Shown: one piece after another, positions 1 through 64,000 of the stretch
Position numbering within the stretch: the first letter of the stretch is position 1
How the letters are laid out: each line of letters starts with the position of its first letter
Assembly (NCBI GenBank): GCA_050261115.1
Contig: JBLNCY010000010.1
Span: 96,001-160,000, forward strand
Origin: Methanocella sp.
Lineage (GTDB): Archaea > Thermoproteota > Bathyarchaeia > Bathyarchaeales > Bathycorpusculaceae
Length of the DNA: 64,000 bases
Reading direction: 5' to 3'
Position numbers and translations under genes: made by a program
Notes under the pieces: model-generated
Database searches by the model: none
Told to the model about the DNA's origin: nothing
Seen by the model: the letters and a program-made list of their open reading frames with translations, nothing else

Positions 1-307
1 AGTTGCCTTGGTCGCTGCAGAGCGTATTAAAGTAAAAATGGTGACCCTTCGGGGTATAGTGGAAGTGCGCTGTATGCAACCAAATGGGATAAAATGTATC
101 AAAGAATCATTCAGTAAAGCAAAAAAAGCGCATAAGTATAAGGATGCAAAAATCGAGTTTTCTGTCATCGCTGCCCCAAAATATCGCGTTGAGGTTTCAG
201 CAGAGAACTGGAAACGAGCGCAGGATGTAATAGAGCGGGTCGGTGAGAGCATAGTTGCTAACGTTACTAGCGCAGGCGGCAGCGGCAATTTTAAACTCGA
301 CAAATAA
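1..307 (+). CDS. eif2a: Translation initiation factor 2 alpha subunit, C-terminal part (5' end outside the window)
   Basis: The segment GIKCIKE...APKYRVEVSAENWKRA...GGSG resembles the aIF2-alpha C-terminal domain; the frame is open to the window edge. Confidence 0.85.
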   Translation, partial: VALVAAERIKVKMVTLRGIVEVRCMQPNGIKCIKESFSKAKKAHKYKDAKIEFSVIAAPKYRVEVSAENWKRAQDVIERVGESIVANVTSAGGSGNFKLDK

Positions 308-434
308 ACTGAGGTCACCCATAGGCACCTGACTACAGTTTGAGACACAATGGAACATTAGGCTGCAAAGGACCTCTGCAGGGTTCTAAAAACACTTTAA
401 AATCAGCAATAGCCATTAGACATTATAGGTCAAA

Positions 435-569
435 ATGTCTCCTTCAAGCACTAAACGATGCTTAGACTGCTCTACCTCACAGCAGATAAAATGCTTCGGA
501 ATAGACGAAGTCAGCCGCGGCATAAGCAAAAACAGAAAATGCAACAAAAACCAACCCGCTAACTCCTAA
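435..569 (+). CDS. Putative 44-aa Cys-containing micro-protein (MSPSSTKRCLDC...KC...KC)
   Basis: Translated by hand; TTTAAAA TATA-like box about 35 nt upstream; CxxC motif. Confidence 0.3.
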   Translation: MSPSSTKRCLDCSTSQQIKCFGIDEVSRGISKNRKCNKNQPANS

Positions 570-682
570 ACCCAGCCGTAAATCCCCAAACATACATGCC
601 ACGAACTCTACAGGGGCGGGGGTTAGGGCACACCTATAATAGGGTGAAAAACCATTGATTGCATACATTAAGCGGATTAAAA

Positions 683-1012
683 ATGACTGAACAACCAAAC
701 CAGAATAGTCCATCCCACGTTGAAAAACTTTTAATCGACAACCCCGAGAATTTCCCGTTCCATGCCGCGTACCTTGTTTATGCAGAAGCATTTGACAAGG
801 CGCGTGATAATCAATCTAAAATTGAGTTGAACCAAAACATCAAGGACCTAAGCGAGGGCAAAATCAGTTCTGAAGTCTTCTACAGCAATGTATCTCGCTT
901 CCGCAAGATTGATGTGCCCCGTCAAGAACGCTTCTCAATGCAGACTCAACGTAAAAAGGATTGGCGTAAGAAAGAGCAACGGCAAGATCGCATAAAGCGC
1001 CATAAAAAATAA
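683..1012 (+). CDS. Hypothetical protein with basic C-terminus
   Basis: ORF 659..1012 with likely ATG at 683, followed by a T-rich tract. Confidence 0.6.
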   Translation: MTEQPNQNSPSHVEKLLIDNPENFPFHAAYLVYAEAFDKARDNQSKIELNQNIKDLSEGKISSEVFYSNVSRFRKIDVPRQERFSMQTQRKKDWRKKEQRQDRIKRHKK

Positions 1013-1064
1013 TCTTTTTCTTAACTTTCTTATCATAGTTTATGCATAGTCTTTCTAGGTTTGT

Positions 1065-1391
1065 ATGGTTCGTATATGGGCGGTTCCCGTTGGCGAACTT
1101 GACCGTCAGCATCTTTTAGGCGAACATGCAGAGCTCCACTGTATAGTAGGCGCACTGCAGGGTAAATACAAAGCCTACAGACGCCATCCTGAAACGTTGC
1201 GCTTTGAGAACCGCATTGAGCAACTCTACGATCGCCACAATCATCAAGTTCAAGAGATGACCCGCCGAGGCTATAAGCACAACTCACCGATAAACGGAGC
1301 CCCCCAACCCTACATTTATCTACCCGAAGAGTACTGGCGAGACCACCAAGAACTCCTCAAACGCCAATGCCAAACCCAAACAACATTTTAA
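1065..1391 (+). CDS. Pyrimidine dimer DNA glycosylase / T4 endonuclease V-like protein
   Basis: RIW..P..LDRQHLLGEHAELH, HPET and EMTRRGYKH motifs typical of the Pyr_excise family. Confidence 0.75.
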   Translation: MVRIWAVPVGELDRQHLLGEHAELHCIVGALQGKYKAYRRHPETLRFENRIEQLYDRHNHQVQEMTRRGYKHNSPINGAPQPYIYLPEEYWRDHQELLKRQCQTQTTF

Positions 1392-1403
1392 TGGTCTGTC
1401 GCC

Positions 1404-1430
1404 TGTTTAAACGTGTTTAAACCTTATATA
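1404..1430 (+). promoter_or_regulatory. Tandem TGTTTAAAC repeats (10-bp spacing) abutting a TTATATA box upstream of the CoA operon
   Basis: TGTTTAAAC at 1404-1412 and 1414-1422; TATA at 1424-1430. Confidence 0.45.
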
Positions 1431-1490
1431 CGGAATACTTAAACACTCGAGCTTGTCACAAAATGTAACTCAAAAATAAAGAGGCTACCG

Positions 1491-2228
1491 TTGAAGTTGC
1501 AACTAAAAACCATAGATGTCGTCGTTATCGGTATTAGTGCAGCGTTATATGCTGTATTTGGGATTTTAACTGCGGGCTTTAGTTTTTTGGGCGTAGGATT
1601 TTTACCTGCTGTGGTAATTCCTGCCGTGTTCGCGGCGTTGTATGGGCCCTGGGTGGGCGGTTTTGGTGCGGCAATTGGTATTTTCATCCGGGATATGGTG
1701 GTTCATGGGAACGCGGGGTTGAGTCTCGTTGCGGGTGTTCCGCCTAACTTTATTGTTTTCTTCATTATTGGTTACTTTGCGTTTAGAAGCATTAGCCTCA
1801 AGCAGACCATGGCAGGTATAGTTGTTGCTGCAGTTGGTCTTTTGGTTCCAACTTTGATTTTTCTTCCCGACTTTTTGGCTTATACTGGCTTATCTCTTGA
1901 AGTTTTTATGTCTACTTTCGTGTTAACAGTTATCCTTAGTTTAGCAGTTATTGGTATAGTGTCTGTTAGGTATAAGGAGTGGCGAAGCTACGCTGTTGGA
2001 GCTGTATTTGGGCAAATTTTGGGTGCGGCACTGCTCTCAGTTATCGTAGTAGCGGTCAGCCCACTCTTTCTCACATACTTCACGGAGGCCCTGCCTGCAT
2101 GGGTCATAATTCCCTTGTTTGTCTGGACATTTGCAACTGAGGTGCCATTTGTGTTGCTTTTGGGACCGCCAATTATAAAAGCAGCAAACCGAGCATTTCC
2201 GTCGTTGAGGCGAAATCGACGCCAGTGA
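1491..2228 (+). CDS. ECF transporter S component (candidate pantoate/pantothenate specificity)
   Basis: Hydrophobic protein with AALYA and PAVFAALYGPWVGGFGAAIG S-component motifs; overlaps the pantoate kinase start. Confidence 0.7.
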   Translation: MKLQLKTIDVVVIGISAALYAVFGILTAGFSFLGVGFLPAVVIPAVFAALYGPWVGGFGAAIGIFIRDMVVHGNAGLSLVAGVPPNFIVFFIIGYFAFRSISLKQTMAGIVVAAVGLLVPTLIFLPDFLAYTGLSLEVFMSTFVLTVILSLAVIGIVSVRYKEWRSYAVGAVFGQILGAALLSVIVVAVSPLFLTYFTEALPAWVIIPLFVWTFATEVPFVLLLGPPIIKAANRAFPSLRRNRRQ

Positions 2229-3166
2229 ACCACGTGACTAAGACTGCTAAAGCATTTGCGCCAGGAGCAATATCTAGCTTCTTCCAAATTCATGACACCC
2301 AAAACGGTCAACCCATAAGCGACCTAACACAGATAGGTGCAATCGGCGGCGGCTTCGGCCTAGAAAAAGGCACCTACACGACCCTAACCGCAGAAGAAGC
2401 CAAAGAAAATAGCCTCACCGTAACCATAAATGGGCAACCAACAGAAGCCAAAACCACCAAACAAGTAATAGACACTCTTCTTGTAAAAACTGACCGAAAA
2501 TACGCAATCTTTGTTGAGCATCAGATTGAGGTTCCGATAGGTATGGGGTTTGGTACTAGCGCAGGCGGAGCCTTAACCACAGGGTTAGCCCTAAGAGAAG
2601 CAATTTCTTTGCCCCTAACCTATAACCAGATCGGGCAAGTGGCGCACGCGGCAGAAATCCAGTGCCTAACCGGGCTTGGCACCGTTAGCTCACTAAACTT
2701 TGGCGGTGGCCTCATATTGGTGACAAAGCCTGGTGCGCCGGGTGTTTGCCAGATTGACCGTATACCGATATCTCCAGAATACGTCGTTGTCGTGGGTTAC
2801 TACAAGTTGCTTATTCCCAAGAAGCCGGTGCTGACTTCTCCCCAGAAAAAGCAGGAAATTAACCAGTATGGCGGAGAAGCCCTCAAAGCCATACTAGAAA
2901 AGCCGAGCCTCAAGAATTTCTTGGAGCAATGCTGGGCATTCTCTGAAAACGCTGGGTTCTCAAACCAAAACATCCGCGCACTATACCGGGCGGCTAAGAA
3001 GGCAGGCGCTGTTGGCGCAGCCCAAAACATGATAGGTGAAGCCGTCCACGCCGTCTGCCACGAGGAAAACGCTGCCTCGGTAGCGGAAGCTTTTAAGCAG
3101 ATACTGCCTACAAATCAAGTATTGGTCAGCAGAATAGATTTTCAGGGCGCTAGGCTGATAAAATGA
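2225..3166 (+). CDS. pok: Pantoate kinase (GHMP kinase family)
   Basis: AFAPGAISSFF, PIGMGFGTSAGG, AHAAEI...TGLGTV and QNMIGE motifs. Confidence 0.85.
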   Translation: MNHVTKTAKAFAPGAISSFFQIHDTQNGQPISDLTQIGAIGGGFGLEKGTYTTLTAEEAKENSLTVTINGQPTEAKTTKQVIDTLLVKTDRKYAIFVEHQIEVPIGMGFGTSAGGALTTGLALREAISLPLTYNQIGQVAHAAEIQCLTGLGTVSSLNFGGGLILVTKPGAPGVCQIDRIPISPEYVVVVGYYKLLIPKKPVLTSPQKKQEINQYGGEALKAILEKPSLKNFLEQCWAFSENAGFSNQNIRALYRAAKKAGAVGAAQNMIGEAVHAVCHEENAASVAEAFKQILPTNQVLVSRIDFQGARLIK

Positions 3167-3642
3167 GGCAATTTCGAAAAGTCGCTGTCGGCGGAACCTT
3201 CGATCAACTTCATAAAGGTCACAAAGCTTTATTGAGTAAGGCTTTCGAAGTAGGCGATAGGGTTGCTATCGGTGTGACTTCGGATAGTTTTGTCTCAAAG
3301 CTGGATAAAAAGCATCGAACCGCATCTTTTGAAGACCGTAAACGGGAACTCAGAGCTTACCTTACTGAACAAGGCTTGATGGATAGAGCCGAGATTGTGC
3401 CACTAGATAACTCCTTTGGCTTAACCATTACCAGCCCGGATCTGGACGCCATTGTGGTAAGCCAAGAAACCGAACGCATTGCTAAGATCATTAACTGTAA
3501 ACGTGAAAACTCAGGTAAACCGCCTTTGCAGGTGATTGTGGTGACTATGGTTCCAGCAGAGAACCATTGCCCTATTTCTACAACACGAATCCGCCGCGGC
3601 GAAATTGACCGCAACGGACATTTGCTGCAGCGAACTGCTTAG
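3163..3642 (+). CDS. coaD: Phosphopantetheine adenylyltransferase, archaeal type
   Basis: VAVGGTFDQLHKGH, IVVSQET and ISTTRIRRGEID motifs. Confidence 0.9.
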   Translation: MRQFRKVAVGGTFDQLHKGHKALLSKAFEVGDRVAIGVTSDSFVSKLDKKHRTASFEDRKRELRAYLTEQGLMDRAEIVPLDNSFGLTITSPDLDAIVVSQETERIAKIINCKRENSGKPPLQVIVVTMVPAENHCPISTTRIRRGEIDRNGHLLQRTA

Positions 3643-4577
3643 AGTATTTCTCCTATAACGTTTATTGGTTTGGGGATAAGGGCTTTTAAGTCGTCGAGGC
3701 GTTCTGGGTCGATTGTGGCTAATACAACCGTTGCTGGCCCCGCAGACTTGTTTAGGTCTAATCCTTTTGGCTCGATGAGTTTTAGTTGTCTGCCAACGCC
3801 GTAAGCCATCATTTTTGCTTCACTGGCGATTCCAAAGCTGCCTACCGCAGCAATGTCATGCACGTACTTTCGCTGGTTAAGTTGTGCGACGTTTTTGAGG
3901 TCTGCGATTTCTCCATGTGCCTCCGCCGCGATGACCTCCATGCCTACTTTTGGTCTACCGATAGCCACGACCAAATCGTTTGGCATAGTTTTACCCAATC
4001 GGAGTTCATCCTCGTTGGCTAGACCCACTACCGTTAAACCTGCGCCTGTCTGCACTGTGGGAAAGTTGTCTTCGGTGTTTTCCATAAGCACTTGATTAGG
4101 GTCTAAACCGATGGTTCTTGCCTCCCGTTTAATACCTTCGCTGATTTCTTTCCCTGTGGGGTCGTTCTCTACGCCCAGTGTTAGCGATAGTAGCAGGGGG
4201 AAGGCGCCGGTTGCTATCACATCCATCAGGGCGACTCTTGCGAGAAATTTTCCTAAGAATTTTCCGTCCACCTTCACTTTGTCAAATTCTTTGGGTCCTA
4301 CTGCGCCGCTGGAGGTGGAACCTGTGACTATGGCGTGTCCTGTGGGCATTTTTAGGATTGATACGTCGCCGTGTCGGGTGTAGCTGATTTGGGCGGGTTT
4401 TACTTGGAAAGCGATGGGGCGTAGCATGGTGCCGACGTTTTCTATTAGGTGCAGGTATATGGTTAGGGCTTGGCGCATGACTTCTGAGCGGGTTAGGCTG
4501 TGCTTTTTTGCAAGTCTGTCTACGTCTTCTAGGACTTTGTCGGGTAAACGGACGTTTATAATATCCAAGAGATTCAC
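3639..4577 (-). CDS. N-terminal CopG-like RHH domain fused to a CblS/alpha-ribazole kinase-like (PurM/ThiL fold) domain
   Basis: INVRLP..LEDVD..AKK....RSEVMRQAL (RHH); GAVGPKEFD, ARVALMDV.ATGA.P, TEDNFPTVQTG.GLTVVG, G.PKVG.EV, VGS.GI..EA and KSAGPAT (CblS-like). Confidence 0.75.
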   Translation of the reverse strand: MNLLDIINVRLPDKVLEDVDRLAKKHSLTRSEVMRQALTIYLHLIENVGTMLRPIAFQVKPAQISYTRHGDVSILKMPTGHAIVTGSTSSGAVGPKEFDKVKVDGKFLGKFLARVALMDVIATGAFPLLLSLTLGVENDPTGKEISEGIKREARTIGLDPNQVLMENTEDNFPTVQTGAGLTVVGLANEDELRLGKTMPNDLVVAIGRPKVGMEVIAAEAHGEIADLKNVAQLNQRKYVHDIAAVGSFGIASEAKMMAYGVGRQLKLIEPKGLDLNKSAGPATVVLATIDPERLDDLKALIPKPINVIGEIL

Positions 4578-4578
4578 T

Positions 4579-4596
4579 GTGCTACATTTGTAGCAC
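4579..4596. promoter_or_regulatory. Perfect inverted repeat GTGCTACA-TT-TGTAGCAC between the TATA-like box and start of the RHH-fusion gene
   Basis: Read directly from the sequence; AATAAAT on the minus strand at about 4603-4609. Confidence 0.65.
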
Positions 4597-4665
4597 TAGG
4601 CGATTTATTGTTTACCAAAAACCCTCAAAAACAGCAGGCGACAAAGAAGGGTTCAACCCGTGGTT

Positions 4666-4702
4666 GACTCTATATATGGAGGGGGTAGGTCGGCAAAGCA
4701 AC
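4666..4702 (+). repeat. Dispersed intergenic repeat, copy 1 (most diverged)
   Basis: GACTCTATATATGGAGGGGGTAGGTCGGCAAAGCAAC. Confidence 0.5.
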
Positions 4703-4807
4703 AAGCAACCGCATAATCTCTAGATACGCAGCATAAAAAACAAACATACAGCCAAACGGGAAATCAAAACAAAGAACAGAAAAAACAAAGGGGAAAGAGG
4801 GGGGGTC

Positions 4808-6484
4808 TTAGCGGTAAAATGCTAAGAATCCGCCGAAGCGTGTCCAACTAAACCAGGACCAGAAGTGGTGGATGAAGCGGTAGACTATTTGTGGGACTGG
4901 CGATGGTGGCTCAGCGGGTATAGGCGTGGGTGTAGGTTGTTTTGTTGGTTCTGGTGTGGGTGACTTGGTTGGTGTTGGTTTGGTTGTGGGGGTTGGTGTA
5001 GCTGTTGGAGTTGGGGTTGGGGTGGCGGTTGGTGCTGGAGTGGGAGTAGCTGTTGGTGTTGGGGTTGGTGTTGCTGTAGGTTTAGGTGTGGGGGTTGCAG
5101 TCGGGGTTGGGGTTGGAGTTGCGGTCGGTGTGGGGGTCGGAGTTGCAGTTGGGGCTGGGGTTGGAGTCACGTTTGGGGTTGATGGCGCTTGGTATGCGTT
5201 AATGAAGTGTTGCCCCATGGTGTTTGGTGTGTATCCACTGGTTAGCATGGATTGCCCAACGTATACTCCGCCTAAGCCTGCTTCGCTTAGCCAGTAGTAG
5301 GCGCCGGCGCCGATGTTTAGGTCACGTTGTGCCAATAGTAGGTTCTTCCACCAAGTGTAATCGTTTTGCTTGTTTGGGGAAGATAACAAGCATGAGCCTT
5401 CTTCGTTGGCTACTAGTGGAGCGGTAACGCCCATGCTGTTTATTGCGGTTTGTAGCTGCGCTTTGATTCCTGCATAGTCTTTTGCCCAGTAGCTGCTAAG
5501 ATCGCTTGGTGCATAGTAGTAGAAGTGGGTTGTGTAGACTAGGTTGGTTGCTCCTGGGATTGCGTCGGCGATTTGTTTGCACCAGTTTAGTGTGTTGCCG
5601 TATCCGTTGGGGAACCAGCCCATGCGCCATTGCATCATGATCAAGTGGTTTGAGCCTGTGCCGCGGATGGCGTTGTACATTGTTTTTAGATAGGTCATGT
5701 AGCTTGATGGGATGGGGTCAACGTCGCTGCCGAGGTTTGGTTCGTTCCATGCTTCAAAGATTACGTTGGGGTAGTCTTTTAGAGTTGTTGCCATGTCTGC
5801 CCAGAACCACTGCCAAAAGCCTACTTCGTTGTTGCCATAGCCAGCGTCTTGGAGGAATCGGGTTGCTGATGCATCCCAGCCGGAAAGGGGCATGCCTTGC
5901 CAGCCAAAGTTGCTGGTTACGTATGGGTCGCGGTCGAAGCTGGCTGAGGAGGGGGTTAGCATATAGGGGACTATGTCGACGTAGATTCCGTATTTACCGG
6001 CTTCTTCGCAGAGCGTCTTCATGTAAGCTTTGATGCTTATGGGGGTGGTTTGACTGCTGTAGGATGAGCTTTCCTGTGATGGTGCAATGTTGTCTCTGTA
6101 CCACCAGCTTGGGAACATGAATACGCGTATGGCGTTTATTTTCCAGTCGTTTTTCATGACTTCAAAGGTGTCGCGCATTACTCCAGTGGGGTTGTAGTTC
6201 CATTGGACGCCCCAGTTGTCGCCGCCACCTTTGCCCCAGAGGATTAGGTCTGGCGCAAAGCCTGCAATGCCCATGCTCCGAAGGTAAACAGTGTTTCCAT
6301 CTGCATCGAGTATGTATGATCCTTGGGTATGAAGGGGTGATATCGTCGCTGCCTGCGCTGGCTGCACGGTGAGCACTGATAGCATGCTGATGACAAACAA
6401 TGCACTCATCGCAATCGCAAGGGGTTTTGCGGCCCTTTTGAAGTGTAAGGGGTGCAGTAGTCTTTCGATTTTTTTTGCGTTCAA
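4808..6484 (-). CDS. Secreted glycoside hydrolase family 5 (cellulase-like) with Pro/Thr linker and aromatic C-terminal tail
   Basis: Signal peptide ending AQA; [31 protein letters not shown] (acid/base), THFY and VANEEG (nucleophile) motifs. Confidence 0.85.
4922..5175 (-). repeat. Low-complexity PT/ATPTPT repeat encoding the GH5 linker
   Basis: Repeated ATPTPTPT units in translation; GGTGTTGGGGTT-type DNA repeats. Confidence 0.9.
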
Positions 6485-6514
6485 GTTAGTTCTCTCTCTT
6501 CCTGATTTTTAGGC

Positions 6515-6530
6515 ATCCTATCGATAGGAT
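6515..6530. promoter_or_regulatory. Perfect 16-bp palindrome ATCCTATCGATAGGAT upstream of GH5
   Basis: Read directly; the half-site TCCTATCG recurs at 11264-11271 upstream of the GT2 operon. Confidence 0.5.
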
Positions 6531-6781
6531 CTATTTTATTGTTTTTTGAAAACGCCAATCCGCTAACTTGTAAAGTTGGCTGTTGGTTTTGCGAAGTGCA
6601 GTTAACAAAGCCATAAGGGGGCGGAAACGCAGCTGCTTAAGAAATAATTTGGTGCTTGCTCGGTTGTTTGATATGCAACCGATTTAGTGCTTGCATGATT
6701 AAAATCCATCAAAAGCGGCTAAATTATCCAAGATATGCAACAGTATGTATTGCCCCTAAAAAGAAGGGGTAACCCTGAGGG

Positions 6782-8059
6782 TTATTTTTTCTTTAGTTCT
6801 TCAAGGATTTCTTTAGCTCGGGCAACGTTAACTTTGCGTTCCTTTACCATCTGCGCCGCGACAGCCTCAATCAGTTCACCAGTTGCGCCAGCAGTCACCG
6901 CAATGTTTCTAGAGTGCAGAGACATATGCCCACGTTGGATACCTTCGCTTGCCAATGCCCTGAGTGCAGCTAGGTTCTGTGCTAAACCAACTGCCGCTAG
7001 GACTTCTCCGAATTCGTTCGCTGACTTAACCGATAGAATTTTCATGCATATGCGTGCGATGGGGTGGGTTTTTACGGCGCCGCCGATTAAGCCGATCGCC
7101 ATGGGTAACTCAATTGAGCCTTCTAAGTCGCCGTTAGCGTTCATGACCCATTTTGAGAAGGTTGTGTAGGGACCGTTTAGTGCGGCATAGGCGTGTCCGC
7201 CTGCTTCGATGGCGCGGTGGTCGTTACCGGTGGCAAGCACGACTGCTATGATGCCGTTCATGGCGCCCTTGTTGTGGGTTGCAGCGCGGTAGGGATCAGC
7301 CGCCGCGAAAGCCGAAGCATATGCGATGCCCTCGACGATTTCTTCGCCGCCTATTGCCTCTTTTGGCACGACGCAGGTTGCTTTGACGAGGCGCTTAACA
7401 GCCAAGTTAGAAATGATTCTCAGATATACGCGGCCGCCGGTGAGTTCTTCAATCATGGGTGCGACGGCTTCAGCCATAGTGTTGACCGCATTGGCGCCCA
7501 TTGCGTCGCGGCAGTCCACATAGAGATGAACGATAAGCATTTGCCCCATAGTGGTGTCGATAATTCGGGCATCTAGGTCTTTTGCGCCTCCGCCGAACTG
7601 GTTGAGGATGGGATCCTGCTCGTTGGCCTTTTTGAGAATACGCTCTTTTGCTTCCATTACGGCTTTCTGGGCTGATGCTGCATTTGGGAGTTTAGCGACT
7701 TGGATTTGGCCAATCATAATAGGCGCGGTGCTGCTTGTTTGGAAGCCTCCTCCTTCACGCACCATCTTTGCTGCGTTTGAAGCGGCGGCGATGACGCTGG
7801 GCTCCTCGGTGGCCATCGGGATAAGGTAGTCTTTACCGTTTATCTTGAAATTGACGGCTACGCCGAGGGGTTCGGGGAAGACGCCGATAACGTTTTCCAC
7901 CATGCGGTCGGCTACATCGAGGGGTAGACTGCAGGATTGTTGAAGAAGAGCTGCTTCTTCGGGGGTTAATTCTGCGAGGTCGGTGATTATTTTGAGGCGT
8001 TCTTGGGGTGATAGTTTGTAGAAGCCTGAGATAACTGATGACTTAGCCATATCGATCAC
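6782..8059 (-). CDS. mvaA: Hydroxymethylglutaryl-CoA reductase, class II
   Basis: ENVIG, PMATEEPSVIAAAS, DAMGANAVNT, ATHNKG and EGIQRGHMSLH motifs. Confidence 0.95.
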   Translation of the reverse strand: MIDMAKSSVISGFYKLSPQERLKIITDLAELTPEEAALLQQSCSLPLDVADRMVENVIGVFPEPLGVAVNFKINGKDYLIPMATEEPSVIAAASNAAKMVREGGGFQTSSTAPIMIGQIQVAKLPNAASAQKAVMEAKERILKKANEQDPILNQFGGGAKDLDARIIDTTMGQMLIVHLYVDCRDAMGANAVNTMAEAVAPMIEELTGGRVYLRIISNLAVKRLVKATCVVPKEAIGGEEIVEGIAYASAFAAADPYRAATHNKGAMNGIIAVVLATGNDHRAIEAGGHAYAALNGPYTTFSKWVMNANGDLEGSIELPMAIGLIGGAVKTHPIARICMKILSVKSANEFGEVLAAVGLAQNLAALRALASEGIQRGHMSLHSRNIAVTAGATGELIEAVAAQMVKERKVNVARAKEILEELKKK

Positions 8060-8141
8060 GCTGCAATCAAGTTCGGTTTTGCGCTATTAAACTTAGCTAA
8101 AAAATGAAAGAAATATGTCAGCCTGTTTAGGTTGCTGTGCC

Positions 8142-9599
8142 TTATCGTGTTAGCCAGCCGTTCTTTTTAAATCCCCATATCGCGGGGAACAATACCCATG
8201 GGAGCACTAACGCTGACATTAGATTCATGATGGGCTTGTATGTCCAGTGTTTTGCTGTTGGATCCCTGAATTTGTAGTCTAATCCCATGACTAGTCCGAT
8301 CAGCATTTGCCCTGCCAAATAAGTGACCGGGTACAAGTATGAATGGAGAACGATTGGTCCCCAGATGAATATGGAGAAGATTATGGCTGGAGCTATAAAG
8401 ACCGACATGAATTCCAAATAGAACAGCAAAGCCATGATCGGGTTCTTGCGCCAGAAAAATGCGCTCATAAAAAAGGTTGAGCGTAGGTACCCTTTCTTCC
8501 AGCGGGTTTGCTGCCGAATGTAGGTCCGCAAGTTTTCTGGTACGTCGGTGTAAACGACTGCTGTGGGCGCATAGACTGTTTCCCATTCTACTGCTATGGC
8601 TTGTGTGGTTAATGCGCGGTCTTCTGCATCGTCATAGCTTGCCATGGAAGCTAACATATGGGTCTTTAGGGGTGCTAATTGCCCCTTGGCCCAGGGCGTC
8701 GCAATAGCGTATGTTGTGAGGTTTCGGTCGTCGCCATATTGGATTTTATCGTTAGCCCATATGCTTACAAATTTGCTTATGGCTTCCCGTCGGTAAGCGG
8801 CTAAACAGCCCGACAAGCATAGTACCGTGCCAAAGAAGCTTTCGGAGGATTTACAGACGTTGAAGGAGTAGTCGTACCAAACGTCTTGGCATCGGGTTAG
8901 AAAGTTCTTGTCTGCATTTAGGACTTTGCCGTTTCCAACTATACCGCCAACCTTGGGGTTTGCGGCAAAGACCTTCATAAACTCCTCGATCGCATACTTA
9001 TCCACGATGCTGTCAGAGTCGATTAGCACTACAAAGTCGCCTCTTGCTGCGTAGAAACCAGTGGCGACGGCGGTCCGTTTTCCACCATTTGGTTTATGGA
9101 TTACTCTAAGGCGGGGATTTTTCTGTGCTAATGTGTCGAGGACTTTTGCGGTGTTGTCTTTGCTGCCATCGTTGACGGCTACGATTTCGAGGTTTCGATA
9201 TGACGAGCTGGAGACTGCTTTCACGACTTTTTCGATTAGGTTCTCTTGGTTATAAACGGGGATAATTACTGATACTAAGTCGTCTGGGGTTTTTCCTGTT
9301 GCTCTATTTTTAAAAAAGACCCAGCCCGTGACTAGAACTATCAAGGCGTGGATAGGCATCAACGTGGAATATACGATTAAGGGGTCTCCGACCGACAACG
9401 CGATTGCCGTGTTGAAGGCCAAAAAAGCGGTTAAACCTACAAGCATAAGCGCCCTAAGCACCCAAGCCTTTTTGCTAACAAAAATACGGCCGCTATTAGC
9501 AATCCGCTGCTTACAATGTCCACTTGCCTTTTCCTGTTCTTGGGGTGCCTCTATGCCATCTAATCGCAGTTCAGCGGCTGGTATCTGAATTTGCTCCAT
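8142..9599 (-). CDS. Processive GT2 glycosyltransferase, hyaluronan synthase/NodC/IcaA-like
   Basis: 2 N-terminal TM helices; VNDGSKD, GKR, DSDS, CLSGCLAAYR, GDDR/AEDR and QQTRW motifs; C-terminal TM helices. Confidence 0.85.
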   Translation of the reverse strand: MEQIQIPAAELRLDGIEAPQEQEKASGHCKQRIANSGRIFVSKKAWVLRALMLVGLTAFLAFNTAIALSVGDPLIVYSTLMPIHALIVLVTGWVFFKNRATGKTPDDLVSVIIPVYNQENLIEKVVKAVSSSSYRNLEIVAVNDGSKDNTAKVLDTLAQKNPRLRVIHKPNGGKRTAVATGFYAARGDFVVLIDSDSIVDKYAIEEFMKVFAANPKVGGIVGNGKVLNADKNFLTRCQDVWYDYSFNVCKSSESFFGTVLCLSGCLAAYRREAISKFVSIWANDKIQYGDDRNLTTYAIATPWAKGQLAPLKTHMLASMASYDDAEDRALTTQAIAVEWETVYAPTAVVYTDVPENLRTYIRQQTRWKKGYLRSTFFMSAFFWRKNPIMALLFYLEFMSVFIAPAIIFSIFIWGPIVLHSYLYPVTYLAGQMLIGLVMGLDYKFRDPTAKHWTYKPIMNLMSALVLPWVLFPAIWGFKKNGWLTR

Positions 9600-9601
9600 T
9601 C

Positions 9602-10324
9602 TTATGCCTCCTGCACTGTCAAGTCAAGTCCTGTTAGCTGAGAAGCGTTAACGAACTCGAAGTCCCCGTGGGTAAGTGTGGACAAGTAGGTTTGGATGGC
9701 ATCGGTTGGGATGTTGTTGTTGAATTGTAGGATAATGGGCTGTAGTGTTCTTGTGCCTTCTATGTATTCGGGAGTATGGTTGGATGCGTCAAAAACAAGG
9801 GCGGGGTATTTGATGAATTGCCCGTTTTGGTAGACGTTGTAGTGGTCGGTGTAGGAGAAGTCTGCATATATCCCTGAGCGGCCCAGAAGAGAAAATATGT
9901 CTTCGTCGGTGGCGCCGTTTGTTGCTTGAAAGGCCTTGCTGTTGAAGTTGCCGGCTTTGTCTACTGCGGCTTTGCCGTTCTGTACCTCTTGGAGTTTAAG
10001 GGTGTAATCTGTATAGTCGGTTAGGTTTTTGTTGCTGTAGGGTTGGTTTCCGATGTCAACTTTTTCGCCGAAGCAGGTTACGATTTGGGGGTATTGTTCT
10101 GCTATTTTGCCGGCTACAAAAACGGTTGCGGGCAAATCGTAGCTGTTTAGTATGGATGTGAGGTTTTGGCACCACTCAGTTGCGCCGTGAGGGTTTGTGA
10201 CTGAGAAGGTTAGCATTATGCGTTTGTCGACGTTTTCGGGTTTAAAGAAAAGGGGGCTTATCATCGCTGCCCCTACTACTATGACTATAACGGTAGCGAT
10301 TGTGGCCGCTGTCTTCAGTTTCAC
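9602..10324 (-). CDS. Membrane-anchored polysaccharide deacetylase (NodB)-fold protein with degenerate catalytic motifs
   Basis: N-terminal TM; MLTFS (vs TFDD), IL..YDLPATVFV.G, DIGNQPYSN (vs GNHxxxH). Confidence 0.6.
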   Translation of the reverse strand: MKLKTAATIATVIVIVVGAAMISPLFFKPENVDKRIMLTFSVTNPHGATEWCQNLTSILNSYDLPATVFVAGKIAEQYPQIVTCFGEKVDIGNQPYSNKNLTDYTDYTLKLQEVQNGKAAVDKAGNFNSKAFQATNGATDEDIFSLLGRSGIYADFSYTDHYNVYQNGQFIKYPALVFDASNHTPEYIEGTRTLQPIILQFNNNIPTDAIQTYLSTLTHGDFEFVNASQLTGLDLTVQEA

Positions 10325-10340
10325 TAAGAGTAGCGCCCCG

Positions 10341-11252
10341 TTAGATACCGAGTTTCTTTTTGCACGTTGGAACTGTCATTGCTTGATTGAGTGGTACAGC
10401 GCTAATTTCTAAACCGCTAATGAATCTGGTATACGCTATGTCTGACTGGATGGCGGCGGCTATGGTTGAGTTTGGCAAAAGGTGTTTTGAGAGTTCATAA
10501 AACATTTGGGTATCCTTAGGTAAACAGTGTCCGCCGATGCCTTCTCTGGCTTCTAGGAGGTTCTCGTTCCACTTGGTATTTACTGCCTCTCTGAGTTGAT
10601 CGAAATTTAGGGCTTGATCGTGGCAGAACATTTTTAGCTCTTCAGCAAATGCTATCTCAAGGAATCTGTGGGTATTTTCCACTACTTTTGTTAGCTCTGC
10701 GATCTCGATTGATTCTACTGGGTGAAGCGGGATGTTTAGGATGTCACTGTAGAAATATGTGGCCTCTGATAGACAGCAGGCGTGGCAGCCGCCTATGACG
10801 CGTAATTGTTTAACGCCATGCTCTTCTTTTTCTTCGCTAAAGTACCGGTGTGGGGCATGTGCAACGTGGAGTTTATGGTCGAATATTGTGCAAATCTCTT
10901 GGCTTATTCCTTTAGTTATGGTGCTCTCAATTATGACCAGGGCGCCGGGTTTGGCTTCGATGTTGATTTTTTCAGCAACGTTTAGTAGTCCCTCAAGGAA
11001 TGGTAGATACATATTCTTGGGGTTATGGGTTGAGACGCAGATCATGTAATAGTCGTAGCCTCGGAAGTTGGTTGCTTGTGCCTTTATTACCCCGTCCTGC
11101 AGCGCGCGTTGAACTGCTTGTGGGTTAATATCGTAGCCCTCTACGTCTAGGCCTAGTTGAGTCATGTACTCTGCGTTGTGGTATCCTATTTCTCCCAGTC
11201 CAATGATGATGGTCTTGGGTTGTTTTCGATTTAATACGCTTTTTTTAGCCAT
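10341..11252 (-). CDS. UDP-glucose/GDP-mannose (WecC-like) nucleotide-sugar dehydrogenase lacking the C-terminal domain
   Basis: IIGLGEIG, IEST, AELTKVVENT.R...IAFAEEL and GIGGHCLPKD motifs; only 303 aa. Confidence 0.8.
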   Translation of the reverse strand: MAKKSVLNRKQPKTIIIGLGEIGYHNAEYMTQLGLDVEGYDINPQAVQRALQDGVIKAQATNFRGYDYYMICVSTHNPKNMYLPFLEGLLNVAEKINIEAKPGALVIIESTITKGISQEICTIFDHKLHVAHAPHRYFSEEKEEHGVKQLRVIGGCHACCLSEATYFYSDILNIPLHPVESIEIAELTKVVENTHRFLEIAFAEELKMFCHDQALNFDQLREAVNTKWNENLLEAREGIGGHCLPKDTQMFYELSKHLLPNSTIAAAIQSDIAYTRFISGLEISAVPLNQAMTVPTCKKKLGI

Positions 11253-11518
11253 TTCCTTTCTCTTCCTATCGTTTGGTTGCTTTCACCCCTGTTTTTTGCA
11301 TGGCTCTTATGCGTTTTAGCGAATGGGGTTTTGCTGTTTTTAGAAACGGTGGTTCTCTTTTTGAAAAAGGGGCTTTGCAAAATTGCTAACTCGGCTTGGC
11401 AAGTTGCGAGCGTTAACTCGCATAAGCAAGCGCTAACACGTTTATTAACAAGTAACCCAAAGTCGGTTATGATCCCAAAAACGGCAGTTAAAACCGTGAA
11501 TAAGGGCTTCAAACGCTG

Positions 11519-12532
11519 TTAGAGTGTTGTTTGGGGCGTATCTCGGGGCATAGCCACGGCGGAAACCCCGAGTCGTTTGGCGATTTCTTTGGCTAGGGCA
11601 ACGCCCTCGCGTAGGTAGTTGTCCGTAATAACCAGTTTTGCTCGTGTGCGTTTTACGTACTCGATTAAACCATCAAAATCCGAGTGGTCACTGAGAGCGA
11701 TTATGTGCTCGCGGTCGCCGATTTGTCGGCAGGGTTTTTGGAATTCCCAGCCGCTTATGCAGAACCGGGCATTACGTAGTCCCACATGCGAGCGCTGATT
11801 CATGTGATAAAACGCCACACACGGCAAGTTGCCATCTAAGAGCTCATGGCCATCTTTGTCGCTTGACAGCGAGATGGGGCCAAGTTTCATGCCGTGCTTT
11901 CCGCAGACTTTGGTAACTTCATAGACCCGTTCAGGCATAACAAAGGGCACCTGTACATCGGCGTTACGCAAAAGCTGCATAACTTCCTGTAACTTCCCAT
12001 GGTAACCGAAAATGTAAACTGCGCCGCCACGTAAACTCCGCTCAACCATATCCACAAGTAACTGGCGCACGTCCACCCCAAAGTTTCGGCGGCAAGAAGG
12101 CTTCCCGTAAGTGGCTTCCACAACCAGCACGTCACATTCAACGGCGTCTGTGCCCTCGACACGGAAGTCGCCTGACCATGCGATGCGGATGCCGCCGGCG
12201 TCCTCGACGAGGGTTTGGCATGCCCCCAAGATGTGGTCAGCTTTTAGGAGGGTGATTTTTTCGTCGCCGTATTTGAGTACTTTGCCGTATTCGAGTGTGT
12301 GGACGGTTTCTTGGTGGAGGTTGAGGTTTTCGTTTAGAGTCTCGGCTAAGTCGCGGGTGGCTTTTGTCATGATTACTTTTTCGCAGCATTTCACGCTTTT
12401 ACGTAGCCCATAAAGGTGGTCTGCATGGGCATGCGTCACCACACGGATGGGGCGCTTGTCAAAGGCGTCGCAGGCTACACTGTCCCCTAGCAGAATCGCT
12501 CCGTTCTTTGTTACAAGTGCCCGCTCCGCCAA
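11519..12532 (-). CDS. Metallo-beta-lactamase-fold (beta-CASP-like) nuclease
   Basis: THAHADH, HILGA, SGDF, EATYG and LSDHSDF motifs. Confidence 0.8.
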   Translation of the reverse strand: MAERALVTKNGAILLGDSVACDAFDKRPIRVVTHAHADHLYGLRKSVKCCEKVIMTKATRDLAETLNENLNLHQETVHTLEYGKVLKYGDEKITLLKADHILGACQTLVEDAGGIRIAWSGDFRVEGTDAVECDVLVVEATYGKPSCRRNFGVDVRQLLVDMVERSLRGGAVYIFGYHGKLQEVMQLLRNADVQVPFVMPERVYEVTKVCGKHGMKLGPISLSSDKDGHELLDGNLPCVAFYHMNQRSHVGLRNARFCISGWEFQKPCRQIGDREHIIALSDHSDFDGLIEYVKRTRAKLVITDNYLREGVALAKEIAKRLGVSAVAMPRDTPQTTL

Positions 12533-12547
12533 AAGTGGAACCTCAAG

Positions 12548-12952
12548 TTACCGTTCAGTTTTTTCAGCTAGCCACTCGATTAGTTTCTGGGCGTCGTCTG
12601 TTTGGATTGTGAATTTTATGGGTCCAAGAGGGGACTCTGAAGTTTCCTCACTGAAGGATACATGGCCTGCAAAGGCAACTTGCTTGTTTAAGTAGAAGCT
12701 GATGGTGTTGCCCCGGGTGGATTTGAAAAGGAGGCGTCTTGCAGCGTCTCGGATGCGGTCATTGCGCAAAAGATTGCGGAGTTTAATCAGCGCGTCTTGG
12801 CCTTCGGCTTCCGCGGTTAGGCTGCTGCCGGGGTATGCCTCTTTGATGGTGATGGCTGCGTTGCCAAGGACATTGTTAATTGCCTGTCGAACTTTCTCCT
12901 CGTCTTCAGTGGGGTTAATTTCTGTTTCAACAAAAATCGTTACTTCAACCAT
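12548..12952 (-). CDS. UPF0201/DUF54 RNA-binding protein
   Basis: PTEDEEKV..AI.N, IRDAAR, LNKQVAFAG and ESPLGPI motifs. Confidence 0.8.
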   Translation of the reverse strand: MVEVTIFVETEINPTEDEEKVRQAINNVLGNAAITIKEAYPGSSLTAEAEGQDALIKLRNLLRNDRIRDAARRLLFKSTRGNTISFYLNKQVAFAGHVSFSEETSESPLGPIKFTIQTDDAQKLIEWLAEKTER

Positions 12953-13506
12953 TGTGACTCAATCCTTCCAAAATTCTCTCTAACCGAGGCTTTGAAGCCC
13001 TCTATGCTATTATCGTTAACAAGCATCTTCTCGGCCATAGCTATAACATTTCCCAAGCCCACACCCAACTCGCGGGTGTCCCGTTCATGGAAAACTTGAT
13101 AATCTGGCGGGTCATCGCTTCTGCCCCTGATTTTTAGGCGCTCAAACCGAACCTGCGGCGGGGCATGGACAGCGACGAGAACAAAGTTGTCAAAGTGCTC
13201 CCGGAAAATGTCGGCTTCATGGAGGCTGCGTAGGCCGTCGATGAGGACGCGGTTGCTTGGTTGCGTCTCAATTTTGGGGATGCATTTTTTTGCGATGACG
13301 TATTGGCCTTCTTCGGCGCGGAGTTCAAGCATGACTTTGCCGATGTTTTGGGGAGTTGGTTCGAGGCCTCTTAGCCGGGTTTGCTCTCTGACCACGTCGC
13401 CCATGGTAACTATGTCATAGCCCATCTCTTTGGCTGTTTCCACAACAAGGGATTTGCCGGCGCCGGGCATGCCTCCTAAGCCAATAACTAGTTTTTGAGC
13501 GTCCAC
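12940..13506 (-). CDS. Archaeal dephospho-CoA kinase (UPF0200 P-loop kinase)
   Basis: GMPGAGKS, MGDVVRE, IDGLRS, RGRSDD and RD.RELGVG motifs; usual pairing with UPF0201. Confidence 0.8.
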   Translation of the reverse strand: MDAQKLVIGLGGMPGAGKSLVVETAKEMGYDIVTMGDVVREQTRLRGLEPTPQNIGKVMLELRAEEGQYVIAKKCIPKIETQPSNRVLIDGLRSLHEADIFREHFDNFVLVAVHAPPQVRFERLKIRGRSDDPPDYQVFHERDTRELGVGLGNVIAMAEKMLVNDNSIEGFKASVRENFGRIESQWLK

Positions 13507-13705
13507 TGTCTCGAACCTTTTTTGGTTGTATAGCAGACGCCTACATTAAAAAGCGTTTACATCATCGCCAGAAATAATAGCGGTTGCATAAGCGCTTCTA
13601 CTGTCTAAGTGGGACAGCGGTCTAGCAGCAATCAACACTATGGTATCGCGATGCAACCCGTAAAACCCCAACATAAGGTATATAAGACAAAACCCTACAG
13701 TAAGG

Positions 13706-13833
13706 GTAGGTTTGCCGGTCAAAGGGCACGGGTTCCACCTGATCCCATCCCGAACTCAGAAGTTAAACCGTGTTCCGTTCCCAGCTGTAGTGTGGTCTTA
13801 GGCCACGTGAACCTGGGAAAGCTGGCAGCCTAC
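13706..13833 (+). rRNA. rrf: 5S rRNA (stand-alone)
   Basis: CCTGATCCCATCCCGAACTCAGAAGTTAAACC core; terminal helix GTAGG..TGCCGG / CTGGCA.CCTAC; TATATA about 25 nt upstream and T-tract downstream. Confidence 0.92.
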
Positions 13834-13915
13834 TTTTCCCAGTCACTTCATCCCCCGATTTAGCATACCTTTATAGCTTACCTCTAATAGTTTTTGGAGA
13901 AGTGGTGTACACAAT

Positions 13916-15025
13916 TTGAGTTTCGTTCCCGGTTCAGACTCCCTCACACAAGTAATCAGTTTACTAATGTATGGCTTCTTCATCGTCTTCATCTTTTACG
14001 GTCAACGCATTCAAATGTACATAATGGTTCGAGAAGTAGAGAATTCACTGCATAAGCTACGAGTAATAAAAGACGAAGGACGCAAACTAGCCATCGACGT
14101 CTTAAAAGAAATCGGTAAACCAACCGCTGATCCCTCCCAACGCGTCGATCGCTATCTTGACTACTTTACAATCGCGCCCCAAAGCATGGATCCCTCAGGC
14201 ATAGTTAACAAACTCGACCACATCCTTGACGTACGAGACGAGCGCCTCAAAGAAGAAGTCAAGTTAATGGCTCCCGCCATAGCAGACAACGATGTCCAAA
14301 TCAACAACCTAGAAAACACCTTGGAAGCCGCTATGGCGCTTAACTACATATACAAAGTTGTTCGCCACTACTACATCCAGGGCAAGAAAACTTTGAGCCT
14401 CTATGTAATCATGCAGCTTCAAATGATCCTGCCCATGGTTATGAAAGAAGCAGAAGCATACGGCAGCGCACTCAAAGCGTTCGCGTATGGTCAACCCATC
14501 GGCGACAGCGTCGGCCCGCTTGTTGCATCCAAAATCGCTTACGGCTATCCAGCTCGCAAGGTACCCAAGGACTGTGTGGTTACAACTGTACCCTTTGAGG
14601 GACGCACCGCCCTTGTGCTTAAAGCAGAGGGCCCAGGCGGCAACGTTGGCAAGCCTGGCCAAGCAATCGAAACCGTCATCGAAGAGCAACAGGGCAAACT
14701 CAGCATGGTTATCATGATTGATGCTGGCCTCAAGCTTGAAGGTGAAATGGTTGGTGAAGTCTCAGAAGGCATCGGTGCAGCCATCGGTGGACCCGGGGTG
14801 GACGCATTTAAGATTGAGGAGAAAGTCACCAAATACAACTTGCCCCTCTATGCCGTCATAGTTAAAGAAGACATCGGCGACGCAGTGTCACCTATGCGTA
14901 AAGAAATTAACGATGCAGTCGATAAAGTCATCGAACGCGTACGCGACGTCGTCAAAGAACGCACTAACGAAGGCGACACGGTGCTTATCGTTGGTGTTGG
15001 CAACAGCATTGGAGTTGGACAATAA
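13916..15025 (+). CDS. DUF1512 family protein
   Basis: GQPIGDSVGPLVA, KAEGPGGNVGKPG, IDAGLKLEGE and GVGNSIGVGQ motifs. Confidence 0.75.
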   Translation: MSFVPGSDSLTQVISLLMYGFFIVFIFYGQRIQMYIMVREVENSLHKLRVIKDEGRKLAIDVLKEIGKPTADPSQRVDRYLDYFTIAPQSMDPSGIVNKLDHILDVRDERLKEEVKLMAPAIADNDVQINNLENTLEAAMALNYIYKVVRHYYIQGKKTLSLYVIMQLQMILPMVMKEAEAYGSALKAFAYGQPIGDSVGPLVASKIAYGYPARKVPKDCVVTTVPFEGRTALVLKAEGPGGNVGKPGQAIETVIEEQQGKLSMVIMIDAGLKLEGEMVGEVSEGIGAAIGGPGVDAFKIEEKVTKYNLPLYAVIVKEDIGDAVSPMRKEINDAVDKVIERVRDVVKERTNEGDTVLIVGVGNSIGVGQ

Positions 15026-15468
15026 TGAGGCTAAACAGAATGAGCAACCAACAGACAAACGCCACTTCCACAACCGCAAAAATCAGCACCTACCTAATCC
15101 TCATCATAGTAGTCGTGCTTGGGCTATCAGTAGTCTCGCTGTTTGTCGCGGCACAAACTCTCATCGAAGGCGACACCTTGACCGCCGGATTATTCGCGGG
15201 CATAGGTTTAATCGCTATGGTGATGAGCCTGTTCCTGCTGTTCCAGTCAAGAAGAGCCGCGGCAGAAGTTAAGCTGGAAATCCCCAAAGTCATGACAACC
15301 ATCGAATGCCAAAACAAAGGCTGCGCAAACAAAACCATCCGCGAATTCCAACGAGGCGACTACGTATTCAAAGAGACCGACGTCGCATGTGGCAAATGCG
15401 GCGGCAAACAGATGATAACTGCCATCTACAAAGAAGTAAAAGAGAAAGAGAAAACCTACGCCGTCTAA
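15025..15468 (+). CDS. Membrane protein with C-terminal Zn ribbon
   Basis: 2 TM helices, then C..(K)GC...REFQRGDYVF...CGKC...ITAIY; coupled to DUF1512. Confidence 0.7.
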   Translation: MRLNRMSNQQTNATSTTAKISTYLILIIVVVLGLSVVSLFVAAQTLIEGDTLTAGLFAGIGLIAMVMSLFLLFQSRRAAAEVKLEIPKVMTTIECQNKGCANKTIREFQRGDYVFKETDVACGKCGGKQMITAIYKEVKEKEKTYAV

Positions 15469-15499
15469 ACGGCTAGGCACCCATAATTATTTTTTGTTT

Positions 15500-16402
15500 T
15501 TAGGTTAATACTTCGCAGCCGTTTTCTGTTATTAGCAGGGTATGTTCAGCTTGTGCAACTGGTTTTCCGCTGACCTCAACTAGAACAGGGTAAGCCATAA
15601 TCGACTTCGACGACAGCAACTCCTTGAAGGCCGCTTTATGCTGCTCTTTAGGCAACACTCCGATTGTCCAGCGTTCAGCAAAGGGTAAGGTGTGGAAGTT
15701 TGCTTCAATGTACTTGGCGAGTTTTTTTGCAGCGTCAGTCTTTAGCGACTTCGCCTTTAGGTAACGGTAGATTGTGCGTTGGGGGCTGTCGTCTACTCTT
15801 CCAGCGGCGTCGGGTACGGTTACGAAGGGTTCCACGGCGTAAACTCCGCCGACTTCAAGTTTATGCGGATTGAAGCCTGAGACGCTTGGGATGGATGTGC
15901 CCGCGTGGATGAGATACCTGCCGACGCTGTGACCTGTAAGGTTACTTATGGGGCGAAACCCCCGGTTTCTTATTGTTTTCTCAACTAGTGCCCCTATCTC
16001 GCTTAGTTGCATGTGGCCATATACCTTTTCTATTAGGGTGTTGAGTGCGAGTTCAGCTGTTTGGGTCATGGCTCGCCCTTCGGGGTTAAATGGCATGGTG
16101 AACGCTGTGTCGGTTACGTATCCGTCAACTTGGACGCCGATGTCGATTTTGGCTGTGCAGCCCGATGGAATAGTCGCGGTATCCCCTGGTACTGCGGTGT
16201 AGTGTGCTGTAATGGAGTCGATGGATACGTTAACTGGAAACGCTGGTTTGCCACCTTTTGCTCTGATGAGGTTTTCTGCTTTCTCGCAGACTTCTAAAAT
16301 AGACATGTTCTCTTTGACGTAGCTGCGCATTTCCTCGCGTGTTTCACGCAGGATTTTGCCTGATAGGCGAAACTTGGCTAATTCGTCGGTGTCATATGGC
16401 AT
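15500..16402 (-). CDS. map: Methionine aminopeptidase, type II
   Basis: AFPVNVS, AHYT, KIDIGVQVDGYVTDTA, NLTGH, AVEPF and QAEHT motifs. Confidence 0.95.
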   Translation of the reverse strand: MPYDTDELAKFRLSGKILRETREEMRSYVKENMSILEVCEKAENLIRAKGGKPAFPVNVSIDSITAHYTAVPGDTATIPSGCTAKIDIGVQVDGYVTDTAFTMPFNPEGRAMTQTAELALNTLIEKVYGHMQLSEIGALVEKTIRNRGFRPISNLTGHSVGRYLIHAGTSIPSVSGFNPHKLEVGGVYAVEPFVTVPDAAGRVDDSPQRTIYRYLKAKSLKTDAAKKLAKYIEANFHTLPFAERWTIGVLPKEQHKAAFKELLSSKSIMAYPVLVEVSGKPVAQAEHTLLITENGCEVLT

Positions 16403-16603
16403 TTTGCTTCACTGTATAAGGTTGGTTTATGTGGCTTCTTGCTTAAATGCATTAAAAGTAATGGGCATGGTTTTCAGGCATAGGGTTTAGGTGCTGATGA
16501 TCGGCTGTTGTTAGCCAAGTCTCGCCAAATTCTTCAGGGCATCACTATCTTTATATCAACGCATGCCTCATGCGTATTTAGGCTTTTCAAATAAAAAATC
16601 AGC

Positions 16604-17386
16604 TTGATGTTTATTATGATTTTATCTAGAGTGAGCGCTAATCTCAAGGGGAAAATGGAGAGCATCGCATACAAATCTAAGGTGCTAACAAGAGATGTAT
16701 CGGTCTCATCCCAGAATCATTATAAAATCTACTCTGCTAACCCCAAAAAGCTATACTTCCATAGGGAAATCCTCCTATCGTTGCTCCTATCCAACATCAA
16801 AAAAGGCGAGGTAGTTTATGACATCGGAGCAAACATAGGTCTCTATGCTCTTGCAGTAGCCAAAGCAGGGCTGCAAAACAGGATATACGCGTTTGAACCG
16901 AATCCCGAGACTTTTTCTAAACTCAGCGCAAACCTTGCCTTAAACAAATTATCTGGTCGAGTAGAATTCATGCAGGTTGCAGTAGGCAACACTAATGGCG
17001 AAAGCCTCTTTATGCTGTCCTCGGAGCATGAACGTAGCTCCTTTTTTCAGTCCAATGCAGCGTTTGGTAATGCCAAAGTAAAAAGGGCCGTCAAGGTAGA
17101 TGTAAGAACATTAGACTCGTTGATAGAGCAGTTGCTTCCGCCTCAGCATATCAAGATTGATGCGGAAGGCAGCGAAGTTATGGTTCTTGAAGGCGCAGAA
17201 CAAACCATCCGAAGGTACAAGCCGCTTCTCTATATTGAACCGCACAGCTTCGAGCTTGAGGATAAAATTAGCATTATGCTGCAGTTGTTAGATTACGAGT
17301 TTGAGAACTATCGCGGCCACTACATTTGCAACCCTATCGGATCACCTAAACCCATAGTTACTCAGGAGATACTAGCGTTAGCGTAA
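16604..17386 (+). CDS. FkbM family methyltransferase
   Basis: YDIGANIG, YAFEPNP and IKIDAEGSE motifs; start uncertain. Confidence 0.85.
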   Translation: MMFIMILSRVSANLKGKMESIAYKSKVLTRDVSVSSQNHYKIYSANPKKLYFHREILLSLLLSNIKKGEVVYDIGANIGLYALAVAKAGLQNRIYAFEPNPETFSKLSANLALNKLSGRVEFMQVAVGNTNGESLFMLSSEHERSSFFQSNAAFGNAKVKRAVKVDVRTLDSLIEQLLPPQHIKIDAEGSEVMVLEGAEQTIRRYKPLLYIEPHSFELEDKISIMLQLLDYEFENYRGHYICNPIGSPKPIVTQEILALA

Positions 17387-17484
17387 AGATTCCTGCCCTA
17401 CTACATTAGAGAGTCTGGCCAGATATTAGCTGAGCGCAAAAGTGGGGTCTAAACTTTGGAGGGAGAAAAAACGTTTGTCCTTCT

Positions 17485-17634
17485 CTACAGGAAGGACTTT
17501 CGGTAGCATTCCTCGTGTCGTAGGGCGGTGCTTTTTCTGGTTGCTACACGTTGGCCTTCTAGGATGGGTTGGTGGCATATCAGGCAGAAGTTTCGACCTT
17601 TCTTTTGGGTTCTTAGAATCAATCTATGATTCAT
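17485..17634 (-). CDS. Putative 49-aa Zn-finger micro-protein (CxxC...HxxC)
   Basis: MNHRLILRTQKKGRNFCLICHQPI...RHEECYRKSFL, from an internal ATG of ORF 17485..17781. Confidence 0.45.
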   Translation of the reverse strand: MNHRLILRTQKKGRNFCLICHQPILEGQRVATRKSTALRHEECYRKSFL

Positions 17635-17874
17635 GACATAGTGATTTATTGCCATCTTACTCACTGAAAAACACCTTCCTCTAGACGAAATAAGAGGGTT
17701 TTTGTCAAGGTTTCTGGACAAAGAGTTAGTCAAGGTTTCTGGACTAACAAAATACACTTCTAAACTATGCTTTTCCACCACGAAGGTAATGCCGAAACCT
17801 CATCTAACCGCATTTTTCCGGCAGTAGCGAATACTTTTTGTCTCATACCCTCCCATATTATACAGAGAATCACG

Positions 17875-18759
17875 ATGCCGTTGATTAGTCCATTTGATCC
17901 CTGGCATTCAGGCCTCTGCACATGCCCACCCAAACTAACCTTTAACCCCTATACCGGCTGCGACCACCAATGCCTCTATTGCTACGCAACCAGTTACATC
18001 CCTAACCACCGAACCCTACGGACAAAGAAGGACATGATAACGGTGTTGCGGCGGCAGATCAGACGGCTTGATGGCGAAATTCTTGCTATGTCCAGCTCGT
18101 CGGATCCCTACCCAACCGTTGAAGCTGATCTTGGATTAACCAGGCAATGCATCAAAGTCATCGCGGAGAGTCGCTGCAGGCTTCAGGTCTTTACCAAATC
18201 CGATTTCGTGGCAAGAGACGTAGACTTACTTGAGCAGATGCCATGCACAGTAGCCCTAACCATAACCACAATAGACGACCAACTCGCCAGCATACTTGAA
18301 CCCAAAGCGCCACCCCCCAGCAAACGCCTAAAAGCGATAGAAGTCCTAACGGTGCACGGTATCCCCGTTATCGTTAGAATTGACCCAATTATCCCCTTCC
18401 TAAACGACGACCCCACCGAGCTACTCAGAGCGTTGGGCGAGCGAGGTGTTAGGCATATTACCAGCTCAACCTACAAAGCAAAAACGGATAATTGGCAGCG
18501 GCTCAAAGAGGCCCTCCCCCAAACCACCGAAAAACTCTACCCACTATACTTTAAGCAAGCTGAAACAGCTGGGGGCAACAGGCTACTCCCACGAGAGCTA
18601 AGGTTTAGTCTCATGAAAAAAGTCAGAGACTTAGCTCAGGCGCAAGGGATGCAGTTCGGCGTATGTCGAGAAGGCCTAACCGAACTAAACACCGCGCCAT
18701 GCGACGGATCGAGGCTAATGCCTAAAGCAAAGGAGGCAGCACAATGCAAACTCGCGTAA
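17875..18759 (+). CDS. Radical SAM protein, spore-photoproduct-lyase-like
   Basis: NPYTGCDHQCLYCYA, SSSSDPYP, FTKS, LEPKAPPPSKRL and RIDPIIP motifs; overlaps dinB. Confidence 0.8.
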   Translation: MPLISPFDPWHSGLCTCPPKLTFNPYTGCDHQCLYCYATSYIPNHRTLRTKKDMITVLRRQIRRLDGEILAMSSSSDPYPTVEADLGLTRQCIKVIAESRCRLQVFTKSDFVARDVDLLEQMPCTVALTITTIDDQLASILEPKAPPPSKRLKAIEVLTVHGIPVIVRIDPIIPFLNDDPTELLRALGERGVRHITSSTYKAKTDNWQRLKEALPQTTEKLYPLYFKQAETAGGNRLLPRELRFSLMKKVRDLAQAQGMQFGVCREGLTELNTAPCDGSRLMPKAKEAAQCKLA

Positions 18760-19847
18760 TCATGCTAGCCGACTTCGACTACTTCTTTGCCCAATGCGAG
18801 GAACTCCGCAACCCCGGCATAAAAGACAAACCCGTCGTCGTCGGCGTCTACTCCGGCCGTACCGAGGAAAGCGGTGCTGTCTCCACAAGCAACTATGTAG
18901 CAAGAAAGTATGGTGTCAAATCGGGTTTGCCGCTGTTTTTGGCCAAGCGGAAGCTTGAGGGCACTGACGCCGTCTTCTTCCCAGTCGACCATCAATACTA
19001 CAGCCAAATAAGCGACCGCATCATGACGATATTCCGCACCTACGCCACTGCGCTTGAACAGGTCAGCATAGACGAAGCCTACCTTGACGTAACTGAGCAG
19101 GTTGAAGGCAGCTTCGAGATAGCCCAAAGCTACGCCCAAAAAATCAAGGCAGACGTGAAAGCCCAAGTTGGAATCTCGATTACCATTGGCGTTGGACCCA
19201 ATAAGCTGATTGCGAAGATCGCCTGCGACAGCCAAAAACCCGACGGCTTAACCATCGTGCGACCTGAAGATGCCCAGGCGTTTCTTGCTCCGATGCCGGT
19301 AGATCGGTTGCTGGGGGTGGGTAAGAAGACGACCGCACGGATGGAGCAGATGGGCATCAAAACCATAGCGGACCTCTCCAAATACGACTGTCAACGCTTA
19401 ATCGAGGTCTTCGGCAAGGCCTTGGGAATCTATTTCCATAACGCCGCCAACGCAATCGACAACGAACAAGTGCGAGAGCAAGGCGAGGCGGAATCCATAA
19501 GCAAAATCGCCACCCTCAAACAGGACACCCACGACTTGGGATTCATTACCCAAAAAACCAACGAACTAATAGACATAGTCTACAAGGAAGTCATCGAAAA
19601 AGGCTACAGCTTCAAAACTATCTCAATCTACACAGTTAACGTGGACCTAAGCAGCAAAACCCGCAGCATAACCCTAGACCAACCCGCTAAAGACAAAGAA
19701 ACAATCTGCCGTAACGTGCGTATGTTGTTTGAGAAGTATCTTTCAGAGTCGCCGCTGGATATTCGGCGGGTTGGCGTTAAGGTTTCGGGGTTCAGTAAAG
19801 AGCCGCCTAAGCAGAAGAGTCTGATGAGCTTTTTTGGGTCAACTTAG
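18744..19847 (+). CDS. dinB: Y-family DNA polymerase IV
   Basis: DFDYFFAQCE, SNYVARKYGVKSG, SIDEAYLD and KPDG motifs; C-terminal PIP-like QKSLMSFF. Confidence 0.95.
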   Translation: MQTRVIMLADFDYFFAQCEELRNPGIKDKPVVVGVYSGRTEESGAVSTSNYVARKYGVKSGLPLFLAKRKLEGTDAVFFPVDHQYYSQISDRIMTIFRTYATALEQVSIDEAYLDVTEQVEGSFEIAQSYAQKIKADVKAQVGISITIGVGPNKLIAKIACDSQKPDGLTIVRPEDAQAFLAPMPVDRLLGVGKKTTARMEQMGIKTIADLSKYDCQRLIEVFGKALGIYFHNAANAIDNEQVREQGEAESISKIATLKQDTHDLGFITQKTNELIDIVYKEVIEKGYSFKTISIYTVNVDLSSKTRSITLDQPAKDKETICRNVRMLFEKYLSESPLDIRRVGVKVSGFSKEPPKQKSLMSFFGST

Positions 19848-19943
19848 CTCTGGTAAATAGGCGTATTTTCTATCCCGGTGCAGTTGCACAGCCCCAGTGC
19901 CAAGAACCAACAAACACCAGACATACACTGCTACCGTCCAGTT

Positions 19944-19984
19944 GCTGAGTCTATATAAGGGCAGAGGGTCTCTGTGAGAGCCAC
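19944..19984 (+). repeat. Dispersed intergenic repeat, copy 2
   Basis: GCTGAGTCTATATAAGGGCAGAGGGTCTCTGTGAGAGCCAC. Confidence 0.65.
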
Positions 19985-20079
19985 AGAAGCAAAATACCTA
20001 CCCTACTGGTAAGATGCAACATTAGATGTCTACAAGAATAATTATCTCGCCAAACACCTATACATAATGGAGAAAAACC

Positions 20080-20670
20080 ATGCAGTCAAACAGCAAAAAT
20101 AGGCTCCCGCCCGACCAAAAGGCCACTGACCACATACTCCGCTGGGGAACCGAACATCCCGGCATAACCAGCACCAACCCACAAATCAACACCCAAACCT
20201 ACACTCTAACAATCGAAGGCGAAGTTAAACACCCCACAACGCTTAGCTGGAACGAATTCTTAGCACTGCCCCAAACCGTTTCAGTAAGCGACTTCCACTG
20301 CGTCGAAGGCTGGAGCGTACTGGACTGCAAATGGGAGGGCGTACGCATTCGCGACATAGAAGCATTGGTAAAGCCCCATGAGGTAGCGCGGGCAGTAACG
20401 TTTGAATGCGCTGACGGCTATACCACATCACTGTATCGAACCGAACTATCCGGCGACGACGTGCTACTCGCGCATAAACTAAACGACGCCCCCTTGGAGG
20501 AGGGTTTGGGGTATCCAGTTAGGCTTGTTGTGCCAAGCAAGTATGCTTACAAAAGTGCGCTCTGGGTGGTAAAGGTGCGGTTTACACGGGGGAAGGAGCT
20601 TGGGTTCTGGGAGCGGCGGGGTTATAGTGACCGTGCGGACGTATGGAAAAACGATCGCTTCAGCCGCTAA
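20080..20670 (+). CDS. Molybdopterin-dependent oxidoreductase (sulfite oxidase/YuiH-like)
   Basis: LPPDQ, DFHCVEGWS, GYPVRLVVP.KYAYKSA.W and GFWERRGY motifs. Confidence 0.85.
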   Translation: MQSNSKNRLPPDQKATDHILRWGTEHPGITSTNPQINTQTYTLTIEGEVKHPTTLSWNEFLALPQTVSVSDFHCVEGWSVLDCKWEGVRIRDIEALVKPHEVARAVTFECADGYTTSLYRTELSGDDVLLAHKLNDAPLEEGLGYPVRLVVPSKYAYKSALWVVKVRFTRGKELGFWERRGYSDRADVWKNDRFSR

Positions 20671-20812
20671 TGATGGGCGTTTCGATTAAATCACAAAGAC
20701 ATGCTCGCAAGGTGTTTTTGAAAGTCAGAAAATGTAATGTTATTGCATATTGGTGAGTAGATAAGGTTTATTAGTTGTCTATGATACTGATGTGAATTCC
20801 AAGGGGTGTAAT

Positions 20813-20929
20813 ATGGTGACCAAGCAGAACTCAAAGGCAAAGAAAGCCGCAGCCAAAGAAAACAGCAAAACGGTGGCCAAGAAACGCAAAGAGGACGCCC
20901 AAAAAGCTCTCTACATAACACGAATCTAA
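20813..20929 (+). CDS. Putative 38-aa Lys/Ala-rich basic micro-protein
   Basis: MVTKQNSKAKKAAAKENSKTVAKKRKEDAQKALYITRI; GGGGTG SD-like element and TTTATTA box upstream. Confidence 0.45.
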   Translation: MVTKQNSKAKKAAAKENSKTVAKKRKEDAQKALYITRI

Positions 20930-21116
20930 ACACAACAAACCACTTTATACATTCAAGTCGGCATTGTTAGGCAATTAGCAAGCACACAACCAATTCTCCT
21001 ATACTTTAACACGGCATTTCTCTTCTTTTAGCGTAGGAACCCCCAAAACCCCGCCTTTCAAGCACAAGGATAATATAGCAAACCTTGATGTTGATAGGCT
21101 GGAAGCGTGCCTCAAA

Positions 21117-22271
21117 GTGAAAAGCAAAGTAAGCAGCCTAGGATACGTCAACCGCATACAAGAAAACATCCTTTCCATAAAAAAGAAAGAGTTAGCCCCC
21201 CTCTATGAGGAGCTCCGAGCCGCAGACTGCGTCATATGCGGAGGCAGCGGACGATCACTTTACTCATTAAACGCCGCCATGAGCCAAATCGCTCTGGCTA
21301 CAGCAGGCTGGCGCAACAAAGTCGTTTTAACACCCGACGACCCAGGCTTCCCTGGAAAAAGCATGTATGAAGCCGCGGCCGATTTAGAGCGCCGGTACAA
21401 AAAAACCGTGCTGCTTATGAACAGCGGTAGCGGTTACAGCGACGATCCCCTTGTCATGGCACAGGATCTAGCGAAGTATATCGAAGACAAAAAATCCACC
21501 CGATTCAGCATGGGTCTATTAACCTCCGCTCCAGACTCTCCTTTAGCGGAAATCACCCAAAAATATGGTCAAGTTGTTCAACTCAAGGGCCGAGGCAAAC
21601 TCAAACCCAGCTTTGAATACTCCGAAACAGGCATGATGGGCGACATATTCGAACTCGGCACACTTGAATTACTAAACAGCATGATAGAAGCTATCTTCCG
21701 CAATCTCGACGTAGACGAAGTCTACCCGCTATGTGTGGAAGAATTCGAAAAGATGGGTGAAATGATCGACAACAACGTAAACAGCGAAACATACGTTAAA
21801 GTCGTTGACTTACTGGAAAAGCGCACCAACATTTTCCTCGGCGGCAAGGGTACCGCAAGCGAAATCGCCAAAATGACCGCCATTCGGCTCTTTCACATCA
21901 AAAGCTTCCTAGGCGACAACGTCTACATCACAAGAGGCGTCAACACACCCCACCCACGCGCAGGCGACCTCGAAATACTTCTCAGCTGCTCAGGAGAAAC
22001 CCGCCCAGTCATCCTCTGGGCAGACGTGCTCAAAAAATTCAACGGCACCGTATTTGCCATCACCAGCAACGAAGACTCTGCCTTAGCCAAAAAAGCCGAC
22101 CTCAAAATCATCCTACCCGAAGAAGCCAAACCAAGTTTCCCAAGACGCTTCTACACCAGAGCCGCATATGTGCTTAGCCCCTTACCAGTAAAGCTGGCAG
22201 AACGCCTAGGCGAGCGAGGATTAAACCTACCCGAATATATCATCAGCTGGTACCACAGCGTCACCCAATAG
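21117..22271 (+). CDS. Tandem SIS-domain protein (two 6-phospho-3-hexuloisomerase-like domains)
   Basis: GSGRS...NSGSG...FE in the N half; GKGTA...SCSGET...ITSNEDSALAKKAD in the C half. Confidence 0.7.
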   Translation: MKSKVSSLGYVNRIQENILSIKKKELAPLYEELRAADCVICGGSGRSLYSLNAAMSQIALATAGWRNKVVLTPDDPGFPGKSMYEAAADLERRYKKTVLLMNSGSGYSDDPLVMAQDLAKYIEDKKSTRFSMGLLTSAPDSPLAEITQKYGQVVQLKGRGKLKPSFEYSETGMMGDIFELGTLELLNSMIEAIFRNLDVDEVYPLCVEEFEKMGEMIDNNVNSETYVKVVDLLEKRTNIFLGGKGTASEIAKMTAIRLFHIKSFLGDNVYITRGVNTPHPRAGDLEILLSCSGETRPVILWADVLKKFNGTVFAITSNEDSALAKKADLKIILPEEAKPSFPRRFYTRAAYVLSPLPVKLAERLGERGLNLPEYIISWYHSVTQ

Positions 22272-22324
22272 GTGAAAGGGAAAAGTCCTAAATAGCCAGC
22301 GCCTAACCTCATAAGCGATGCGGC

Positions 22325-23116
22325 ATGGATCTACTGCAATCCCTAACTTTAGGCTTCATCCAGGGAACCACCGAGTGGCTACCGATTAGCAGCACTGGGC
22401 ACCTCCGAATCGCAGAGCACTTTTTTGGTTTGTCTGTGCCGCTCCTTTTTGATGTTCTGCTACATTTCGGTACCCTGCTTGTAACGTTGATTTTCTTTCG
22501 CAGAGAAGTCATAAACCTCCTAAGAGCGCTCTGGCACCACGATTTTGGTTCCCCCGAGGGTAAACTCGTCTTGCCAATCATCGCTGGTTCAATCCCAACT
22601 GCGCTGATAGCTTTCCTGGCTGGACATAGCCTTGACGCTTACTTTAACACGTTGCCCTTGTTGGCGGCGGGGTTTGTTGCCAGCGGAGTTCTCTTGGTTG
22701 CCTCAAAATGGTCCAAAGACACCAAAGACCACATCAGCCTCCCAGTCGCCTTAGTCATCGGTGTCATGCAGGGACTCTCAATAATACCGTCAATTTCGCG
22801 GAGCGGCATAACTATAGCCGTCATGCTCATCTTAGGCATCAAACGGGAACTGGCGTTCAAGTACTCATTCCTGCTCTCCATACCCGCAGTAGTCGGCGCA
22901 TTAGGTCTCCAACTCTACCAAGAACACGGTGCATTAGCGGTTTCAGGCATCGGCTCCACAGAAATCCTTGCTTCCATGGTGGTTACTGTTGCTGTGAGCT
23001 TCTTTGCCCTAAAAATCCTGCAGAAATCTATAGCTGCAAACAAGTTCTGGCTGTTTAGCATCTACTGCTTTGCAATGGCCACGGCGCTGTTTGTGTTAGC
23101 TTTGTTGGGTTTTTAG
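22325..23116 (+). CDS. uppP: Undecaprenyl-diphosphate phosphatase (BacA/UppP)
   Basis: QGTTEWLPISSTGHL, PSISRSG and YSFLLSIP motifs. Confidence 0.9.
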   Translation: MDLLQSLTLGFIQGTTEWLPISSTGHLRIAEHFFGLSVPLLFDVLLHFGTLLVTLIFFRREVINLLRALWHHDFGSPEGKLVLPIIAGSIPTALIAFLAGHSLDAYFNTLPLLAAGFVASGVLLVASKWSKDTKDHISLPVALVIGVMQGLSIIPSISRSGITIAVMLILGIKRELAFKYSFLLSIPAVVGALGLQLYQEHGALAVSGIGSTEILASMVVTVAVSFFALKILQKSIAANKFWLFSIYCFAMATALFVLALLGF

Positions 23117-24517
23117 CCAAAACGGCTTCCCATCTATGAACGCGGTGAGGGCAACTGCAAAGTCTGCCTGCTCCACATATACCTTCAAGATGTCGGCGTT
23201 AGTTAGGATTTTAGAGTCTGCTAAGACTGCTTTGGCTATGAGGTCTGCTACGCCAGTATCCTTTCCGCCATTCTCGAGCTTTTCTCGGAATAGCTCGGCA
23301 GCGTCTGTGTATTTGCGGGGTAACTCAACAATCCAACGGCCGTCTTCAACGTAGGGGCCGGCTAATACGTTGTTTTGTGTGTATTTGGCAAGGAACTGGT
23401 CGCACTCGGTTTGGCGTTCGAGTGGTGGCCCAAGATGCTTTTTTACGTTGGGTAACTTTGCTTGTTCGAGTTCAAAGGTGAACACGCTAAGGGACTGTTC
23501 ATTGCTCCAGACGGCGTCACGTAGAACCTTAAAATCATATGTTTCTAGCAGGGTGCGCAGGGAGCGTTTGGTGCGGTATAATTGCCCCCAGAACACATCG
23601 GGAACAGCGACTACTTCGCCGACTACCAGAAACAGGAACGATGAGCAACAATGTTCCAATCGGTCCGCAAGCAAGTCCGGCGAGACGGCATGGGCGAGTG
23701 GGGGGTAGAAGAATTCCTGGGTTGGTGTTTTGAGGAATGCGCGTGAGGCCGCGATGAATTCGTAGAGTTTTTGTGTTTGAACCGCGGAGGCTACGTTTCG
23801 GCCTTTATCGACTGGATCAACAATAACTAGCGGCTCAGAAAAGAGAAGCTCAAGTTCTCGTGGGCGTTGGTTATAGAAGTTCTCGGGGTCGATTACTACT
23901 CGTTTGTTGTAGACGGCAAATGCTTCAATTACCTTTTGGAAGGAGCCATAGTGCATGGTGAGTAATTCGCAGAGGTACCCGCTAAATCCGCCGATCTTTA
24001 TTTCTGCGCCATACACACCGATGCCCTGCATGAATTTTTTAAGCAACCTAACTTCGTCACGTAACTCATCTGGAAGGTGGCTTTGGATGTAGTCGGTGTG
24101 ATAGGGTGTGCGATCTGTGGCGCTTTGCCATTCGCCAGGGGCGGTGTCATAGCAGGGTACGATGTCTACACGGAAGCCCTCAACAAAACTTTCCAGATAT
24201 GGGTGCTCAGCAAATCGTTCGGTCTGCTCTGCGTCTCCCGCCGCTTTTTTAGCGATTCTTAATCCGATGGTGCCAAGCTCTTTGCGGGGGATCGAGGTGG
24301 GTAGGCGCATGAATACATCGATGTCTGGGTTTTCGTCTAGGTAAGTGTCTTTTGCAACGGAGCCTTCGACTCGGACGATGGCGTTTATGCCCTCGGCTTG
24401 GACTGCCTCTGCGATTTGCCGCTCTATTCTTTGGCTTATGACGCGGATTTTTTCTCGTGTTTCTGGTTTAGGCTTGATTTTCTGTAGAATCTGTTGGGTT
24501 AATGCGTCAAGAGCCAT
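23096..24517 (-). CDS. cca: CCA-adding enzyme, archaeal class I
   Basis: GSVAKDTYL...DIDVF, AEHPY, DRTPYH, GFSGYLCELL and DPVD motifs. Confidence 0.95.
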   Translation of the reverse strand: MALDALTQQILQKIKPKPETREKIRVISQRIERQIAEAVQAEGINAIVRVEGSVAKDTYLDENPDIDVFMRLPTSIPRKELGTIGLRIAKKAAGDAEQTERFAEHPYLESFVEGFRVDIVPCYDTAPGEWQSATDRTPYHTDYIQSHLPDELRDEVRLLKKFMQGIGVYGAEIKIGGFSGYLCELLTMHYGSFQKVIEAFAVYNKRVVIDPENFYNQRPRELELLFSEPLVIVDPVDKGRNVASAVQTQKLYEFIAASRAFLKTPTQEFFYPPLAHAVSPDLLADRLEHCCSSFLFLVVGEVVAVPDVFWGQLYRTKRSLRTLLETYDFKVLRDAVWSNEQSLSVFTFELEQAKLPNVKKHLGPPLERQTECDQFLAKYTQNNVLAGPYVEDGRWIVELPRKYTDAAELFREKLENGGKDTGVADLIAKAVLADSKILTNADILKVYVEQADFAVALTAFIDGKPFWLKTQQS

Positions 24518-24529
24518 CTTTTTGGCCAG

Positions 24530-25105
24530 CTATGGACAGTACTCTTTGAGGGTTGTGTATGCTGGGCCTTTAGGTGAGAGCTGGCTTCTTTTTAGTTTTA
24601 GGCAGTCGCCGCGGATGTTGCCGAAGTCATAGTTTTCATGGCGCTGCACTAGGTCGACGAGGCGTTGTTTGTTTGCGCCGCTTCGAACTCGGGCAATGGT
24701 TAGGTGGGGTGTGAATCCTTCGGGTTCTGGTTTGAATCCGAGGTCGTGGAGTTGGGGCTCGAGTTGTTCCCAGATGCTTTGAAGTTGGGCTGCGCCGTCG
24801 GTTATGCCTGCCCAAACGACTCGGGGATAGTTTATGGTGGGGAACACTCCGAGTCCTGTTACCTGTATATTGAAGGGTGTAAATTTTACGTTTTTCATGG
24901 CTTCATAGACTTTCTCTACCATCTCAGGGGTGATTTCGCCAAGAAAACGTACAGTAATATGGATGTTTTTTGGTTCGACGAGTTTAACGTCGGCGTTTGT
25001 TTGCATAATCATTTTCTGTGCCGTTGCAATTCGGTTAACGACACTGTCGTTTGATAAGTCGAAAGCTATGAAGCTTCTTATTTTTTCGGACATACTCATC
25101 TTCAA
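24530..25105 (-). CDS. thpR: RNA 2',3'-cyclic phosphodiesterase (2H family)
   Basis: HITVRFLG and PHLTIAR 2H motifs; adjacent to cca. Confidence 0.9.
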   Translation of the reverse strand: MKMSMSEKIRSFIAFDLSNDSVVNRIATAQKMIMQTNADVKLVEPKNIHITVRFLGEITPEMVEKVYEAMKNVKFTPFNIQVTGLGVFPTINYPRVVWAGITDGAAQLQSIWEQLEPQLHDLGFKPEPEGFTPHLTIARVRSGANKQRLVDLVQRHENYDFGNIRGDCLKLKRSQLSPKGPAYTTLKEYCP

Positions 25106-25220
25106 CTGTTTTTAGAACTGAATCGATACATAAATTCTTTTATTAACAGCGATAGAGCGATAATTGATGCTCTGTTGCTTTTCCGTTTTGAACGGTGTAT
25201 ATGGCGGCTGGTTAATGGCT

Positions 25221-25257
25221 GTTGCTCTCACAGAGACTCCCCCTCTTATATATAGAC
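25221..25257 (-). repeat. Dispersed intergenic repeat, copy 3
   Basis: Reverse complement reads GTCTATATATAAGAGGGGGAGTCTCTGTGAGAGCAAC. Confidence 0.7.
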
Positions 25258-25329
25258 AAAACGGGTTTGCTCCTGGTTTTGTGGCTCTTCCCCGACATGA
25301 TTCCGGGTTGGGGGCGGTATTTAGCGTGG

Positions 25330-25710
25330 CTATTTCTTTTTCTTTTTTTTCTCTTCTGCTTTTTCCTGCTGAACGGCTCTGTCAATCTGTAGCGCTAAAC
25401 CTTCAATGAAAAGCTCGATGCGGTCACGTGTGCGTCCAAAATCAGCCATAGACGTGATGGTTGTAACTGGCGTTTCCCCGCTGATTGCTACCCGTGTGGT
25501 CTGTTCATCCACCGGTGAAGCCTCAACGTTTAAGTTTGAGGGATATGCGATGAAGCCCTTCTTTGTTTTAATCTTAATTTTATGCGTGATATCGTCCTTT
25601 TCTAGGATGCTCCACTGCAGGTTTTTGACCACCTCGGGGATCGCCATCCAAACCTTCTGGAGGGGATAGTCTATCTCGATTTTTTCGTTATCTTCACGCA
25701 GGTATGCCAT
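25330..25710 (-). CDS. Hypothetical protein with Lys-rich tail
   Basis: Clean 126-aa ORF with GGTGA SD-like motif upstream. Confidence 0.65.
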   Translation of the reverse strand: MAYLREDNEKIEIDYPLQKVWMAIPEVVKNLQWSILEKDDITHKIKIKTKKGFIAYPSNLNVEASPVDEQTTRVAISGETPVTTITSMADFGRTRDRIELFIEGLALQIDRAVQQEKAEEKKKKKK

Positions 25711-25783
25711 GATAAGTCACCAGCCGATGCTTATGTGGTGTTCCTTTTTATTAAATGCCTAGCCAGCTCCCACAGGCTCGAGA

Positions 25784-26290
25784 TCAGGGGTCCTGAAAGA
25801 TTTGAAACTGCGGTGGCATAAAAGTAAAAACTACAAACGCGGCGGCTAAACTGATTAGCAACACCACCGCGGCCCAGCCTAGCTTTGGGGATAGTTGCCG
25901 GTAGGTTAACAGCTTGTAGCTCAAGAGCTGACCAAGAATCACCGTAATAACAAAGGCGGCTGCATCGACAAAAAGTATGCTGGCGCCGGTTAATGCTGTA
26001 TAGCTATAAGATATTAGTGGAATTAGCAGAACCATGAAGTAGATGCTGGTGGTTTTGGCGAGCCAGAAATTGTTGGCTAACCCTCTAAGCGGCCATATCT
26101 CGATGAGGGCAAAAAAGATCGCGGGCCAGACTACAAGTTTAATGTGTTCTCAGACACTCTCGTTCACCGCTGAGAAGACAGCGACGAATTCGCTGTTGCC
26201 AGAGAGTTCATAGGTGAAATGTAATGTGGAGCCCAAGATTGTGATGAAGAGTATGCCGACTAACTCGTAGAGAAGAATTTTGGTTTTCAA
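25784..26290 (-). pseudogene. DUF6512-like membrane protein interrupted by an in-frame TGA at 26150-26152
   Basis: From TTG at 26290: LGSTLHFTYELSG...FSAVNESV*EHIKLVVWP, in frame with ORF 25784..26035; the family motif is recalled as NESxWEHxKL. Confidence 0.65.
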
Positions 26291-26383
26291 GTAAAAATGT
26301 CCTTTCTTGGATTGCTCTTAAGAATACACAAAAGTAAGGGAATGCAAAAAATAAAAGGATAATGTAGACTTAGCGCAGCAAGG

Positions 26384-26764
26384 TTACATTAGGGATTCTT
26401 TGAGTGCCGCAAAATAGTTGAGAACCTGCTTCATCTGCTCATGCGACATGGCAAGAGTCGACCGCACCGCGTCACGCTGCTTAATCGATGCTGACACCGA
26501 AAGTGTAGCAATCGCGTAATCAAGACTAGTGAAGAGTGACTCCCAGGGTATGTTGACTCGGCGACCCTTGAGGTTGTAGAGGGCAAGTACGTAGGCGCTG
26601 GCGCGGCTAAGGCTATCCTTGAAGGTTTGCATGCTATTGCCTATGGTTGCGGGGTCATAGTCTTGTCCCGAGATAAATCCTGCAATAATCCTATAGTTTT
26701 CGTTCATAACTTGGATTTCTGCAAGTATGTCCTGTTTAATCTTGGCTTCTGTGTCCATTGCCAT
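26384..26764 (-). CDS. Hypothetical helical protein
   Basis: 126-aa ORF with plausible composition. Confidence 0.6.
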   Translation of the reverse strand: MAMDTEAKIKQDILAEIQVMNENYRIIAGFISGQDYDPATIGNSMQTFKDSLSRASAYVLALYNLKGRRVNIPWESLFTSLDYAIATLSVSASIKQRDAVRSTLAMSHEQMKQVLNYFAALKESLM

Positions 26765-26815
26765 CCTGTATCGCTTCCTATTAGGAGTAGACAGGCCGAA
26801 GTAGATAAGACTTCT

Positions 26816-27490
26816 TTAGGCAAACAAGGTCTTACTGCCCGATCCTTGAGTGTCCTTTTCAGTTATCGCTTGACAAATAACGTCTGCCATTATCTTTGCG
26901 CCCTCCCCGTTTGGATGCACGCCGTCAAAGAAGTAACTGCGATCGGTTAAAGCAGAAAACAAGTCAATCACACAAAAATGCAGTTCTTCTGCTGTCTGCT
27001 CAATGGCAGGAATAACTTCTTTGATAAGCACTTCCCCACTTAAGCCGCCCCACTCACTAAATATCGGTGGTGGCTTAACCAGATATACCAAAGCTTCACT
27101 TGCCGACGCCTTTAGGTCCTCAATAAGCGTCAAGAGATCTGTCTTCAAGGTTACCTGCGAAGGGTCGCTGGCTGAGTTAGCGTCGTTTGTTCCCAACATA
27201 ATTACAGCAATATTGGGCTGAAAACGTTTTGCTTGGTCGAATGCTTCACTATACTTGTATGGGTACTCTGAGTTCAGTGAGACGGTTGTGCCGCATGCAC
27301 CAAAGTTCCCTACCTCATAACGCGAGCCAAGCGCCTTCTCGGCGAGTTCGGGGTATCCGCTGAGTTCGGTTATGCTGTCGCCTATGCAGGCTACTTTTAT
27401 TTTCTCTGTGGGGGATTTGTTTAGCTGTGTTTTGGTTGTTGCTTTGGCTGTCGGCATATCGGTGTCAATTAGTATTTGTGTGGTCTGCAT
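26816..27490 (-). CDS. GDSL/SGNH esterase
   Basis: IGDSIT, GNFG, MLGTND and DGVHP motifs. Confidence 0.85.
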   Translation of the reverse strand: MQTTQILIDTDMPTAKATTKTQLNKSPTEKIKVACIGDSITELSGYPELAEKALGSRYEVGNFGACGTTVSLNSEYPYKYSEAFDQAKRFQPNIAVIMLGTNDANSASDPSQVTLKTDLLTLIEDLKASASEALVYLVKPPPIFSEWGGLSGEVLIKEVIPAIEQTAEELHFCVIDLFSALTDRSYFFDGVHPNGEGAKIMADVICQAITEKDTQGSGSKTLFA

Positions 27491-27777
27491 TTAAGTCCTA
27501 TTCGGTAGCAGCAAAGCTACTGTTGTAGCTGGGTGCGTCTTGGCGTTTTATGGTCTATGCTAAACGCTTGGCAACGTAAGCAGAGCGCGTTGGTTATCGG
27601 CATGTTGTTAGGCATATTTAATTATATGTCAAAGATCAACCTTTTGTCTGCCAACCACAGGAGCCGTTATAAAGCAGGCTGATATCAAGCTAAAGCAATC
27701 AAATGCGGATTTAAGCACAAACCAAAACTAAAGGTTTAAAGGCAACGCATATGCTTATTGTGCAAAAGGTGTAAAAT

Positions 27778-27939
27778 ATGCCAACTCACGGTTCACTCTC
27801 AAAAGCAGGGAAAGTCCGTTCTCAGACGCCCAAAGTAGAGGCAAAACAGAGAACATCTCCAAGCCCCAAAAACCGAAGCAGACGCAACTACGAAAAACGC
27901 GTAGTTCTGCAACGGAAAGCGGGCCAAAACTGGATGTAA
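27778..27939 (+). CDS. rps30e: 30S ribosomal protein S30e (below the ORF-track cutoff)
   Basis: MPTHGSLSKAGKVRSQTPKVEAK...RRNYEKR; TTTAAA box upstream. Confidence 0.95.
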   Translation: MPTHGSLSKAGKVRSQTPKVEAKQRTSPSPKNRSRRNYEKRVVLQRKAGQNWM

Positions 27940-28025
27940 ACCCCACACTTTTTCCCCACATAACCCAACATTTCACAGCTTACTTTATTTATTCGTTAAC
28001 TCAAACCTACGATAGGTACCGCCAT

Positions 28026-29618
28026 TTGACATACAACACTGCCCTGCGAGAAATCATCACGACCCTACTTGCAATGGATAACCCCACCCGTAACGACGTA
28101 AACAAACTAAAAATCAAAACCGCAGGCAAATACCACCTCGACAAGGTCCCCTCAAGCGCAGACATAATCAGCCAACTCACCCCCCAAGAAGCAAAACAAC
28201 TCATACCCATTCTAAAACGCAAAGTTACACGCACCATAAGCGGTGTAACCGTCGTCGCAACTATGACAAAACCCTACCCTTGCCCACAACCCGAACCCTG
28301 CGCCTACTGCCCCGGCGGCCCAACCCTGGGCTCCCCACAGAGCTACACAGGCCATGAACCAGCCGCCATGCGAGGCTCACAGAACAATTTCGATCCCTAT
28401 GAGCAGGTCATGAGCCGCATAAACCAGCTAACACAGATTGGGCACAAAGTCGATAAAATCGAGTTAATCGTAATGGGCGGTACCTTTCCGGCGACGCCAA
28501 TTGAGTATCAGACGTGGTTTATTCAACGCTGCCTTGACGCAATCACCCAAAAAACCTCCACTAGCATGGAAGAGGCTATGGCAAACGCGGAGGTCAGTCA
28601 AATTCGCAATGTCGGTATAACGGTTGAAACTCGGCCTGATTGGTGCAAGCAATCTCATGTCGACGCTATGTTGGGTATGGGTGTTACCCGTATAGAGTTG
28701 GGTGTGCAGAATCCGAGTGACGAAGTCTATCGGCTTGTTGGTAGAACCCATACTGTTTCAGATGTGATAGAGGCTACTCGGATCGCTAAGGATGCGGGGT
28801 TGAAGATTGTTTATCATATGATGCCTGGCATGCCTGGCTCCAACCCACAACGGGACCTTGAGGCCTTCAACCGCATCTTCACTGACCCCGCTTTCAAGCC
28901 GGATATGATAAAGATTTACCCTTGCCTCGCCATCGACGGCACCAAAGCCTACCAATGGTACAAAGAAGGCACATACCAGCCCTACAGCACTGAGCAGGCT
29001 GCCGAAATCATAGCGGAAATCAAAAAAACCATCCCCCAATGGGTACGCGTCATGCGTGTCCAACGCGACATCCCAGCACGGCTAATCCTCTCAGGTGTAA
29101 AGAAAAGCAACCTTCGCGAATTAGCCCAGCAGAAACTCGCCGAGCACGGCTTGCGATGTCGGTGTATTAGGTGCCGTGAGGTGGGCCATCGCCTACAGGT
29201 TGACCGCGTAAAGCCCGACTTAGGTAAGGTTGAGATTCGAACCCAAAGATACGACGCCTCTGAGGGCCAAGAATTCTTCATCTCAGCCGAAGACCCCGAA
29301 AACGACGTGCTCTTGGGATACTTGCGCATGCGCATACCCTCCGCAAAAGCACACCGCCCCGAAATCACCCAAGTTCGCTCTGCAGTAGTGCGGGAGTTGC
29401 ACGTTTATGGTCAGTTGGTGCCGGTGGGTAAGCGTGAAGACAGCGCAGTGCAGCACCGCGGCTACGGCAAAGACCTTCTCTTGGAGGCGGAGCGTATAGC
29501 GGGTGAGGAGTTTGGGCTGGAAAAGCTTTTAGTCATTAGTGCATTAGGAACAAGGCGGTACTACATGCGCCACGGTTATGGGCGTGATGGAGTTTACGTT
29601 TCAAAAAGGCTGAAATAG
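28026..29618 (+). CDS. elp3: Elp3 tRNA U34 modification enzyme (radical SAM + GNAT)
   Basis: RTISGV, CPQPEPCAYCPGG, MGGTF, ETRPD, KIYP and RELHVYG...QHRGYG motifs. Confidence 0.95.
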   Translation: MTYNTALREIITTLLAMDNPTRNDVNKLKIKTAGKYHLDKVPSSADIISQLTPQEAKQLIPILKRKVTRTISGVTVVATMTKPYPCPQPEPCAYCPGGPTLGSPQSYTGHEPAAMRGSQNNFDPYEQVMSRINQLTQIGHKVDKIELIVMGGTFPATPIEYQTWFIQRCLDAITQKTSTSMEEAMANAEVSQIRNVGITVETRPDWCKQSHVDAMLGMGVTRIELGVQNPSDEVYRLVGRTHTVSDVIEATRIAKDAGLKIVYHMMPGMPGSNPQRDLEAFNRIFTDPAFKPDMIKIYPCLAIDGTKAYQWYKEGTYQPYSTEQAAEIIAEIKKTIPQWVRVMRVQRDIPARLILSGVKKSNLRELAQQKLAEHGLRCRCIRCREVGHRLQVDRVKPDLGKVEIRTQRYDASEGQEFFISAEDPENDVLLGYLRMRIPSAKAHRPEITQVRSAVVRELHVYGQLVPVGKREDSAVQHRGYGKDLLLEAERIAGEEFGLEKLLVISALGTRRYYMRHGYGRDGVYVSKRLK

Positions 29619-29620
29619 GC

Positions 29621-30964
29621 ATGAGTGAACTTGAAGCATACGGCTACAAAGGCCACGCACTCCAGTTACTAAAAGCGGCAGACTGCAGCGTCGGCGATAT
29701 TCTTAGAGTTACAAGTAAAGGCAAAACCTACGAGGGCATCCTGATTCCCCGCTTTGGCGAAAGCCAAGCCATCATTATCAAGATGAAAAGCGGCTACAAC
29801 ATCGGCATTCAAGCCACCCCAGACGTAAATGTGGAAAAAATCGGCAAGGGAACCGCGCCAAAGTTTGAATCGCCCCCCCTGCCCAAACAAAACCCCGCCC
29901 TGCCACATGTGGTTATTATGAGTACAGGCGGAACCATCGCTAGCCGCGTAGACTACCGCACCGGCGCCGTCCGCAGCGCGATGTCTGCAAGTGACCTCTA
30001 TGGTGTTGTGCCCGAATTAGCCGACCTCGCCAGAGTCGACACGGAATTCGTGTTTAGCATCTACAGCGAGAACCTTCGCCAGCAAGACTGGACGGAGCTA
30101 GCTAAAAAAGTTGCAGAGCGAATCGAAGCAGGCGTAGACGGAGTCGTCATCGCGCACGGCACCGACACCATGGGCTACACCTCCGCCGCGCTAAGCTTTG
30201 CCCTCCAGAACCTCTCAGTCCCTGTCATACTTGTTGGCGCACAGCGATCCTCCGACCGACCCAGCAGCGACGCCGCCACCAACCTCATCGGCGCAGTCAA
30301 AGCCGCCGGAGAAGCCCCCTTTGCCGAAGTCGGCTTAGCCATGCATGAAAACCCTTCTGACACCACCATCGCGATCCATCGGGGTACCAAAGTGCGCAAG
30401 TGCCACACCAGTCGCCGAGATACCTTCAAATCCATAAACGGCTTTCCCATCGCTCGCGTAGAGAACCTTAAGGTCTCCATGGCCACCGACAGCTACCAAA
30501 AACGGGATCCCAACCGCAAGCTAGTGCTCAAACCAGACTTTTGCGACAAAGTCGCACTCGTCAAATTCTACCCAGGACTTGACCCCGCAGTCATCGACTT
30601 CTATGTCGAGCGCGGTTTTAGAGGTATTTTGCTGGAGGGCACAGGTTTGGGGCATGTGAGTAAGTTCTGTTTCGAAGCAATCCAACGCGCCATAGCAAAG
30701 GGCGTGGTGGTTGCGTTGGTCTCGCAGTGCATATGGGGGCGCGTAGACATGAACGTTTACGATACAGGTCGTGACCTGCTAAGTTTCGGTGTTATTCCCT
30801 TGGAGGATATGTTCCCAGAAACTGGTTTAGTGAAGCTCATGTGGGTGCTTGGGCAAACCACCGACCCCAAAGAAGCCGCACAGCTAATGCAGACAAATAT
30901 TGCAGGCGAAATCTCACCACGCACACTTCCACAGGATAAAGTAACGGTAGGAGGAAAACAGTAA
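29621..30964 (+). CDS. gatD: Glu-tRNA(Gln) amidotransferase subunit D
   Basis: KMKSGYNIG, TGGTIASRVDY, HGTDT and QRSSDRPSSD motifs. Confidence 0.95.
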   Translation: MSELEAYGYKGHALQLLKAADCSVGDILRVTSKGKTYEGILIPRFGESQAIIIKMKSGYNIGIQATPDVNVEKIGKGTAPKFESPPLPKQNPALPHVVIMSTGGTIASRVDYRTGAVRSAMSASDLYGVVPELADLARVDTEFVFSIYSENLRQQDWTELAKKVAERIEAGVDGVVIAHGTDTMGYTSAALSFALQNLSVPVILVGAQRSSDRPSSDAATNLIGAVKAAGEAPFAEVGLAMHENPSDTTIAIHRGTKVRKCHTSRRDTFKSINGFPIARVENLKVSMATDSYQKRDPNRKLVLKPDFCDKVALVKFYPGLDPAVIDFYVERGFRGILLEGTGLGHVSKFCFEAIQRAIAKGVVVALVSQCIWGRVDMNVYDTGRDLLSFGVIPLEDMFPETGLVKLMWVLGQTTDPKEAAQLMQTNIAGEISPRTLPQDKVTVGGKQ

Positions 30965-32862
30965 TGGCGATTGACTATGCGAAAGTCGGTTTAAAATGCG
31001 GACTTGAAATCCACCAACAACTAAACGTCGGTAGCAAACTCTTCTGCAGCTGCCCACCCGAGCTCTTTAAAGAAGACCCCGAAATCACCTTCCTACGCCG
31101 CCTACGCCCAACCCAAAGCGAACTCGGTCAGGTGGATCCAGCGGCGTACTTTGAGTTCCAGAAGGGCGTAAAAATACTATACGAAGCAAACCACAAAAGC
31201 AGCTGTCTAGTGGAGATGGACGAGGAACCCCCTCACCCCATCAACATAGATGCAGTAAAAGTTGTTTTGACTGCGGCTTTGATGATGAATATGCAGCCAG
31301 TCGACGAAGTGCACGTAATGCGCAAAACCGTCATCGACGGAAGCAACACCACGGGTTTCCAGCGCACCACCATCATAGCCTTGGACGGCTGGATCAAAGT
31401 CGGCGAAAAAGTTATCCCTATTCAAGCCGCCAGCCTCGAGGAGGACGCAGCACGCAAGACCGGCACACAGGATGAGGGCAAAACCATCCGCTACCGAATC
31501 GACCGCCTTGGCATCCCACTTATCGAAGTTGCCACCGCACCGGTGATTTATTCTCCGCAGGAGGCGCAGGAAGTCGCGTTTGCTATCGGAAGAATTCTGC
31601 GAGACACCCAAAAGGTGATGCGTGGACTGGGCACTATCCGCCAAGACCTCAACGTTTCCTTGCCAAACGGCGCCCTAATCGAAATCAAAGGCGTCCAAGA
31701 ACTCGAGTTAATCTCAATAGTAGTCGACTATGAGGTCCAGCGACAACTTAACTTACTTGCAATCAAAGACGAACTCGCCAAGCGTGGCATAACACCCGAC
31801 CAGCTAAAACCACAGTTCGTCGATGTCACAGAGTTATTCAAGGCCACCAAGAGTAAAGTCATTCGTAAAGCAGTCGATAAAAACCAAAAAGTCCTCGCCG
31901 TTAAATTACCTGGCTTCAACGGCTTAACTGGGCGTGAATTGATGCCTAACTTCCGCTTAGGCAGTGAATTATCCGATTATGCAAAGTTCTGGGGACGAGT
32001 CGGCGGCATATTCCATACTGACGAGGTGCTGGCAAACTATGGCATCACTGACGAAGAGGTCAAAGCCTTGCGATCGGCAGTCGGCACTGCTGACGAGGAT
32101 GCCGTTGTTTTTGTTGCAGATACCGCTGAGAACACTCATGACGCGCTCAAAGCAGTGGTTGAACGTGCACAGGTGGCTTGCCAATGTATTCCTCAGGAGA
32201 CCCGAACCGCCAAAGACGACGGCACCACACGCTTCATGCGCCCCCGCCCCGGGGCGGCAAGAATGTACCCCGAAACCGACATTCCACCCCAACCAATCAC
32301 CGAGAACCTAATCGAGGAAGTTAAAGCAAACCTCCCCGAACCAGCAGAAAAGAAACTCGCACGCCTCATCAAACAGTACAATCTAAACGAAAAACTCGCC
32401 AAACAACTCCTCGACTCCGAATACCTCCCCGTCTTCGAAGACGTAGCCAAATTGCCCGGCGTCCAAGCCTCAACAATCGCGGCTTTCCTAACCGAGACAG
32501 TCAAGGCGCTCCAACGCGAAGGCATCCACACCCACCATGTCCCCGAAGAGCAGATTGTGGCTATCTTTAGGGCTGTGGGCGCGGGTGAACTTGCAAAAGA
32601 AGCCCTTGCTGATGTCTTCAGCTGGCTGGCTAAAAACGAAGGAAAAACCTTTGCGGATGCAACTCAGGCGTTGGGTTTGAAGATGTTCACTGAAGCAGAG
32701 TTAGCCCCAATAATTGATCGCATTGTTGCCGTCAATAAGGCGCAGATTGAGCGGCTGGGCAAGAACGCATTTGGGCTGCTTATGGGTGCTGCCATGAAGG
32801 AAGTGCGTGGTAAAGCCAGCCCAGATCTTGTGGGCAGGATGCTGCGTGAACGCCTCCCATAA
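30964..32862 (+). CDS. gatE: Glu-tRNA(Gln) amidotransferase subunit E
   Basis: GLEIHQQL, DEEPPH, IDGSNTTGFQRT and RPGAARMYPETD motifs. Confidence 0.95.
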   Translation: MAIDYAKVGLKCGLEIHQQLNVGSKLFCSCPPELFKEDPEITFLRRLRPTQSELGQVDPAAYFEFQKGVKILYEANHKSSCLVEMDEEPPHPINIDAVKVVLTAALMMNMQPVDEVHVMRKTVIDGSNTTGFQRTTIIALDGWIKVGEKVIPIQAASLEEDAARKTGTQDEGKTIRYRIDRLGIPLIEVATAPVIYSPQEAQEVAFAIGRILRDTQKVMRGLGTIRQDLNVSLPNGALIEIKGVQELELISIVVDYEVQRQLNLLAIKDELAKRGITPDQLKPQFVDVTELFKATKSKVIRKAVDKNQKVLAVKLPGFNGLTGRELMPNFRLGSELSDYAKFWGRVGGIFHTDEVLANYGITDEEVKALRSAVGTADEDAVVFVADTAENTHDALKAVVERAQVACQCIPQETRTAKDDGTTRFMRPRPGAARMYPETDIPPQPITENLIEEVKANLPEPAEKKLARLIKQYNLNEKLAKQLLDSEYLPVFEDVAKLPGVQASTIAAFLTETVKALQREGIHTHHVPEEQIVAIFRAVGAGELAKEALADVFSWLAKNEGKTFADATQALGLKMFTEAELAPIIDRIVAVNKAQIERLGKNAFGLLMGAAMKEVRGKASPDLVGRMLRERLP

Positions 32863-32959
32863 TCGCCGTCCTCTCTTTTTTGTTTTTTCTGTTTTTGCGT
32901 TAATGCTGTCATAAACTCTAAAAAGCTTAAAACCGCATATAGCCCTTGAGGAGCAGACG

Positions 32960-33433
32960 TTGAAGCGCATTGAAGCCCGCATTAAAACCTCGTTTGGCGA
33001 AGTTGTTATCGAAGGAGATCAGCCCCAAGACATCCTTGACATGCTAAACAACATACCTGAGAACTTTACTGAGAGGCTTTCAGATTTCGTCTCAAACAGG
33101 CTTACGCCTTCAGGTGCCCAGCTTAAGGGCATTATTGAACCAACCACCGAGGGCCCCGTTATTGTAACACGGGAGAATTTGACTCACTACGAGGCTGTAG
33201 GCTTAGTGCTATATGCATCCGATGATAAACGAAACACAGCCGCGCAGATACAGAAGCTGCTTGAGTCAAGCGGCATAAAAAGCATGGTTCCAGCGCGCCT
33301 AAACGAGATGACCAAGCGTGCCCAAGTGTTCAAGCCGGATCCCAACAAGCCCGAGTTCAAGCTTACCATTCAGGGAGAGAAGTGGATTGAGGAAGAAGTG
33401 CTGCCTAAACTGAGGAGCAAAATGGGCGGCTAG
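32960..33433 (+). CDS. Hypothetical protein, possible C-terminal winged helix
   Basis: 157-aa ORF; ARLNEM...VFK...FKLTIQGEKW resembles a wing. Confidence 0.6.
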   Translation: MKRIEARIKTSFGEVVIEGDQPQDILDMLNNIPENFTERLSDFVSNRLTPSGAQLKGIIEPTTEGPVIVTRENLTHYEAVGLVLYASDDKRNTAAQIQKLLESSGIKSMVPARLNEMTKRAQVFKPDPNKPEFKLTIQGEKWIEEEVLPKLRSKMGG

Positions 33434-33501
33434 CACCGAAGCAAGCGCTGGTTGGAAAGGTATATTACAGCCTAGCCTAGACTATTTTTGAGGGAAAAAA
33501 C

Positions 33502-33756
33502 ATGAATCCTTCTCTTTTCATGATGGTAGTCTACTCTATACTTGACAGCCTCGGACTTGGTGGCATCGACTGGGTTTTTCTTTTTATCCTTGTCATCATC
33601 GGTTTAGTCATCATTGTTCTCCTTAAGCTGTTCTTAGTGCTTATACCGGCGATTCTGGTGGCGATCTTAGTTTGGTTCTTAACTGGCGGCGACTTATTCT
33701 GGGCAGGCGTAGCTTTCCTAGTGGTAGCCTTGTTGTCATTAATATCAAAACTCTAA
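33502..33756 (+). CDS. Small hydrophobic membrane protein
   Basis: About 3 TM segments; upstream TATA and GAGG. Confidence 0.6.
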   Translation: MNPSLFMMVVYSILDSLGLGGIDWVFLFILVIIGLVIIVLLKLFLVLIPAILVAILVWFLTGGDLFWAGVAFLVVALLSLISKL

Positions 33757-33920
33757 TTTCTACACCCTTTTCTTCCCAACCGCTTGTTAAAACTTAGCGC
33801 ATTTTCTACCAGAAACAGTTTTGCAACCACTAATTATTTATTCCGCAAATATGTAGCTCCAGCCTTCAAATAACCTGCAACCATCCAGATATGCCCCGCT
33901 GTCATCGACGGTTGTTGAAA

Positions 33921-33958
33921 AGTCCATATATAAGGGGCGGAGTCTATTGCAGAGCAAC
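33921..33958 (+). repeat. Dispersed intergenic repeat, copy 4
   Basis: AGTCCATATATAAGGGGCGGAGTCTATTGCAGAGCAAC. Confidence 0.6.
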
Positions 33959-33965
33959 AAGGTCC

Positions 33966-34916
33966 TCAATGTTGGATTTTTACAACCGTATTCTTAGCTG
34001 ATGACTCCATAGCCGCCGTTGCAATCTCAAGCGCTTTAACGCCATCTTCGCCGGTTACAATGGGTTTTGCTTTTTTGTTTATGCAATCCACGAAGTGCTG
34101 AAGTTCGGCTTTAAGCGGCTCTTGGAATGGTAGTCTGGGCTGTACAGTCTGAGTTTTTTCTTCAATCCAGATGTCCTGCGTGTTATAGTCAAGCCGCATT
34201 ATAGCGTCGGTGCCCGTGGCGATCAATGTGCGGGTTTTGTAGGGCGTTAGCCAATTGGATTCAATAAATGCGGTTGCGCCGTTTTCGTAGGTGAGCATTA
34301 TCTGGGCGTAGTCTTCGAATTTCTGGATACGTTTGCTGCCCATCTTTGCATAAATACTAATGGGGTCCTGTTCAAATATGAAGCGCATAACGTCAATGTC
34401 ATGAATCGCAGTGTCCTTGACCACACCAACATCGCCTATACGTTCAGGCCACTGCGAGACGCGTTTAGCGGTAACGGAAACTAACTCGCCGATTTTTCGA
34501 TTCTCAACTGATTGGCGAATAAGCTGTAAGCCTGGAATGAAGCGCATTAAGAAGCCAACAGTTAGGTGTAAGTCGGTTTCCTGCGCCGTCTTAACCAACT
34601 GACGGGCCTGATCGGGGGTTGTTGACATGGGTTTCTCCACAAGCACATGCTTACCCGCGTTTAGAGCCTTCATGGCTTCCTGAAACAGAATGGTGGACCA
34701 TGTGCATACGTTGACGGCTTGGATGGATTTGTCCTTAAACATCTCTGCACTGTCACTATAGGCTTTAACGCCATACTGGTCTGCCATGGCTTTTGCTCGT
34801 TCAGCGTTAACATCACATACAGCGACAAGTTCTACTGAGGGAAGTTCTTTATAGACACGTGCATGGTTTTTGCCCCACTGCCCGGTTCCGATAACTGCAA
34901 CGCCAATTTTAGACAT
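33966..34916 (-). CDS. Gfo/Idh/MocA oxidoreductase (UDP-GlcNAc 3-dehydrogenase-like)
   Basis: VIGTGQWG, VLVEKP, DVGVVKDTAIHDID and SNWLTPYK motifs. Confidence 0.85.
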   Translation of the reverse strand: MSKIGVAVIGTGQWGKNHARVYKELPSVELVAVCDVNAERAKAMADQYGVKAYSDSAEMFKDKSIQAVNVCTWSTILFQEAMKALNAGKHVLVEKPMSTTPDQARQLVKTAQETDLHLTVGFLMRFIPGLQLIRQSVENRKIGELVSVTAKRVSQWPERIGDVGVVKDTAIHDIDVMRFIFEQDPISIYAKMGSKRIQKFEDYAQIMLTYENGATAFIESNWLTPYKTRTLIATGTDAIMRLDYNTQDIWIEEKTQTVQPRLPFQEPLKAELQHFVDCINKKAKPIVTGEDGVKALEIATAAMESSAKNTVVKIQH

Positions 34917-35084
34917 ATAAAGTAACCGTCTTTTTACTTAAAATAACACTTTATCTTCCCTAAGTGTTTTTCCTAAACTACCAAACCAACAATAGATTGC
35001 CCATACACCGGGTAATCTGTTGCACATAGCACCTGTTAATCGCTGGCGTTGGCGTAGCTTTTATTAAGGCAACAGCACCTTAAC

Positions 35085-36155
35085 ATGCCAAACAAGGTGC
35101 CAAAAAGTATGCCCAAAGTCAAAGTAGCATTAATCGGCGTAGGAAACTGCGCCTCATCATTCGTCCAAGGCATCCAATATTACAGCAAACCAGACGCCAA
35201 CCAACAGGGACTCCGCAACCCCACACTTGCAGGCTTAACGCCCAATGATATTGAGGTGGTTGCAGCATTCGATGTTGATAACCGAAAAGTCGGCAAAGAC
35301 CTCTCCGAAGCAATCTTTGCACAACCAAACAACGCCCCAAAAGTCTGCGACGTACCCATCCTCGGCGTTAAAGTTTCCAAAGGTCCCCTTCTAGACGGCG
35401 TCGGGGAATCCACCAAAGCCCTAATTGAAATCAGCAACCAAGCTGACGTAAACGTAGCGCAGGTTTTACTTGCTGCACAAGCAGAAGTAGCCATTTGTTT
35501 ACTTCCAAGCGGCGCAACTAACGCGGCCCGCTTCTACGCAACCCAAGCCATAGCAGCAAACTGCGCCTTTATCAACGCTACACCCACCTTTATCGCAAGC
35601 GAGCCCTCAATAGCCCAACAATTCGAAGACGCAGACCTGCCCTTAGTCGGCGATGATCTTGTTGACCAAATCGGTTCAACCGCACTCCACAAAACACTGC
35701 TAAAACTCCTAAGCGACAGCGGCGTCCACATAAATGAAACCTATCAGCTTGACGTCGGAGGAGGCACCGAATCCGTTGACACAATGGATCGCACACGCGA
35801 CGCCAAACGCATCATCAAAACCGAATCCGTAGAATCATCGTTACCCTATAAAACTCAGGTCGTAGCAGGCTCAACAGACTTTGTGGATTTCCTAAAGAAC
35901 AAACGTGACAGCTACTTCTGGATACAGGGTACCTACTTCTGCAACACGCCGCTCATCATCGACCTCAAATTCCAAACCGTCGATGCACCCAACGCAGGCA
36001 GCGTTCTCTTCGATGTAGTTCGCGCAGTAAAGTTGGCGAAAACCAGAAAGCAGGGCGGCGCTATCGAGGCAGTCTCGGCTTATGGCTTTAAGCATCCGCC
36101 AAAGATGCTGTCTCTTGAAGAGGCAGAAGCTGAATTCAAAAAGTTTGTCGCCTAA
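35085..36155 (+). CDS. ino1: Inositol-3-phosphate synthase
   Basis: IGVGNCASSFVQG, AAFDVD..KVGKD, VGDD, YQLDVGG and DAPNAGS motifs; somewhat divergent. Confidence 0.8.
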   Translation: MPNKVPKSMPKVKVALIGVGNCASSFVQGIQYYSKPDANQQGLRNPTLAGLTPNDIEVVAAFDVDNRKVGKDLSEAIFAQPNNAPKVCDVPILGVKVSKGPLLDGVGESTKALIEISNQADVNVAQVLLAAQAEVAICLLPSGATNAARFYATQAIAANCAFINATPTFIASEPSIAQQFEDADLPLVGDDLVDQIGSTALHKTLLKLLSDSGVHINETYQLDVGGGTESVDTMDRTRDAKRIIKTESVESSLPYKTQVVAGSTDFVDFLKNKRDSYFWIQGTYFCNTPLIIDLKFQTVDAPNAGSVLFDVVRAVKLAKTRKQGGAIEAVSAYGFKHPPKMLSLEEAEAEFKKFVA

Positions 36156-36290
36156 CTCCCTCTTTAGCCGCAAACAACATTTTCCTTTATTTCCCTTTTA
36201 CTTTTGATATTATTCGAACCGTTCCCTCTTGGAATCCTCAAATGGTGATTTAAGCACTAAAAATAGAGAGAAAGGGACAATTGGTCTTAG

Positions 36291-37397
36291 TTAAAGCGTG
36301 TCGAGTTCCGCAAGTATCTTGCCTTTAACGCCGTTCTCTTTTAGGGTGTCCTTTAGGAAGTCGATGCATTTGACGGGCGTGGGGTCTTGCTTACGGGTTA
36401 CGGCATAGTATACGCTGATAAAATCGCCTATCACTATGGTCGAAATTATTTTTGCAAGAGCGCTTTGGCCCTGTACATGCAAGTCAAACATGATTAGACC
36501 CCGCTGCTCCATGATGGCTTTAGTTGTATCTATGCGGCTTTCGATTTCTATGGGTTCATTGTCTACGTCGCGGATGAATATGACTGAGAAGTATCTGTTT
36601 AGTTCGCCGCTGGTTTGCCAACCTACAATCTCGTTATGATTCAACTCTGGGAAGTATTCCCATTTAGCCGGTGTCTTGCTGTTCTCGTTGAACTGTTGCT
36701 TGAATCTTTGAGCAACAGCCCTGTAAATGCCAAACCCATAGACGGTTGGTGCAGCGTCGCCGATGTGCTGAGCTATTTCTTTGGCGGGGCTATCACACCA
36801 CTGTTTATCGATTCCGTTTTCAGCACAAACCTTGTCAAGCAACACAAACGTCTCCTCAAGCTCTTCTGTTACCCCTCCAATTAAACCGACCTTCTCGAAA
36901 AGTATCAAGAGCGGCACAAGCATGTATGGGAGTGCTGCGCGAGGCGGCATTCCCCCTGGAACCTGCACGTAGGGTATCTTCTGTTTTCTTGCGTATTTTG
37001 CAAGTGAACCTCCACTGGTTACACAAAAAATCATGCAGCCTCTCCGTAAAGCGTCAAGAAACGCACTCAACGTTTCTTCCGTTTCACCAGAGTAACTCAT
37101 CGCTAAAACCAGCGTCTTCTTTCCCACGTACGCTGGAAGCTGATAATCTCGACAAACCTCTATGGGCACGGAAAGCTTGTCTTTAACGTAGTCTTTGAGT
37201 ATGTCGCCGCCTATAGCGGAGCCGCCCATACCGATAACTACTATGTTGTCTGGTGCTGCAAATTTAACTTTGACTTTTTGTGCTATTTCGGCGGCGGCTC
37301 GATAATGTTTAGGTGCATCGATGCAAAAATTTAGCATGCCATTTTTGTCGATCGCACGGATTTTTTCTGCGTCATTCAAAACTGATGTGGTGGTCAC
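36291..37397 (-). CDS. Bifunctional phosphoglucose/phosphomannose isomerase
   Basis: GMGGSAIGGD, SYSGETEET, PRAA, QFNENSK and PELNHNEI motifs; start placed at GTG 37397. Confidence 0.9.
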   Translation of the reverse strand: MTTTSVLNDAEKIRAIDKNGMLNFCIDAPKHYRAAAEIAQKVKVKFAAPDNIVVIGMGGSAIGGDILKDYVKDKLSVPIEVCRDYQLPAYVGKKTLVLAMSYSGETEETLSAFLDALRRGCMIFCVTSGGSLAKYARKQKIPYVQVPGGMPPRAALPYMLVPLLILFEKVGLIGGVTEELEETFVLLDKVCAENGIDKQWCDSPAKEIAQHIGDAAPTVYGFGIYRAVAQRFKQQFNENSKTPAKWEYFPELNHNEIVGWQTSGELNRYFSVIFIRDVDNEPIEIESRIDTTKAIMEQRGLIMFDLHVQGQSALAKIISTIVIGDFISVYYAVTRKQDPTPVKCIDFLKDTLKENGVKGKILAELDTL

Positions 37398-37497
37398 GAT
37401 AGGCCTCCTTGTTTGACCCGCATTTTTATATCTCAACACGTCCTTTTAAGCAAAGCGCAGTAGCAATACATAGTATATAAGCGCAGGTAAGTAAACT

Positions 37498-38352
37498 ATG
37501 CACACAAAAAAGCTCTCAATCGTCATCCCCGCCTCGGTTATCTCGGATACGCCGCATTTACGGGAGAAAACCGCCAAGATAGGCATAATCGCTCGATCAG
37601 CAGCTATCTTTAGAGTAGACGAAATCATAGTTTACCCCGACAACCTTAAAGCCGACCAACGCCGCGACCTAGCATTCATCGAGCTGATACTTAACTACCT
37701 CGAGACACCTCAGTACCTTCGTAAAGCCCTCTTCAAACTTGACCCCGACCTACAATACGCCGGCATTCTCCCCCCACTACGTACGCCCCACCATCCTGTA
37801 AGCGGAAAAACAAAACACCTCAAAGTAGGCGAATACCGCGAAGGCGTCATCCTATCGGAGCGTAAAGACGGCCTCTCTGTTGATATTGGGGTACAGCAAC
37901 CGGCGCTGATTAGACAAAAACAATTCTCTGTTGGCGAGCGTATAACTGTTCAGGTGGTTAAGGTTGGTGCCCCAGTGGAGGTGCAACCTGTCGACCGCAG
38001 TGAGGTGCCCCTATATTGGGGTTATACCGTTCGCGTTGAGAAGCGCACGTTTGGGCAACTTATGAGCGCCGGCGAGTTTGATTTAAGAATCGCTACTGCA
38101 AGAATAGGTGACCCGTTTATGGCATTAGTCGATGGAATTGCCGAGCGCTGGACAGAAAGTGGTAGCGTGTTGTTGGCGTTTGGGGCTCCGTCGCGTGGAT
38201 TGCATGAAATCGCTGCTGACGAGCACTTAAAACTTGAGGATATCGCCGACTTTATTGTGAATACGATTCCAAATCAGGGAACGGCTACAGTGCGTGCAGA
38301 AGAGGCGCTTTTAGCCTCCTTGGCACTCTTTAATGCTCATTTCAGCTATTAG
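37498..38352 (+). CDS. SPOUT RNA methyltransferase (MTH1/DUF171 family)
   Basis: IARSAAIFRVDEI, YLETPQYLRK, GILPPLRTPHH and NTIPNQGTATVRAEEA motifs. Confidence 0.85.
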   Translation: MHTKKLSIVIPASVISDTPHLREKTAKIGIIARSAAIFRVDEIIVYPDNLKADQRRDLAFIELILNYLETPQYLRKALFKLDPDLQYAGILPPLRTPHHPVSGKTKHLKVGEYREGVILSERKDGLSVDIGVQQPALIRQKQFSVGERITVQVVKVGAPVEVQPVDRSEVPLYWGYTVRVEKRTFGQLMSAGEFDLRIATARIGDPFMALVDGIAERWTESGSVLLAFGAPSRGLHEIAADEHLKLEDIADFIVNTIPNQGTATVRAEEALLASLALFNAHFSY

Positions 38353-39586
38353 CTACAGCCATCAATTCCGTGAACTATTTAGTAAAGGGATAAATTCTTC
38401 CGAACTCTTATTTTTGGGCATGCCCACCTTGGACGTTGCTATGCCGACTGCCCTTCTACTGGTAGTGCTAGTTGCTCTGTTTCTAAACAAACGTGTTGAA
38501 GGAAAATTGGCGGCATCTGTTGAGCAGAAGGAATTCAAAACACGCGACATCCTTCTGTTGGTTGTGTTCATTGTAGTTATGGTCTCAGTTATCGCCTATA
38601 CCTCTATGGTTAACGCGGGGGGCATCTTTGAAAACGTTCTGCTGGTGATGTTTTTATCCTCCTACACTATGCTGCTGTTCACGTTCTCATACATATTTGC
38701 CAAAGTAACCCGTGCACGTGCACAACTTCTATCGATAGGATTTGGATTCATAAGTTTAGTCGCGGCAATAGCAAGTCTAATGGAACCATTCGCAGATGAA
38801 TTCACCTTTTACCGCGTGGCAGCGTTTGCGGTGCTGGCGGCTTGCTGTTTTGCTGTGGCGGCCTATGAGCAACTGAAAAAGGTTGGTAAACCCCGATGGT
38901 ATCTTGCGGTTCAACCTCCCGCCCTATTCCTGCTGCTGTTTGTTTTCTTTAGAATAATCTACACGGGTCAAGCGGTCGTATGGTATCCAATACTGCTGGA
39001 CGTTTTTGGGTGTACGTTTGCGATTTTAATCATCCTCTATCTTAGCTCGATGTTCTCTTGGAAGACTGTAGGCATATTTGCAGTTCTGCTTACCATAATT
39101 GATATGGTGCTGGTTTTCGGTGGCCCTATGACTCAAGCTGCCGGAACATTCACAGATCTGGGTTTGCCCGTGCTGATTTATTTGCCCAACATTCCACTGC
39201 TAGAAGCAAAAGAGGGCGCACTGAACTTCTTTGGTTACGGTGTGCGCGGTCTTGGATTAGGCGACTTTTTCTTTGCCGGCATTCTGGCTATTCAAACCTT
39301 CAAAAAATTCGGCAACAAAACCGCCTTAACCTCAGTTGTAGCAATGGTTGTCGCGTTTGGTATCTGGGAAGCTTTCCTGCCTGAATTGATTGCGTTGCTG
39401 TCTCCAATCTTTTATCCGATTGCCGGAAAAGCGCTCACTGGATTCCCGGGAACCTTGATGATAATAAGTGGCTGGGCCCCAGTTGTAGCGATTAAACTTT
39501 ATTTTAACCGTAGAAACGCCAAAAAATTGCCCCCTCAAGGCGCAACGGACCCTCTGGCGCCTATGACAGCGGCTAATCCAATGTAA
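38333..39586 (+). CDS. Presenilin/signal peptide peptidase-like GxGD intramembrane protease
   Basis: Polytopic; TIIDMVLVFGG, GLGLGDFFF and FPGTLM (PAL-equivalent); true start may be near 38420. Confidence 0.7.
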   Translation: MLISAISYSHQFRELFSKGINSSELLFLGMPTLDVAMPTALLLVVLVALFLNKRVEGKLAASVEQKEFKTRDILLLVVFIVVMVSVIAYTSMVNAGGIFENVLLVMFLSSYTMLLFTFSYIFAKVTRARAQLLSIGFGFISLVAAIASLMEPFADEFTFYRVAAFAVLAACCFAVAAYEQLKKVGKPRWYLAVQPPALFLLLFVFFRIIYTGQAVVWYPILLDVFGCTFAILIILYLSSMFSWKTVGIFAVLLTIIDMVLVFGGPMTQAAGTFTDLGLPVLIYLPNIPLLEAKEGALNFFGYGVRGLGLGDFFFAGILAIQTFKKFGNKTALTSVVAMVVAFGIWEAFLPELIALLSPIFYPIAGKALTGFPGTLMIISGWAPVVAIKLYFNRRNAKKLPPQGATDPLAPMTAANPM

Positions 39587-39736
39587 GAGAAAGGGTGCGC
39601 CTGCAGATAAGCAGAAATTTGCTAAAGCATAACAGGTTGCATTCTTTTTATTGTTCTTTATACCCTTATCTGTATCAGTTTATAAAAAGCCCTTGATATT
39701 GAAATATTCGGTTGTCTTTGTGAATGTTACTTATTT

Positions 39737-40777
39737 CTATGGTATGGGGGCAACCATTTTAGTTCCAGACATTTTTGTGCTAAATGTTCTTTGGATATGT
39801 GGAGCGCCAAGATAGGGAAATTCGTTTAACACGTCCTTGTGTGGTGCAGTTTTGTCAGCAGTCAATTTGCCATTGAACAATGTCAGAAAGACTCCTTTTC
39901 CATCATCTGAAGGTTTTCTTCCATTTGCAGGATATGCCGCCTCTTTCTTAGGGTCGTATGGCAAAACATCTGGTAATAGACTTCTTGCTGCTGCCTCCGC
40001 ACCTTTCGGAGTGTACCCGCCGGTCTGCTCTAATATGTGTGCAAACATGGGTACAAATTGCTCGTCTTGTGCCGGTTCGCCCTTAAGATATGCCTCTCTT
40101 TGGGCTTCTGCCATAAACGGTGTCTGGGTAGGCCGTGCGCCGCGGTCTACTTGTTCCCAATTACCATTAACCTGCAGTAACGTTCTAACCCATAAGTTCA
40201 ACCTATCTCCATCTCCCAGTTCACTGATAGGCAACTCTAAGGCTATGCTGCAAATGTCTTTATCGATAAACCAATCTTCTCCTGTAAACTGCATTTTATT
40301 CAAAACACCTCCGATGTCAAAGAAGAATGGATCACTACGCCAGCCAGAAAAAAAGCGGTAATCCCCCGACTCTGTCACCTGTGCTTCGCGGCCCATAGAA
40401 ACAGGTACATCCTGTAAGATAATTTTCCCTCCGTCACCTTTTTCGGCAGCTTGTGCTCCTTCTGCTCTACGTACAGTCGCTGCCATGCCCTTTTCTCCGT
40501 TAGCAAAGCGTACTCTATAAGCGATATCTATGTTCATATCCTCATTGGTATCTATCAGTAGCTCGTAAAGGCCCTCAGGTGCAAAAGGCTCACTAGTGGT
40601 TGGCTCTTGTTTGTCAAACGGTTTATTTGGGTCAAACCCGTGAGAAGGATGCATATTCATTATAATAACAGACTTGTTGGCGTTGCCAGGTTTAGGGAAT
40701 GCAAAAAGATCCGTAAAATCCAAGCGGGCATCACCATGGGGAAAACCAAAATTAGGCCCTGAATAATGATGCGTCAT
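39737..40777 (-). CDS. DUF4331 family protein
   Basis: HHYSGP, DFTDLFAF, GWRSDPFFFD, QVDRGARP, NGR and FPYLGAP motifs. Confidence 0.75.
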   Translation of the reverse strand: MTHHYSGPNFGFPHGDARLDFTDLFAFPKPGNANKSVIIMNMHPSHGFDPNKPFDKQEPTTSEPFAPEGLYELLIDTNEDMNIDIAYRVRFANGEKGMAATVRRAEGAQAAEKGDGGKIILQDVPVSMGREAQVTESGDYRFFSGWRSDPFFFDIGGVLNKMQFTGEDWFIDKDICSIALELPISELGDGDRLNLWVRTLLQVNGNWEQVDRGARPTQTPFMAEAQREAYLKGEPAQDEQFVPMFAHILEQTGGYTPKGAEAAARSLLPDVLPYDPKKEAAYPANGRKPSDDGKGVFLTLFNGKLTADKTAPHKDVLNEFPYLGAPHIQRTFSTKMSGTKMVAPIP

Positions 40778-40997
40778 AGAAATTCACCTTTAACATAGGT
40801 GCTCCCAAAATTTGAGCATATGTTTTTGCATAATGTGGCTACAATTTAATCAAATAAGCATTTGTCTCTGTAAATGTTGTTTCTTAATCTATGGTCTTTA
40901 ATCCTGATTCCTAGGTCCATAGCGTCCATGGACGTTTCTTAGCATGTTAGATAATTAAGGTTGGATACGGTATAGGAGCTAGATAGACAAAACCCAC

Positions 40998-41308
40998 AGC
41001 TTCAACTGCAGCTAGTGGAGGCAACAGCAAGACAGCTAGCGAATAGGCTCAAGAAGAGGTAGGCGACAATGCAAGCGGTAACACAACCCAAGGTACAGCA
41101 ACACAACAGTATGCTAGCGAGCCAATAGAAATTGATCGCACAGTGTTACTGCGCTACCGGAAAAAATGCGTCACCATCGAAAATATCAGAAGTGCTTGCC
41201 GATACTGCTAACTGTTACATCGAAAGGCAAGGCACGCCAAGACTTGAGCGTGAAAGCTACGATGCTTTGCTTTCAAAGTATATGAAAATCTTTAGGAAGC
41301 GCAAGTAA
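40998..41308 (+). pseudogene. Possible decayed tyrosine-integrase C-terminal remnant
   Basis: Broken frames giving QNP..., ATM... and terminal KIFRKRK* 85 nt before the tRNA; weak resemblance only. Confidence 0.3.
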
Positions 41309-41392
41309 GCCATGACTTCAAAGAACAATGTGCATATCTCTGAAACAAAGCGCATATATAGGAAGATGCTATATGAGTGGATGCGAAAGTGC

Positions 41393-41470
41393 GGGCCGGT
41401 CGTCTAGCCTGGTTAGGACATCTGCTTGACGTGCAGAAGGTCGCCGGTTCGAATCCGGTTCGGCCCACCA
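41393..41470 (+). tRNA. tRNA-Val(GAC), intron-less, CCA encoded
   Basis: Acceptor GGGCCGG/TCGGCCC, anticodon arm TCTGC-TTGACGT-GCAGA, T arm GCCGG-TTCGAAT-CCGGT, ACCA end; CATATATA upstream. Confidence 0.97.
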
Positions 41471-41504
41471 CCAACAATTTCTAACATTCATATTGTTCTG
41501 GTTG

Positions 41505-42824
41505 CTATATTGGCGGGCTCAAGGCGACTTTAACCTTCTTAGCAGTTAATGGTTCTTGTCGCAATCTTTCTGCACCATACCGCGCGCGAGAACCTAACTC
41601 TTCCTCGATTCGTAGTAGTTGGTTGTACTTTGCTGTTCGTTCTCCTCTGGCTGGGGCACCCGTCTTTATCTGGCCCGTTCCCATCGCCACGGCAAAATCT
41701 GCAATCGTAGCGTCGTCTGTTTCTCCTGAGCGATGGGAGGTAATTGCGGTCCAGCCGTTTGCCTGAGCTAACTTTATTGCTTCGATGCTTTCGGTGACTG
41801 TTCCGATCTGGTTGAGCTTGATTAAGACCGAGTTGGCTGAGCGTTTCGTTATGCCTTGTTCTATTCGGTTGATGTTGGTGACGAAGAGGTCGTCGCCTAC
41901 GATTTGTATGTGGCTGCCGATCTTACGGGTTAACTCCGCAAAGCTTTCAAAGTCCTCTTCATAAAAGGGGTCCTCAATCGAGACTATGGGGTATTTGTCG
42001 GCGATTTCTACCCAGTAATCAATCAATTCTGGTGCAGTCAAGTTTTTGCCGTCGATTTGGTACTGCTTGGTTTGGGGGTTGAAAAATGAGGAAGCCGCAG
42101 GATCCATGGCGAGATAGATGTTGTCTTGGTAACCGGCGGTTTTGATGGCGCTCATGAGGCAATCGAGTGCTTCTTGGGTTTTGGCCATGTTTGGCGCATA
42201 ACCGCCTTCGTCGCCCACGTTTTTGGCGCTGGCTCCATAGCGCTCCTGAACAATCTTTCCCAGCGCGTGGTAGGTTTCAGCTGCCATCCGTAGCGCATCA
42301 TGAAAATTAGGTGCGCCCAAGGGCATTATCATGAACTCCTGAGGCGCCAGTCTGGTTCCCGCGTGTTTCCCGCCGTTTAAGACGTTAAGCATAGGAACGG
42401 GCAGGATGGAGCTTTGTGGGTTGAGACTTAGGTAGAGTGGCTTGTTTTGGCATGCGGCGGCGCATTTTGCTGCGGCCATGGAGGTGGCAACGGTTGCGTT
42501 GGCGCCTAGGTTGGCTTTGTTGCTTGTGCCGTCTAATTCGATGAGGGTTTGGTCGATTTCTTCTTGGTTTGTGCAGTCAAGCCCCTTTATTGCCTGGGCG
42601 ATTTGGTTGTTTACGTTTGCGACTGCTTTCTGTACGCCTTTTCCGCCGAATCGTTTTTTGTCGCCGTCACGGAGCTCGATTGCTTCATGCGTTCCTGTGC
42701 TTGCACCCGAAGGCGCAATGGCGCGGCCAACTGCTCGGTCGGAGTGTACTTCGACTTCTACTGTGGGGTTTCCGCGGGAATCTAAAACTTCTCTGGCTTT
42801 TACTTTTGTAATAGAATAAACCAT
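41505..42824 (-). CDS. eno: Enolase
   Basis: DSRGNPTVEV, PSGASTG, GDEGG, VGDDLF, SHRSGET and KYNQLLRIEE motifs. Confidence 0.97.
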   Translation of the reverse strand: MVYSITKVKAREVLDSRGNPTVEVEVHSDRAVGRAIAPSGASTGTHEAIELRDGDKKRFGGKGVQKAVANVNNQIAQAIKGLDCTNQEEIDQTLIELDGTSNKANLGANATVATSMAAAKCAAACQNKPLYLSLNPQSSILPVPMLNVLNGGKHAGTRLAPQEFMIMPLGAPNFHDALRMAAETYHALGKIVQERYGASAKNVGDEGGYAPNMAKTQEALDCLMSAIKTAGYQDNIYLAMDPAASSFFNPQTKQYQIDGKNLTAPELIDYWVEIADKYPIVSIEDPFYEEDFESFAELTRKIGSHIQIVGDDLFVTNINRIEQGITKRSANSVLIKLNQIGTVTESIEAIKLAQANGWTAITSHRSGETDDATIADFAVAMGTGQIKTGAPARGERTAKYNQLLRIEEELGSRARYGAERLRQEPLTAKKVKVALSPPI

Positions 42825-43392
42825 GGCTAGACCTCTACACGAACCTAAAAGTTACCGCAACTGCTCGTGTGTATGTATGATATTGGTGTGCTAGAATTTT
42901 AGATTAACTCTTAGCTTGCAATGAGCGCTTGTTAGAATGAGGAGCTTTCACTGGCGCTTGTCCACGCCACCCGCTTAATATCTAAGTTGGGCCTCCCGGG
43001 CAATAATTGCGCTTACGGACAGGATACATGTAAGGGGTTTTACGCGTGCATAGCAAGCGGCACTGAGTGAAAGCTATCTATGCCTATAACAATAATCGTT
43101 TATGAGGTTTGTGCACTATAAAAACTGATTCAGAGTTCAGAAAACCAATCCGTAAACCTAAAAGTTATAGATTCTAAAAAATGTCGGCAAATTATTTTTG
43201 CACTCAAATACTGTCTGCCAACCAGAAATCCTGTCTGTAGAGGTTCGTTTTTTGGGTTGGTTATTATTTTTTTGCTTTCATACGTCCATCCGTTGATAAA
43301 GCAACTAGACTGGGTGCTACTTGGCGGCTCTTCTCCATATTTTGGGGGTGGTCTTTGTATGTGCTGGGTTGTTGTTTGCTCGGTGTAACCTG

Positions 43393-43418
43393 GCGATATG
43401 ATTAAATAGTAATGTCGC
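43393..43418. promoter_or_regulatory. Inverted repeat GCGATAT-N12-ATGTCGC flanking an ATTAAATA TATA-like box
   Basis: Read directly; about 25 nt before the ATG at 43444. Confidence 0.4.
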
Positions 43419-43443
43419 TTCCTCTTAACTCCGAGGAAACCCC

Positions 43444-44628
43444 ATGGCATCACCCCAGGAGAGAAAAACAAACTCCAAAGCACTAGCCGCAATAATAATC
43501 GCCATAGTAATAGTCTCACTAACGGTTGTAGCAGCCCAATATTCATTAACAACCTCCCAAACACAAAACAACCTCCCCGACACCGCGCTCAAAATAGTGG
43601 GCAGTAACGGCTCCATAAAAGCCCTTACTGAGGCTGACATCCAAGCACTTCAACCTTATACCGCCCAAGGTGCCCCCCGCTCTGACGGCGTTGTGGGGTC
43701 AATAGCCACCTATACGGGGGTGCCAGTGACGGATCTCGTTGCTTTGGTAGGTGAAATGCAGGTGGGTGAAACCCTCACTGTCACCAGCAAAGATGGCTAC
43801 TCAAACGTTTACAGCTATAACCAAGTTGTAAATGGGCAGGACTTCAAAACATACTCTGCAGACGGAAACACGGCAACCGCAACTCAGCCCCTAAAACTGG
43901 TATTAATCTATAACTTGGATGGAGCTGCTCTTGGAATTGGTGAAGGCCCCCTTATGATTGGTGTCCTAAACCCCGAAGGGTTAGCAACCGATGGCAACCA
44001 GTGGGCAAAGATGGTTGTCAAGCTCACCGTAAACCCGATACCTTCAGCTAGTTCTCAGCCAACAGCAAAACCCGCTGCTACAGCTACAACAGAACCTACC
44101 ACAGGTCCAAGCGCCTCACCCGCTCCCTCAGTCACTTTAGCCGATTGCCAAGTCACCATAATAGGCGCAGACAACACCAGCATAACCCTAAACAAAGAAG
44201 ACCTATTGGCATACACAGCAACTTCGGGTCAGGCGGGAAAATATCGAAGCGACAAGGGAATCTTTGACTACGGAACCTACCAAGGAGTACCAATCACTAC
44301 CTTACTCGACAAGGTTGGCGGGTTCCAAAGTTCCCAAGTTCTAAGCGTCAAAGCAGCAGATGGCTATGTCAAAAATTACACTTACGGCCAGGTAATTGGC
44401 ACTGAATTAACAATGTATGACCCCGCCACTTTATCCGTTGTAAATCCCGAGCATCCGGTGACTACGATCCTTGCTTATGCATTCAATGGTACAAGCGCAA
44501 ACCTTGAGACGTTTAGTGGCGACGGGAAAACTTTTCTGATGATTTCGTTTGTTGGTGAAGATGGGTATGCAACTATCGCTAATCAGTTTGCAAGATTTGT
44601 GACTGAAATCCGTATCTATGACGCTTGA
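43444..44628 (+). CDS. Membrane-anchored surface protein with two tandem Moco-oxidoreductase-like domains
   Basis: N-terminal TM; repeated Y.GVP...L...VG......L.V...DGY...Y.Y.QV units separated by a P/T/A linker. Confidence 0.65.
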   Translation: MASPQERKTNSKALAAIIIAIVIVSLTVVAAQYSLTTSQTQNNLPDTALKIVGSNGSIKALTEADIQALQPYTAQGAPRSDGVVGSIATYTGVPVTDLVALVGEMQVGETLTVTSKDGYSNVYSYNQVVNGQDFKTYSADGNTATATQPLKLVLIYNLDGAALGIGEGPLMIGVLNPEGLATDGNQWAKMVVKLTVNPIPSASSQPTAKPAATATTEPTTGPSASPAPSVTLADCQVTIIGADNTSITLNKEDLLAYTATSGQAGKYRSDKGIFDYGTYQGVPITTLLDKVGGFQSSQVLSVKAADGYVKNYTYGQVIGTELTMYDPATLSVVNPEHPVTTILAYAFNGTSANLETFSGDGKTFLMISFVGEDGYATIANQFARFVTEIRIYDA

Positions 44629-44630
44629 TT

Positions 44631-44660
44631 GGCTTGAGCTAACGCTCAGCCTTCTTTTTT
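44631..44660 (+). terminator. Hairpin plus T-tract terminator
   Basis: GGCTTGAGC-TAAC-GCTCAGCC followed by TTCTTTTTT directly after the stop codon. Confidence 0.55.
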
Positions 44661-44787
44661 AGCGTGATAATTCCAAAGGCGAGGCAAGGCGGGGGGCACT
44701 GTTATGGTACCCTCAACAAAATCCCTTATATATCAGGGACAACAGCTATTCAAGAAGCAAACAATATACTGTTTTCAGTGAAGTAAA

Positions 44788-46404
44788 ATGAGTCAAAACC
44801 AGATGTTCTGTTACCAATGTGAACAAACCGCCCGAGGACAAGGTTGCACCGTAATGGGTGTATGCGGCAAAAACCCTGAAGTAGCAAACTTGCAGGATCT
44901 ACTTGTCTACAAGCTGCGAGAACTCAGCCAACTCGCCATCCTGGCTAACAATGCGGGGATGCGTGACGAGCAAGTCGATGTGTTTACCGCTGAGGCCCTT
45001 TTTGCGACTTTAACTAACGTTAATTTTGATCCACAGGCAATTGCTGCTTACCTCAGAAAAGCCGAACAGTTCCAGCTTCAAATCCAGGCGAAATTATTCA
45101 ACAAAAATCCCTACTTGAAACTTGAACCCACAATCGAGGGTATGGTTGCACAGGGCAGAGCCCACGGCATAGACTCAGAGCCAAACATGGACCCCGACCT
45201 CCACTCACTGCAATGGCTCCTTACTTACGGCTTAAAAGGCGTCGCCGCATACACCTATCACGCTTACTTGCTGGGCAAAAAAGACCCCAAAGTCTTCGAC
45301 TTCCTCTACGAAGGCTTAGCAGCCCCACTTAACAAAGCACTAGACATAAACGCATACATCGGTCTGGTCTTCAAATGCGGCGAAATCAACATCCGCGCCA
45401 TGGAACTGCTCGACGCAGGCAACACCGAACGCTACGGTCACCCAACCCCAACCAAGGTTCCACTAGGCCACAAGAAAGGCAAAGCAATCCTCGTTTCAGG
45501 CCACGACCTAATAGACCTTGAGGAGATTCTCAAGCAGACCCAGGGCAAAGACATCACCGTCTACACCCACGGCGAAATGCTACCCACCCATGGCTACCCC
45601 GGACTAAAGAAGTATCCAAACTTCTATGGCCACTACGGAACCGCATGGCAAAACCAACAAAGAGAATTCGCCCAATTCCCTGGCGCCATCCTCATGACCA
45701 CCAACTGCATCCAGCGCCCAATGGACTCCTACAGCAAAAACATATTCACCTCAGGCCCAGTCGGCTACCCAGGCGTACCACACATCGAGGGCAAAGACTT
45801 TAGCGCAGTCATAAACAAGGCACTCGAGCTACCTGGATTCCAAGAAGACACCGAAGGTAAATCTGTCCTTGTGGGCTTTGGACGCAACGCCGTACTAAGT
45901 GTCGCAGGCAAAGTCATCGAGTCAGTTAAGGCAGGTCACATTAAACGGTTCATACTGGTCGGCGGATGTGACGGCGCAAAACCCGGACGTAGCTACTACA
46001 CCGAACTCGTCGAGAAAGCACCCAGCAACACCATCATATTGACCTTGGCATGCGGCAAATTCCGCTTCTTTGACAAAGAACTAGGAACCATCGACGACAT
46101 TCCAAGACTACTCGACATCGGCCAATGCAACGACGCCTACTCCGCAGTCAAAATCGCGCTGGCACTGGCAGACGCTTTCAAGGTCAGCGTAAACGAACTG
46201 CCACTCTCGATGGTGCTATCATGGTATGAACAGAAAGCATGCGCCATACTGCTGTCTCTGCTATACTTGGGCATAAAAGACATCCGCATCGGACCCAGCC
46301 TACCAGCCTTCATCACGCCAGGCATCCTCAAGGTCCTAGTCGAGAAATTCAACATCATGCCCATCAAAACAGCAGACGAAGACCTCCAAGCCATCATGAA
46401 ATAA
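44788..46404 (+). CDS. hcp: Hybrid cluster protein (hydroxylamine reductase)
   Basis: MFCYQCEQT...GCT..GVCGK, SGHDL, YTHGEM, GGCDG, GQCND and WYEQKA motifs. Confidence 0.97.
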   Translation: MSQNQMFCYQCEQTARGQGCTVMGVCGKNPEVANLQDLLVYKLRELSQLAILANNAGMRDEQVDVFTAEALFATLTNVNFDPQAIAAYLRKAEQFQLQIQAKLFNKNPYLKLEPTIEGMVAQGRAHGIDSEPNMDPDLHSLQWLLTYGLKGVAAYTYHAYLLGKKDPKVFDFLYEGLAAPLNKALDINAYIGLVFKCGEINIRAMELLDAGNTERYGHPTPTKVPLGHKKGKAILVSGHDLIDLEEILKQTQGKDITVYTHGEMLPTHGYPGLKKYPNFYGHYGTAWQNQQREFAQFPGAILMTTNCIQRPMDSYSKNIFTSGPVGYPGVPHIEGKDFSAVINKALELPGFQEDTEGKSVLVGFGRNAVLSVAGKVIESVKAGHIKRFILVGGCDGAKPGRSYYTELVEKAPSNTIILTLACGKFRFFDKELGTIDDIPRLLDIGQCNDAYSAVKIALALADAFKVSVNELPLSMVLSWYEQKACAILLSLLYLGIKDIRIGPSLPAFITPGILKVLVEKFNIMPIKTADEDLQAIMK

Positions 46405-46452
46405 ACAGAAAAAGCCCCCTTTGAGGGGTCAACCATTTTTTCTTTTAACCAT

Positions 46453-47070
46453 TTATGCCTGACTAAAAAACGACGGGTGACTCGATGCAGGCTCTTGTGG
46501 TTTTAGCTGTTTTAGTAGCCACGCCATGTTTTTGCCCAGTGTCGCCATGGTGTCGAGCCCTTCCTCGTCGTTGTTTACGTCGCCTTGCGCTCTTCCGACG
46601 CCGATGTTCCAGTAGGATGAGCCGGGGACAATCATTTCGTTGATTAGGAAGAAGTGGTTTATGGCATCAAAGGTCGGCATTGCACCTGCGCGGCGGACGG
46701 CGACCACTGCGGCGCCGACTTTGCGTTTAAACATGTGGTCGTTACTCATGGCGACGTATCCTGCGCGGTCGATGAGTGCTTTGAGTTCGGGAGTCAACAT
46801 GGAGAAGTATGTGGGTGATCCAAAGATTACTCCATCGGCTTCAATCATTTTCTGTATGTAGCTGTTGATGTTGTCGTTGACGATTTTGCATTGTTTGTTT
46901 TTTAGTTTTCGGCAGGTTCCGCAGGCTATGCAGCCGTGGACTAACTGGCCGCCTAGCTGGATAAATTCGGTTTCTATGCCTTCGGCTTCTAATTCTTTTA
47001 GTACTTGTTTGATTAGAATGGCAGTGTTTCCCTCTGCTCGGGGGCTTCCATTAAACGCGACAACCTTCAT
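46453..47070 (-). CDS. Iron-sulfur flavoprotein (Isf-like flavodoxin family)
   Basis: NGSPR..GNT, CIACGTC.....C, GSPTYF and RRAG motifs. Confidence 0.85.
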   Translation of the reverse strand: MKVVAFNGSPRAEGNTAILIKQVLKELEAEGIETEFIQLGGQLVHGCIACGTCRKLKNKQCKIVNDNINSYIQKMIEADGVIFGSPTYFSMLTPELKALIDRAGYVAMSNDHMFKRKVGAAVVAVRRAGAMPTFDAINHFFLINEMIVPGSSYWNIGVGRAQGDVNNDEEGLDTMATLGKNMAWLLKQLKPQEPASSHPSFFSQA

Positions 47071-47113
47071 GTAACATACCTTGCCTTGTCTAGGGTCAAT
47101 TTGGGATAAAAGA

Positions 47114-48118
47114 TTAACGTAACTGCTTTGACTTTTGGGCGCTTTCTAGGCGAGCTTTTCTAAACGCCCAAAGCATAAAGACCGACGTTAGACACAGGAT
47201 AGCCAATGCAAACGCAAGTATTACGGGGTCAAAGATTGGCGTAAATATCTCTGTTAGCCGTTGCCTTGGGCTCTGCATCAGAGGGTAATGGTCGATGTTT
47301 AGGGCGTCGATTATGTAGGGTGTGTCGCCTATGCCGTCGCCGTTGGTGTCGGTGCCGTTGTAGTCGCTCCAGTAGTTGCCCTCTTTGCCGTCGTCCCATG
47401 CATGCGGTTCTTCGTCTTCGGGGTACTCTTCACAGAAGCAACCATTGATTTGCACCAAGTTATCCTCAAAGGAATTATGGTTAACTATTATGTCGGCGGG
47501 TATAGTTTCGTTTACGCCGTTGAAGCCAAAGAATAGTCCTTGCTGGTTTTCTTTAAGGGTATTGTAGGTTATGGTGGTGTTTGAGCCGGAGAGCATTATG
47601 CCTAAGATGCTTTCAGAGACGACGCAGTTGGTTATGGTGTTGTTTTTTGTCCAGAGATAGGTGCCTATGCTAAAGTTTTTGATGTTGAGGTTTTGGATTG
47701 TTATGCCCTCAACGTTTTTATCGCCTAAGTCTACGCCGATTATGTACTGCGCGGTTAACTCAGGCGACTGATTGGGGCCGGCGCCGACTACCCAAACATT
47801 TGTTTGCGACCCATCGTAGGGGCCGCTCAGGGTATAGCCGCCGCCATTAAGAACAATGTTGCTTTTTAGAATCTTTATCGTGCCATAGACGTCGCCTGTG
47901 AGCTTGTAGATGTTATCGTACCTGGTAAGTGGTGCCTCTGGGGGTGTTATGGTTCCATCGGCTTTTATGATGATATTTTGCAGAGCGGTATCTGTCTGTT
48001 TGCTTGGTTCATTGGGGACAGCGAAAAGTAGCCCCGTCAAGACTGAAATAATCAAGACTGCGCCAATCCAGACAGCAACCGTTCTCTTCTGCACACCCAT
48101 TTTTCTCCTGTTACTCAA
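47114..48118 (-). CDS. NosD-like right-handed beta-helix surface protein
   Basis: N- and C-terminal TM; beta-helix repeats; WDDGKEGNYWSDY...DGIGDTPY...D.YPL. Confidence 0.75.
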   Translation of the reverse strand: MSNRRKMGVQKRTVAVWIGAVLIISVLTGLLFAVPNEPSKQTDTALQNIIIKADGTITPPEAPLTRYDNIYKLTGDVYGTIKILKSNIVLNGGGYTLSGPYDGSQTNVWVVGAGPNQSPELTAQYIIGVDLGDKNVEGITIQNLNIKNFSIGTYLWTKNNTITNCVVSESILGIMLSGSNTTITYNTLKENQQGLFFGFNGVNETIPADIIVNHNSFEDNLVQINGCFCEEYPEDEEPHAWDDGKEGNYWSDYNGTDTNGDGIGDTPYIIDALNIDHYPLMQSPRQRLTEIFTPIFDPVILAFALAILCLTSVFMLWAFRKARLESAQKSKQLR

Positions 48119-49868
48119 GTTTTACTGTGTCGGATTTATTTAACCAGTTCCTAGATTTCACCACTTTCTTGCCCGCCACCTTGAACTGTAAGCAGTCCTC
48201 TTGTGGACACATCTCAACGCAACGCAGACAGTAGATGCACTGCGAGTTTGCCACGTCGCCGCCCTTCTTTTCATAGACATCCACGACTTGTGTTGGGCAG
48301 ACGCGTTTGCAGATGCCGCATTTAGTGCATTTCTCCTCTACCTTATCTAGACGTACCCCTGAGATCCACTTGAAGGGCGGGAACCGATTGAACAATGCGA
48401 TCAAGCCGCCAAGCGGGCAGATCTGGCACCATGAGCGCCTAAAGAAAAAGGCTGCTATTGAAACTATTGCGAGTATGATGAGGTTTGTTGCGGTTAGGTA
48501 GAAGCCTACTTCGAGGAATTGGCCGGTTGTGTTTTGCCAGAGCCATTCCATCCGCATTAAACCAACACTGCTCTCTGCTAATAGGCAGAGGGGTTTCATG
48601 GGGCATACTTGGCAGAAGGGGGCTGCGAAGTAGGTGTTGATGTAGCCACCTTTTTCTGTGCCTGGGACAAGCTGGGTTCCAAGCAGCGTCTGAGAAGCAA
48701 AGGCTATGCTAAGGACAAGTATCAGCGCTAGTATAACGTAGCTTAATTGGTGGAGGTGCTGGCTAAATTTGTCAGAGACTTTTTTGCGTTTAATTCTTAG
48801 TGCCTTTCTTAGTCGTGTAAGGAGGTCTACGTATAATCCGAAGGGGCAGACCCAGCCGCAGAAGAATCTTCCCAGCACCACCGCGGCAAGGATTATGATC
48901 CCAAACACCACTGCCAATCGGGCTATGCCGTCGGAGAGGTAATGGACTCCCCAGCCGCCGCCCACGTCAAAGAAGGGGTAAATGTAGGTTTGGATCTGCC
49001 ACAGTGCGCAAGTTACTGCTCTGCCACAGGGGTAGTAACATGCCAAGAAAGGTGCAGGTAACCCGTCTGGCATGTCCACGCCTAAGACGTTGGTTGCTAT
49101 GTCTAGTTCGTGGGTTGCAAGCTGCGTGGCGGGTATGGGGTAATTGTAGTGATCGATAAATATGCCAAAGAAAAGGATGAAAACTAAACCTACCTGCACA
49201 AATGTTCTGATCGCCGTTATTTTTCGGGTTTTATTTCGGGTCCCGAAATAGAAAATAACCGAAGCCAAAGACAACAAAACGGCCGTTACAGCAAAAACCG
49301 ACCAGTTTACTTTGTAATTTAATTCGACGCTTGGCGTTGGAGAGGGCGCAGTGGGGTTAGTGGGATCGGTGACTTCAGCAAAGAGGCGATCGCAAATGTG
49401 ACCATCAATGGCAAAAATGTTCCAGTAACCTGCCATGTCAAGTTGCTGAGTTGAGGTAAAGTTACCCGATATGGGGTCGGTTGGCACGTACTGCTCGATG
49501 TAGGTGTAGTCGGGTCGCGTGTAGGCTACTCGGACGGTTTTGTTTTCTGCTGCGGGGCAGACTTCACCGGTTATGGTAACTGTTTCGTTTAGATATACTT
49601 GGGTGCGGTCAATGTCGGCGGTTATGTGCGGTCCATAGCAGGCCTCTGCAGCCCCAAGGAAAACTGTGCCTAGACAGACGGCGGCTAACACCAAAATGGC
49701 TACGCCTACGTGTATCTGCCGTCTAATTGCCAACACACTCTCGCCTCTGCATACCGCACGATGGTTCATATATTTTTGCAAATAACCTCCTTGATTGCTG
49801 TCGGCTGCTGTTCTAGGCGTGGTTTGGGGTGATAAAGCGGTTTTGGTTAAGGTTTCTTGACTAACCAA
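48111..49868 (-). CDS. Membrane 4Fe-4S polyferredoxin (NapH/NosH/MauN-like) with N-terminal extracellular domain
   Basis: GRFFCGWVCPFG, FCQVCP, WCQICPLG and two CxxCxxCxxxCP motifs; start probably downstream of 49868. Confidence 0.8.
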   Translation of the reverse strand: MVSQETLTKTALSPQTTPRTAADSNQGGYLQKYMNHRAVCRGESVLAIRRQIHVGVAILVLAAVCLGTVFLGAAEACYGPHITADIDRTQVYLNETVTITGEVCPAAENKTVRVAYTRPDYTYIEQYVPTDPISGNFTSTQQLDMAGYWNIFAIDGHICDRLFAEVTDPTNPTAPSPTPSVELNYKVNWSVFAVTAVLLSLASVIFYFGTRNKTRKITAIRTFVQVGLVFILFFGIFIDHYNYPIPATQLATHELDIATNVLGVDMPDGLPAPFLACYYPCGRAVTCALWQIQTYIYPFFDVGGGWGVHYLSDGIARLAVVFGIIILAAVVLGRFFCGWVCPFGLYVDLLTRLRKALRIKRKKVSDKFSQHLHQLSYVILALILVLSIAFASQTLLGTQLVPGTEKGGYINTYFAAPFCQVCPMKPLCLLAESSVGLMRMEWLWQNTTGQFLEVGFYLTATNLIILAIVSIAAFFFRRSWCQICPLGGLIALFNRFPPFKWISGVRLDKVEEKCTKCGICKRVCPTQVVDVYEKKGGDVANSQCIYCLRCVEMCPQEDCLQFKVAGKKVVKSRNWLNKSDTVKLE

Positions 49869-49960
49869 ATTCTAGCATGCCTCAAGGGTTGTTTGTGGGC
49901 GAAATCGTTGGTGTAGGGTTTAGCGAAGGTTAAAAGGTAATTGCGCCATAAGCCAAAGGT

Positions 49961-50245
49961 GTGGTTGAATTGGTTAAAACGCTAAATCTGCCCCTGCGCG
50001 TCTATGAAGACTTAACCCGTGTCTCCGAGGAACTTTCCCTTATGGCTAAAAAGCCCATTTCGCAGTCCATGGCAATAGATTTGCTAATGGAAATATACCG
50101 TGCTCACTTAAGCAACCCCTGTGCGTTAGACACGTTTAGTCAGCAGATGCGCTCGCTGGATTTGATGTCGCCAGAAGAGTTTGACAAGTACTGGGATGAC
50201 TCTCTTGAGACAAAAACCGATAAAATGCAGAAACCTGGGGCGTGA
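49961..50245 (+). CDS. Small protein, possible RHH-type DNA-binding protein
   Basis: KTLNLP.RVYE.L...ISQSMAIDLL strand-helix-helix pattern; divergent from the polyferredoxin gene. Confidence 0.5.
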   Translation: MVELVKTLNLPLRVYEDLTRVSEELSLMAKKPISQSMAIDLLMEIYRAHLSNPCALDTFSQQMRSLDLMSPEEFDKYWDDSLETKTDKMQKPGA

Positions 50246-50435
50246 TCTAGAAAACGTTAATTCAATAAATCAAGGGAGTTTACCTTGCCCGCTTTTCTGT
50301 AAATCTATGTGGCGGATTGCAAAGAACCCCAAAACACCCAATAAACCTTAGGTATCAAAAACAGTTACAGGTTCCCTAAGACTTGTCAATAAAAACCTCA
50401 ATAGTAGAAAAGGTTTATTTCACCCTGTGCTGTTC

Positions 50436-50497
50436 TGATGAGAAATTGCAGACGGACAATCCTGTCCGATGGGATGTGGCCGAAAGGCTGAACCGCA
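50436..50497 (+). ncRNA. Putative structured rpl15e leader or C/D-box-like RNA
   Basis: TGATGA...CTGA boxes; hairpins GGACA-ATCC-TGTCC and GGCC-GAAA-GGCT; BRE/TATA (GAAAAGGTTTATTT) directly upstream. Confidence 0.5.
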
Positions 50498-50524
50498 AAC
50501 ATATAACACAACAAGTGAAAAACC

Positions 50525-51142
50525 ATGGCATACAAATACATAGCCGAAGAATGGGCTCAACCGGAGCAAAGCTTCGTTGAAGACCTAATGCGCCAACGCC
50601 TAGTCCTATGGCGAAAACAACCCTCAACTGTGCGCATTGAAAACCCAACCAGACTCGACAGAGCAAGAAAACTTGGCTACAAAGCAAAACAGGGCTTTGT
50701 GGTTGCAAGAACCAAAGTCCGCAGAGGAGGACTTAGAAAACTCCGACCGAGGTCAGGCAGACGCCCAAAACGCATGGGTGTTAACAAATTTAAACCCGCA
50801 AAAAGCCTCCGCTTAATCGCTGAGGAAAGAACCGCAAAACACTTCCCGAACCTAGAAGTCCTCAACAGCTACTGGGTAGGCGAAGACGGTCGACACAAGT
50901 GGTTTGAAGTCATCTTGGTAGATAAACATGCACCAACCATCGTGACGGACAAAGACATAAACTGGATTGCGCAGCCACAACATACCAGTCGTGTGTTCCG
51001 CAGCTTGACCAGTGCAGGTAAAAGTGTTAGAGGTCTACGTCACCGCGGTGCAGGCGCAGAAAAAGTACGCCCAAGCCACCGAAAAGGTGCCAAGAAACAC
51101 CACGGCAAGAAACGCCAGCGTAAGGGAGACGGGCCATACTAG
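50525..51142 (+). CDS. rpl15e: 50S ribosomal protein L15e
   Basis: [30 protein letters not shown] and [10 protein letters not shown] motifs. Confidence 0.97.
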
Positions 51143-51340
51143 ATGCATCACATAAAACCCACCATAACCTCCCAAAAAGGGAAACAGAAAACAGGCAAGG
51201 GCTTTAGCTTAAACGAGCTCAAAGCTGCCGGCGTCACCAAGCATCAAGCAAGGCTAGCTAGTTTACCTGTTGATGTACGCCGCAAAAGCACAAACGAAGC
51301 AAACGTTGATGCTATTAAGGCGCACATAAAGAAAGCATAG
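51143..51340 (+). CDS. rpl13e: Ribosomal protein L13e, short archaeal form
   Basis: GKGFSLNELKAAG...VDVRRKS...NV. Confidence 0.85.
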   Translation: MHHIKPTITSQKGKQKTGKGFSLNELKAAGVTKHQARLASLPVDVRRKSTNEANVDAIKAHIKKA

Positions 51341-51477
51341 ACCCTAAACTTCCCAAGGCACTTTAGTGCCAACCTTTATTTTATTTGATTAAGTTGTAAG
51401 CTTGTTAGGGTTTCCTTGCTGAAGAAAACAAAACTTCTAAATGGCTCCACATAGAAATAAACCGTAACGGGACGAGC

Positions 51478-51933
51478 ATGCCAAAACCAGCCGAGACAAA
51501 ACCAGTGGGATACATTGACATACGGGTCTTTGCGCACGCAACAGAGAACCAAACCAAAGTTGAGACTGCAACAAAAAACCTGTTTCCTCCAGAACTAACC
51601 CAAGACCTTGTTTTCCAAAAAACCGCACTAACGGGTCACCACTCCAACCCCATAGTGATGTTAACCGCAAGACTCACAGACCGAAAACTACTCCCAGCCG
51701 CCTTAGAGAAATTAGGTGAACGATTAAGCTCACTAGACAAGGAGCAACTACAAAATGACATCAAACTACACCTCGAGAAGGGCAACTTGTTCTTGCGGTT
51801 TGACAAACAAGCGGCATACTTAGGTCAACCCAAATTCACACAAAGCGATCCAATCCACGTCAAAGTTCATTTTAGGGATAAAACCAACGATCAAGTTGTA
51901 GAGTTGGCTAAGCAATTTGGGTTGCTACTATGA
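51478..51933 (+). CDS. Exosome/RNase P-cluster RNA-binding protein (COG1325-like)
   Basis: FAHATE..KV, GHH.NPI and LRFDKQAAYLG motifs; conserved context. Confidence 0.75.
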   Translation: MPKPAETKPVGYIDIRVFAHATENQTKVETATKNLFPPELTQDLVFQKTALTGHHSNPIVMLTARLTDRKLLPAALEKLGERLSSLDKEQLQNDIKLHLEKGNLFLRFDKQAAYLGQPKFTQSDPIHVKVHFRDKTNDQVVELAKQFGLLL

Positions 51934-52664
51934 AAAGATGTTTCTGCGATTTACATTTGAGAGTAGACCCTAAAGAAACACAGGCAACTCAGCAAATCAT
52001 AGAAAAAGCCGCAAAATTCGGCTATTCAAATATCAGCATTGCCTTCAGCCGCCAAATCGATGAATCCCAAATCAGTAACCTTAAAGCAACCTGCAAACAA
52101 ACTGGCCTAGACTTCGTTGTCCGCGCCGACTTTAAGCCCCGAAATCAAGAAGACCTCATGCGTTTCTTACGAAAGTTTCGCCGCAAACTCGAAGTAATCT
52201 GCATAATCTGTGAGGATAAAGAAATCGCGCGCAGCGCCGCCAAAGACAACCGTGTGGATCTTATAAATTTCCCAAACCTGGATTATCATAGACGCTTTTT
52301 TGATCGCGCAGAAGCCGAACTTGCTAGCTGTAGCCAAACTGCGCTTGAGATTGATGTGAAGTCGCTGCTTGTGTTGGAAGGGCCTCCGAGAGTTAGGCTT
52401 TTGTCGAGTTTACGGCGGGAGGTGGCTTTGGCAAAAGAGTTCAAGGTGCCTGTTGTTTTATCAAGTGGAGTAGGTGAGGCGCGGTTTCTGCGTATGCCTC
52501 GTGACTTGGCAAGTTTAGCTTACTTGTTTGGTTTAAATGAGGTTGAAGCGCTTGATGCTGTTTCGGTTAATCCCCTGCGTATTGTTAGGGCTAATCGTGA
52601 GAAGCTTGGTTTATCGTTTGTTGCGCCTGGGATTCGTGTTGTCAAGGAGGGCAAGTCTGATTGA
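51930..52664 (+). CDS. rnp3: RNase P protein component Rpp30
   Basis: PHP-like fold, RVDLI, VVLSSG...R.PRDL; gene context. Confidence 0.85.
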   Translation: MKRCFCDLHLRVDPKETQATQQIIEKAAKFGYSNISIAFSRQIDESQISNLKATCKQTGLDFVVRADFKPRNQEDLMRFLRKFRRKLEVICIICEDKEIARSAAKDNRVDLINFPNLDYHRRFFDRAEAELASCSQTALEIDVKSLLVLEGPPRVRLLSSLRREVALAKEFKVPVVLSSGVGEARFLRMPRDLASLAYLFGLNEVEALDAVSVNPLRIVRANREKLGLSFVAPGIRVVKEGKSD

Positions 52665-52975
52665 AGCGTGTTAAACGGCGTTATTTGGCGTTGCAGTTTG
52701 AGTCTGAACGGGTGCTTAGTGAACGTGAGTTTATGGATGTCCTTTGGGCTTCTGTTACAAAGCTATATGGTGAGGTGGGGGCAAGTCTGACTGGTTTGTC
52801 GTTTATTAGCTGTGATGCTGAGCGGCGGATTTATGTTGTTAAGTGTTTGCTTGCTTGGTTGCCTCAGGTTCGGGCTTCTGTGGCTTGTGTGGTGTCGGTT
52901 GGTGGTGTGGCTGCTTCGGTTCATGTTTTGGGTGTTTCGGGTACGTTGAAGGCTTTGTTCTCAAAACTCCCGTAG
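52661..52975 (+). CDS. rnp2: RNase P protein component Pop5
   Basis: KRRYLAL, LYGEVG and LGVSGTLK motifs. Confidence 0.85.
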   Translation: MKRVKRRYLALQFESERVLSEREFMDVLWASVTKLYGEVGASLTGLSFISCDAERRIYVVKCLLAWLPQVRASVACVVSVGGVAASVHVLGVSGTLKALFSKLP

Positions 52976-52976
52976 C

Positions 52977-53050
52977 TATGTAAAGTTTTTACTCAATTTA
53001 TGTAAAGTTCATTTGAAATTAAGTCGCTTATTATATTGGACAAACTTACA
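52977..53050. promoter_or_regulatory. Direct repeat TATGTAAAGTT x2 (22-bp spacing) plus inverted partial copy AAACTTACA around a TTATTATA box
   Basis: Copies at 52977-52987, 52999-53009 and 53042-53050. Confidence 0.45.
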
Positions 53051-53148
53051 AAATGTGCATGGAAACCTTTATCAATTCCAGAGAAGCGTTAGTTAGCGTC
53101 ACAAAAAAGCGAAAGTGCAAACAAAAACTGTACCGAGAAGAAACAAAA

Positions 53149-54378
53149 ATGGACATAAAAGACTTCTTCTTCAAAACAAAACCCCTAAAAACCAACATAA
53201 TAGTTGACGATACTACCCTAAGAGACGGCATCCAAATGCCCGGCTTAGCCGCAGGACCAAGCGACGCCGCCAAAATCGCTAAGCTACTTTGCGACATAGG
53301 CGTCGAACGCATCGAGGTATTCCACTATCAAGAACCCGACAAACACGCCGCAAAACTCATCCTAGACCAAAACCTGCCCCTAAGAGTCGCCGGCTGGTGC
53401 AGAGCCGTCAAAGAAGACATCGACAGCGCCGTAAAATGCGGTTTCAAAGAAGTCGGTATCTCTCATCCGGTATCCTACATTCACTTCGATGCCAAATGGC
53501 CCGAAAAAACATACGACCAAATCCTGGCTAACGTAGTTGAAGTCACCGAATATGCGGCTAAAACCCATGGCTTACGCACATTTGTCCATGGCGAAGACAG
53601 CACACGCGCGGATTGGGCGTTTGAGAAAAAATTCATCAACGCAGTCGCCGAGGCGGGCGCGGAATGTTACCGTATCTGTGACACTGTCGGCATCGGTTTA
53701 CCCGACATAGATGCGCCCATGCCAAACGGTATACCTGCAAAAGTCAGAGCCATAAAAGAAGAAACCAAGATCCCTGCTATTGAAATTCATGCTCATGACG
53801 ACTTTGGCAACGCTATCGGAAACACGATTGCTGCAATCCAAGCTGCAGACGGCTTATACGACAAAGTCTATGTCAGCACAACTTTTCTGGGCATAGGTGA
53901 ACGCGCGGGCAATGCAGAAACAGAAAAAGTTATCCTAAATCTCTATCTTCAGCGTGGCGTAACCAAGTTCGAGGGCAAAACCAGCAAGCTAAAAGCCGTC
54001 GCAAACTATATCGGTCAAGCAACCGGGTTTGTGGTGCCGCCAAACAAAGCCATCGTCGGCGATTACGGCTTTGCTCACGAGTCGGGTATACACACTCATG
54101 GTGTACTCAATAATCCATGGACTTATGAGCCCTACCCGCCTGAACTGGTGGGTAACACACGCAGACTGACCATCGGTAAGCAATCAGGTAAAGGCATTAT
54201 AAAGCACAAAATTATGGAACTTACAGGCATGGAACCTGACGACGAGAAAGTGGCTGCCGCGGTTGAAATGATTAAGGGTATCTATGCAAGTGGACGGCGG
54301 GCTTCGCTAAAAGAGGATGAATTTAAAAAGTTGCTGCGTAGCCTAAAAGTTCTGCCTGAACCTAATGGTTGCCATTAA
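53149..54378 (+). CDS. DRE-TIM metallolyase (homocitrate/isopropylmalate/Re-citrate synthase family) without LeuA regulatory domain
   Basis: DTTLRDG.Q, EDSTRAD, CDTVG, HAHDDFG, GIGERAGNA, HESGIH and GKQSG motifs. Confidence 0.85.
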   Translation: MDIKDFFFKTKPLKTNIIVDDTTLRDGIQMPGLAAGPSDAAKIAKLLCDIGVERIEVFHYQEPDKHAAKLILDQNLPLRVAGWCRAVKEDIDSAVKCGFKEVGISHPVSYIHFDAKWPEKTYDQILANVVEVTEYAAKTHGLRTFVHGEDSTRADWAFEKKFINAVAEAGAECYRICDTVGIGLPDIDAPMPNGIPAKVRAIKEETKIPAIEIHAHDDFGNAIGNTIAAIQAADGLYDKVYVSTTFLGIGERAGNAETEKVILNLYLQRGVTKFEGKTSKLKAVANYIGQATGFVVPPNKAIVGDYGFAHESGIHTHGVLNNPWTYEPYPPELVGNTRRLTIGKQSGKGIIKHKIMELTGMEPDDEKVAAAVEMIKGIYASGRRASLKEDEFKKLLRSLKVLPEPNGCH

Positions 54379-54687
54379 GGCATCCTTTGTTTTTTCATTT
54401 TTTGTGTTTGTTTACTGCTATTGGTTAGACTTTTTTGTGTTTTTTGGGGTGCTGGGTGGGGGTTGATGTTTGGCTATTTTTGGGGGGTTGTTTTGGGCAG
54501 GTGTGGGTTTGTTGTGGTTTTGTTTGTTAGGTTTTTGGACAAGCGCTAACTTTTTTCTGCGTGTGGTGTACATATATGCATGAAAGTGATTCATATATTT
54601 TCAAGTGGATACTCTTATATACGTCAACACGATATTTGTGCAGCTATTAATAAAATAACTAAACAGTTGAGCAAAGAGGAAAATGAA

Positions 54688-55959
54688 ATGGCATCAGGAG
54701 ATATTGCTTGGATAATAACCGCAACCGCATTAGTCATGTTAATGACACCCGCCCTAGGGTTCTTCTATGGGGGCCTAGTACGTAAAAAGAACCTAGTATC
54801 CACAATCGTACAATGCTTTGCAATATTTGCAGTCATAAGCATAGTGTGGGTACTATGGGGATACAGCGTAGTCTTTGGCGAATCCTTCGGTGGATTCATC
54901 GGATTTAGCCCCTCCCTAGCCGGATTAAGCGGCCTAGATATACACACCATAAACCCAGCACTCACATCAGACATCCCCGAACTGCTATTCTTCGCATTCC
55001 AACTAAAATTCGCCGCCATCACCCCCGCCCTCATCATCGGTGCCTGCGCCGAACGCATACGATTCAAATCCCTAATGATCTTCATGGTACTCTGGAGCAC
55101 CCTGATCTACCTGCCAATCGCGCACTGGGTCTGGAACCCAAGCGGATGGCTACGTGGCTTAGGCGCAATCGACTTTGCAGGTGGCATAGTTGTCCACATT
55201 GCAGCCGGTGTCTCAGCGCTCGCAGCCGCCTTGGTGGTTGGGCAACGCCGATGTGGTGTAGTGCCCTGGAAGGATCACATGCAGGCGCTAGATCAGAAGA
55301 AAACTCCGCCGATGTTCAAGCCAACAAACGTACCCTATGTGTTGCTGGGTGCAGCTTTGCTGTGGTTTGGCTGGTTTGGCTTCAACGGAGGCAGTGCACT
55401 TGCAGCTAACGATTTAGCTGTCTCAGCCTTAGTCACCACAAACATTGCCGCGGCGGGTGCAGCAGTAAGCTGGATGCTCGCTGACTGGATACTCAAAGGT
55501 AAGCCAACCGCAACTGGCATAGCAATCGGCGCCGTCGTAGGCTTGGTTGCAATCACGCCGGCAGCAGGCTTTGTCACTGTTCCATCCGCGCTAATCATCG
55601 GGTTGGCCGCAGGTGTGATATCCAACTTGGTGGCGAGCTGGCGTGCAGGACGCTCCCGAATCGATGACAGCTTAGACGTATTTGCATGTCACGGTGTCGG
55701 TGGTCTTTGGGGTTCCATTGCCACTGGTATCTTTGCGTCTGCAGCAGTCGGTGGCGTCGACGGTTTGATCTATGGAAACGTGGATCAATTCCTTGCCCAG
55801 TTAGCCGCAATAGCGGTTGTTGTGCCGTTCGCGTTCGTGGGCTCGTATGTGCTGCTTAAAGTCATAAACAAGGTTTCGCCGATACGTGTCGATCCAGCCG
55901 CTGAAGATGCCGGCTTGGACTTAAGCGAACACGGCGAAGAAGCCTACCAACTCGACTAA
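54688..55959 (+). CDS. amtB: Ammonium transporter
   Basis: LMTPALGFFYGG, DFAGGIVVH, LLWFGWFGFNGGS, DDSLDVFACHG and EHGEEAY motifs. Confidence 0.97.
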   Translation: MASGDIAWIITATALVMLMTPALGFFYGGLVRKKNLVSTIVQCFAIFAVISIVWVLWGYSVVFGESFGGFIGFSPSLAGLSGLDIHTINPALTSDIPELLFFAFQLKFAAITPALIIGACAERIRFKSLMIFMVLWSTLIYLPIAHWVWNPSGWLRGLGAIDFAGGIVVHIAAGVSALAAALVVGQRRCGVVPWKDHMQALDQKKTPPMFKPTNVPYVLLGAALLWFGWFGFNGGSALAANDLAVSALVTTNIAAAGAAVSWMLADWILKGKPTATGIAIGAVVGLVAITPAAGFVTVPSALIIGLAAGVISNLVASWRAGRSRIDDSLDVFACHGVGGLWGSIATGIFASAAVGGVDGLIYGNVDQFLAQLAAIAVVVPFAFVGSYVLLKVINKVSPIRVDPAAEDAGLDLSEHGEEAYQLD

Positions 55960-56122
55960 CAATGCAGCCATAAGCTGTCCCCTTTTCTATTTTTTTAAGC
56001 ATCCGTCTTGTGTCTAGTTGTCTTTGTGTGTTGTGGTTGCTTTCGGTAATCACGTATGGATAATAACCGAACCATTGATGGTACTTTTGTAAAATAAGAC
56101 TGCTTTAGAAGGAGGAAAATCA

Positions 56123-56293
56123 ATGGCAAAACAGTTAACAAAGTGCCCTGGTTGTGGTGCTCAATTTGAAAGCTACGATCAATTGATAGATCACGTAGTA
56201 AAAGTCCATGACATCACTTGTCAGGTTTGCGGTGCCAAGCTGGGCTCAAAAGAGGAACTCTTAGCGCATAACAGAGAAAAGCACGGGATCTAA
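56123..56293 (+). CDS. 56-aa protein with two tandem C2H2 zinc fingers
   Basis: CPGC-x12-H-x4-H and CQVC-x12-H-x4-H; GGAGG SD at 56111-56115. Confidence 0.8.
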   Translation: MAKQLTKCPGCGAQFESYDQLIDHVVKVHDITCQVCGAKLGSKEELLAHNREKHGI

Positions 56294-56299
56294 GTCTCA

Positions 56300-56342
56300 G
56301 TTGCTTTGTCGAGAGATCCCCTCTCTTATATATAGACTCAGC
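56300..56342 (-). repeat. Dispersed intergenic repeat, copy 5
   Basis: Reverse complement reads GCTGAGTCTATATATAAGAGAGGGGATCTCTCGACAAAGCAAC. Confidence 0.7.
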
Positions 56343-56388
56343 CCCCGCACGCCATAGCAAGCAAACGGATCATTCATAAGAAGGGCTG

Positions 56389-57243
56389 CTAAGGGGTGGC
56401 TGATGGTTTTTTCTGGGCGTCCTTTACTTCATAGACGATGTTACTGCCAGATTTCATGTTGATGTCGTCGATTTCTTCTATCATTCGGTTAACCATTCTT
56501 CCCACGACGAGCACAAATACGTTGAGTCCTCTTGAGGCGGCGATTGCAGCGGAATGGCTTATGCCGAATTCTATGTCGGGGCTGTAGTTGAGTTTGTTGA
56601 GTACGGCTCTGCCTACTGCGCCCATTACGCCGATCCTGTCAGGTTTGAATTTTTCAATGTAGCTTTTTATTTTTGTTAGGTCTGTGGCTCGGGAGCCGCC
56701 CTTTCGGATGCTAGGCACCTTAACGATGAGAATCCTACCATGTTTAACGTTCACCCTTCCCTGTATGTTCTTTAATCCCAGGTCTTCTCCTGCTTTGGCA
56801 TCGGTCAGCGCAGTGCCTTTTGCTTCTGCCTCCGGGCTGTCTATGGGTACAGTGTACATGATACCTTCTTTCATTATCAATCCGACTTCTTCGCCGGCTT
56901 TGACTGGTGCTGTGGCTATGGCGGGCCAGGCGTGTTCGATTTTTAGGTCTTTTTTGATTTCGTTAAGGTAGCTTTCGAGGCCTCGTATGTCTTCTTGGAG
57001 CTTCATTAGGCCTTTGGGGGTGACGCGGTAGTCGGCTCGTTCGCTGCCTGCTTCGATGTAGCCTTCGCGGGCGAGTTTTTTGAAGTACTTTGAGATGGCT
57101 TGGATGGTTATGCCTAGTTTGTCGCTGATGTCTTTTTGTTTTATGTGCGGTTGGTTGCGCATGATTTCGAATAGAATTTGGAATCTGGTGAATTCGCCCT
57201 TGTTTGATAGGAGTTTTTGTTGTTGCTTCGACAGTTTTTGCAA
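56389..57243 (-). CDS. Winged-helix (MarR-like) transcriptional regulator with C-terminal extension
   Basis: QILFEI...QKDISDKLGITIQAISKY.K.L..EG...YRVTPKG. Confidence 0.8.
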   Translation of the reverse strand: MQKLSKQQQKLLSNKGEFTRFQILFEIMRNQPHIKQKDISDKLGITIQAISKYFKKLAREGYIEAGSERADYRVTPKGLMKLQEDIRGLESYLNEIKKDLKIEHAWPAIATAPVKAGEEVGLIMKEGIMYTVPIDSPEAEAKGTALTDAKAGEDLGLKNIQGRVNVKHGRILIVKVPSIRKGGSRATDLTKIKSYIEKFKPDRIGVMGAVGRAVLNKLNYSPDIEFGISHSAAIAASRGLNVFVLVVGRMVNRMIEEIDDINMKSGSNIVYEVKDAQKKPSATP

Positions 57244-57302
57244 CCCCAGTTTATTTAAGTTAAACTTGCGTTTATTAACTATTTCTCAGGCTAAAAAGCG
57301 CC

Positions 57303-58127
57303 TTAGACATCATAGCCCCTAGCTGTAACCATCCTTCCATTAATCACACGGGTCATTGAGTTACCTACAACAATTGTGGTTACCATGTCGATTTCCTCAT
57401 TAAGCATGTCCTTCAACGTAGTTATGGTGTAGGTTTGTCCCTCACGGCCAGCTTGACGTACGATTCCCACTGGCGTGTCTGGCTTGATGTTTTTCATCAT
57501 GATCTGGTATGCGTTGACGAGGGGTTCTGTGCGGCCTTGACTCTGCGGATTATAGAGAACGATTGAGACGTCAGCTTGAGCGGCCAATTCTATTCGGCTC
57601 CGAATTTTTTCCCAAGGCGTCAAGAGATCGCTTAAACTAATCACTGCGAAGTCACTGATGAGGGGTGCGCCAAGAATCGCTGACGCGGCGGTGGCTGCCG
57701 TTACGCCCGGCACGACTTCGACCTCGACTGGTTCTTTGTCTTTTGCTGCAACCTCTAGGACTACGCCTGCCATTCCGTAGACGCCGGGGTCACCGCTTGA
57801 CACCATAACTACCGCTTTGCCCTCCTTGGCTTTATCTACTGCGGTTTGGGCGCGTTCCACTTCTTTGCCCATAGTTCCTGAAATTACTTCAGCGCCTTTT
57901 TTGATTAAGCACTCAATGAGTTTTATGTATGTGCCGTAACCTACGACGACGTCGGCGCACTCGATTTCAGTGCGGGCTTTGGGAGTCAAGTGTTCGCAGC
58001 TGCCGGGTCCGATACCGACGACGGCTACTCGCCCATGGCTACTGCTACTGTTACCCCGTTTAGCTTGGTCTTTTTTAGAATCAACTTTGCATTTGGTCCT
58101 GCTACTAGTAAGGCTGCTCGTTCGCAT
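57303..58127 (-). CDS. cbiH: Cobalt-precorrin-3B C17-methyltransferase
   Basis: VVGIGPG, SSGDPGVYGMA, ISLSDLLTPW, LYNP and IDMVT motifs; start ambiguous. Confidence 0.9.
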   Translation of the reverse strand: MRTSSLTSSRTKCKVDSKKDQAKRGNSSSSHGRVAVVGIGPGSCEHLTPKARTEIECADVVVGYGTYIKLIECLIKKGAEVISGTMGKEVERAQTAVDKAKEGKAVVMVSSGDPGVYGMAGVVLEVAAKDKEPVEVEVVPGVTAATAASAILGAPLISDFAVISLSDLLTPWEKIRSRIELAAQADVSIVLYNPQSQGRTEPLVNAYQIMMKNIKPDTPVGIVRQAGREGQTYTITTLKDMLNEEIDMVTTIVVGNSMTRVINGRMVTARGYDV

Positions 58128-59110
58128 ACTCCTCCAATTCCAATTTTTGATTGTACCATCGCCGAATCAGGCGAAAGGTCACTATATGTGACTGTGCGCA
58201 GTGCCTCCACACTTAGAAACTCTAGTGGGGCACCCAACTTGGAAACTGCATCTAGCATCGGTTGAGAATCCCGCTTAATGTCCACGGTTGCAAAGGCGTT
58301 GACGCGCGAGAGGGGCACATGAATTTTCTCTAGCGCGGTGTCGACGGCTTGTATGATGCTTTCTGCGCTGGATTCTTTGCGCGCCCCAAGCCCCACCACT
58401 AACTTGCGTGATTTCAGGATAGTGAAGGGTTTAGTAAATTTGGTGATAGTAAGCGGCTGGTCGGTGATAATGATACCCGCGTCAAAGCTGCCAAGAATGC
58501 TAAATGCCTCAGCGCCGTTTTGAGCGGTTCTTGTTTCGTATGCGGCAAGGGCGTCTGGAGGGACTTTTGCGTCGCCGACTAACACGACTACGATACGGTC
58601 GCCATTAACTATCGCCGAATTTAACGCCACAAGGCTGTCAGGGTTCTCGATTCTAAGATGTAGCCGTTTAGCTATCTCTTCTATGCTTTGTTTGCCCATA
58701 ACGTCTGAGGCGGTGGTTATGACGGGTATAGCGTTGATGCCAGCGGCGATGATGTGAGTCAGGTCGTTTGCGCCTCCCAGATGACCTGAGAGTAGACTGA
58801 TGACGAATTTGCCTTGGGCGTCCACGCCGACTATTGCCGGGTCAGTAAGTTTGCTCTCAAGCAGTGGCGCCACCGTCCGTATAGCAATACCCGTAGCCAT
58901 AACCGCCACTATCCCATCCACTTGACTGTAAATGTTTCCAAAAACTTCTGGAAGCTTCTTCTCTAAAGGTACCATGCCAGTTTGGCTATACTTCGGGGGC
59001 ACATAGACGGTTGCCTTAATCTGGGCTGACTCGAGGGCACGCCTAATTCTTTGGGCGGTCTCGACGCCTCGGCGAGTTAAGGCTACAACTGCTATGCCCC
59101 TTTCGTACAT
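58025..59110 (-). CDS. cbiG: Cobalt-precorrin-5A hydrolase
   Basis: MATGIAIR, DPA, LLSGHLGGAN, ITTASD and GVCERAA motifs. Confidence 0.92.
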   Translation of the reverse strand: MYERGIAVVALTRRGVETAQRIRRALESAQIKATVYVPPKYSQTGMVPLEKKLPEVFGNIYSQVDGIVAVMATGIAIRTVAPLLESKLTDPAIVGVDAQGKFVISLLSGHLGGANDLTHIIAAGINAIPVITTASDVMGKQSIEEIAKRLHLRIENPDSLVALNSAIVNGDRIVVVLVGDAKVPPDALAAYETRTAQNGAEAFSILGSFDAGIIITDQPLTITKFTKPFTILKSRKLVVGLGARKESSAESIIQAVDTALEKIHVPLSRVNAFATVDIKRDSQPMLDAVSKLGAPLEFLSVEALRTVTYSDLSPDSAMVQSKIGIGGVCERAALLVAGPNAKLILKKTKLNGVTVAVAMGE

Positions 59111-59112
59111 GG

Positions 59113-59877
59113 TTATTCTTCGCCTTTACGGAAGCCCGTTGTGAATTTTGGGTCATAGAGTTTGGAGTAGTCGTAGGCTTGGGGGTCAAGAACGCGACCG
59201 ACAAATATCAAGGCGGTTTCGGTTATGCCTGCAGCTTTGACTTTTCCTACAATGTCGCCTAGAGTGCCTTTGACTATTTTCTGTTCGGGCCAGGTGGCTT
59301 TGTAGACTACTTGGCAAGGTGTATCTTTGGGGTAGCCGCCGGCTTGGAGCTCCTCAACGACTTTCTTAATGTGCGGCGTTCCAAGAAATATGACCATGGT
59401 GGCTTGGTGTACGGCGAGTTTGCGAAGGCTTTCGGCTTCGGGGACGGGGGTTCGGCCCTCAGGTCGTGTGATGATTACTGTCTGGGATATGTTGGGTAGG
59501 GTTAATTCGCGGTTTAGTGCCGCGGCGCCTCCAAGGAGACAGCTGATACCTGGGATGCGGAAGTACTCAATTCCCTCTTTGTCTAGAGCCGTCATGACCT
59601 CTTGAATGGCACCATAAAAGCTCGGGTCGCCATCATGCAGCCGCACCACACGTTTGCCCGCTTTGACACCTTCGACCATGACCTTTAGCATTTCGGGCAA
59701 ACCCATCTTTGCGCTGTCGTAGAGTTCGGCGTCTGGTTTGCAGTACTTGAGGTATTCGGGGTTGAGTAGGCTGCCTGTGTAGACGACTACGTCGGCTTGC
59801 TCAAGCCATTTTTTGCCTTTCAAGGTGATGAGTTCAGGGTCGCCTGAGCCTGCACCGATAAAAACAACTTTATTCAA
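59113..59877 (-). CDS. cbiF: Cobalt-precorrin-4 C11-methyltransferase
   Basis: FIGAGSGDPELIT, RLHDGDPSFYGA, ELTLP.ISQ and SKLYD motifs; TTG start at 59877 overlapping the cbiL stop. Confidence 0.92.
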   Translation of the reverse strand: MNKVVFIGAGSGDPELITLKGKKWLEQADVVVYTGSLLNPEYLKYCKPDAELYDSAKMGLPEMLKVMVEGVKAGKRVVRLHDGDPSFYGAIQEVMTALDKEGIEYFRIPGISCLLGGAAALNRELTLPNISQTVIITRPEGRTPVPEAESLRKLAVHQATMVIFLGTPHIKKVVEELQAGGYPKDTPCQVVYKATWPEQKIVKGTLGDIVGKVKAAGITETALIFVGRVLDPQAYDYSKLYDPKFTTGFRKGEE

Positions 59878-60643
59878 TCTTTGACACACTTCCGTTCTGT
59901 TTCCAGTGAATAGGAACCTGACTTTTCTTAACAATAGCCACCGAGAAGTAATCCTCCTTAACATCCCAGCCCTCGACATCGCCAAGTTTACCGACCATAA
60001 CCTTCTCCTCCGCCAGAGTACAGCGTTTAACCAACGCTACAGTTGAATCTTTGGTGAAGCCTGCTCTGAGTAGGATGGGGATGTATTCTTTTATGCGGTA
60101 GGCGCATTTCATAAAGACAAGGTTCTCGGCGTGTTTGGCGACTTCTGCTAAGCGGTCTGCTTTGAGGTCGGCGGGTATGATGGTGACGACTTCGTCTTGC
60201 TCTGCGAGCGGCAGTTTGGATCTTGCGGCGACTGCGGTGAGGGAGGTTACGCCAGGGATGATTTCTAGCTCGATTTGGGGGTAGCTTTCTTTTAGGTATT
60301 CATAGAGGTAGAGGAATGTGCTGTACAGCATGGGGTCGCCAAGCGTGATGAAGGCGACGTCGCCTTGCTTGACTTTGGCGGTGACTATCACAGCGTTTTC
60401 TGCCCAGAGCTTTCGGTTGTTTAGGTCATCTCGGCTCATGGGAAAAACGAGCTCTAGGATTTCGGCGGGGTTTGTCCGTTCACCAAGTATGGGTTTAATC
60501 ATGCCTAGTGCCATACTGGGTCTGTTTGGGTGGGACTTGGGTACGCAGATAGTGTCCACTGATTTGAGGGTTTTTGCTGCTTTGAGGGTGAGTAATTCGG
60601 GGTCGCCTGGACCTACACCGATTCCGATAAAAACGCCGACCAA
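59870..60643 (-). CDS. cbiL: Cobalt-precorrin-2 C20-methyltransferase
   Basis: GVGPGDPELLTLKA, FPM, LGDPMLYSTF and YFS motifs. Confidence 0.92.
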   Translation of the reverse strand: MVGVFIGIGVGPGDPELLTLKAAKTLKSVDTICVPKSHPNRPSMALGMIKPILGERTNPAEILELVFPMSRDDLNNRKLWAENAVIVTAKVKQGDVAFITLGDPMLYSTFLYLYEYLKESYPQIELEIIPGVTSLTAVAARSKLPLAEQDEVVTIIPADLKADRLAEVAKHAENLVFMKCAYRIKEYIPILLRAGFTKDSTVALVKRCTLAEEKVMVGKLGDVEGWDVKEDYFSVAIVKKSQVPIHWKQNGSVSKIE

Positions 60644-60655
60644 ACATTTCTTCTC

Positions 60656-61261
60656 CTATAGTTTTGTTGCTGAAATCACCGTTATGGGGTTGCGGGCGGT
60701 CATCATGGTTCCGCTGGGGGTCTGTTTGCCTTTGGCGACTTGAATGCTTGCTATGTCGATGTCTTGGTAGCCTAAGGCTTTGAGCTCCGAGATTGCGGTT
60801 GCCGCCGTTTCGAGTTGGATTGCGTTTATGACGATTCTGCCGGTGGGTTTGAGTTTGTAGTGAGCTGTTTGGATGATGGTTCGGAGGTTTGCGCCTCCTC
60901 CGCCGATGAATATGGCGTCTGCGTTGGGCATGCTTATAAGCGCTTCAGGTGCACGCGCCTTTGAAACCGCCACCGTGTTTTCGACGCCGAATTTCTGCAC
61001 ATTACTCTTGGTTAGGGTGACTGCTGCTTCGTTTTCGTCTATGGCGTAGACTCTGCCTTTGCCTCCCACTTGTAGTGCCGCTTCAACGGTTAATCCTCCT
61101 GTGCCGCAGCCTACGTCAATGACTGTGTTCCCGTCGTTGAGTCGGGCTTTGGCTATGGTGACGACTCGGACTTCCTCTTTAGTGGGTCCCGGCACAGCCT
61201 CACCCTGATTGAAGCACTCGTCAGGTATTCCCGGTGTTTTGTATGCCCAGTTTCTAGCCAT
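60656..61261 (-). CDS. cbiT: Cobalt-precorrin-6B C15-methyltransferase (decarboxylating)
   Basis: PGIPDE.F, TKEEVR, DVGCGTG, FIGGG and ARNPI motifs. Confidence 0.92.
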   Translation of the reverse strand: MARNWAYKTPGIPDECFNQGEAVPGPTKEEVRVVTIAKARLNDGNTVIDVGCGTGGLTVEAALQVGGKGRVYAIDENEAAVTLTKSNVQKFGVENTVAVSKARAPEALISMPNADAIFIGGGGANLRTIIQTAHYKLKPTGRIVINAIQLETAATAISELKALGYQDIDIASIQVAKGKQTPSGTMMTARNPITVISATKL

Positions 61262-61934
61262 ATACTTCATGTCCCGTTGGTTGTTTGATTACCATAACTG
61301 AGAGGGCGCCGAAGGTTTGCCCCTGCAACCTCTCAAGAGACATCATGGTTACTCTTTCATTCTCCAAAGTCAGGTTCTCACAGACCACGACTTGGGTTTC
61401 TTTGTCTGCGTCGCGTTGAAGCAGAAACGCCGCAATATCCTTAGGCGCAAAGCCTCTCGCGTCAGGCAACAGCAGGATCGTGTTTCCGCGCTGGTATGCC
61501 TGGAGCAGTTTCTCTTTCTGGTCTTCTGTTACTTGCCCTTCATGGAATGTAAAGAGCCTAGCGCTTTCCCAGTTAAGGCGTAATCGGGCTGCGCATACCT
61601 GAATGGAACTGACACCAGGAACCACATTGATCTGTTCTGGGCTAAATAAGCCGCTTTCTTGCACAGTGTGCAGTAGCCCTGAGAATCCGGGGTCGCCTGT
61701 TGACAGCAATGCGACGGTTTTGCCAGCCTTTACGGCTTCTGATGTCGCTTTGAGGGTTTCGGCGAGGTTTTTAGCGGTTAAAACCATCTTTTCGCCTTTT
61801 ATGTCGCCCTCAAAGAGGCTAAGACTTCTCTGTGCACCGATAACCAGCTGTGCCTGCAGAACGCAATTTCTTGCAGCGGGGGTAATGTAGTCCGCCGAAC
61901 CCGGGCCAACGCCGACTATGTCAAGTTTTCCCAA
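61254..61934 (-). CDS. cbiE: Cobalt-precorrin-7 C5-methyltransferase
   Basis: VGVGPGS, STGDPGFSG, PGVSSIQ and CENLT motifs. Confidence 0.9.
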   Translation of the reverse strand: MGKLDIVGVGPGSADYITPAARNCVLQAQLVIGAQRSLSLFEGDIKGEKMVLTAKNLAETLKATSEAVKAGKTVALLSTGDPGFSGLLHTVQESGLFSPEQINVVPGVSSIQVCAARLRLNWESARLFTFHEGQVTEDQKEKLLQAYQRGNTILLLPDARGFAPKDIAAFLLQRDADKETQVVVCENLTLENERVTMMSLERLQGQTFGALSVMVIKQPTGHEVYG

Positions 61935-63016
61935 GGCCTATCCCTCTTTGCGTTTTGATCCATACCCAACACGGTGCCATCCATGGCAACGATAACAACA
62001 CTAAACTTCACTTTATGATCCACCCGATCGCTGACCTGCTTATGGACACGCTCGGCAATCAGGTCGTAGGTGGCTTCCACAAGATTTGCGTGGCGCAGGA
62101 TTTCGGTTGCTTCATCAGTGGTGTTTGCCTCAAGGAGTTCTTTGACGATGGTTTGTGTTGCTCCTGCTGCAGCCGCGTAGGCTGCTATGACCTCATTTCG
62201 AGCGTCACCCATTTTGTGGTGGGTGTTGAAGAGCCTCGCGGCGAGCTTGACAAGTTTCCCCGAGTGACCGATGAAGATAATTTCTTTGACTCCTTTTTCG
62301 GCGGCTTTGTCAAGCATGTAGCCGACGAAGTCGCAGGTCTGCACTATCGCATCCTCTGGAGCGCTGAATTTCTCTTTGGCTATGCGTTCACCGATGCTGC
62401 CTGGCACAAAAATCAGCCGCTTGTACCCTCTTGCGAGGGCGACGTCGATTTGGGGCACCATGGATCTTCGGCATGCCTCCACCGAGAGGGGCTTAACGAC
62501 GCCTGTGGTGCCTAGGATGGATATGCCGCCTTTGATGCCCAATTTAGCGTTAGTGGTTTTCTTAGCTATATTCGCGCCTTCCGGTGCGCTTATGGTTACT
62601 ACGGCGCCTTTTCCTTGGGGGAGAACTTCTTTGACGGCTTCTGTTATCATGGCTCGTGGAACTGGGTTGATGGCGCCTTCGCCAATCGGAACCTGCAAAC
62701 CCGCCTTGGTGACGACGCCTATGCCTTCCCCGTTTCGGATGGTGATTTTGCCGTCGTCGGTTAGTTTAACGGTTGCTACTATGTCCATTTTATCGGTGGC
62801 ATCGATGTCTTGACCTGCGTCCTTTACGGCGACGGCCAGGGCGGTGTCAGCGGTGATTCTTTTGGTGGTTTTTATGGGTAGCTCGAATCTGATGCCGATG
62901 GGGGTTGGGATAACGACGCGGTTAACCTCTCCACTCAATAATACCGTTGCTGCGGCTTTGGCTGCTGCGGCCGCCGTGGCACCCGTTGATAGACCGAACT
63001 TCAAAAACCGCGCCAA
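61916..63016 (-). CDS. cbiD: Cobalt-precorrin-5B C1-methyltransferase
   Basis: STGATAAAAAKA, KDAG, AINPVPR, GGISILGTTG and GKLVKLA...THH motifs. Confidence 0.95.
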   Translation of the reverse strand: MARFLKFGLSTGATAAAAAKAAATVLLSGEVNRVVIPTPIGIRFELPIKTTKRITADTALAVAVKDAGQDIDATDKMDIVATVKLTDDGKITIRNGEGIGVVTKAGLQVPIGEGAINPVPRAMITEAVKEVLPQGKGAVVTISAPEGANIAKKTTNAKLGIKGGISILGTTGVVKPLSVEACRRSMVPQIDVALARGYKRLIFVPGSIGERIAKEKFSAPEDAIVQTCDFVGYMLDKAAEKGVKEIIFIGHSGKLVKLAARLFNTHHKMGDARNEVIAAYAAAAGATQTIVKELLEANTTDEATEILRHANLVEATYDLIAERVHKQVSDRVDHKVKFSVVIVAMDGTVLGMDQNAKRDRPWENLT

Positions 63017-63030
63017 ACCCTTCTTCTCCT

Positions 63031-64000
63031 TTAACCGTAGAGTTTTCCTTCCGCTTTAGTAAGTAACGCGTTGAAGATCGCGACTGCGATGGTGCTGCCG
63101 CCTTTGCGGCCACGCGTAACGATATAGGGCACTGGTAGGTTGGCGATGGTATCTTTGGATTCGGCGGCGCCTACAAACCCCACTGGAACCGCCACAATCA
63201 GAGCCGGCTTAACTTTTCCTTCCCTGATTTGGGCTGCAAGTTCAAGGGCTGCTGTTGGAGCGTTACCGATTAGCACGATGCCGCCGTCTAAGCCATCCTC
63301 TATGGCTAACCTCATAGCTGCTGCGGACCGGGTAAGGTCCTCTTTTCTGGCGAGCTCCATTACGCGGCAGTCATTCATATAGGTCTGAACTTGAGTGCCG
63401 AACTTTTTGAGGCGCGCAGCGTTAATGCCTGCTTTAATCATTTTGACGTCGCTTACAACTTTGGCGCCTGCTTTAATTGCGGCTACACCCGCTTGGACCG
63501 CGTTTGGGCTAATAACAATGAGCTTTGCAAACTCGGGGTCAGCTGTTGTGTGGACAACCCGCTCCACAATGGCTATGTCGTCTGGCGGGGATTTTGCTAA
63601 TTCTTCTCCTATGGCTTCTCGGATAAGCAACATGGACTTATCGACGATTTTTCCCGCTTCAGGAACTGAGTATGCGTCGAGAATTTCGCTGTCTTTTTTT
63701 AGTTCGCAGCCTAACGCTTTGAGTGCTTTCTCTTCGAGGATGTCTGCGATGCGTTCATCGCTGCCTAAGGGTTCGCCATAGAGGAGTTCCACGCCTTTGG
63801 ATTTTAGCTGGGGCTCTTTTTCTTTAACTCCGATGAGTCCAGGGATGTCCTGTGTTGTATGGACTCCTGGCGCTAGGAAGGCTGGAACCAAAACAATCTT
63901 TGAAACTCCGCTTGTTGCTATGCTGTCGATGGCTTCCTCGACGGTTGGGGTGTCCCGTATCATAAATGCAATCGAAACCGTTTGGAATTTTTTTCTAAGG
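63031..64000 (-). CDS. cbiC: CbiX cobaltochelatase-CbiC precorrin-8X methylmutase fusion (5' end outside the window)
   Basis: N part AFM...P.VEEAI...VPAFLAPGVHTTQDIP...EPLG.D (CbiX); C part RVVHTTAD, IGNAPTA, PVGFVGAAESK and GRKGGS (CbiC). Confidence 0.88.
   Translation of the reverse strand, partial: LRKKFQTVSIAFMIRDTPTVEEAIDSIATSGVSKIVLVPAFLAPGVHTTQDIPGLIGVKEKEPQLKSKGVELLYGEPLGSDERIADILEEKALKALGCELKKDSEILDAYSVPEAGKIVDKSMLLIREAIGEELAKSPPDDIAIVERVVHTTADPEFAKLIVISPNAVQAGVAAIKAGAKVVSDVKMIKAGINAARLKKFGTQVQTYMNDCRVMELARKEDLTRSAAAMRLAIEDGLDGGIVLIGNAPTAALELAAQIREGKVKPALIVAVPVGFVGAAESKDTIANLPVPYIVTRGRKGGSTIAVAIFNALLTKAEGKLYG

Follow-up and report, generated by a model that had tools for sequence, protein, structure and literature searches.

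What does an archaeal protein regulate, and in response to which ligand, when a ribbon-helix-helix (RHH) DNA-binding domain is joined to a relative of the alpha-ribazole kinase CblS? This question is raised by a gene in a 64,000-nt stretch of Methanocella sp. DNA from the Bathyarchaeia, referred to here as the window. To our knowledge, B12 genes in archaea are not controlled by riboswitches, and few protein-based vitamin regulators, namely RbkR and ThiR, are known in these organisms. The FMN riboswitch that governs riboflavin genes in many bacteria is also not used by archaea, according to the report on RbkR (PMC5397151). Based on the analysis described below, the encoded protein is likely to be an autoregulated, ligand-sensing transcription factor, in which the RHH domain would act on a conserved operator, the CblS-like domain would serve as the sensor, and the predicted regulon would be involved in precursor salvage.

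The fusion gene is located at 3639-4577 on the minus strand, with its stop codon at 3639-3641; in the list of open reading frames, it starts with a GTG at 4577 and encodes 312 amino acids. The true start is more likely the TTG at 4566-4568, giving a protein of 309 amino acids, since the orthologues are mostly 309 amino acids long and a comparison of 20 orthologous 5' ends places a Shine-Dalgarno-like GTG or GGTG 7-10 nt ahead of their ATG or TTG starts. The GTG at 4575-4577 would then be the Shine-Dalgarno-like element, which together with the probable TTG start occupies 4566-4577 on the minus strand. Residues 7-42 (4452-4559, minus strand) match the Pfam model RHH_1 with 30.2 bits (cut-off 20.5). 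The RHH beta-strand (I-N-V-R-L-P) contains an Asn and an Arg that do not vary across nine fusions of distant lineages. The putative sensor, a PurM-fold, CblS-like domain, covers residues about 64-312 (3642-4388, minus strand). In this domain, the Pfam AIRS N-domain model matches residues 73-158 with 29.1 bits (cut-off 24), the AF2 model has a mean pLDDT of 93.9, and the best Foldseek matches are SelD, PurL, PurM, ThiL and HypE (E 1e-14 to 1e-10), in line with the two-domain fold of the PurM superfamily. The original prediction of an RHH domain joined to a PurM-fold domain is therefore borne out by both the Pfam models and the structural comparison. No CblS structure is among the Foldseek matches listed, and a profile search of PDB sequences returned only marginal PurM and ThiL matches. 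In four metatranscriptome runs, identical contigs cover parts of the gene at a depth of 2-7, and a contig at 4354-4681 spans its promoter; these contigs show neither strand nor start, and DNA carry-over is possible.

Sequence comparison supports the assignment of the C-terminal domain to the CblS (alpha-ribazole kinase) family of about 250 amino acids. With an HMM of the stand-alone family, which is biased because it was made from matches of the window query itself (alignment A2), the window domain reaches 263 bits; proteins assigned to CblS by their name or operon position reach 250-270 bits. A representative match (P0220, E 4e-29) is named alpha-ribazole kinase in both NCBI and UniRef. In Lactobacillaceae, a family member, X, is part of a hemACBL-X-cobU-cobS-cobC operon. 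The published cblS primers of L. coryniformis, as given in PMC6167548, fall within this X with the stated spacing of 148 bp and with 2-6 mismatches. The relationship to CblS that had been predicted is thus supported.

The stand-alone family has the consensus LVIACDSxGGIG, and in the window protein the corresponding residues are G86-S-T-S89 (codons at 4311-4322, minus strand; alignment A1), with Thr88 at the Asp position of the 'CDS' motif. This agrees with the earlier observation that ACDS reads GSTS and that the Asp has been lost. Among the stored family proteins, Asp occupies this column in 260 of the 276 unfused members and in none of the 163 RHH-fused members. In the profile search of PDB sequences, this column matches the Asp position in the 'ADT' motif of ThiL. 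From the literature on the PurM superfamily, we take this residue to be a metal or ATP ligand. With this active-site Asp lost, the CblS homologue would most likely act as a sensor rather than as an enzyme. A bifunctional protein like RbkR, which still phosphorylates its substrate despite the Asp-to-Thr exchange and couples catalysis to DNA binding, is very unlikely. Such a protein would be consistent with the retention of D71, D99, E169, N171, T177 and most other conserved family residues, which may allow residual nucleotide binding or catalysis. However, no fused form has kept the Asp, a second acidic position, the Glu of LME, has become Lys in 23 of the 163, and a catalytic-looking paralogue is present in about five of the 19 fusion-carrying genomes of the genus and in some other lineages, often in an adjacent position. 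In a tree of 13 fused and 40 unfused rows, the two groups are separated by one split (SH-aLRT 96). The sensor clade branches outside the kinases, as the sister group of them all, so its specificity may differ from theirs.

Upstream of the fusion gene, a perfect 8-N2-8 palindrome at 4579-4596 consists of two GTnnnAC half-sites that are 4 nt apart, with their centres 11 bp apart, and extends over the expected transcription start. A TATA-like box, AATAAAT (about 4603-4610, minus strand), precedes it by about 10 nt and is kept in the orthologues; an ATAA(A/G) box is found 39-48 nt ahead of the start codon in 19 of 20. The palindrome has no other match in the window at up to three mismatches and none elsewhere in the 2.15-Mb genome at up to two. 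Perfect 8-N2-8 palindromes of any sequence are not rare (39 in the genome, about 33 expected), and the weight of this one therefore comes from its conservation and not from the palindrome count. All eight invariant positions are present in the own promoters of 12 of the 20 orthologues and at least seven in 18 of them, at the same place between the TATA-like box and the start, whereas none of the 20 control windows inside genes contains an operator of this type with at least seven positions. The same operator type also adjoins fusions with only 32-39% identity. The palindrome noticed in the original prediction is therefore real and, as an operator conserved in the promoter of the fusion gene itself, makes the predicted autoregulation the natural reading. 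The N-terminal RHH domain would bind the two half-sites, probably as a dimer of dimers joined via the PurM-fold domain. As the operator lies downstream of the TATA box, ahead of the start codon and over the expected transcription start, the fusion protein should repress its own gene.

Beyond what had been predicted, the same candidate operator also precedes genes for ECF-S-type transporters and for a CblS-like paralogue of the catalytic type. It is located 12 nt upstream of the TATA box at three further loci: a gene for a 193-aa ECF-S-like membrane protein, an operon of an ECF-S component and a CblS-like kinase, and an operon of a Tdh-like dehydrogenase (ADH) and a TrpD paralogue. All eight invariant positions are present in the promoters of the 193-aa gene in 20 of 20 orthologues, and in seven of eight genomes the ECF-S and kinase operon carries its conserved site 12 nt ahead of TTTTAT; control windows gave at most one in 20 across the promoter sets compared. 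The whole genome was also scanned with a site matrix built from the stored loci, using the reversed genome as a control. The top four matches are exactly the four operator loci, with scores of 27.2, 24.3, 20.2 and 18.5. The best control scores are 19.3 and 14.5, which places the S-operon site of this genome (18.5) below the best control. An Rfam scan of the four loci returned one tRNA only, and a scan for sigma-70 promoters and terminators, using models that are not applicable to archaea, remained at shuffle level.

The predicted targets would therefore comprise the 193-aa transporter gene, the ECF-S and kinase operon and, in some genomes, the dehydrogenase and TrpD-paralogue operon. At these promoters, either activation or repression would be possible. 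Archaeal factors that bind at such a position upstream of the TATA box often activate transcription. The original label of repressor fits the own promoter, where the operator lies over the expected start, but may be only half of the story, as the target operators lie upstream of the TATA box.

The distribution of the operator also bears on the question of whether the fusion protein is the factor that binds it. Two genomes (G004 and G019) keep the operator with no fusion gene found, and antitoxin models match the RHH domain weakly, as would be expected if another factor bound the operator and the fusion protein had an unrelated role as an antitoxin-like RHH protein or a scaffold. This is extremely improbable: the G004 assembly has a completeness of only 71%, the fusion gene has no toxin partner gene next to it, and the operator is found in the fusion's own promoter in 18 of 20 orthologues and also beside the fusions of 32-39% identity. 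In addition, the operator is present in the ADH/TrpD-paralogue promoters of three of three genomes with the fusion, but has decayed in two of two in which no fusion was found, and G035 lacks it.

The RHH-CblS fusion is pan-archaeal, ranging from Bathyarchaeia to Asgard archaea and methanogens, and was found in 19 of the 24 genomes of the genus. The ECF-S and kinase operon is present in about five of these 19, and the S-component query matched seven of the 24 genomes, two of the seven only near the E-value limit. In six genomes (G008, G040, G099, G210, G254 and G379), the regulator gene is divergent from this operon. In one archaeal genome, the ECF-S and kinase pair adjoins cobY-like, cobS, CbiZ/CobZ alpha-ribazole phosphatase, cbiB and cobD genes, and in two other genomes it adjoins genes for BtuCD/F-like ABC transporters. 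Homology and gene context suggest that what the paralogous kinase uses or makes is the most likely effector: alpha-ribazole, its phosphate or a closely related riboside of a cobamide lower ligand.

It is unlikely that the same regulator and regulon respond to a different vitamin precursor or riboside taken up by the cell, for example a thiamine, queuosine/archaeosine or nicotinamide-type precursor, even though several observations point in that direction. The closest curated models are weak superfamily-level matches to ThiL and others, and the product name of GenBank OUJ18794.1 reads 'CopG/MetJ family transcription regulator fused to thiamine monophosphate kinase-like ...'. The nearest named clusters of the 193-aa transporter, which are leads only, are QueT and generic ECF-S, and the partner kinase of distant fusions in two lineages is of the PfkB (ribokinase-like) and not of the CblS-like type. 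Also, the genome scan with the family matrix found no operator near cbi/cob genes. On the other hand, unfused family members in bacteria and archaea are located within or beside genes for cobamide nucleotide-loop assembly, alpha-ribazole phosphatase and Btu-like transporters, a member in Alicyclobacillus is fused to precorrin-2 dehydrogenase, and the neighbourhoods examined contain no thiamine or queuosine genes. Two points speak against the preferred cobamide-related effector. The Tdh-like ADH and the TrpD paralogue of the predicted regulon have no evident cobamide link, and the genome has a CobT-like gene and two CobS genes, so salvage would not be obligatory.

The original prediction had also pointed to a cbi operon in the same window. 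This operon is present (57303-63963, 52 kb from the fusion gene), but it has no operator, and its proposed link to the regulator is not upheld: on its contig, no site scores at least 11 except the fusion gene's own operator. Likewise, a second, weaker palindrome at 27515-27530 exists as described but finds no support as an operator. The outer GT/AC that is invariant in the operators is missing from it, its score with the family matrix stays under 11, and its CTAC-N4-GTAG core is at chance level, occurring 12 times in the genome and 49 times in the reversed-genome control. The GDSL-lipase gene downstream of it belongs to a multi-copy family, with a best relative of at most 51% identity and no comparable orthologous promoters. 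Convergent to the fusion gene is a CoA group with an ECF-S-like gene (1491-2228), a pantoate-kinase-like gene (2225-3166) and a PPAT gene (3163-3642); no operator is present there, and these genes are neighbours by adjacency alone.

Among known systems, the closest logic is that of ThiR, the archaeal thiamine regulator. In ThiR, sensing is done by a catalytically inactive version of the enzyme ThiN that is joined to a DNA-binding domain; both of its folds, for DNA binding and for sensing, are different from those of the window protein, as is the vitamin. Regulators of the NikR/MetJ type similarly place an N-terminal RHH domain on repeated half-sites, carry a C-terminal effector part and control their own genes or transport. 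However, the putative sensor of the window protein, about 250 amino acids long, folds as two PurM-type domains rather than as an ACT-like domain for metal binding, the half-sites are different and differently spaced, and the NCBIfam NikR model matches weakly over the RHH domain only (E 0.085). CblS itself, the alpha-ribazole kinase that works with the transporter CblT in Firmicutes, belongs to the same PurM-fold family, and the archaeal catalytic paralogues are likewise paired with an ECF-S component, as in cblT-cblS. Compared with CblS, the window protein has an additional RHH domain, lacks the 'CDS' Asp, lies on the other side of the split from the unfused members and is probably not an enzyme. 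As in RbkR, the archaeal riboflavin kinase/regulator, a DNA-binding domain is fused to a domain derived from an enzyme of the regulated pathway, as the original prediction had proposed. According to PMC5397151, the RbkR regulon similarly includes its own gene, vitamin transporters and pathway genes and could be reconstructed by comparative genomics; RbkR differs in having a winged-helix domain and a kinase activity that is kept, whereas the RHH-bearing window protein has an enzyme domain that looks inactivated and concerns another pathway. The window protein shares with the RbkR and ThiR types both the enzyme-homologue fusion and an operator common to the regulator, transporter and pathway genes, with the catalytic paralogue as a predicted target.

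If the sensor reading is true, this would be the third archaeal vitamin regulator built on enzyme-turned-sensor logic, after RbkR and ThiR, and a natural example of a kinase-to-sensor switch accompanied by the loss of one catalytic residue. The family offers an operator that lends itself to testing, together with a small regulon whose ECF-S-type transporters and kinases are uncharacterised. It further suggests that archaea, too, salvage lower ligands by a CblT/CblS-like route, which has so far been described in Firmicutes (PMC6461909). A more far-reaching proposal, made tentatively and somewhat on the doubtful side, is that the fusion is the first protein sensor of a cobamide lower-ligand riboside (alpha-ribazole or its phosphate). 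This pan-archaeal and riboswitch-independent sensor may have arisen a single time, when a CblS kinase lost its catalytic Asp and was joined to an RHH domain. It may repress its own gene while switching on the ECF-S-type import of lower-ligand ribosides and their phosphorylation. Under this proposal, lineages as different as Bathyarchaeia, Asgard archaea, ANME-1 and methyl-reducing methanogens would use one conserved operator to adjust their salvage of B12 lower ligands.

The fusion had been considered undescribed, and no publication on it was found; its composition is, however, already stated in the GenBank product name of OUJ18794.1. One carrier of the fusion is Methanonatronarchaeum thermophilum, which is presumably a cultivated isolate, so experiments on this protein family should be feasible.

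The regulator reading frame occupies window positions 3639-4577 on the minus strand and comprises 312 codons counted from GTG. In 20 orthologous loci, an ATG, TTG or GTG start codon is found at the position of window TTG 4566-4568, preceded by an SD-like GTG/GGTG. Because the start position and this motif agree across the loci, TTG 4568 is likelier to be the start than the upstream GTG (4575-4577), which is more plausibly part of the ribosome-binding region. Pfam places RHH_1 at residues 7-42 and an AIRS (PurM-type) N-domain at residues 73-158, both above the curated cut-offs; among NCBIfam models none exceeded its cut-off, with weak RHH and ThiL similarities only. The AlphaFold model (38 input sequences, mean pLDDT 93.9) superposes with its body on SelD, PurL, PurM, ThiL and HypE (Foldseek E 1e-14 to 1e-10). 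Together with sequence matches to the CblS (alpha-ribazole kinase) family, these results bear out the original prediction of an RHH domain joined to a CblS-like PurM-fold domain.

Identity is 81% or more for the 120 best database relatives listed, which are mostly 309 aa long and, where an organism is named, belong to Bathyarchaeia. When 1.84 billion representatives were searched exhaustively with the regulator, 481 matched at E up to 0.001, the majority being stand-alone proteins of about 250 aa aligned to residues 68-311. One of these matches, P0220 (E 4e-29), carries the product name alpha-ribazole kinase in NCBI and UniRef, and a further relative is named 'putative alpha-ribazole ...'. In Loigolactobacillus, a family member is flanked by hemL and cobU-cobS-cobC, the slot expected for the lower-ligand-activating enzyme. 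PMC6167548 describes cblS qPCR primers for L. coryniformis with 148-bp spacing, and these map within the family gene of related lactobacilli at this spacing with 2-6 mismatches. In Alicyclobacillus, the family domain is fused to precorrin-2 dehydrogenase. In the archaeal genome G079 of the same phylum, an ECF-S gene and a family member adjoin a cobamide gene cluster with cobY-like, cobS, CbiZ/CobZ, cbiB and cobD-type aminotransferase genes, the CbiZ/CobZ gene matching an alpha-ribazole phosphatase model above its cut-off; in two further genomes, such a pair adjoins BtuCD/F-like ABC genes. As no experimentally characterised CblS sequence was at hand, the domain is putatively assigned to the CblS family from names, primers and context, all of which agree.

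The predicted loss of the Asp, with GSTS in place of ACDS, was confirmed: the stand-alone consensus LVIACDSxGGIG reads G-S-T-S in the window protein. Residues were counted in 439 family proteins, many of them close relatives, 163 with and 276 without an RHH-like N-terminus. At the 'CDS' Asp column, none of the 163 fused proteins has Asp (Thr 146, Ile 12, Ser 5), and 260 of the 276 unfused proteins have it, the others being nine gapped fragments and seven with other residues. The second acidic position, the LME Glu column, holds Asp in 138, Lys in 23 and Glu in two fused proteins. Profile alignment matches the 'CDS' Asp to the Asp in the 'ADT' motif of ThiL, and the LME Glu to the Asp in its 'LSDI'. 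From the PurM-superfamily literature, we take both columns to be metal or ATP ligands; the available part of the ThiL paper PMC6416309 does not name these residues as such. Most family-conserved residues other than the Asp are kept in the sensor domain. In a quick, unrooted maximum-likelihood tree, one branch (SH-aLRT 96) splits 13 fused from 40 unfused domains, which would fit a single origin of the RHH fusion; the sensor clade is sister to the kinases and not nested among them, the root not being fixed. In the preferred reading, the sensor domain would bind the substrate or product of the paralogue without catalysis. Owing to the gene contexts of the family, alpha-ribazole or alpha-ribazole phosphate is the leading candidate effector, albeit a tentative one.

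The palindrome predicted between the TATA box and the start codon is present as a perfect 8-N2-8 repeat at 4579-4596; it follows an AATAAAT box (4603-4609, minus strand) by about 7-10 nt and precedes the TTG by about 10 nt. This sequence occurs once in the window and once in the genome. Perfect 8-N2-8 palindromes are not rare (39 per genome observed, about 33 expected), so the weight of the operator comes from its conservation. When 20 orthologous promoters were aligned on the TATA-like box, two GTnnnAC half-sites were found at the same place in all 20, with variable flanks and inner bases. In a blind count, all eight invariant positions are kept in 12 promoters and at least seven in 18, compared with none of 20 inside-gene control windows with at least seven; the spacer is 4 in most and 3 in four. 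The half-site centres lie 11 bp apart, one helical turn, which would suit two RHH dimers on one DNA face. A second palindrome, also predicted, does exist at 27515-27530 with the layout of the regulator's promoter, but it lacks the invariant outer bases; it is a perfect 6-N4-6 repeat that an ATAAAA box precedes by 15 nt, and a GDSL-lipase gene follows it after 25 nt.

The strict operator pattern occurs 12 times in the source genome, which was also scanned with a symmetrised matrix from 40 sites; four loci ranked highest, and the reversed-genome control scored 19.3 and next 14.5. The highest site (C40:15439, score 27.2) precedes a gene for a 193-aa membrane protein, found in 19 of the 24 genomes of the genus. 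All eight invariant positions are kept in 20/20 of its promoters, always 12 nt before a TTTTAT box. This protein matched no Pfam or NCBIfam family; its nearest language-model clusters, QueT and ECF-S, are leads only, and the best 14 structural matches of its model (pLDDT 77) are ECF S-components with weak E-values (0.02-1). A second conserved block, lacking an Rfam match, lies 12-30 nt downstream of the TTTTAT, within the likely 5' leader, in most of the 20 orthologues (L083-L102; G000 C40:15470-15516).

The site at C41:5393 (24.3) precedes an operon of a Tdh-like Zn-dehydrogenase and a TrpD paralogue, the canonical trpD being elsewhere in the genome. This operon has no obvious B12 role; its operator is intact in 3/3 genomes with the fusion and decayed in 2/2 where the fusion was not found. 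The regulator's own site (C10:100579, window 4579) scores 20.2. The site at C61:14027 (18.5) precedes an ECF-S gene (PF12822, 45 bits) followed by a catalytic-looking paralogue, 43% identical and with the ACDS motif. In 7/8 genomes, a canonical and a variant half-site are kept in this promoter, 12 nt before TTTTAT; the eighth (G035) has neither the fusion nor such a site. In G008 and G040, the regulator gene and this operon are transcribed in opposite directions from an intergenic stretch of ~80 nt that holds a single operator, and coordinates indicate the same layout in G099, G210, G254 and G379. Divergent from the C61 operon, and sharing its intergenic region and operator, is a gene (C61:14124-15896; L108:5125-6897) for a TPP enzyme of pyruvate-oxidase/acetolactate-synthase-like type whose N-terminus carries a rubredoxin-like Cys motif. 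Overall, the fusion is probably a ligand-sensing regulator of a predicted salvage regulon.

At the regulator's own promoter, the operator covers the expected transcription start, ~26 nt after the TATA box, so that an occupied operator would block polymerase recruitment and autorepression is expected. At the target promoters, the operator lies farther out than the BRE and ends 12 nt upstream of the TATA box. Archaeal factors at such a position often activate; activation and steric repression of TFB or TBP would both be possible.

More distant fusions in G375 and G206 (39% and 32% identity) have an ECF-S gene and a PfkB-family (ribokinase-like) kinase gene as neighbours (L139 4366-6787; L140 1813-3793), with the same operator type 12-13 nt before a TATA-like box. 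The PfkB kinase may take the place of the CblS-like kinase as a non-orthologous substitute. A fusion or paralogue was matched in 25 of 401 sampled genomes of the phylum, and named cluster members of the more distant fusions include Methylarchaceae, Wukongarchaeota (Asgard), Methanophagales, Methanomethylicota, Methanohalarchaeum and Methanonatronarchaeum. In the literature covered, no paper was found on an RHH + CblS-like fusion, nor one on archaeal sensing of alpha-ribazole by a protein; the matches were RbkR and RHH cell-cycle regulators. The view that this fusion is undescribed holds for the papers covered, but the architecture already stands in a GenBank product name, one distant cluster member being annotated 'CopG/MetJ family transcription regulator fused to thiamine monophosphate kinase-like ...'. 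Apparently new are the operator, its regulon, the systematic loss of the Asp and the relationship to CblS. The regulator may be grouped as a variant with the enzyme-derived vitamin regulators of archaea.

Several observations fit less easily. The suggested tie to the cbi operon was not upheld, as the matrix scan of the source genome found no operator at cbi or cob genes. Along with a CobT-like gene, two CobS genes occur in this genome (C8:20753-21523 and C8:48668-50162; L104-L106), one of which adjoins a weak archaeal-type CobT match (27.5 bits). The regulator is present in 19/24 genomes of the genus, much commoner than the ECF-S + kinase operon: the S-component query matched in 7/24, two only near the E-value limit, and both occur together in about five. 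In G004 (71% complete) and G019 (98% complete), the operator is kept and the regulator was not detected.

Directly beside the cbi operon (57303-63963) lies a gene (56389-57243, minus strand) for a winged-helix (HTH_24/MarR_2) + DUF7839 protein, which is separate from the RHH fusion and a candidate for regulating corrin-ring synthesis. At 1491-3642 (plus strand), an apparent operon encodes an ECF-S-like protein with weak PF12822 and riboflavin-S matches, a pantoate-kinase-like GHMP kinase and an archaeal phosphopantetheine adenylyltransferase (PPAT), which suggests CoA-precursor uptake; the PPAT and regulator genes are convergent, and their stop codons overlap by 4 nt. Directly upstream of the regulator's promoter region, a gene at 4808-6484 (minus strand) encodes a GH5 cellulase-like protein whose long linker consists of Pro-Thr-rich repeats and whose C-terminal tail is hydrophobic.

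Follow-up and report, generated by a model that had tools for sequence, protein, structure and literature searches.

A conserved three-gene archaeal cassette with a hyaluronan synthase-like GT2, a degenerate NodB-fold protein and a short dehydrogenase: a candidate module for surface polysaccharide production

Introduction

Class I hyaluronan synthases (the Chlorella virus enzyme, Xenopus HAS1 and streptococcal or Bacillus HasA) are single-polypeptide synthase-translocases with helices arranged around a GT-A domain. They carry QQxRW, G/A-(D/E)-DR and C-terminal W-x-T-R motifs, and in hasA/hasB a dehydrogenase gene lies in the synthase operon. The same design is predicted for a GT2 protein and its neighbours in the window, the 64-kb stretch of archaeal DNA analysed here. 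However, this GT2 is only 19–21% identical to the solved hyaluronan synthases, forms a clade of its own, holds a 35-residue insert with a duplicated catalytic-loop motif and terminates right at WLTR. Unlike HasB, its dehydrogenase partner is of the HexNAc type and lacks the UDP-binding domain. In addition, the cassette contains a CE4-fold partner, predicted to be tethered to the membrane, which the hyaluronan systems do not have.

In the rhizobial NodC/NodB system, a GT2 with the same type of motifs adjoins a NodB-fold gene, and the QQLRW and WLSR motifs of NodC align with those of the window protein. NodB itself is soluble, has every motif and is active as a deacetylase, whereas the window protein is membrane-anchored and devoid of these motifs; furthermore, the window has no nodA-type or transporter genes. 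The PgaCD/PgaB and IcaAD/IcaB systems, which serve in biofilms, likewise pair their synthase with a small membrane protein and with a CE4 protein outside the cytoplasm. PgaC differs in having QRLRW in place of QQTRW and in lacking a W-x-T-R end, PgaB and IcaB are active deacetylases, in contrast to the degenerate window protein, and pga/ica loci include no dehydrogenase. Lastly, in BcsA–BcsB a single membrane helix anchors a non-catalytic extracytoplasmic subunit to the synthase, and this subunit guides the chain. By analogy, and as a complex model suggests, the NodB-like protein could be such a helix-held outer subunit; BcsB has another fold and a C-terminal anchor, and BcsA is controlled by c-di-GMP and matches the window GT2 less well in fold.

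Organisation and conservation of the cassette

The features considered here are the following.

10341–11252, minus strand: two-domain UGDH-like dehydrogenase gene (303 aa; Pfam PF03721 and PF00984 only)
9602–10324, minus strand: NodB-fold (CE4) protein gene (240 aa; PF01522, E = 7.4e-13)
8142–9599, minus strand: gene for a predicted GT2 processive polysaccharide synthase-translocase of the HAS/NodC/chitin-synthase type (485 aa)
8637–8741, minus strand: family-specific GT2 insert of about 35 aa (residues 287–321), from sequence and alignment
11253–11518, minus strand: presumed cassette promoter region, a 266-nt intergenic stretch upstream of the dehydrogenase gene
8099–8117, minus strand: T-rich tract, possible archaeal transcription stop, about 25–45 nt past the GT2 stop codon
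6782–8059: HMG-CoA reductase gene, between the GH5 gene and the cassette
4808–6484, same strand as the cassette: GH5 gene (PF00150, E = 1e-18)

The three cassette genes are co-oriented and tightly spaced, with gaps of 16 nt and 2 nt, as a sequence-only reading of this DNA had described. The 266-nt intergenic stretch is the sole long gap on their upstream side. At the other end, atatttctttcattttttagc is read downstream of the GT2 stop codon TAA (8144–8142); oligo-T tracts are associated with archaeal transcription termination.

Synteny was counted among the related loci with at least 1900 nt of upstream sequence (n = 53). The order dehydrogenase, NodB-like protein, GT2 on one strand is kept in 48 of them, across Bathyarchaeia, Nitrososphaeria and some Chloroflexota, and the gene junctions in these relatives are tight or overlapping. 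It is broken in five (L014, L024, L047, L062 and L064). The sequence-only reading had proposed that a lack of synteny in relatives would overturn its functional grouping; this objection fails, as the neighbourhood is more than chance. Furthermore, a CE4/DUF2334 gene lies on the same strand within 6.5 kb downstream in 33 of the 62 loci with at least 1 kb of downstream sequence, and the three copies that were aligned have DD, HxxxH and H all preserved. No intact deacetylase was found anywhere within the 64-kb window.

The GT2 synthase

The GT2 matches the Pfam families Glycos_transf_2 (E = 1.7e-32) and Chitin_synth_2 (E = 1.8e-15). The motifs which had been noted earlier, D144, DSD (194–196), GDDR (289–292) and QQTRW (363–367) with flanking transmembrane helices, were all found and are conserved among 53 aligned homologues. 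Invariant in the 53 sequences is the GT-A motif set composed of D144, DSD, AEDR (325–328) and QQTRW, and these motifs align with HasA and NodC together with the C-terminal WLTR (482–485). The GDDR noted earlier sits in the family-specific insert, and it is the second copy, AEDR, that aligns with the canonical G(D/E)DR of HasA and NodC.

Nine of 15 residues are identical between GDDRNLTTYAIATPW (289–303) and AEDRALTTQAIAVEW (325–339), and the insert with its second motif copy looks like an internal duplication. In the alignment, HasA, NodC, PgaC and the Paenibacillus GT2 do not possess this insert, and its residues D291, R292, L294 and T295 each show conservation of 90% or more across the 53 sequences.

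The AF2 model of the GT2 has a pLDDT of 81 and a pTM of 0.82. Helices at 43–95 and 357–475 flank the modelled catalytic domain, and the catalytic-loop region is poorly predicted (pLDDT below 50 at 287–312 and 323–336). Foldseek ranks 1–13 are all hyaluronan synthases (TMq 0.56–0.69; E = 9e-19 over 470–490 columns), followed by chitin synthases (TMq 0.45–0.51) and BcsA (TMq 0.46–0.53). The best PDB sequence matches in phmmer are hyaluronan synthases as well (E = 1e-20). The predicted fold and the motifs thus bear out the earlier assignment: the GT2 is a membrane-embedded protein of the HAS/NodC/chitin-synthase type, whose processive synthase activity we infer.

Within this type, the highest NCBIfam score is obtained with PgaC_IcaA (TIGR03937), at 161.8 bits against a cut-off of 422.3; NodC (TIGR04242) gives 122.2 bits against a cut-off of 550. 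Judged by its sequence, the GT2 constitutes its own family, apart from NodC and PgaC/IcaA. In the tree, this family is a clade separate from the pXO1 HasA fragment; the reference branches measure 2.4–9 substitutions per site, with a long-branch warning, and the family is not placed relative to HasA, NodC or PgaC. Kinship does not reveal how many sugars the GT2 uses. The best plasmid relative is a Paenibacillus GT2 with 32% identity; two CE4 genes and one GH18 gene lie on its flanks.

The NodB-fold protein

The 240-residue protein matches Polysacc_deac_1 (PF01522) at 49 bits, above the cut-off of 23.1, and the structural neighbours of its Atlas model are all PF01522 clusters (TM 0.65–0.76). It comprises one predicted N-terminal membrane helix (about residues 5–27) and an outward-facing domain. 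Aligned with Rhizobium leguminosarum NodB, TFDD is replaced by TFSV, HTMTH by QPYSN, RAPYG by QATNG and LLHD by QFNN, such that S, V, Q, N and F occupy the CE4 metal-binding and catalytic positions. In none of the 52 orthologues is the metal-binding Asp, either of the two triad His or the catalytic His present; at the first position of TFDD, a few have D or E. By this alignment the protein is catalytically degenerate and not a deacetylase, and the synthase–deacetylase pairing of the ica/pga kind, which the sequence-only reading had invoked, is not supported.

What the protein may do instead is suggested by a complex model with the GT2, which scores 0.70; the best of three controls reaches 0.00. 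Among solved complexes 116 of 157 attained this mark, and among mismatched pairs 2 of 215; both counts are approximate, because the alignments were our own. Agreement between runs covers at least 83% of contacts with a partner pLDDT of at least 87, and the runs place residues 3–28 of the NodB-fold protein against GT2 residues 72–80 and 376–418. We know of no solved CE4–GT2 synthase complex that the modelling could have remembered. The model supports, without showing, binding of the NodB-fold protein as a tethered synthase partner.

The dehydrogenase

The 303-residue dehydrogenase consists of a Rossmann NAD domain and a central dimerisation and catalytic domain (UDPG_MGDP_dh N-terminal, E = 7.5e-09, and central, E = 4.3e-17), and is predicted to be cytosolic. 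The C-terminal UDP-binding domain (PF03720) gave no Pfam match. The TIGR03026 score of 136.8 bits falls short of the 189.8-bit cut-off, and the match extends over positions 72–286 of the 413 in the profile. The domain is missing from 44 of 44 archaeal short copies, with nothing aligned in its place, and no split copy was found in the window or in any locus. The 120 best homologues span 265–361 aa. In contrast, all listed Foldseek matches measure 377–475 aa and all solved relatives possess the UDP-binding domain; the best fold match of the AF2 model (pLDDT 86) is the UDP-ManNAc dehydrogenase 4r16 (TMq 0.74, TMt 0.55).

The GxGxxG site and K189, N193, C243 and D247 are at least 95% conserved among the 44 short copies, where G18/G20/G23, D41 and these four residues count as invariant. 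Following the UGDH literature, we take the glycines and the four residues to be the NAD site and the catalytic Cys/Lys/Asn/Asp. Also invariant are C156, C159, C160, C210, H126, H129, H132, H135 and H145, of which His135 stands where the glutamate of ‘PER’ is expected. The NAD-site and catalytic residues of the short copies align with those of full-length enzymes, 418–446 aa long, which replace the short dehydrogenase in five Chloroflexota loci. These score best against TviB UDP-GlcNAc 6-dehydrogenase (280–324 bits, below the cut-off of 592) and best match UDP-ManNAc dehydrogenase structures. In L008, the full-length gene is preceded by a GlmS-like gene according to Pfam; an ORF of about 607 aa that falls into one sequence cluster with it is present in six loci, the Pfam scan covering the L008 copy only.

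The window enzyme itself scores 81 bits against UDP-ManNAc dehydrogenase, 57.5 bits against TviB and at most 37 bits against UDP-glucose 6-dehydrogenase models. The proposed hasA/hasB analogy is not supported in this respect, as the partner is no complete UDP-glucose 6-dehydrogenase but a protein resembling UDP-ManNAc/UDP-GlcNAc dehydrogenases without their UDP-binding domain.

Expression in Nitrososphaera viennensis

Two tandem cassettes of Nitrososphaera viennensis, NVIE_023860–023880 and NVIE_023900–023920, share the three-gene order, the degenerate CE4 protein and the doubled GT2 motif with the window; inspected by eye in the supplement sequences of the published transcriptome (PMC11561398), NVIE_023910 has degenerate CE4 motifs and NVIE_023920 carries YDDSEDR and NSDDRDLT. 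The dehydrogenases are short as well (286 and 303 aa, by eye). The organism differs from that of the window in having two copies and belonging to another phylum, and its genes are, in the same source, annotated only as putative EPS.

According to supplementary tables S3–S5 of that study, strain EN76 on air-exposed filters, compared with liquid culture, raises NVIE_023900 (short dehydrogenase) 19.5-fold, NVIE_023910 (NodB-like) 24.9-fold and NVIE_023920 (GT2) 13.0-fold, and the authors class the three genes under EPS production (PMC11561398). In these tables the first cassette, NVIE_023860–023880, is not induced (its GT2 changes 0.59-fold). This joint 13- to 25-fold induction, together with the synteny in 48 of 53 loci, speaks for the functional module which had been proposed from the sequence.

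Proposed function

The balance of evidence tips slightly towards a conserved archaeal module that makes and exports, by a synthase-dependent route, a HexNAc-containing and possibly acidic polysaccharide of the surface or the extracellular space. In this module, the GT2 would be inserted through two N-terminal and about four C-terminal membrane helices with its GT-A domain in the cytosol. It would accept UDP-sugars including at least one HexNAc, extend the chain processively and export it through a channel of its own, in the manner of NodC, chitin synthases and class I hyaluronan synthases. Clues to a HexNAc are the TviB-like enzymes that replace the short dehydrogenase in Chloroflexota, the GlmS-like gene of L008, the downstream CE4/DUF2334 genes and the CE4 and GH18 genes around the Paenibacillus relative. 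The single N-terminal helix of the NodB-fold protein may hold it against the synthase helices, as modelled, and outside the cell the dead CE4 domain could receive, guide or retain the emerging chain. The least certain step is a four-electron oxidation of a C6 alcohol to a carboxylate by the cytosolic NAD-binding dehydrogenase. As the enzyme keeps the Cys/Lys/Asn/Asp set, it would give the polymer an acidic, HexNAc-uronic component. In many relatives, the window excepted, an intact downstream CE4/DUF2334 deacetylase may partly de-N-acetylate the product. The likely role of the cassette would be matrix formation on surfaces.

Alternatively, the cassette could yield a neutral polymer or oligomer of GlcNAc alone, resembling chitin, chitooligosaccharides or PNAG. 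The short dehydrogenase would then supply no monomer; as an NAD(H)-binding subunit it would sense redox state or regulate, or else it would act on another small-molecule substrate. All characterised relatives polymerise GlcNAc (matches to PgaC_IcaA, NodC and the chitin synthase Pfam model), and the downstream CE4/DUF2334 deacetylases and the CE4 and GH18 genes around the Paenibacillus relative agree with such a product. Moreover, because the UDP-binding domain is missing and no split copy lies nearby, the short dehydrogenase may not make UDP-uronic acid at all; bacteria, too, have short two-domain UGDH-like clusters (Atlas features, a lead only). However, a mere sensor is not expected to keep the full catalytic set in 44 copies, its substitution by a complete UDP-HexNAc-type dehydrogenase in the five Chloroflexota loci argues that an oxidised sugar is needed, and the gene is induced together with the synthase in the N. 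viennensis tables. We judge the neutral polymer unlikely, if a serious contender.

A bolder version of the acidic polymer is doubtful: a previously undescribed chitin- or hyaluronan-like chain with HexNAc-uronic acid, made by a new route in which the UDP-domain-less dehydrogenase works on or with the synthase, or on a non-nucleotide sugar, and the dead CE4 protein is an obligatory outer subunit.

A true hyaluronan system equivalent to hasA/hasB, with alternating GlcA and GlcNAc, appears quite improbable. Its attraction lies in the best sequence and fold matches of the GT2, in a QQTRW motif identical to that of the aligned solved hyaluronan synthases and in homologues automatically named ‘hyaluronan synthase’ in one source. 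Against it stand the low identity to these enzymes, the separation from the pXO1 HasA fragment, the preference of the dehydrogenase, truncated too, for UDP-ManNAc and TviB models, and the likewise HexNAc-type substitutes of Chloroflexota. Of the uronic-acid/HexNAc polymer suggested earlier, a HexNAc-containing, possibly uronic-acid-bearing product remains the best guess; hyaluronan itself is neither shown nor likely.

Dolichyl-phosphate sugar synthases are common among archaeal GT2 enzymes, and the GT2 weakly matches AglJ, AglG and dolichyl-phosphate hexose transferase in NCBIfam over the first half of the GT-A domain only; nevertheless, QQTRW, the C-terminal WLTR, about six membrane helices, a fold that matches hyaluronan, chitin and cellulose synthases over the whole length and the dedicated extracellular partner of the complex model make it very improbable that this GT2 is non-processive and serves N-glycosylation or membrane lipids by adding one sugar to a lipid carrier or glycolipid.

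Significance

Soils and sediments harbour abundant ammonia-oxidising archaea and Bathyarchaeia, and the cassette is a defined three-gene candidate for their matrix chemistry. Because it is conserved in both groups and surface-induced in a cultured strain, direct expression and assay are possible. If the bolder reading with its undescribed HexNAc-uronic polymer is true, this polymer would be a main matrix component in two of the most abundant archaeal groups of these habitats, since the cassette is common to both and switched on in surface growth. Two enzymological questions arise: the role of a UGDH-like enzyme without its nucleotide-binding domain, and whether a CE4 domain that has lost catalysis can act as a structural subunit within a GT2 synthase. 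The current annotations ‘hyaluronan synthase’, ‘polysaccharide deacetylase’, ‘UDP-ManNAcA dehydrogenase’ and ‘potassium transporter TrkA’ are unsafe.

Genomic surroundings

The GH5 gene lies 1.66 kb downstream of the cassette on the same strand, and its product is apparently secreted or surface-anchored (N-terminal hydrophobic segment, Pro/Thr-rich linker, C-terminal hydrophobic tail). It had been cast as a processing or release enzyme comparable to BcsZ or PslG. A GH5 is found in none of the 49 loci with at least 3.4 kb of downstream sequence (0/67 overall), L001, the closest relative, keeps the HMG-CoA reductase gene without it, between it and the cassette lie the reductase gene, the T-rich tract that follows the GT2 and a gap of 297 nt, and its best solved relatives are endoglucanase-type (8zvk, 1.6e-34, then CelA); the GH5 was thus rejected as part of the system, and a trimming or release function is scarcely credible.

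The rest of the window region carries housekeeping genes rather than an EPS island. On the upstream side, the arrangement of an MBL-nuclease gene followed by the dehydrogenase recurs in L001.

Organization of the cassette

Together the genes form a synthase-dependent module for polysaccharide in which the labels of two of the three genes are misleading, as it includes neither a working deacetylase nor a complete nucleotide-sugar dehydrogenase. The three closely spaced genes described from the sequence alone are confirmed as head-to-tail open reading frames (ORFs) on the minus strand, with gaps of 16 and 2 nt. The cassette and the two genes on its 3′ side are the following:

10341-11252, minus strand: dehydrogenase ORF, 303 aa
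9602-10324, minus strand: NodB-fold ORF, 240 aa
8142-9599, minus strand: GT2 ORF, 485 aa
6782-8059, minus strand: HMG-CoA reductase gene (TIGR00532, 495 bits)
4808-6484, minus strand: GH5 gene

Upstream, a 266-nt gap precedes the gene of a metallo-beta-lactamase-fold nuclease. A T-rich tract lies just 3′ of the GT2 stop codon; the HMG-CoA reductase gene comes next and is separated from the GH5 gene by 297 nt. Elsewhere the 64-kb window carries housekeeping genes (ribosomal protein L15e, RNase P subunits, GatD/GatE, CCA-adding enzyme, enolase, cobalamin synthesis). The closest public locus, from a Bathyarchaeota MAG (L001 in the locus survey described below), is 82% identical to the window in the GT2, 87% in the HMG-CoA reductase and 88% in the nuclease, which makes Bathyarchaeia the most likely origin of the window.

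Two features of the surroundings are mentioned for completeness. The HMG-CoA reductase scores 495 bits with TIGR00532, the model of the NAD-dependent ‘degradative’ class, versus 66 bits with TIGR00533, which represents the NADPH class usually named for archaea. In addition, a series of genes for cobalamin synthesis (CbiC/CbiX, CbiD, several tetrapyrrole methylases, CbiG) at 56389-63963 on the minus strand adjoins a winged-helix regulator.

The GT2 synthase

The synthase matches the Pfam families Glycos_transf_2, Glyco_tranf_2_3 and Chitin_synth_2. Its top NCBIfam scores fall below the cut-offs of both PgaC_IcaA (161.8 versus 422.3 bits) and NodC (122.2 versus 550 bits), and it is therefore a member of neither. 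Among solved structures, the nearest by sequence are hyaluronan synthases (E about 1e-20), followed by chitin synthases (about 6e-8) and BcsA (about 4e-4). An AlphaFold2 model built from 53 homologues (pLDDT 81, pTM 0.82) was compared with solved structures in Foldseek: ranks 1-13 are all Xenopus or Chlorella-virus hyaluronan synthases (TMq 0.56-0.69, 19-21% identity), and chitin and cellulose synthases come after them.

Motifs were compared in an alignment with rhizobial NodC, E. coli and Ralstonia PgaC, the in-frame part of pXO1 hasA and a Paenibacillus GT2. The QQTRW motif agrees with HasA and NodC (QQLRW), unlike PgaC (QRLRW), and the final four residues of the protein, WLTR, align with WGTR in HasA and WLSR in NodC. 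The GDDR motif named in the sequence-only reading is indeed present at residues 289-292, but it is AEDRALT (325-331) that aligns with the canonical G(D/E)DR loop. GDDR sits inside an insert of ~35 residues confined to this GT2 family, which repeats the segment after it (GDDRNLTTYAIATPW versus AEDRALTTQAIAVEW, 9 of 15 positions identical). The insert is conserved in the family, yet it is the lowest-confidence region of the model.

A further conserved stretch, with the consensus HCKQRIS..GRI.VSKKAW, occupies residues 28-46 on the cytosolic side before the first membrane helix (gene at 8142-9599, minus strand). The dehydrogenase may dock here.

A conserved pseudo-deacetylase next to the synthase

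The NodB-fold protein consists of a single N-terminal hydrophobic helix and a CE4 domain (PF01522, 49 bits). Alignment with Rhizobium leguminosarum NodB allowed its motifs to be read. The catalytic and metal-binding aspartates are lost (TFDD to TFSV), as are the two metal histidines (HTMTH to QPYSN), the RxPY arginine (RAPYG to QATNG) and the catalytic histidine (LLHD to QFNN). None of the 52 orthologues retains the metal-binding aspartate, either of the metal histidines or the catalytic histidine; a few carry D or E at the first TFDD position. The protein is therefore a conserved pseudo-deacetylase, and the deacetylase role suggested by comparison with ica/pga loci is not supported.

Structure prediction supports binding of the NodB-fold protein to the synthase. 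The predicted complex scored 0.70 (runs 0.68, 0.70 and 0.70) and passed the mark of the tool, the best of three controls reaching 0.00. Of solved complexes, 116 of 157 reach this mark, as do 2 of 215 mismatched pairs; these counts hold only roughly because the analysis's own alignments were used. At least 83% of contacts agree between runs and the pLDDT of the NodB-fold partner is at least 87. In the modelled interface, helix residues 3-28 face GT2 residues 72-80 and 376-418. In cellulose synthesis, BcsB is anchored on BcsA; the modelled contact resembles this arrangement, although the fold of the NodB-fold protein is unrelated to that of BcsB.

At one locus (L011, 6337-7986), one 549-aa ORF spans the dehydrogenase and the NodB-like protein, reading through to the TTG start of the latter without a stop codon. 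Its topology would be consistent: a cytosolic domain, a membrane helix and an outside domain. Gene fusion was considered as evidence of contact and set aside. A search for longer homologues with the dehydrogenase returned only one protein at E <= 1e-30; it has 542 aa, its fusion partner is an unrelated domain, and it covers 51% of the query. As this search produced no fusion of the two cassette proteins, L011, the sole case, is taken as an isolated read-through.

The short dehydrogenase

Of the domains that make up UDP-glucose/GDP-mannose dehydrogenases, the 303-aa protein has the NAD-binding and the central one but lacks the C-terminal one (Pfam). It scores 136.8 bits against a family cut-off of 189.8 and covers profile positions 72-286 of 413. 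The nucleotide-sugar dehydrogenase assigned from sequence is thus an incomplete enzyme. Absence of the C-terminal domain is a general feature of the short dehydrogenases and no accident of the window genome. Nothing aligned to this domain in 44 short copies (the window and 43 archaeal loci), where the longest dehydrogenase ORFs generally span about 285-350 aa. Among database homologues, the best 120 measure 265-361 aa, and PF03720 is found in none of them. Furthermore, a profile search of 1.84 billion representatives yielded 180 proteins at E <= 1e-30, with only 7 of the best 150 reaching at least 390 aa. A separate gene for the C-terminal UDP-binding domain was found neither in the window nor in any locus by tblastn with the C-terminal 135 aa of five full-length enzymes, which matched only their own five loci.

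The GxGxxG site is invariant in the short dehydrogenases, together with K189, N193, C243 and D247, the catalytic set of UGDH. Family-specific invariant residues are C156, C159, C160 and C210 as well as H126, H129, H132, H135 and H145; His135 occupies the position of the ‘PER’ glutamate. In the structural model (pLDDT 86), the protein overlays domains one and two of UDP-ManNAc dehydrogenase, CalS8 and Cap5O, and all the structural matches listed are three-domain enzymes of 377-475 aa. The short dehydrogenase may make an acidic component of the polymer.

Five Chloroflexota loci carry a complete dehydrogenase of 418-446 aa in place of the short enzyme, nearest to the UDP-GlcNAc 6-dehydrogenase TviB and to UDP-ManNAc dehydrogenases. 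In one of them (L008), a GlmS-like gene precedes the full-length enzyme. The TviB-like or UDP-ManNAc-type substitutes and the GlmS-like gene point to HexNAc and oxidised HexNAc rather than UDP-glucuronate, and the polymer is likely to contain HexNAc.

Clusters of short two-domain UGDH-like proteins (275-338 aa) also occur in Actinomycetota and Minisyncoccota (Atlas feature search). Truncated enzymes of the UGDH family may form a wider uncharacterised group.

Distribution, synteny and phylogeny

More than 1240 proteins are related to the GT2 at E <= 1e-10, and the best 120 listed are 59-100% identical; in one source, such relatives bear the automatic name ‘hyaluronan synthase’. A scan of one genome per species located 67 loci, spread over Bathyarchaeia, Nitrososphaeria (Nitrosopumilaceae, Nitrosotalea, Nitrososphaera, Nitrosarchaeum) and a small number of Chloroflexota/Dehalococcoidia MAGs. 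Synteny in relatives had been set beforehand as a test of the system. The order dehydrogenase, NodB-like, GT2 on one strand is found in 48 of the 53 loci whose upstream sequence extends for 1900 nt or more, and the system withstands that test. The five exceptions are:

L014: no dehydrogenase
L024: no NodB-like gene
L047: NodB-like gene downstream
L062: divergent paralogue with neither helper gene
L064: broken genes

L062 is one of three Nitrososphaeraceae paralogues (with L056 and L063) of 507-598 aa and 39-47% identity, in which the insert is longer and the first motif has decayed. Neither a dehydrogenase nor a NodB-like gene neighbours them, but downstream, on the opposite strand, there is a CE4-cluster ORF.

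The nearby GH5 had been proposed as a processing or release enzyme. No GH5 gene was found in any of the 49 loci that extend 3.4 kb or more downstream, nor in the 67 overall, and the GH5 is a neighbour unrelated to the cassette. In the same survey, HMG-CoA reductase lies 3′ of the GT2 in only one relative locus. The GH5 protein itself (4808-6484, minus strand) is hydrophobic at both ends, in an N-terminal segment and a C-terminal tail, and contains a long linker of Pro/Thr-rich repeats. Among solved structures 8zvk is its best relative (E 1.6e-34), and the protein resembles an endoglucanase-type enzyme anchored at the cell surface.

A second CE4/DUF2334 gene occurs on the same strand within 6.5 kb downstream in 33 of the 62 loci that include 1 kb or more of downstream sequence (Nitrososphaerota 25/39, Bathyarchaeota 5/17, Chloroflexota 3/6). 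Its catalytic motifs RLDD, HGWEH and TH are intact in the three copies aligned. Neither the window nor the loci closest to it (L001-L006, L009, L010 and L013) have such a gene downstream, and no active deacetylase was found within the 64-kb window. Nitrosotalea loci contain a DltD/SGNH-like protein with pentapeptide repeats. In L036 (10953-13844; also L034, L038 and L066), this protein has ~960 aa with many repeats and is encoded between the GT2 gene and additional CE4 genes.

A quick IQ-TREE phylogeny of 46 rows included the window, 39 of the 67 locus proteins (full-length, diverse), two NodC, two PgaC, the Paenibacillus GT2 and the in-frame part of pXO1 hasA. All 40 family members form one clade (SH-aLRT 88), but the sister group cannot be named because the reference branches are too long. 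Chloroflexota copies nest within those of Bathyarchaeia at two places. In the Chloroflexota/Dehalococcoidia cassettes (L007, L008, L015, L022, L053), the complete TviB-like dehydrogenase lies about 1-2.5 kb upstream of the GT2. This looks like between-domain transfer followed by replacement of one part.

Expression in Nitrososphaera viennensis

This kind of system is already known, and homologous genes of ammonia oxidisers have been recorded as putative EPS genes. The main text of PMC11561398 groups such genes as EPS biosynthesis, citing Kerou et al. 2016. We found no description of the cassette itself, of its stripped-down helpers or of the doubled GT2 motif in the literature searched (archaeal hyaluronan synthases, Nitrososphaera EPS and deacetylases, NVIE tags, truncated UGDH); Kerou et al. 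2016, on EPS genes of AOA, may already cover these genes.

The supplement of PMC11561398 compares N. viennensis EN76 on air-exposed floating filters with liquid culture and lists two tandem cassettes of the same kind. Judged by eye from the sequences, the dehydrogenases are short (286 and 303 aa), the CE4 motifs are degenerate and the GT2 motif is doubled.

Filter/liquid expression ratios of the two N. viennensis cassettes (PMC11561398)
NVIE_023860, cassette 1, short dehydrogenase: 0.97
NVIE_023870, cassette 1, NodB-like: 0.90
NVIE_023880, cassette 1, GT2: 0.59
NVIE_023900, cassette 2, short dehydrogenase: 19.5
NVIE_023910, cassette 2, NodB-like: 24.9
NVIE_023920, cassette 2, GT2: 13.0

The three genes of cassette 2 are co-induced on filters, and the hypothetical gene after them, NVIE_023940, is up 9.7-fold. 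A role of the cassette in surface-attached growth is suggested.
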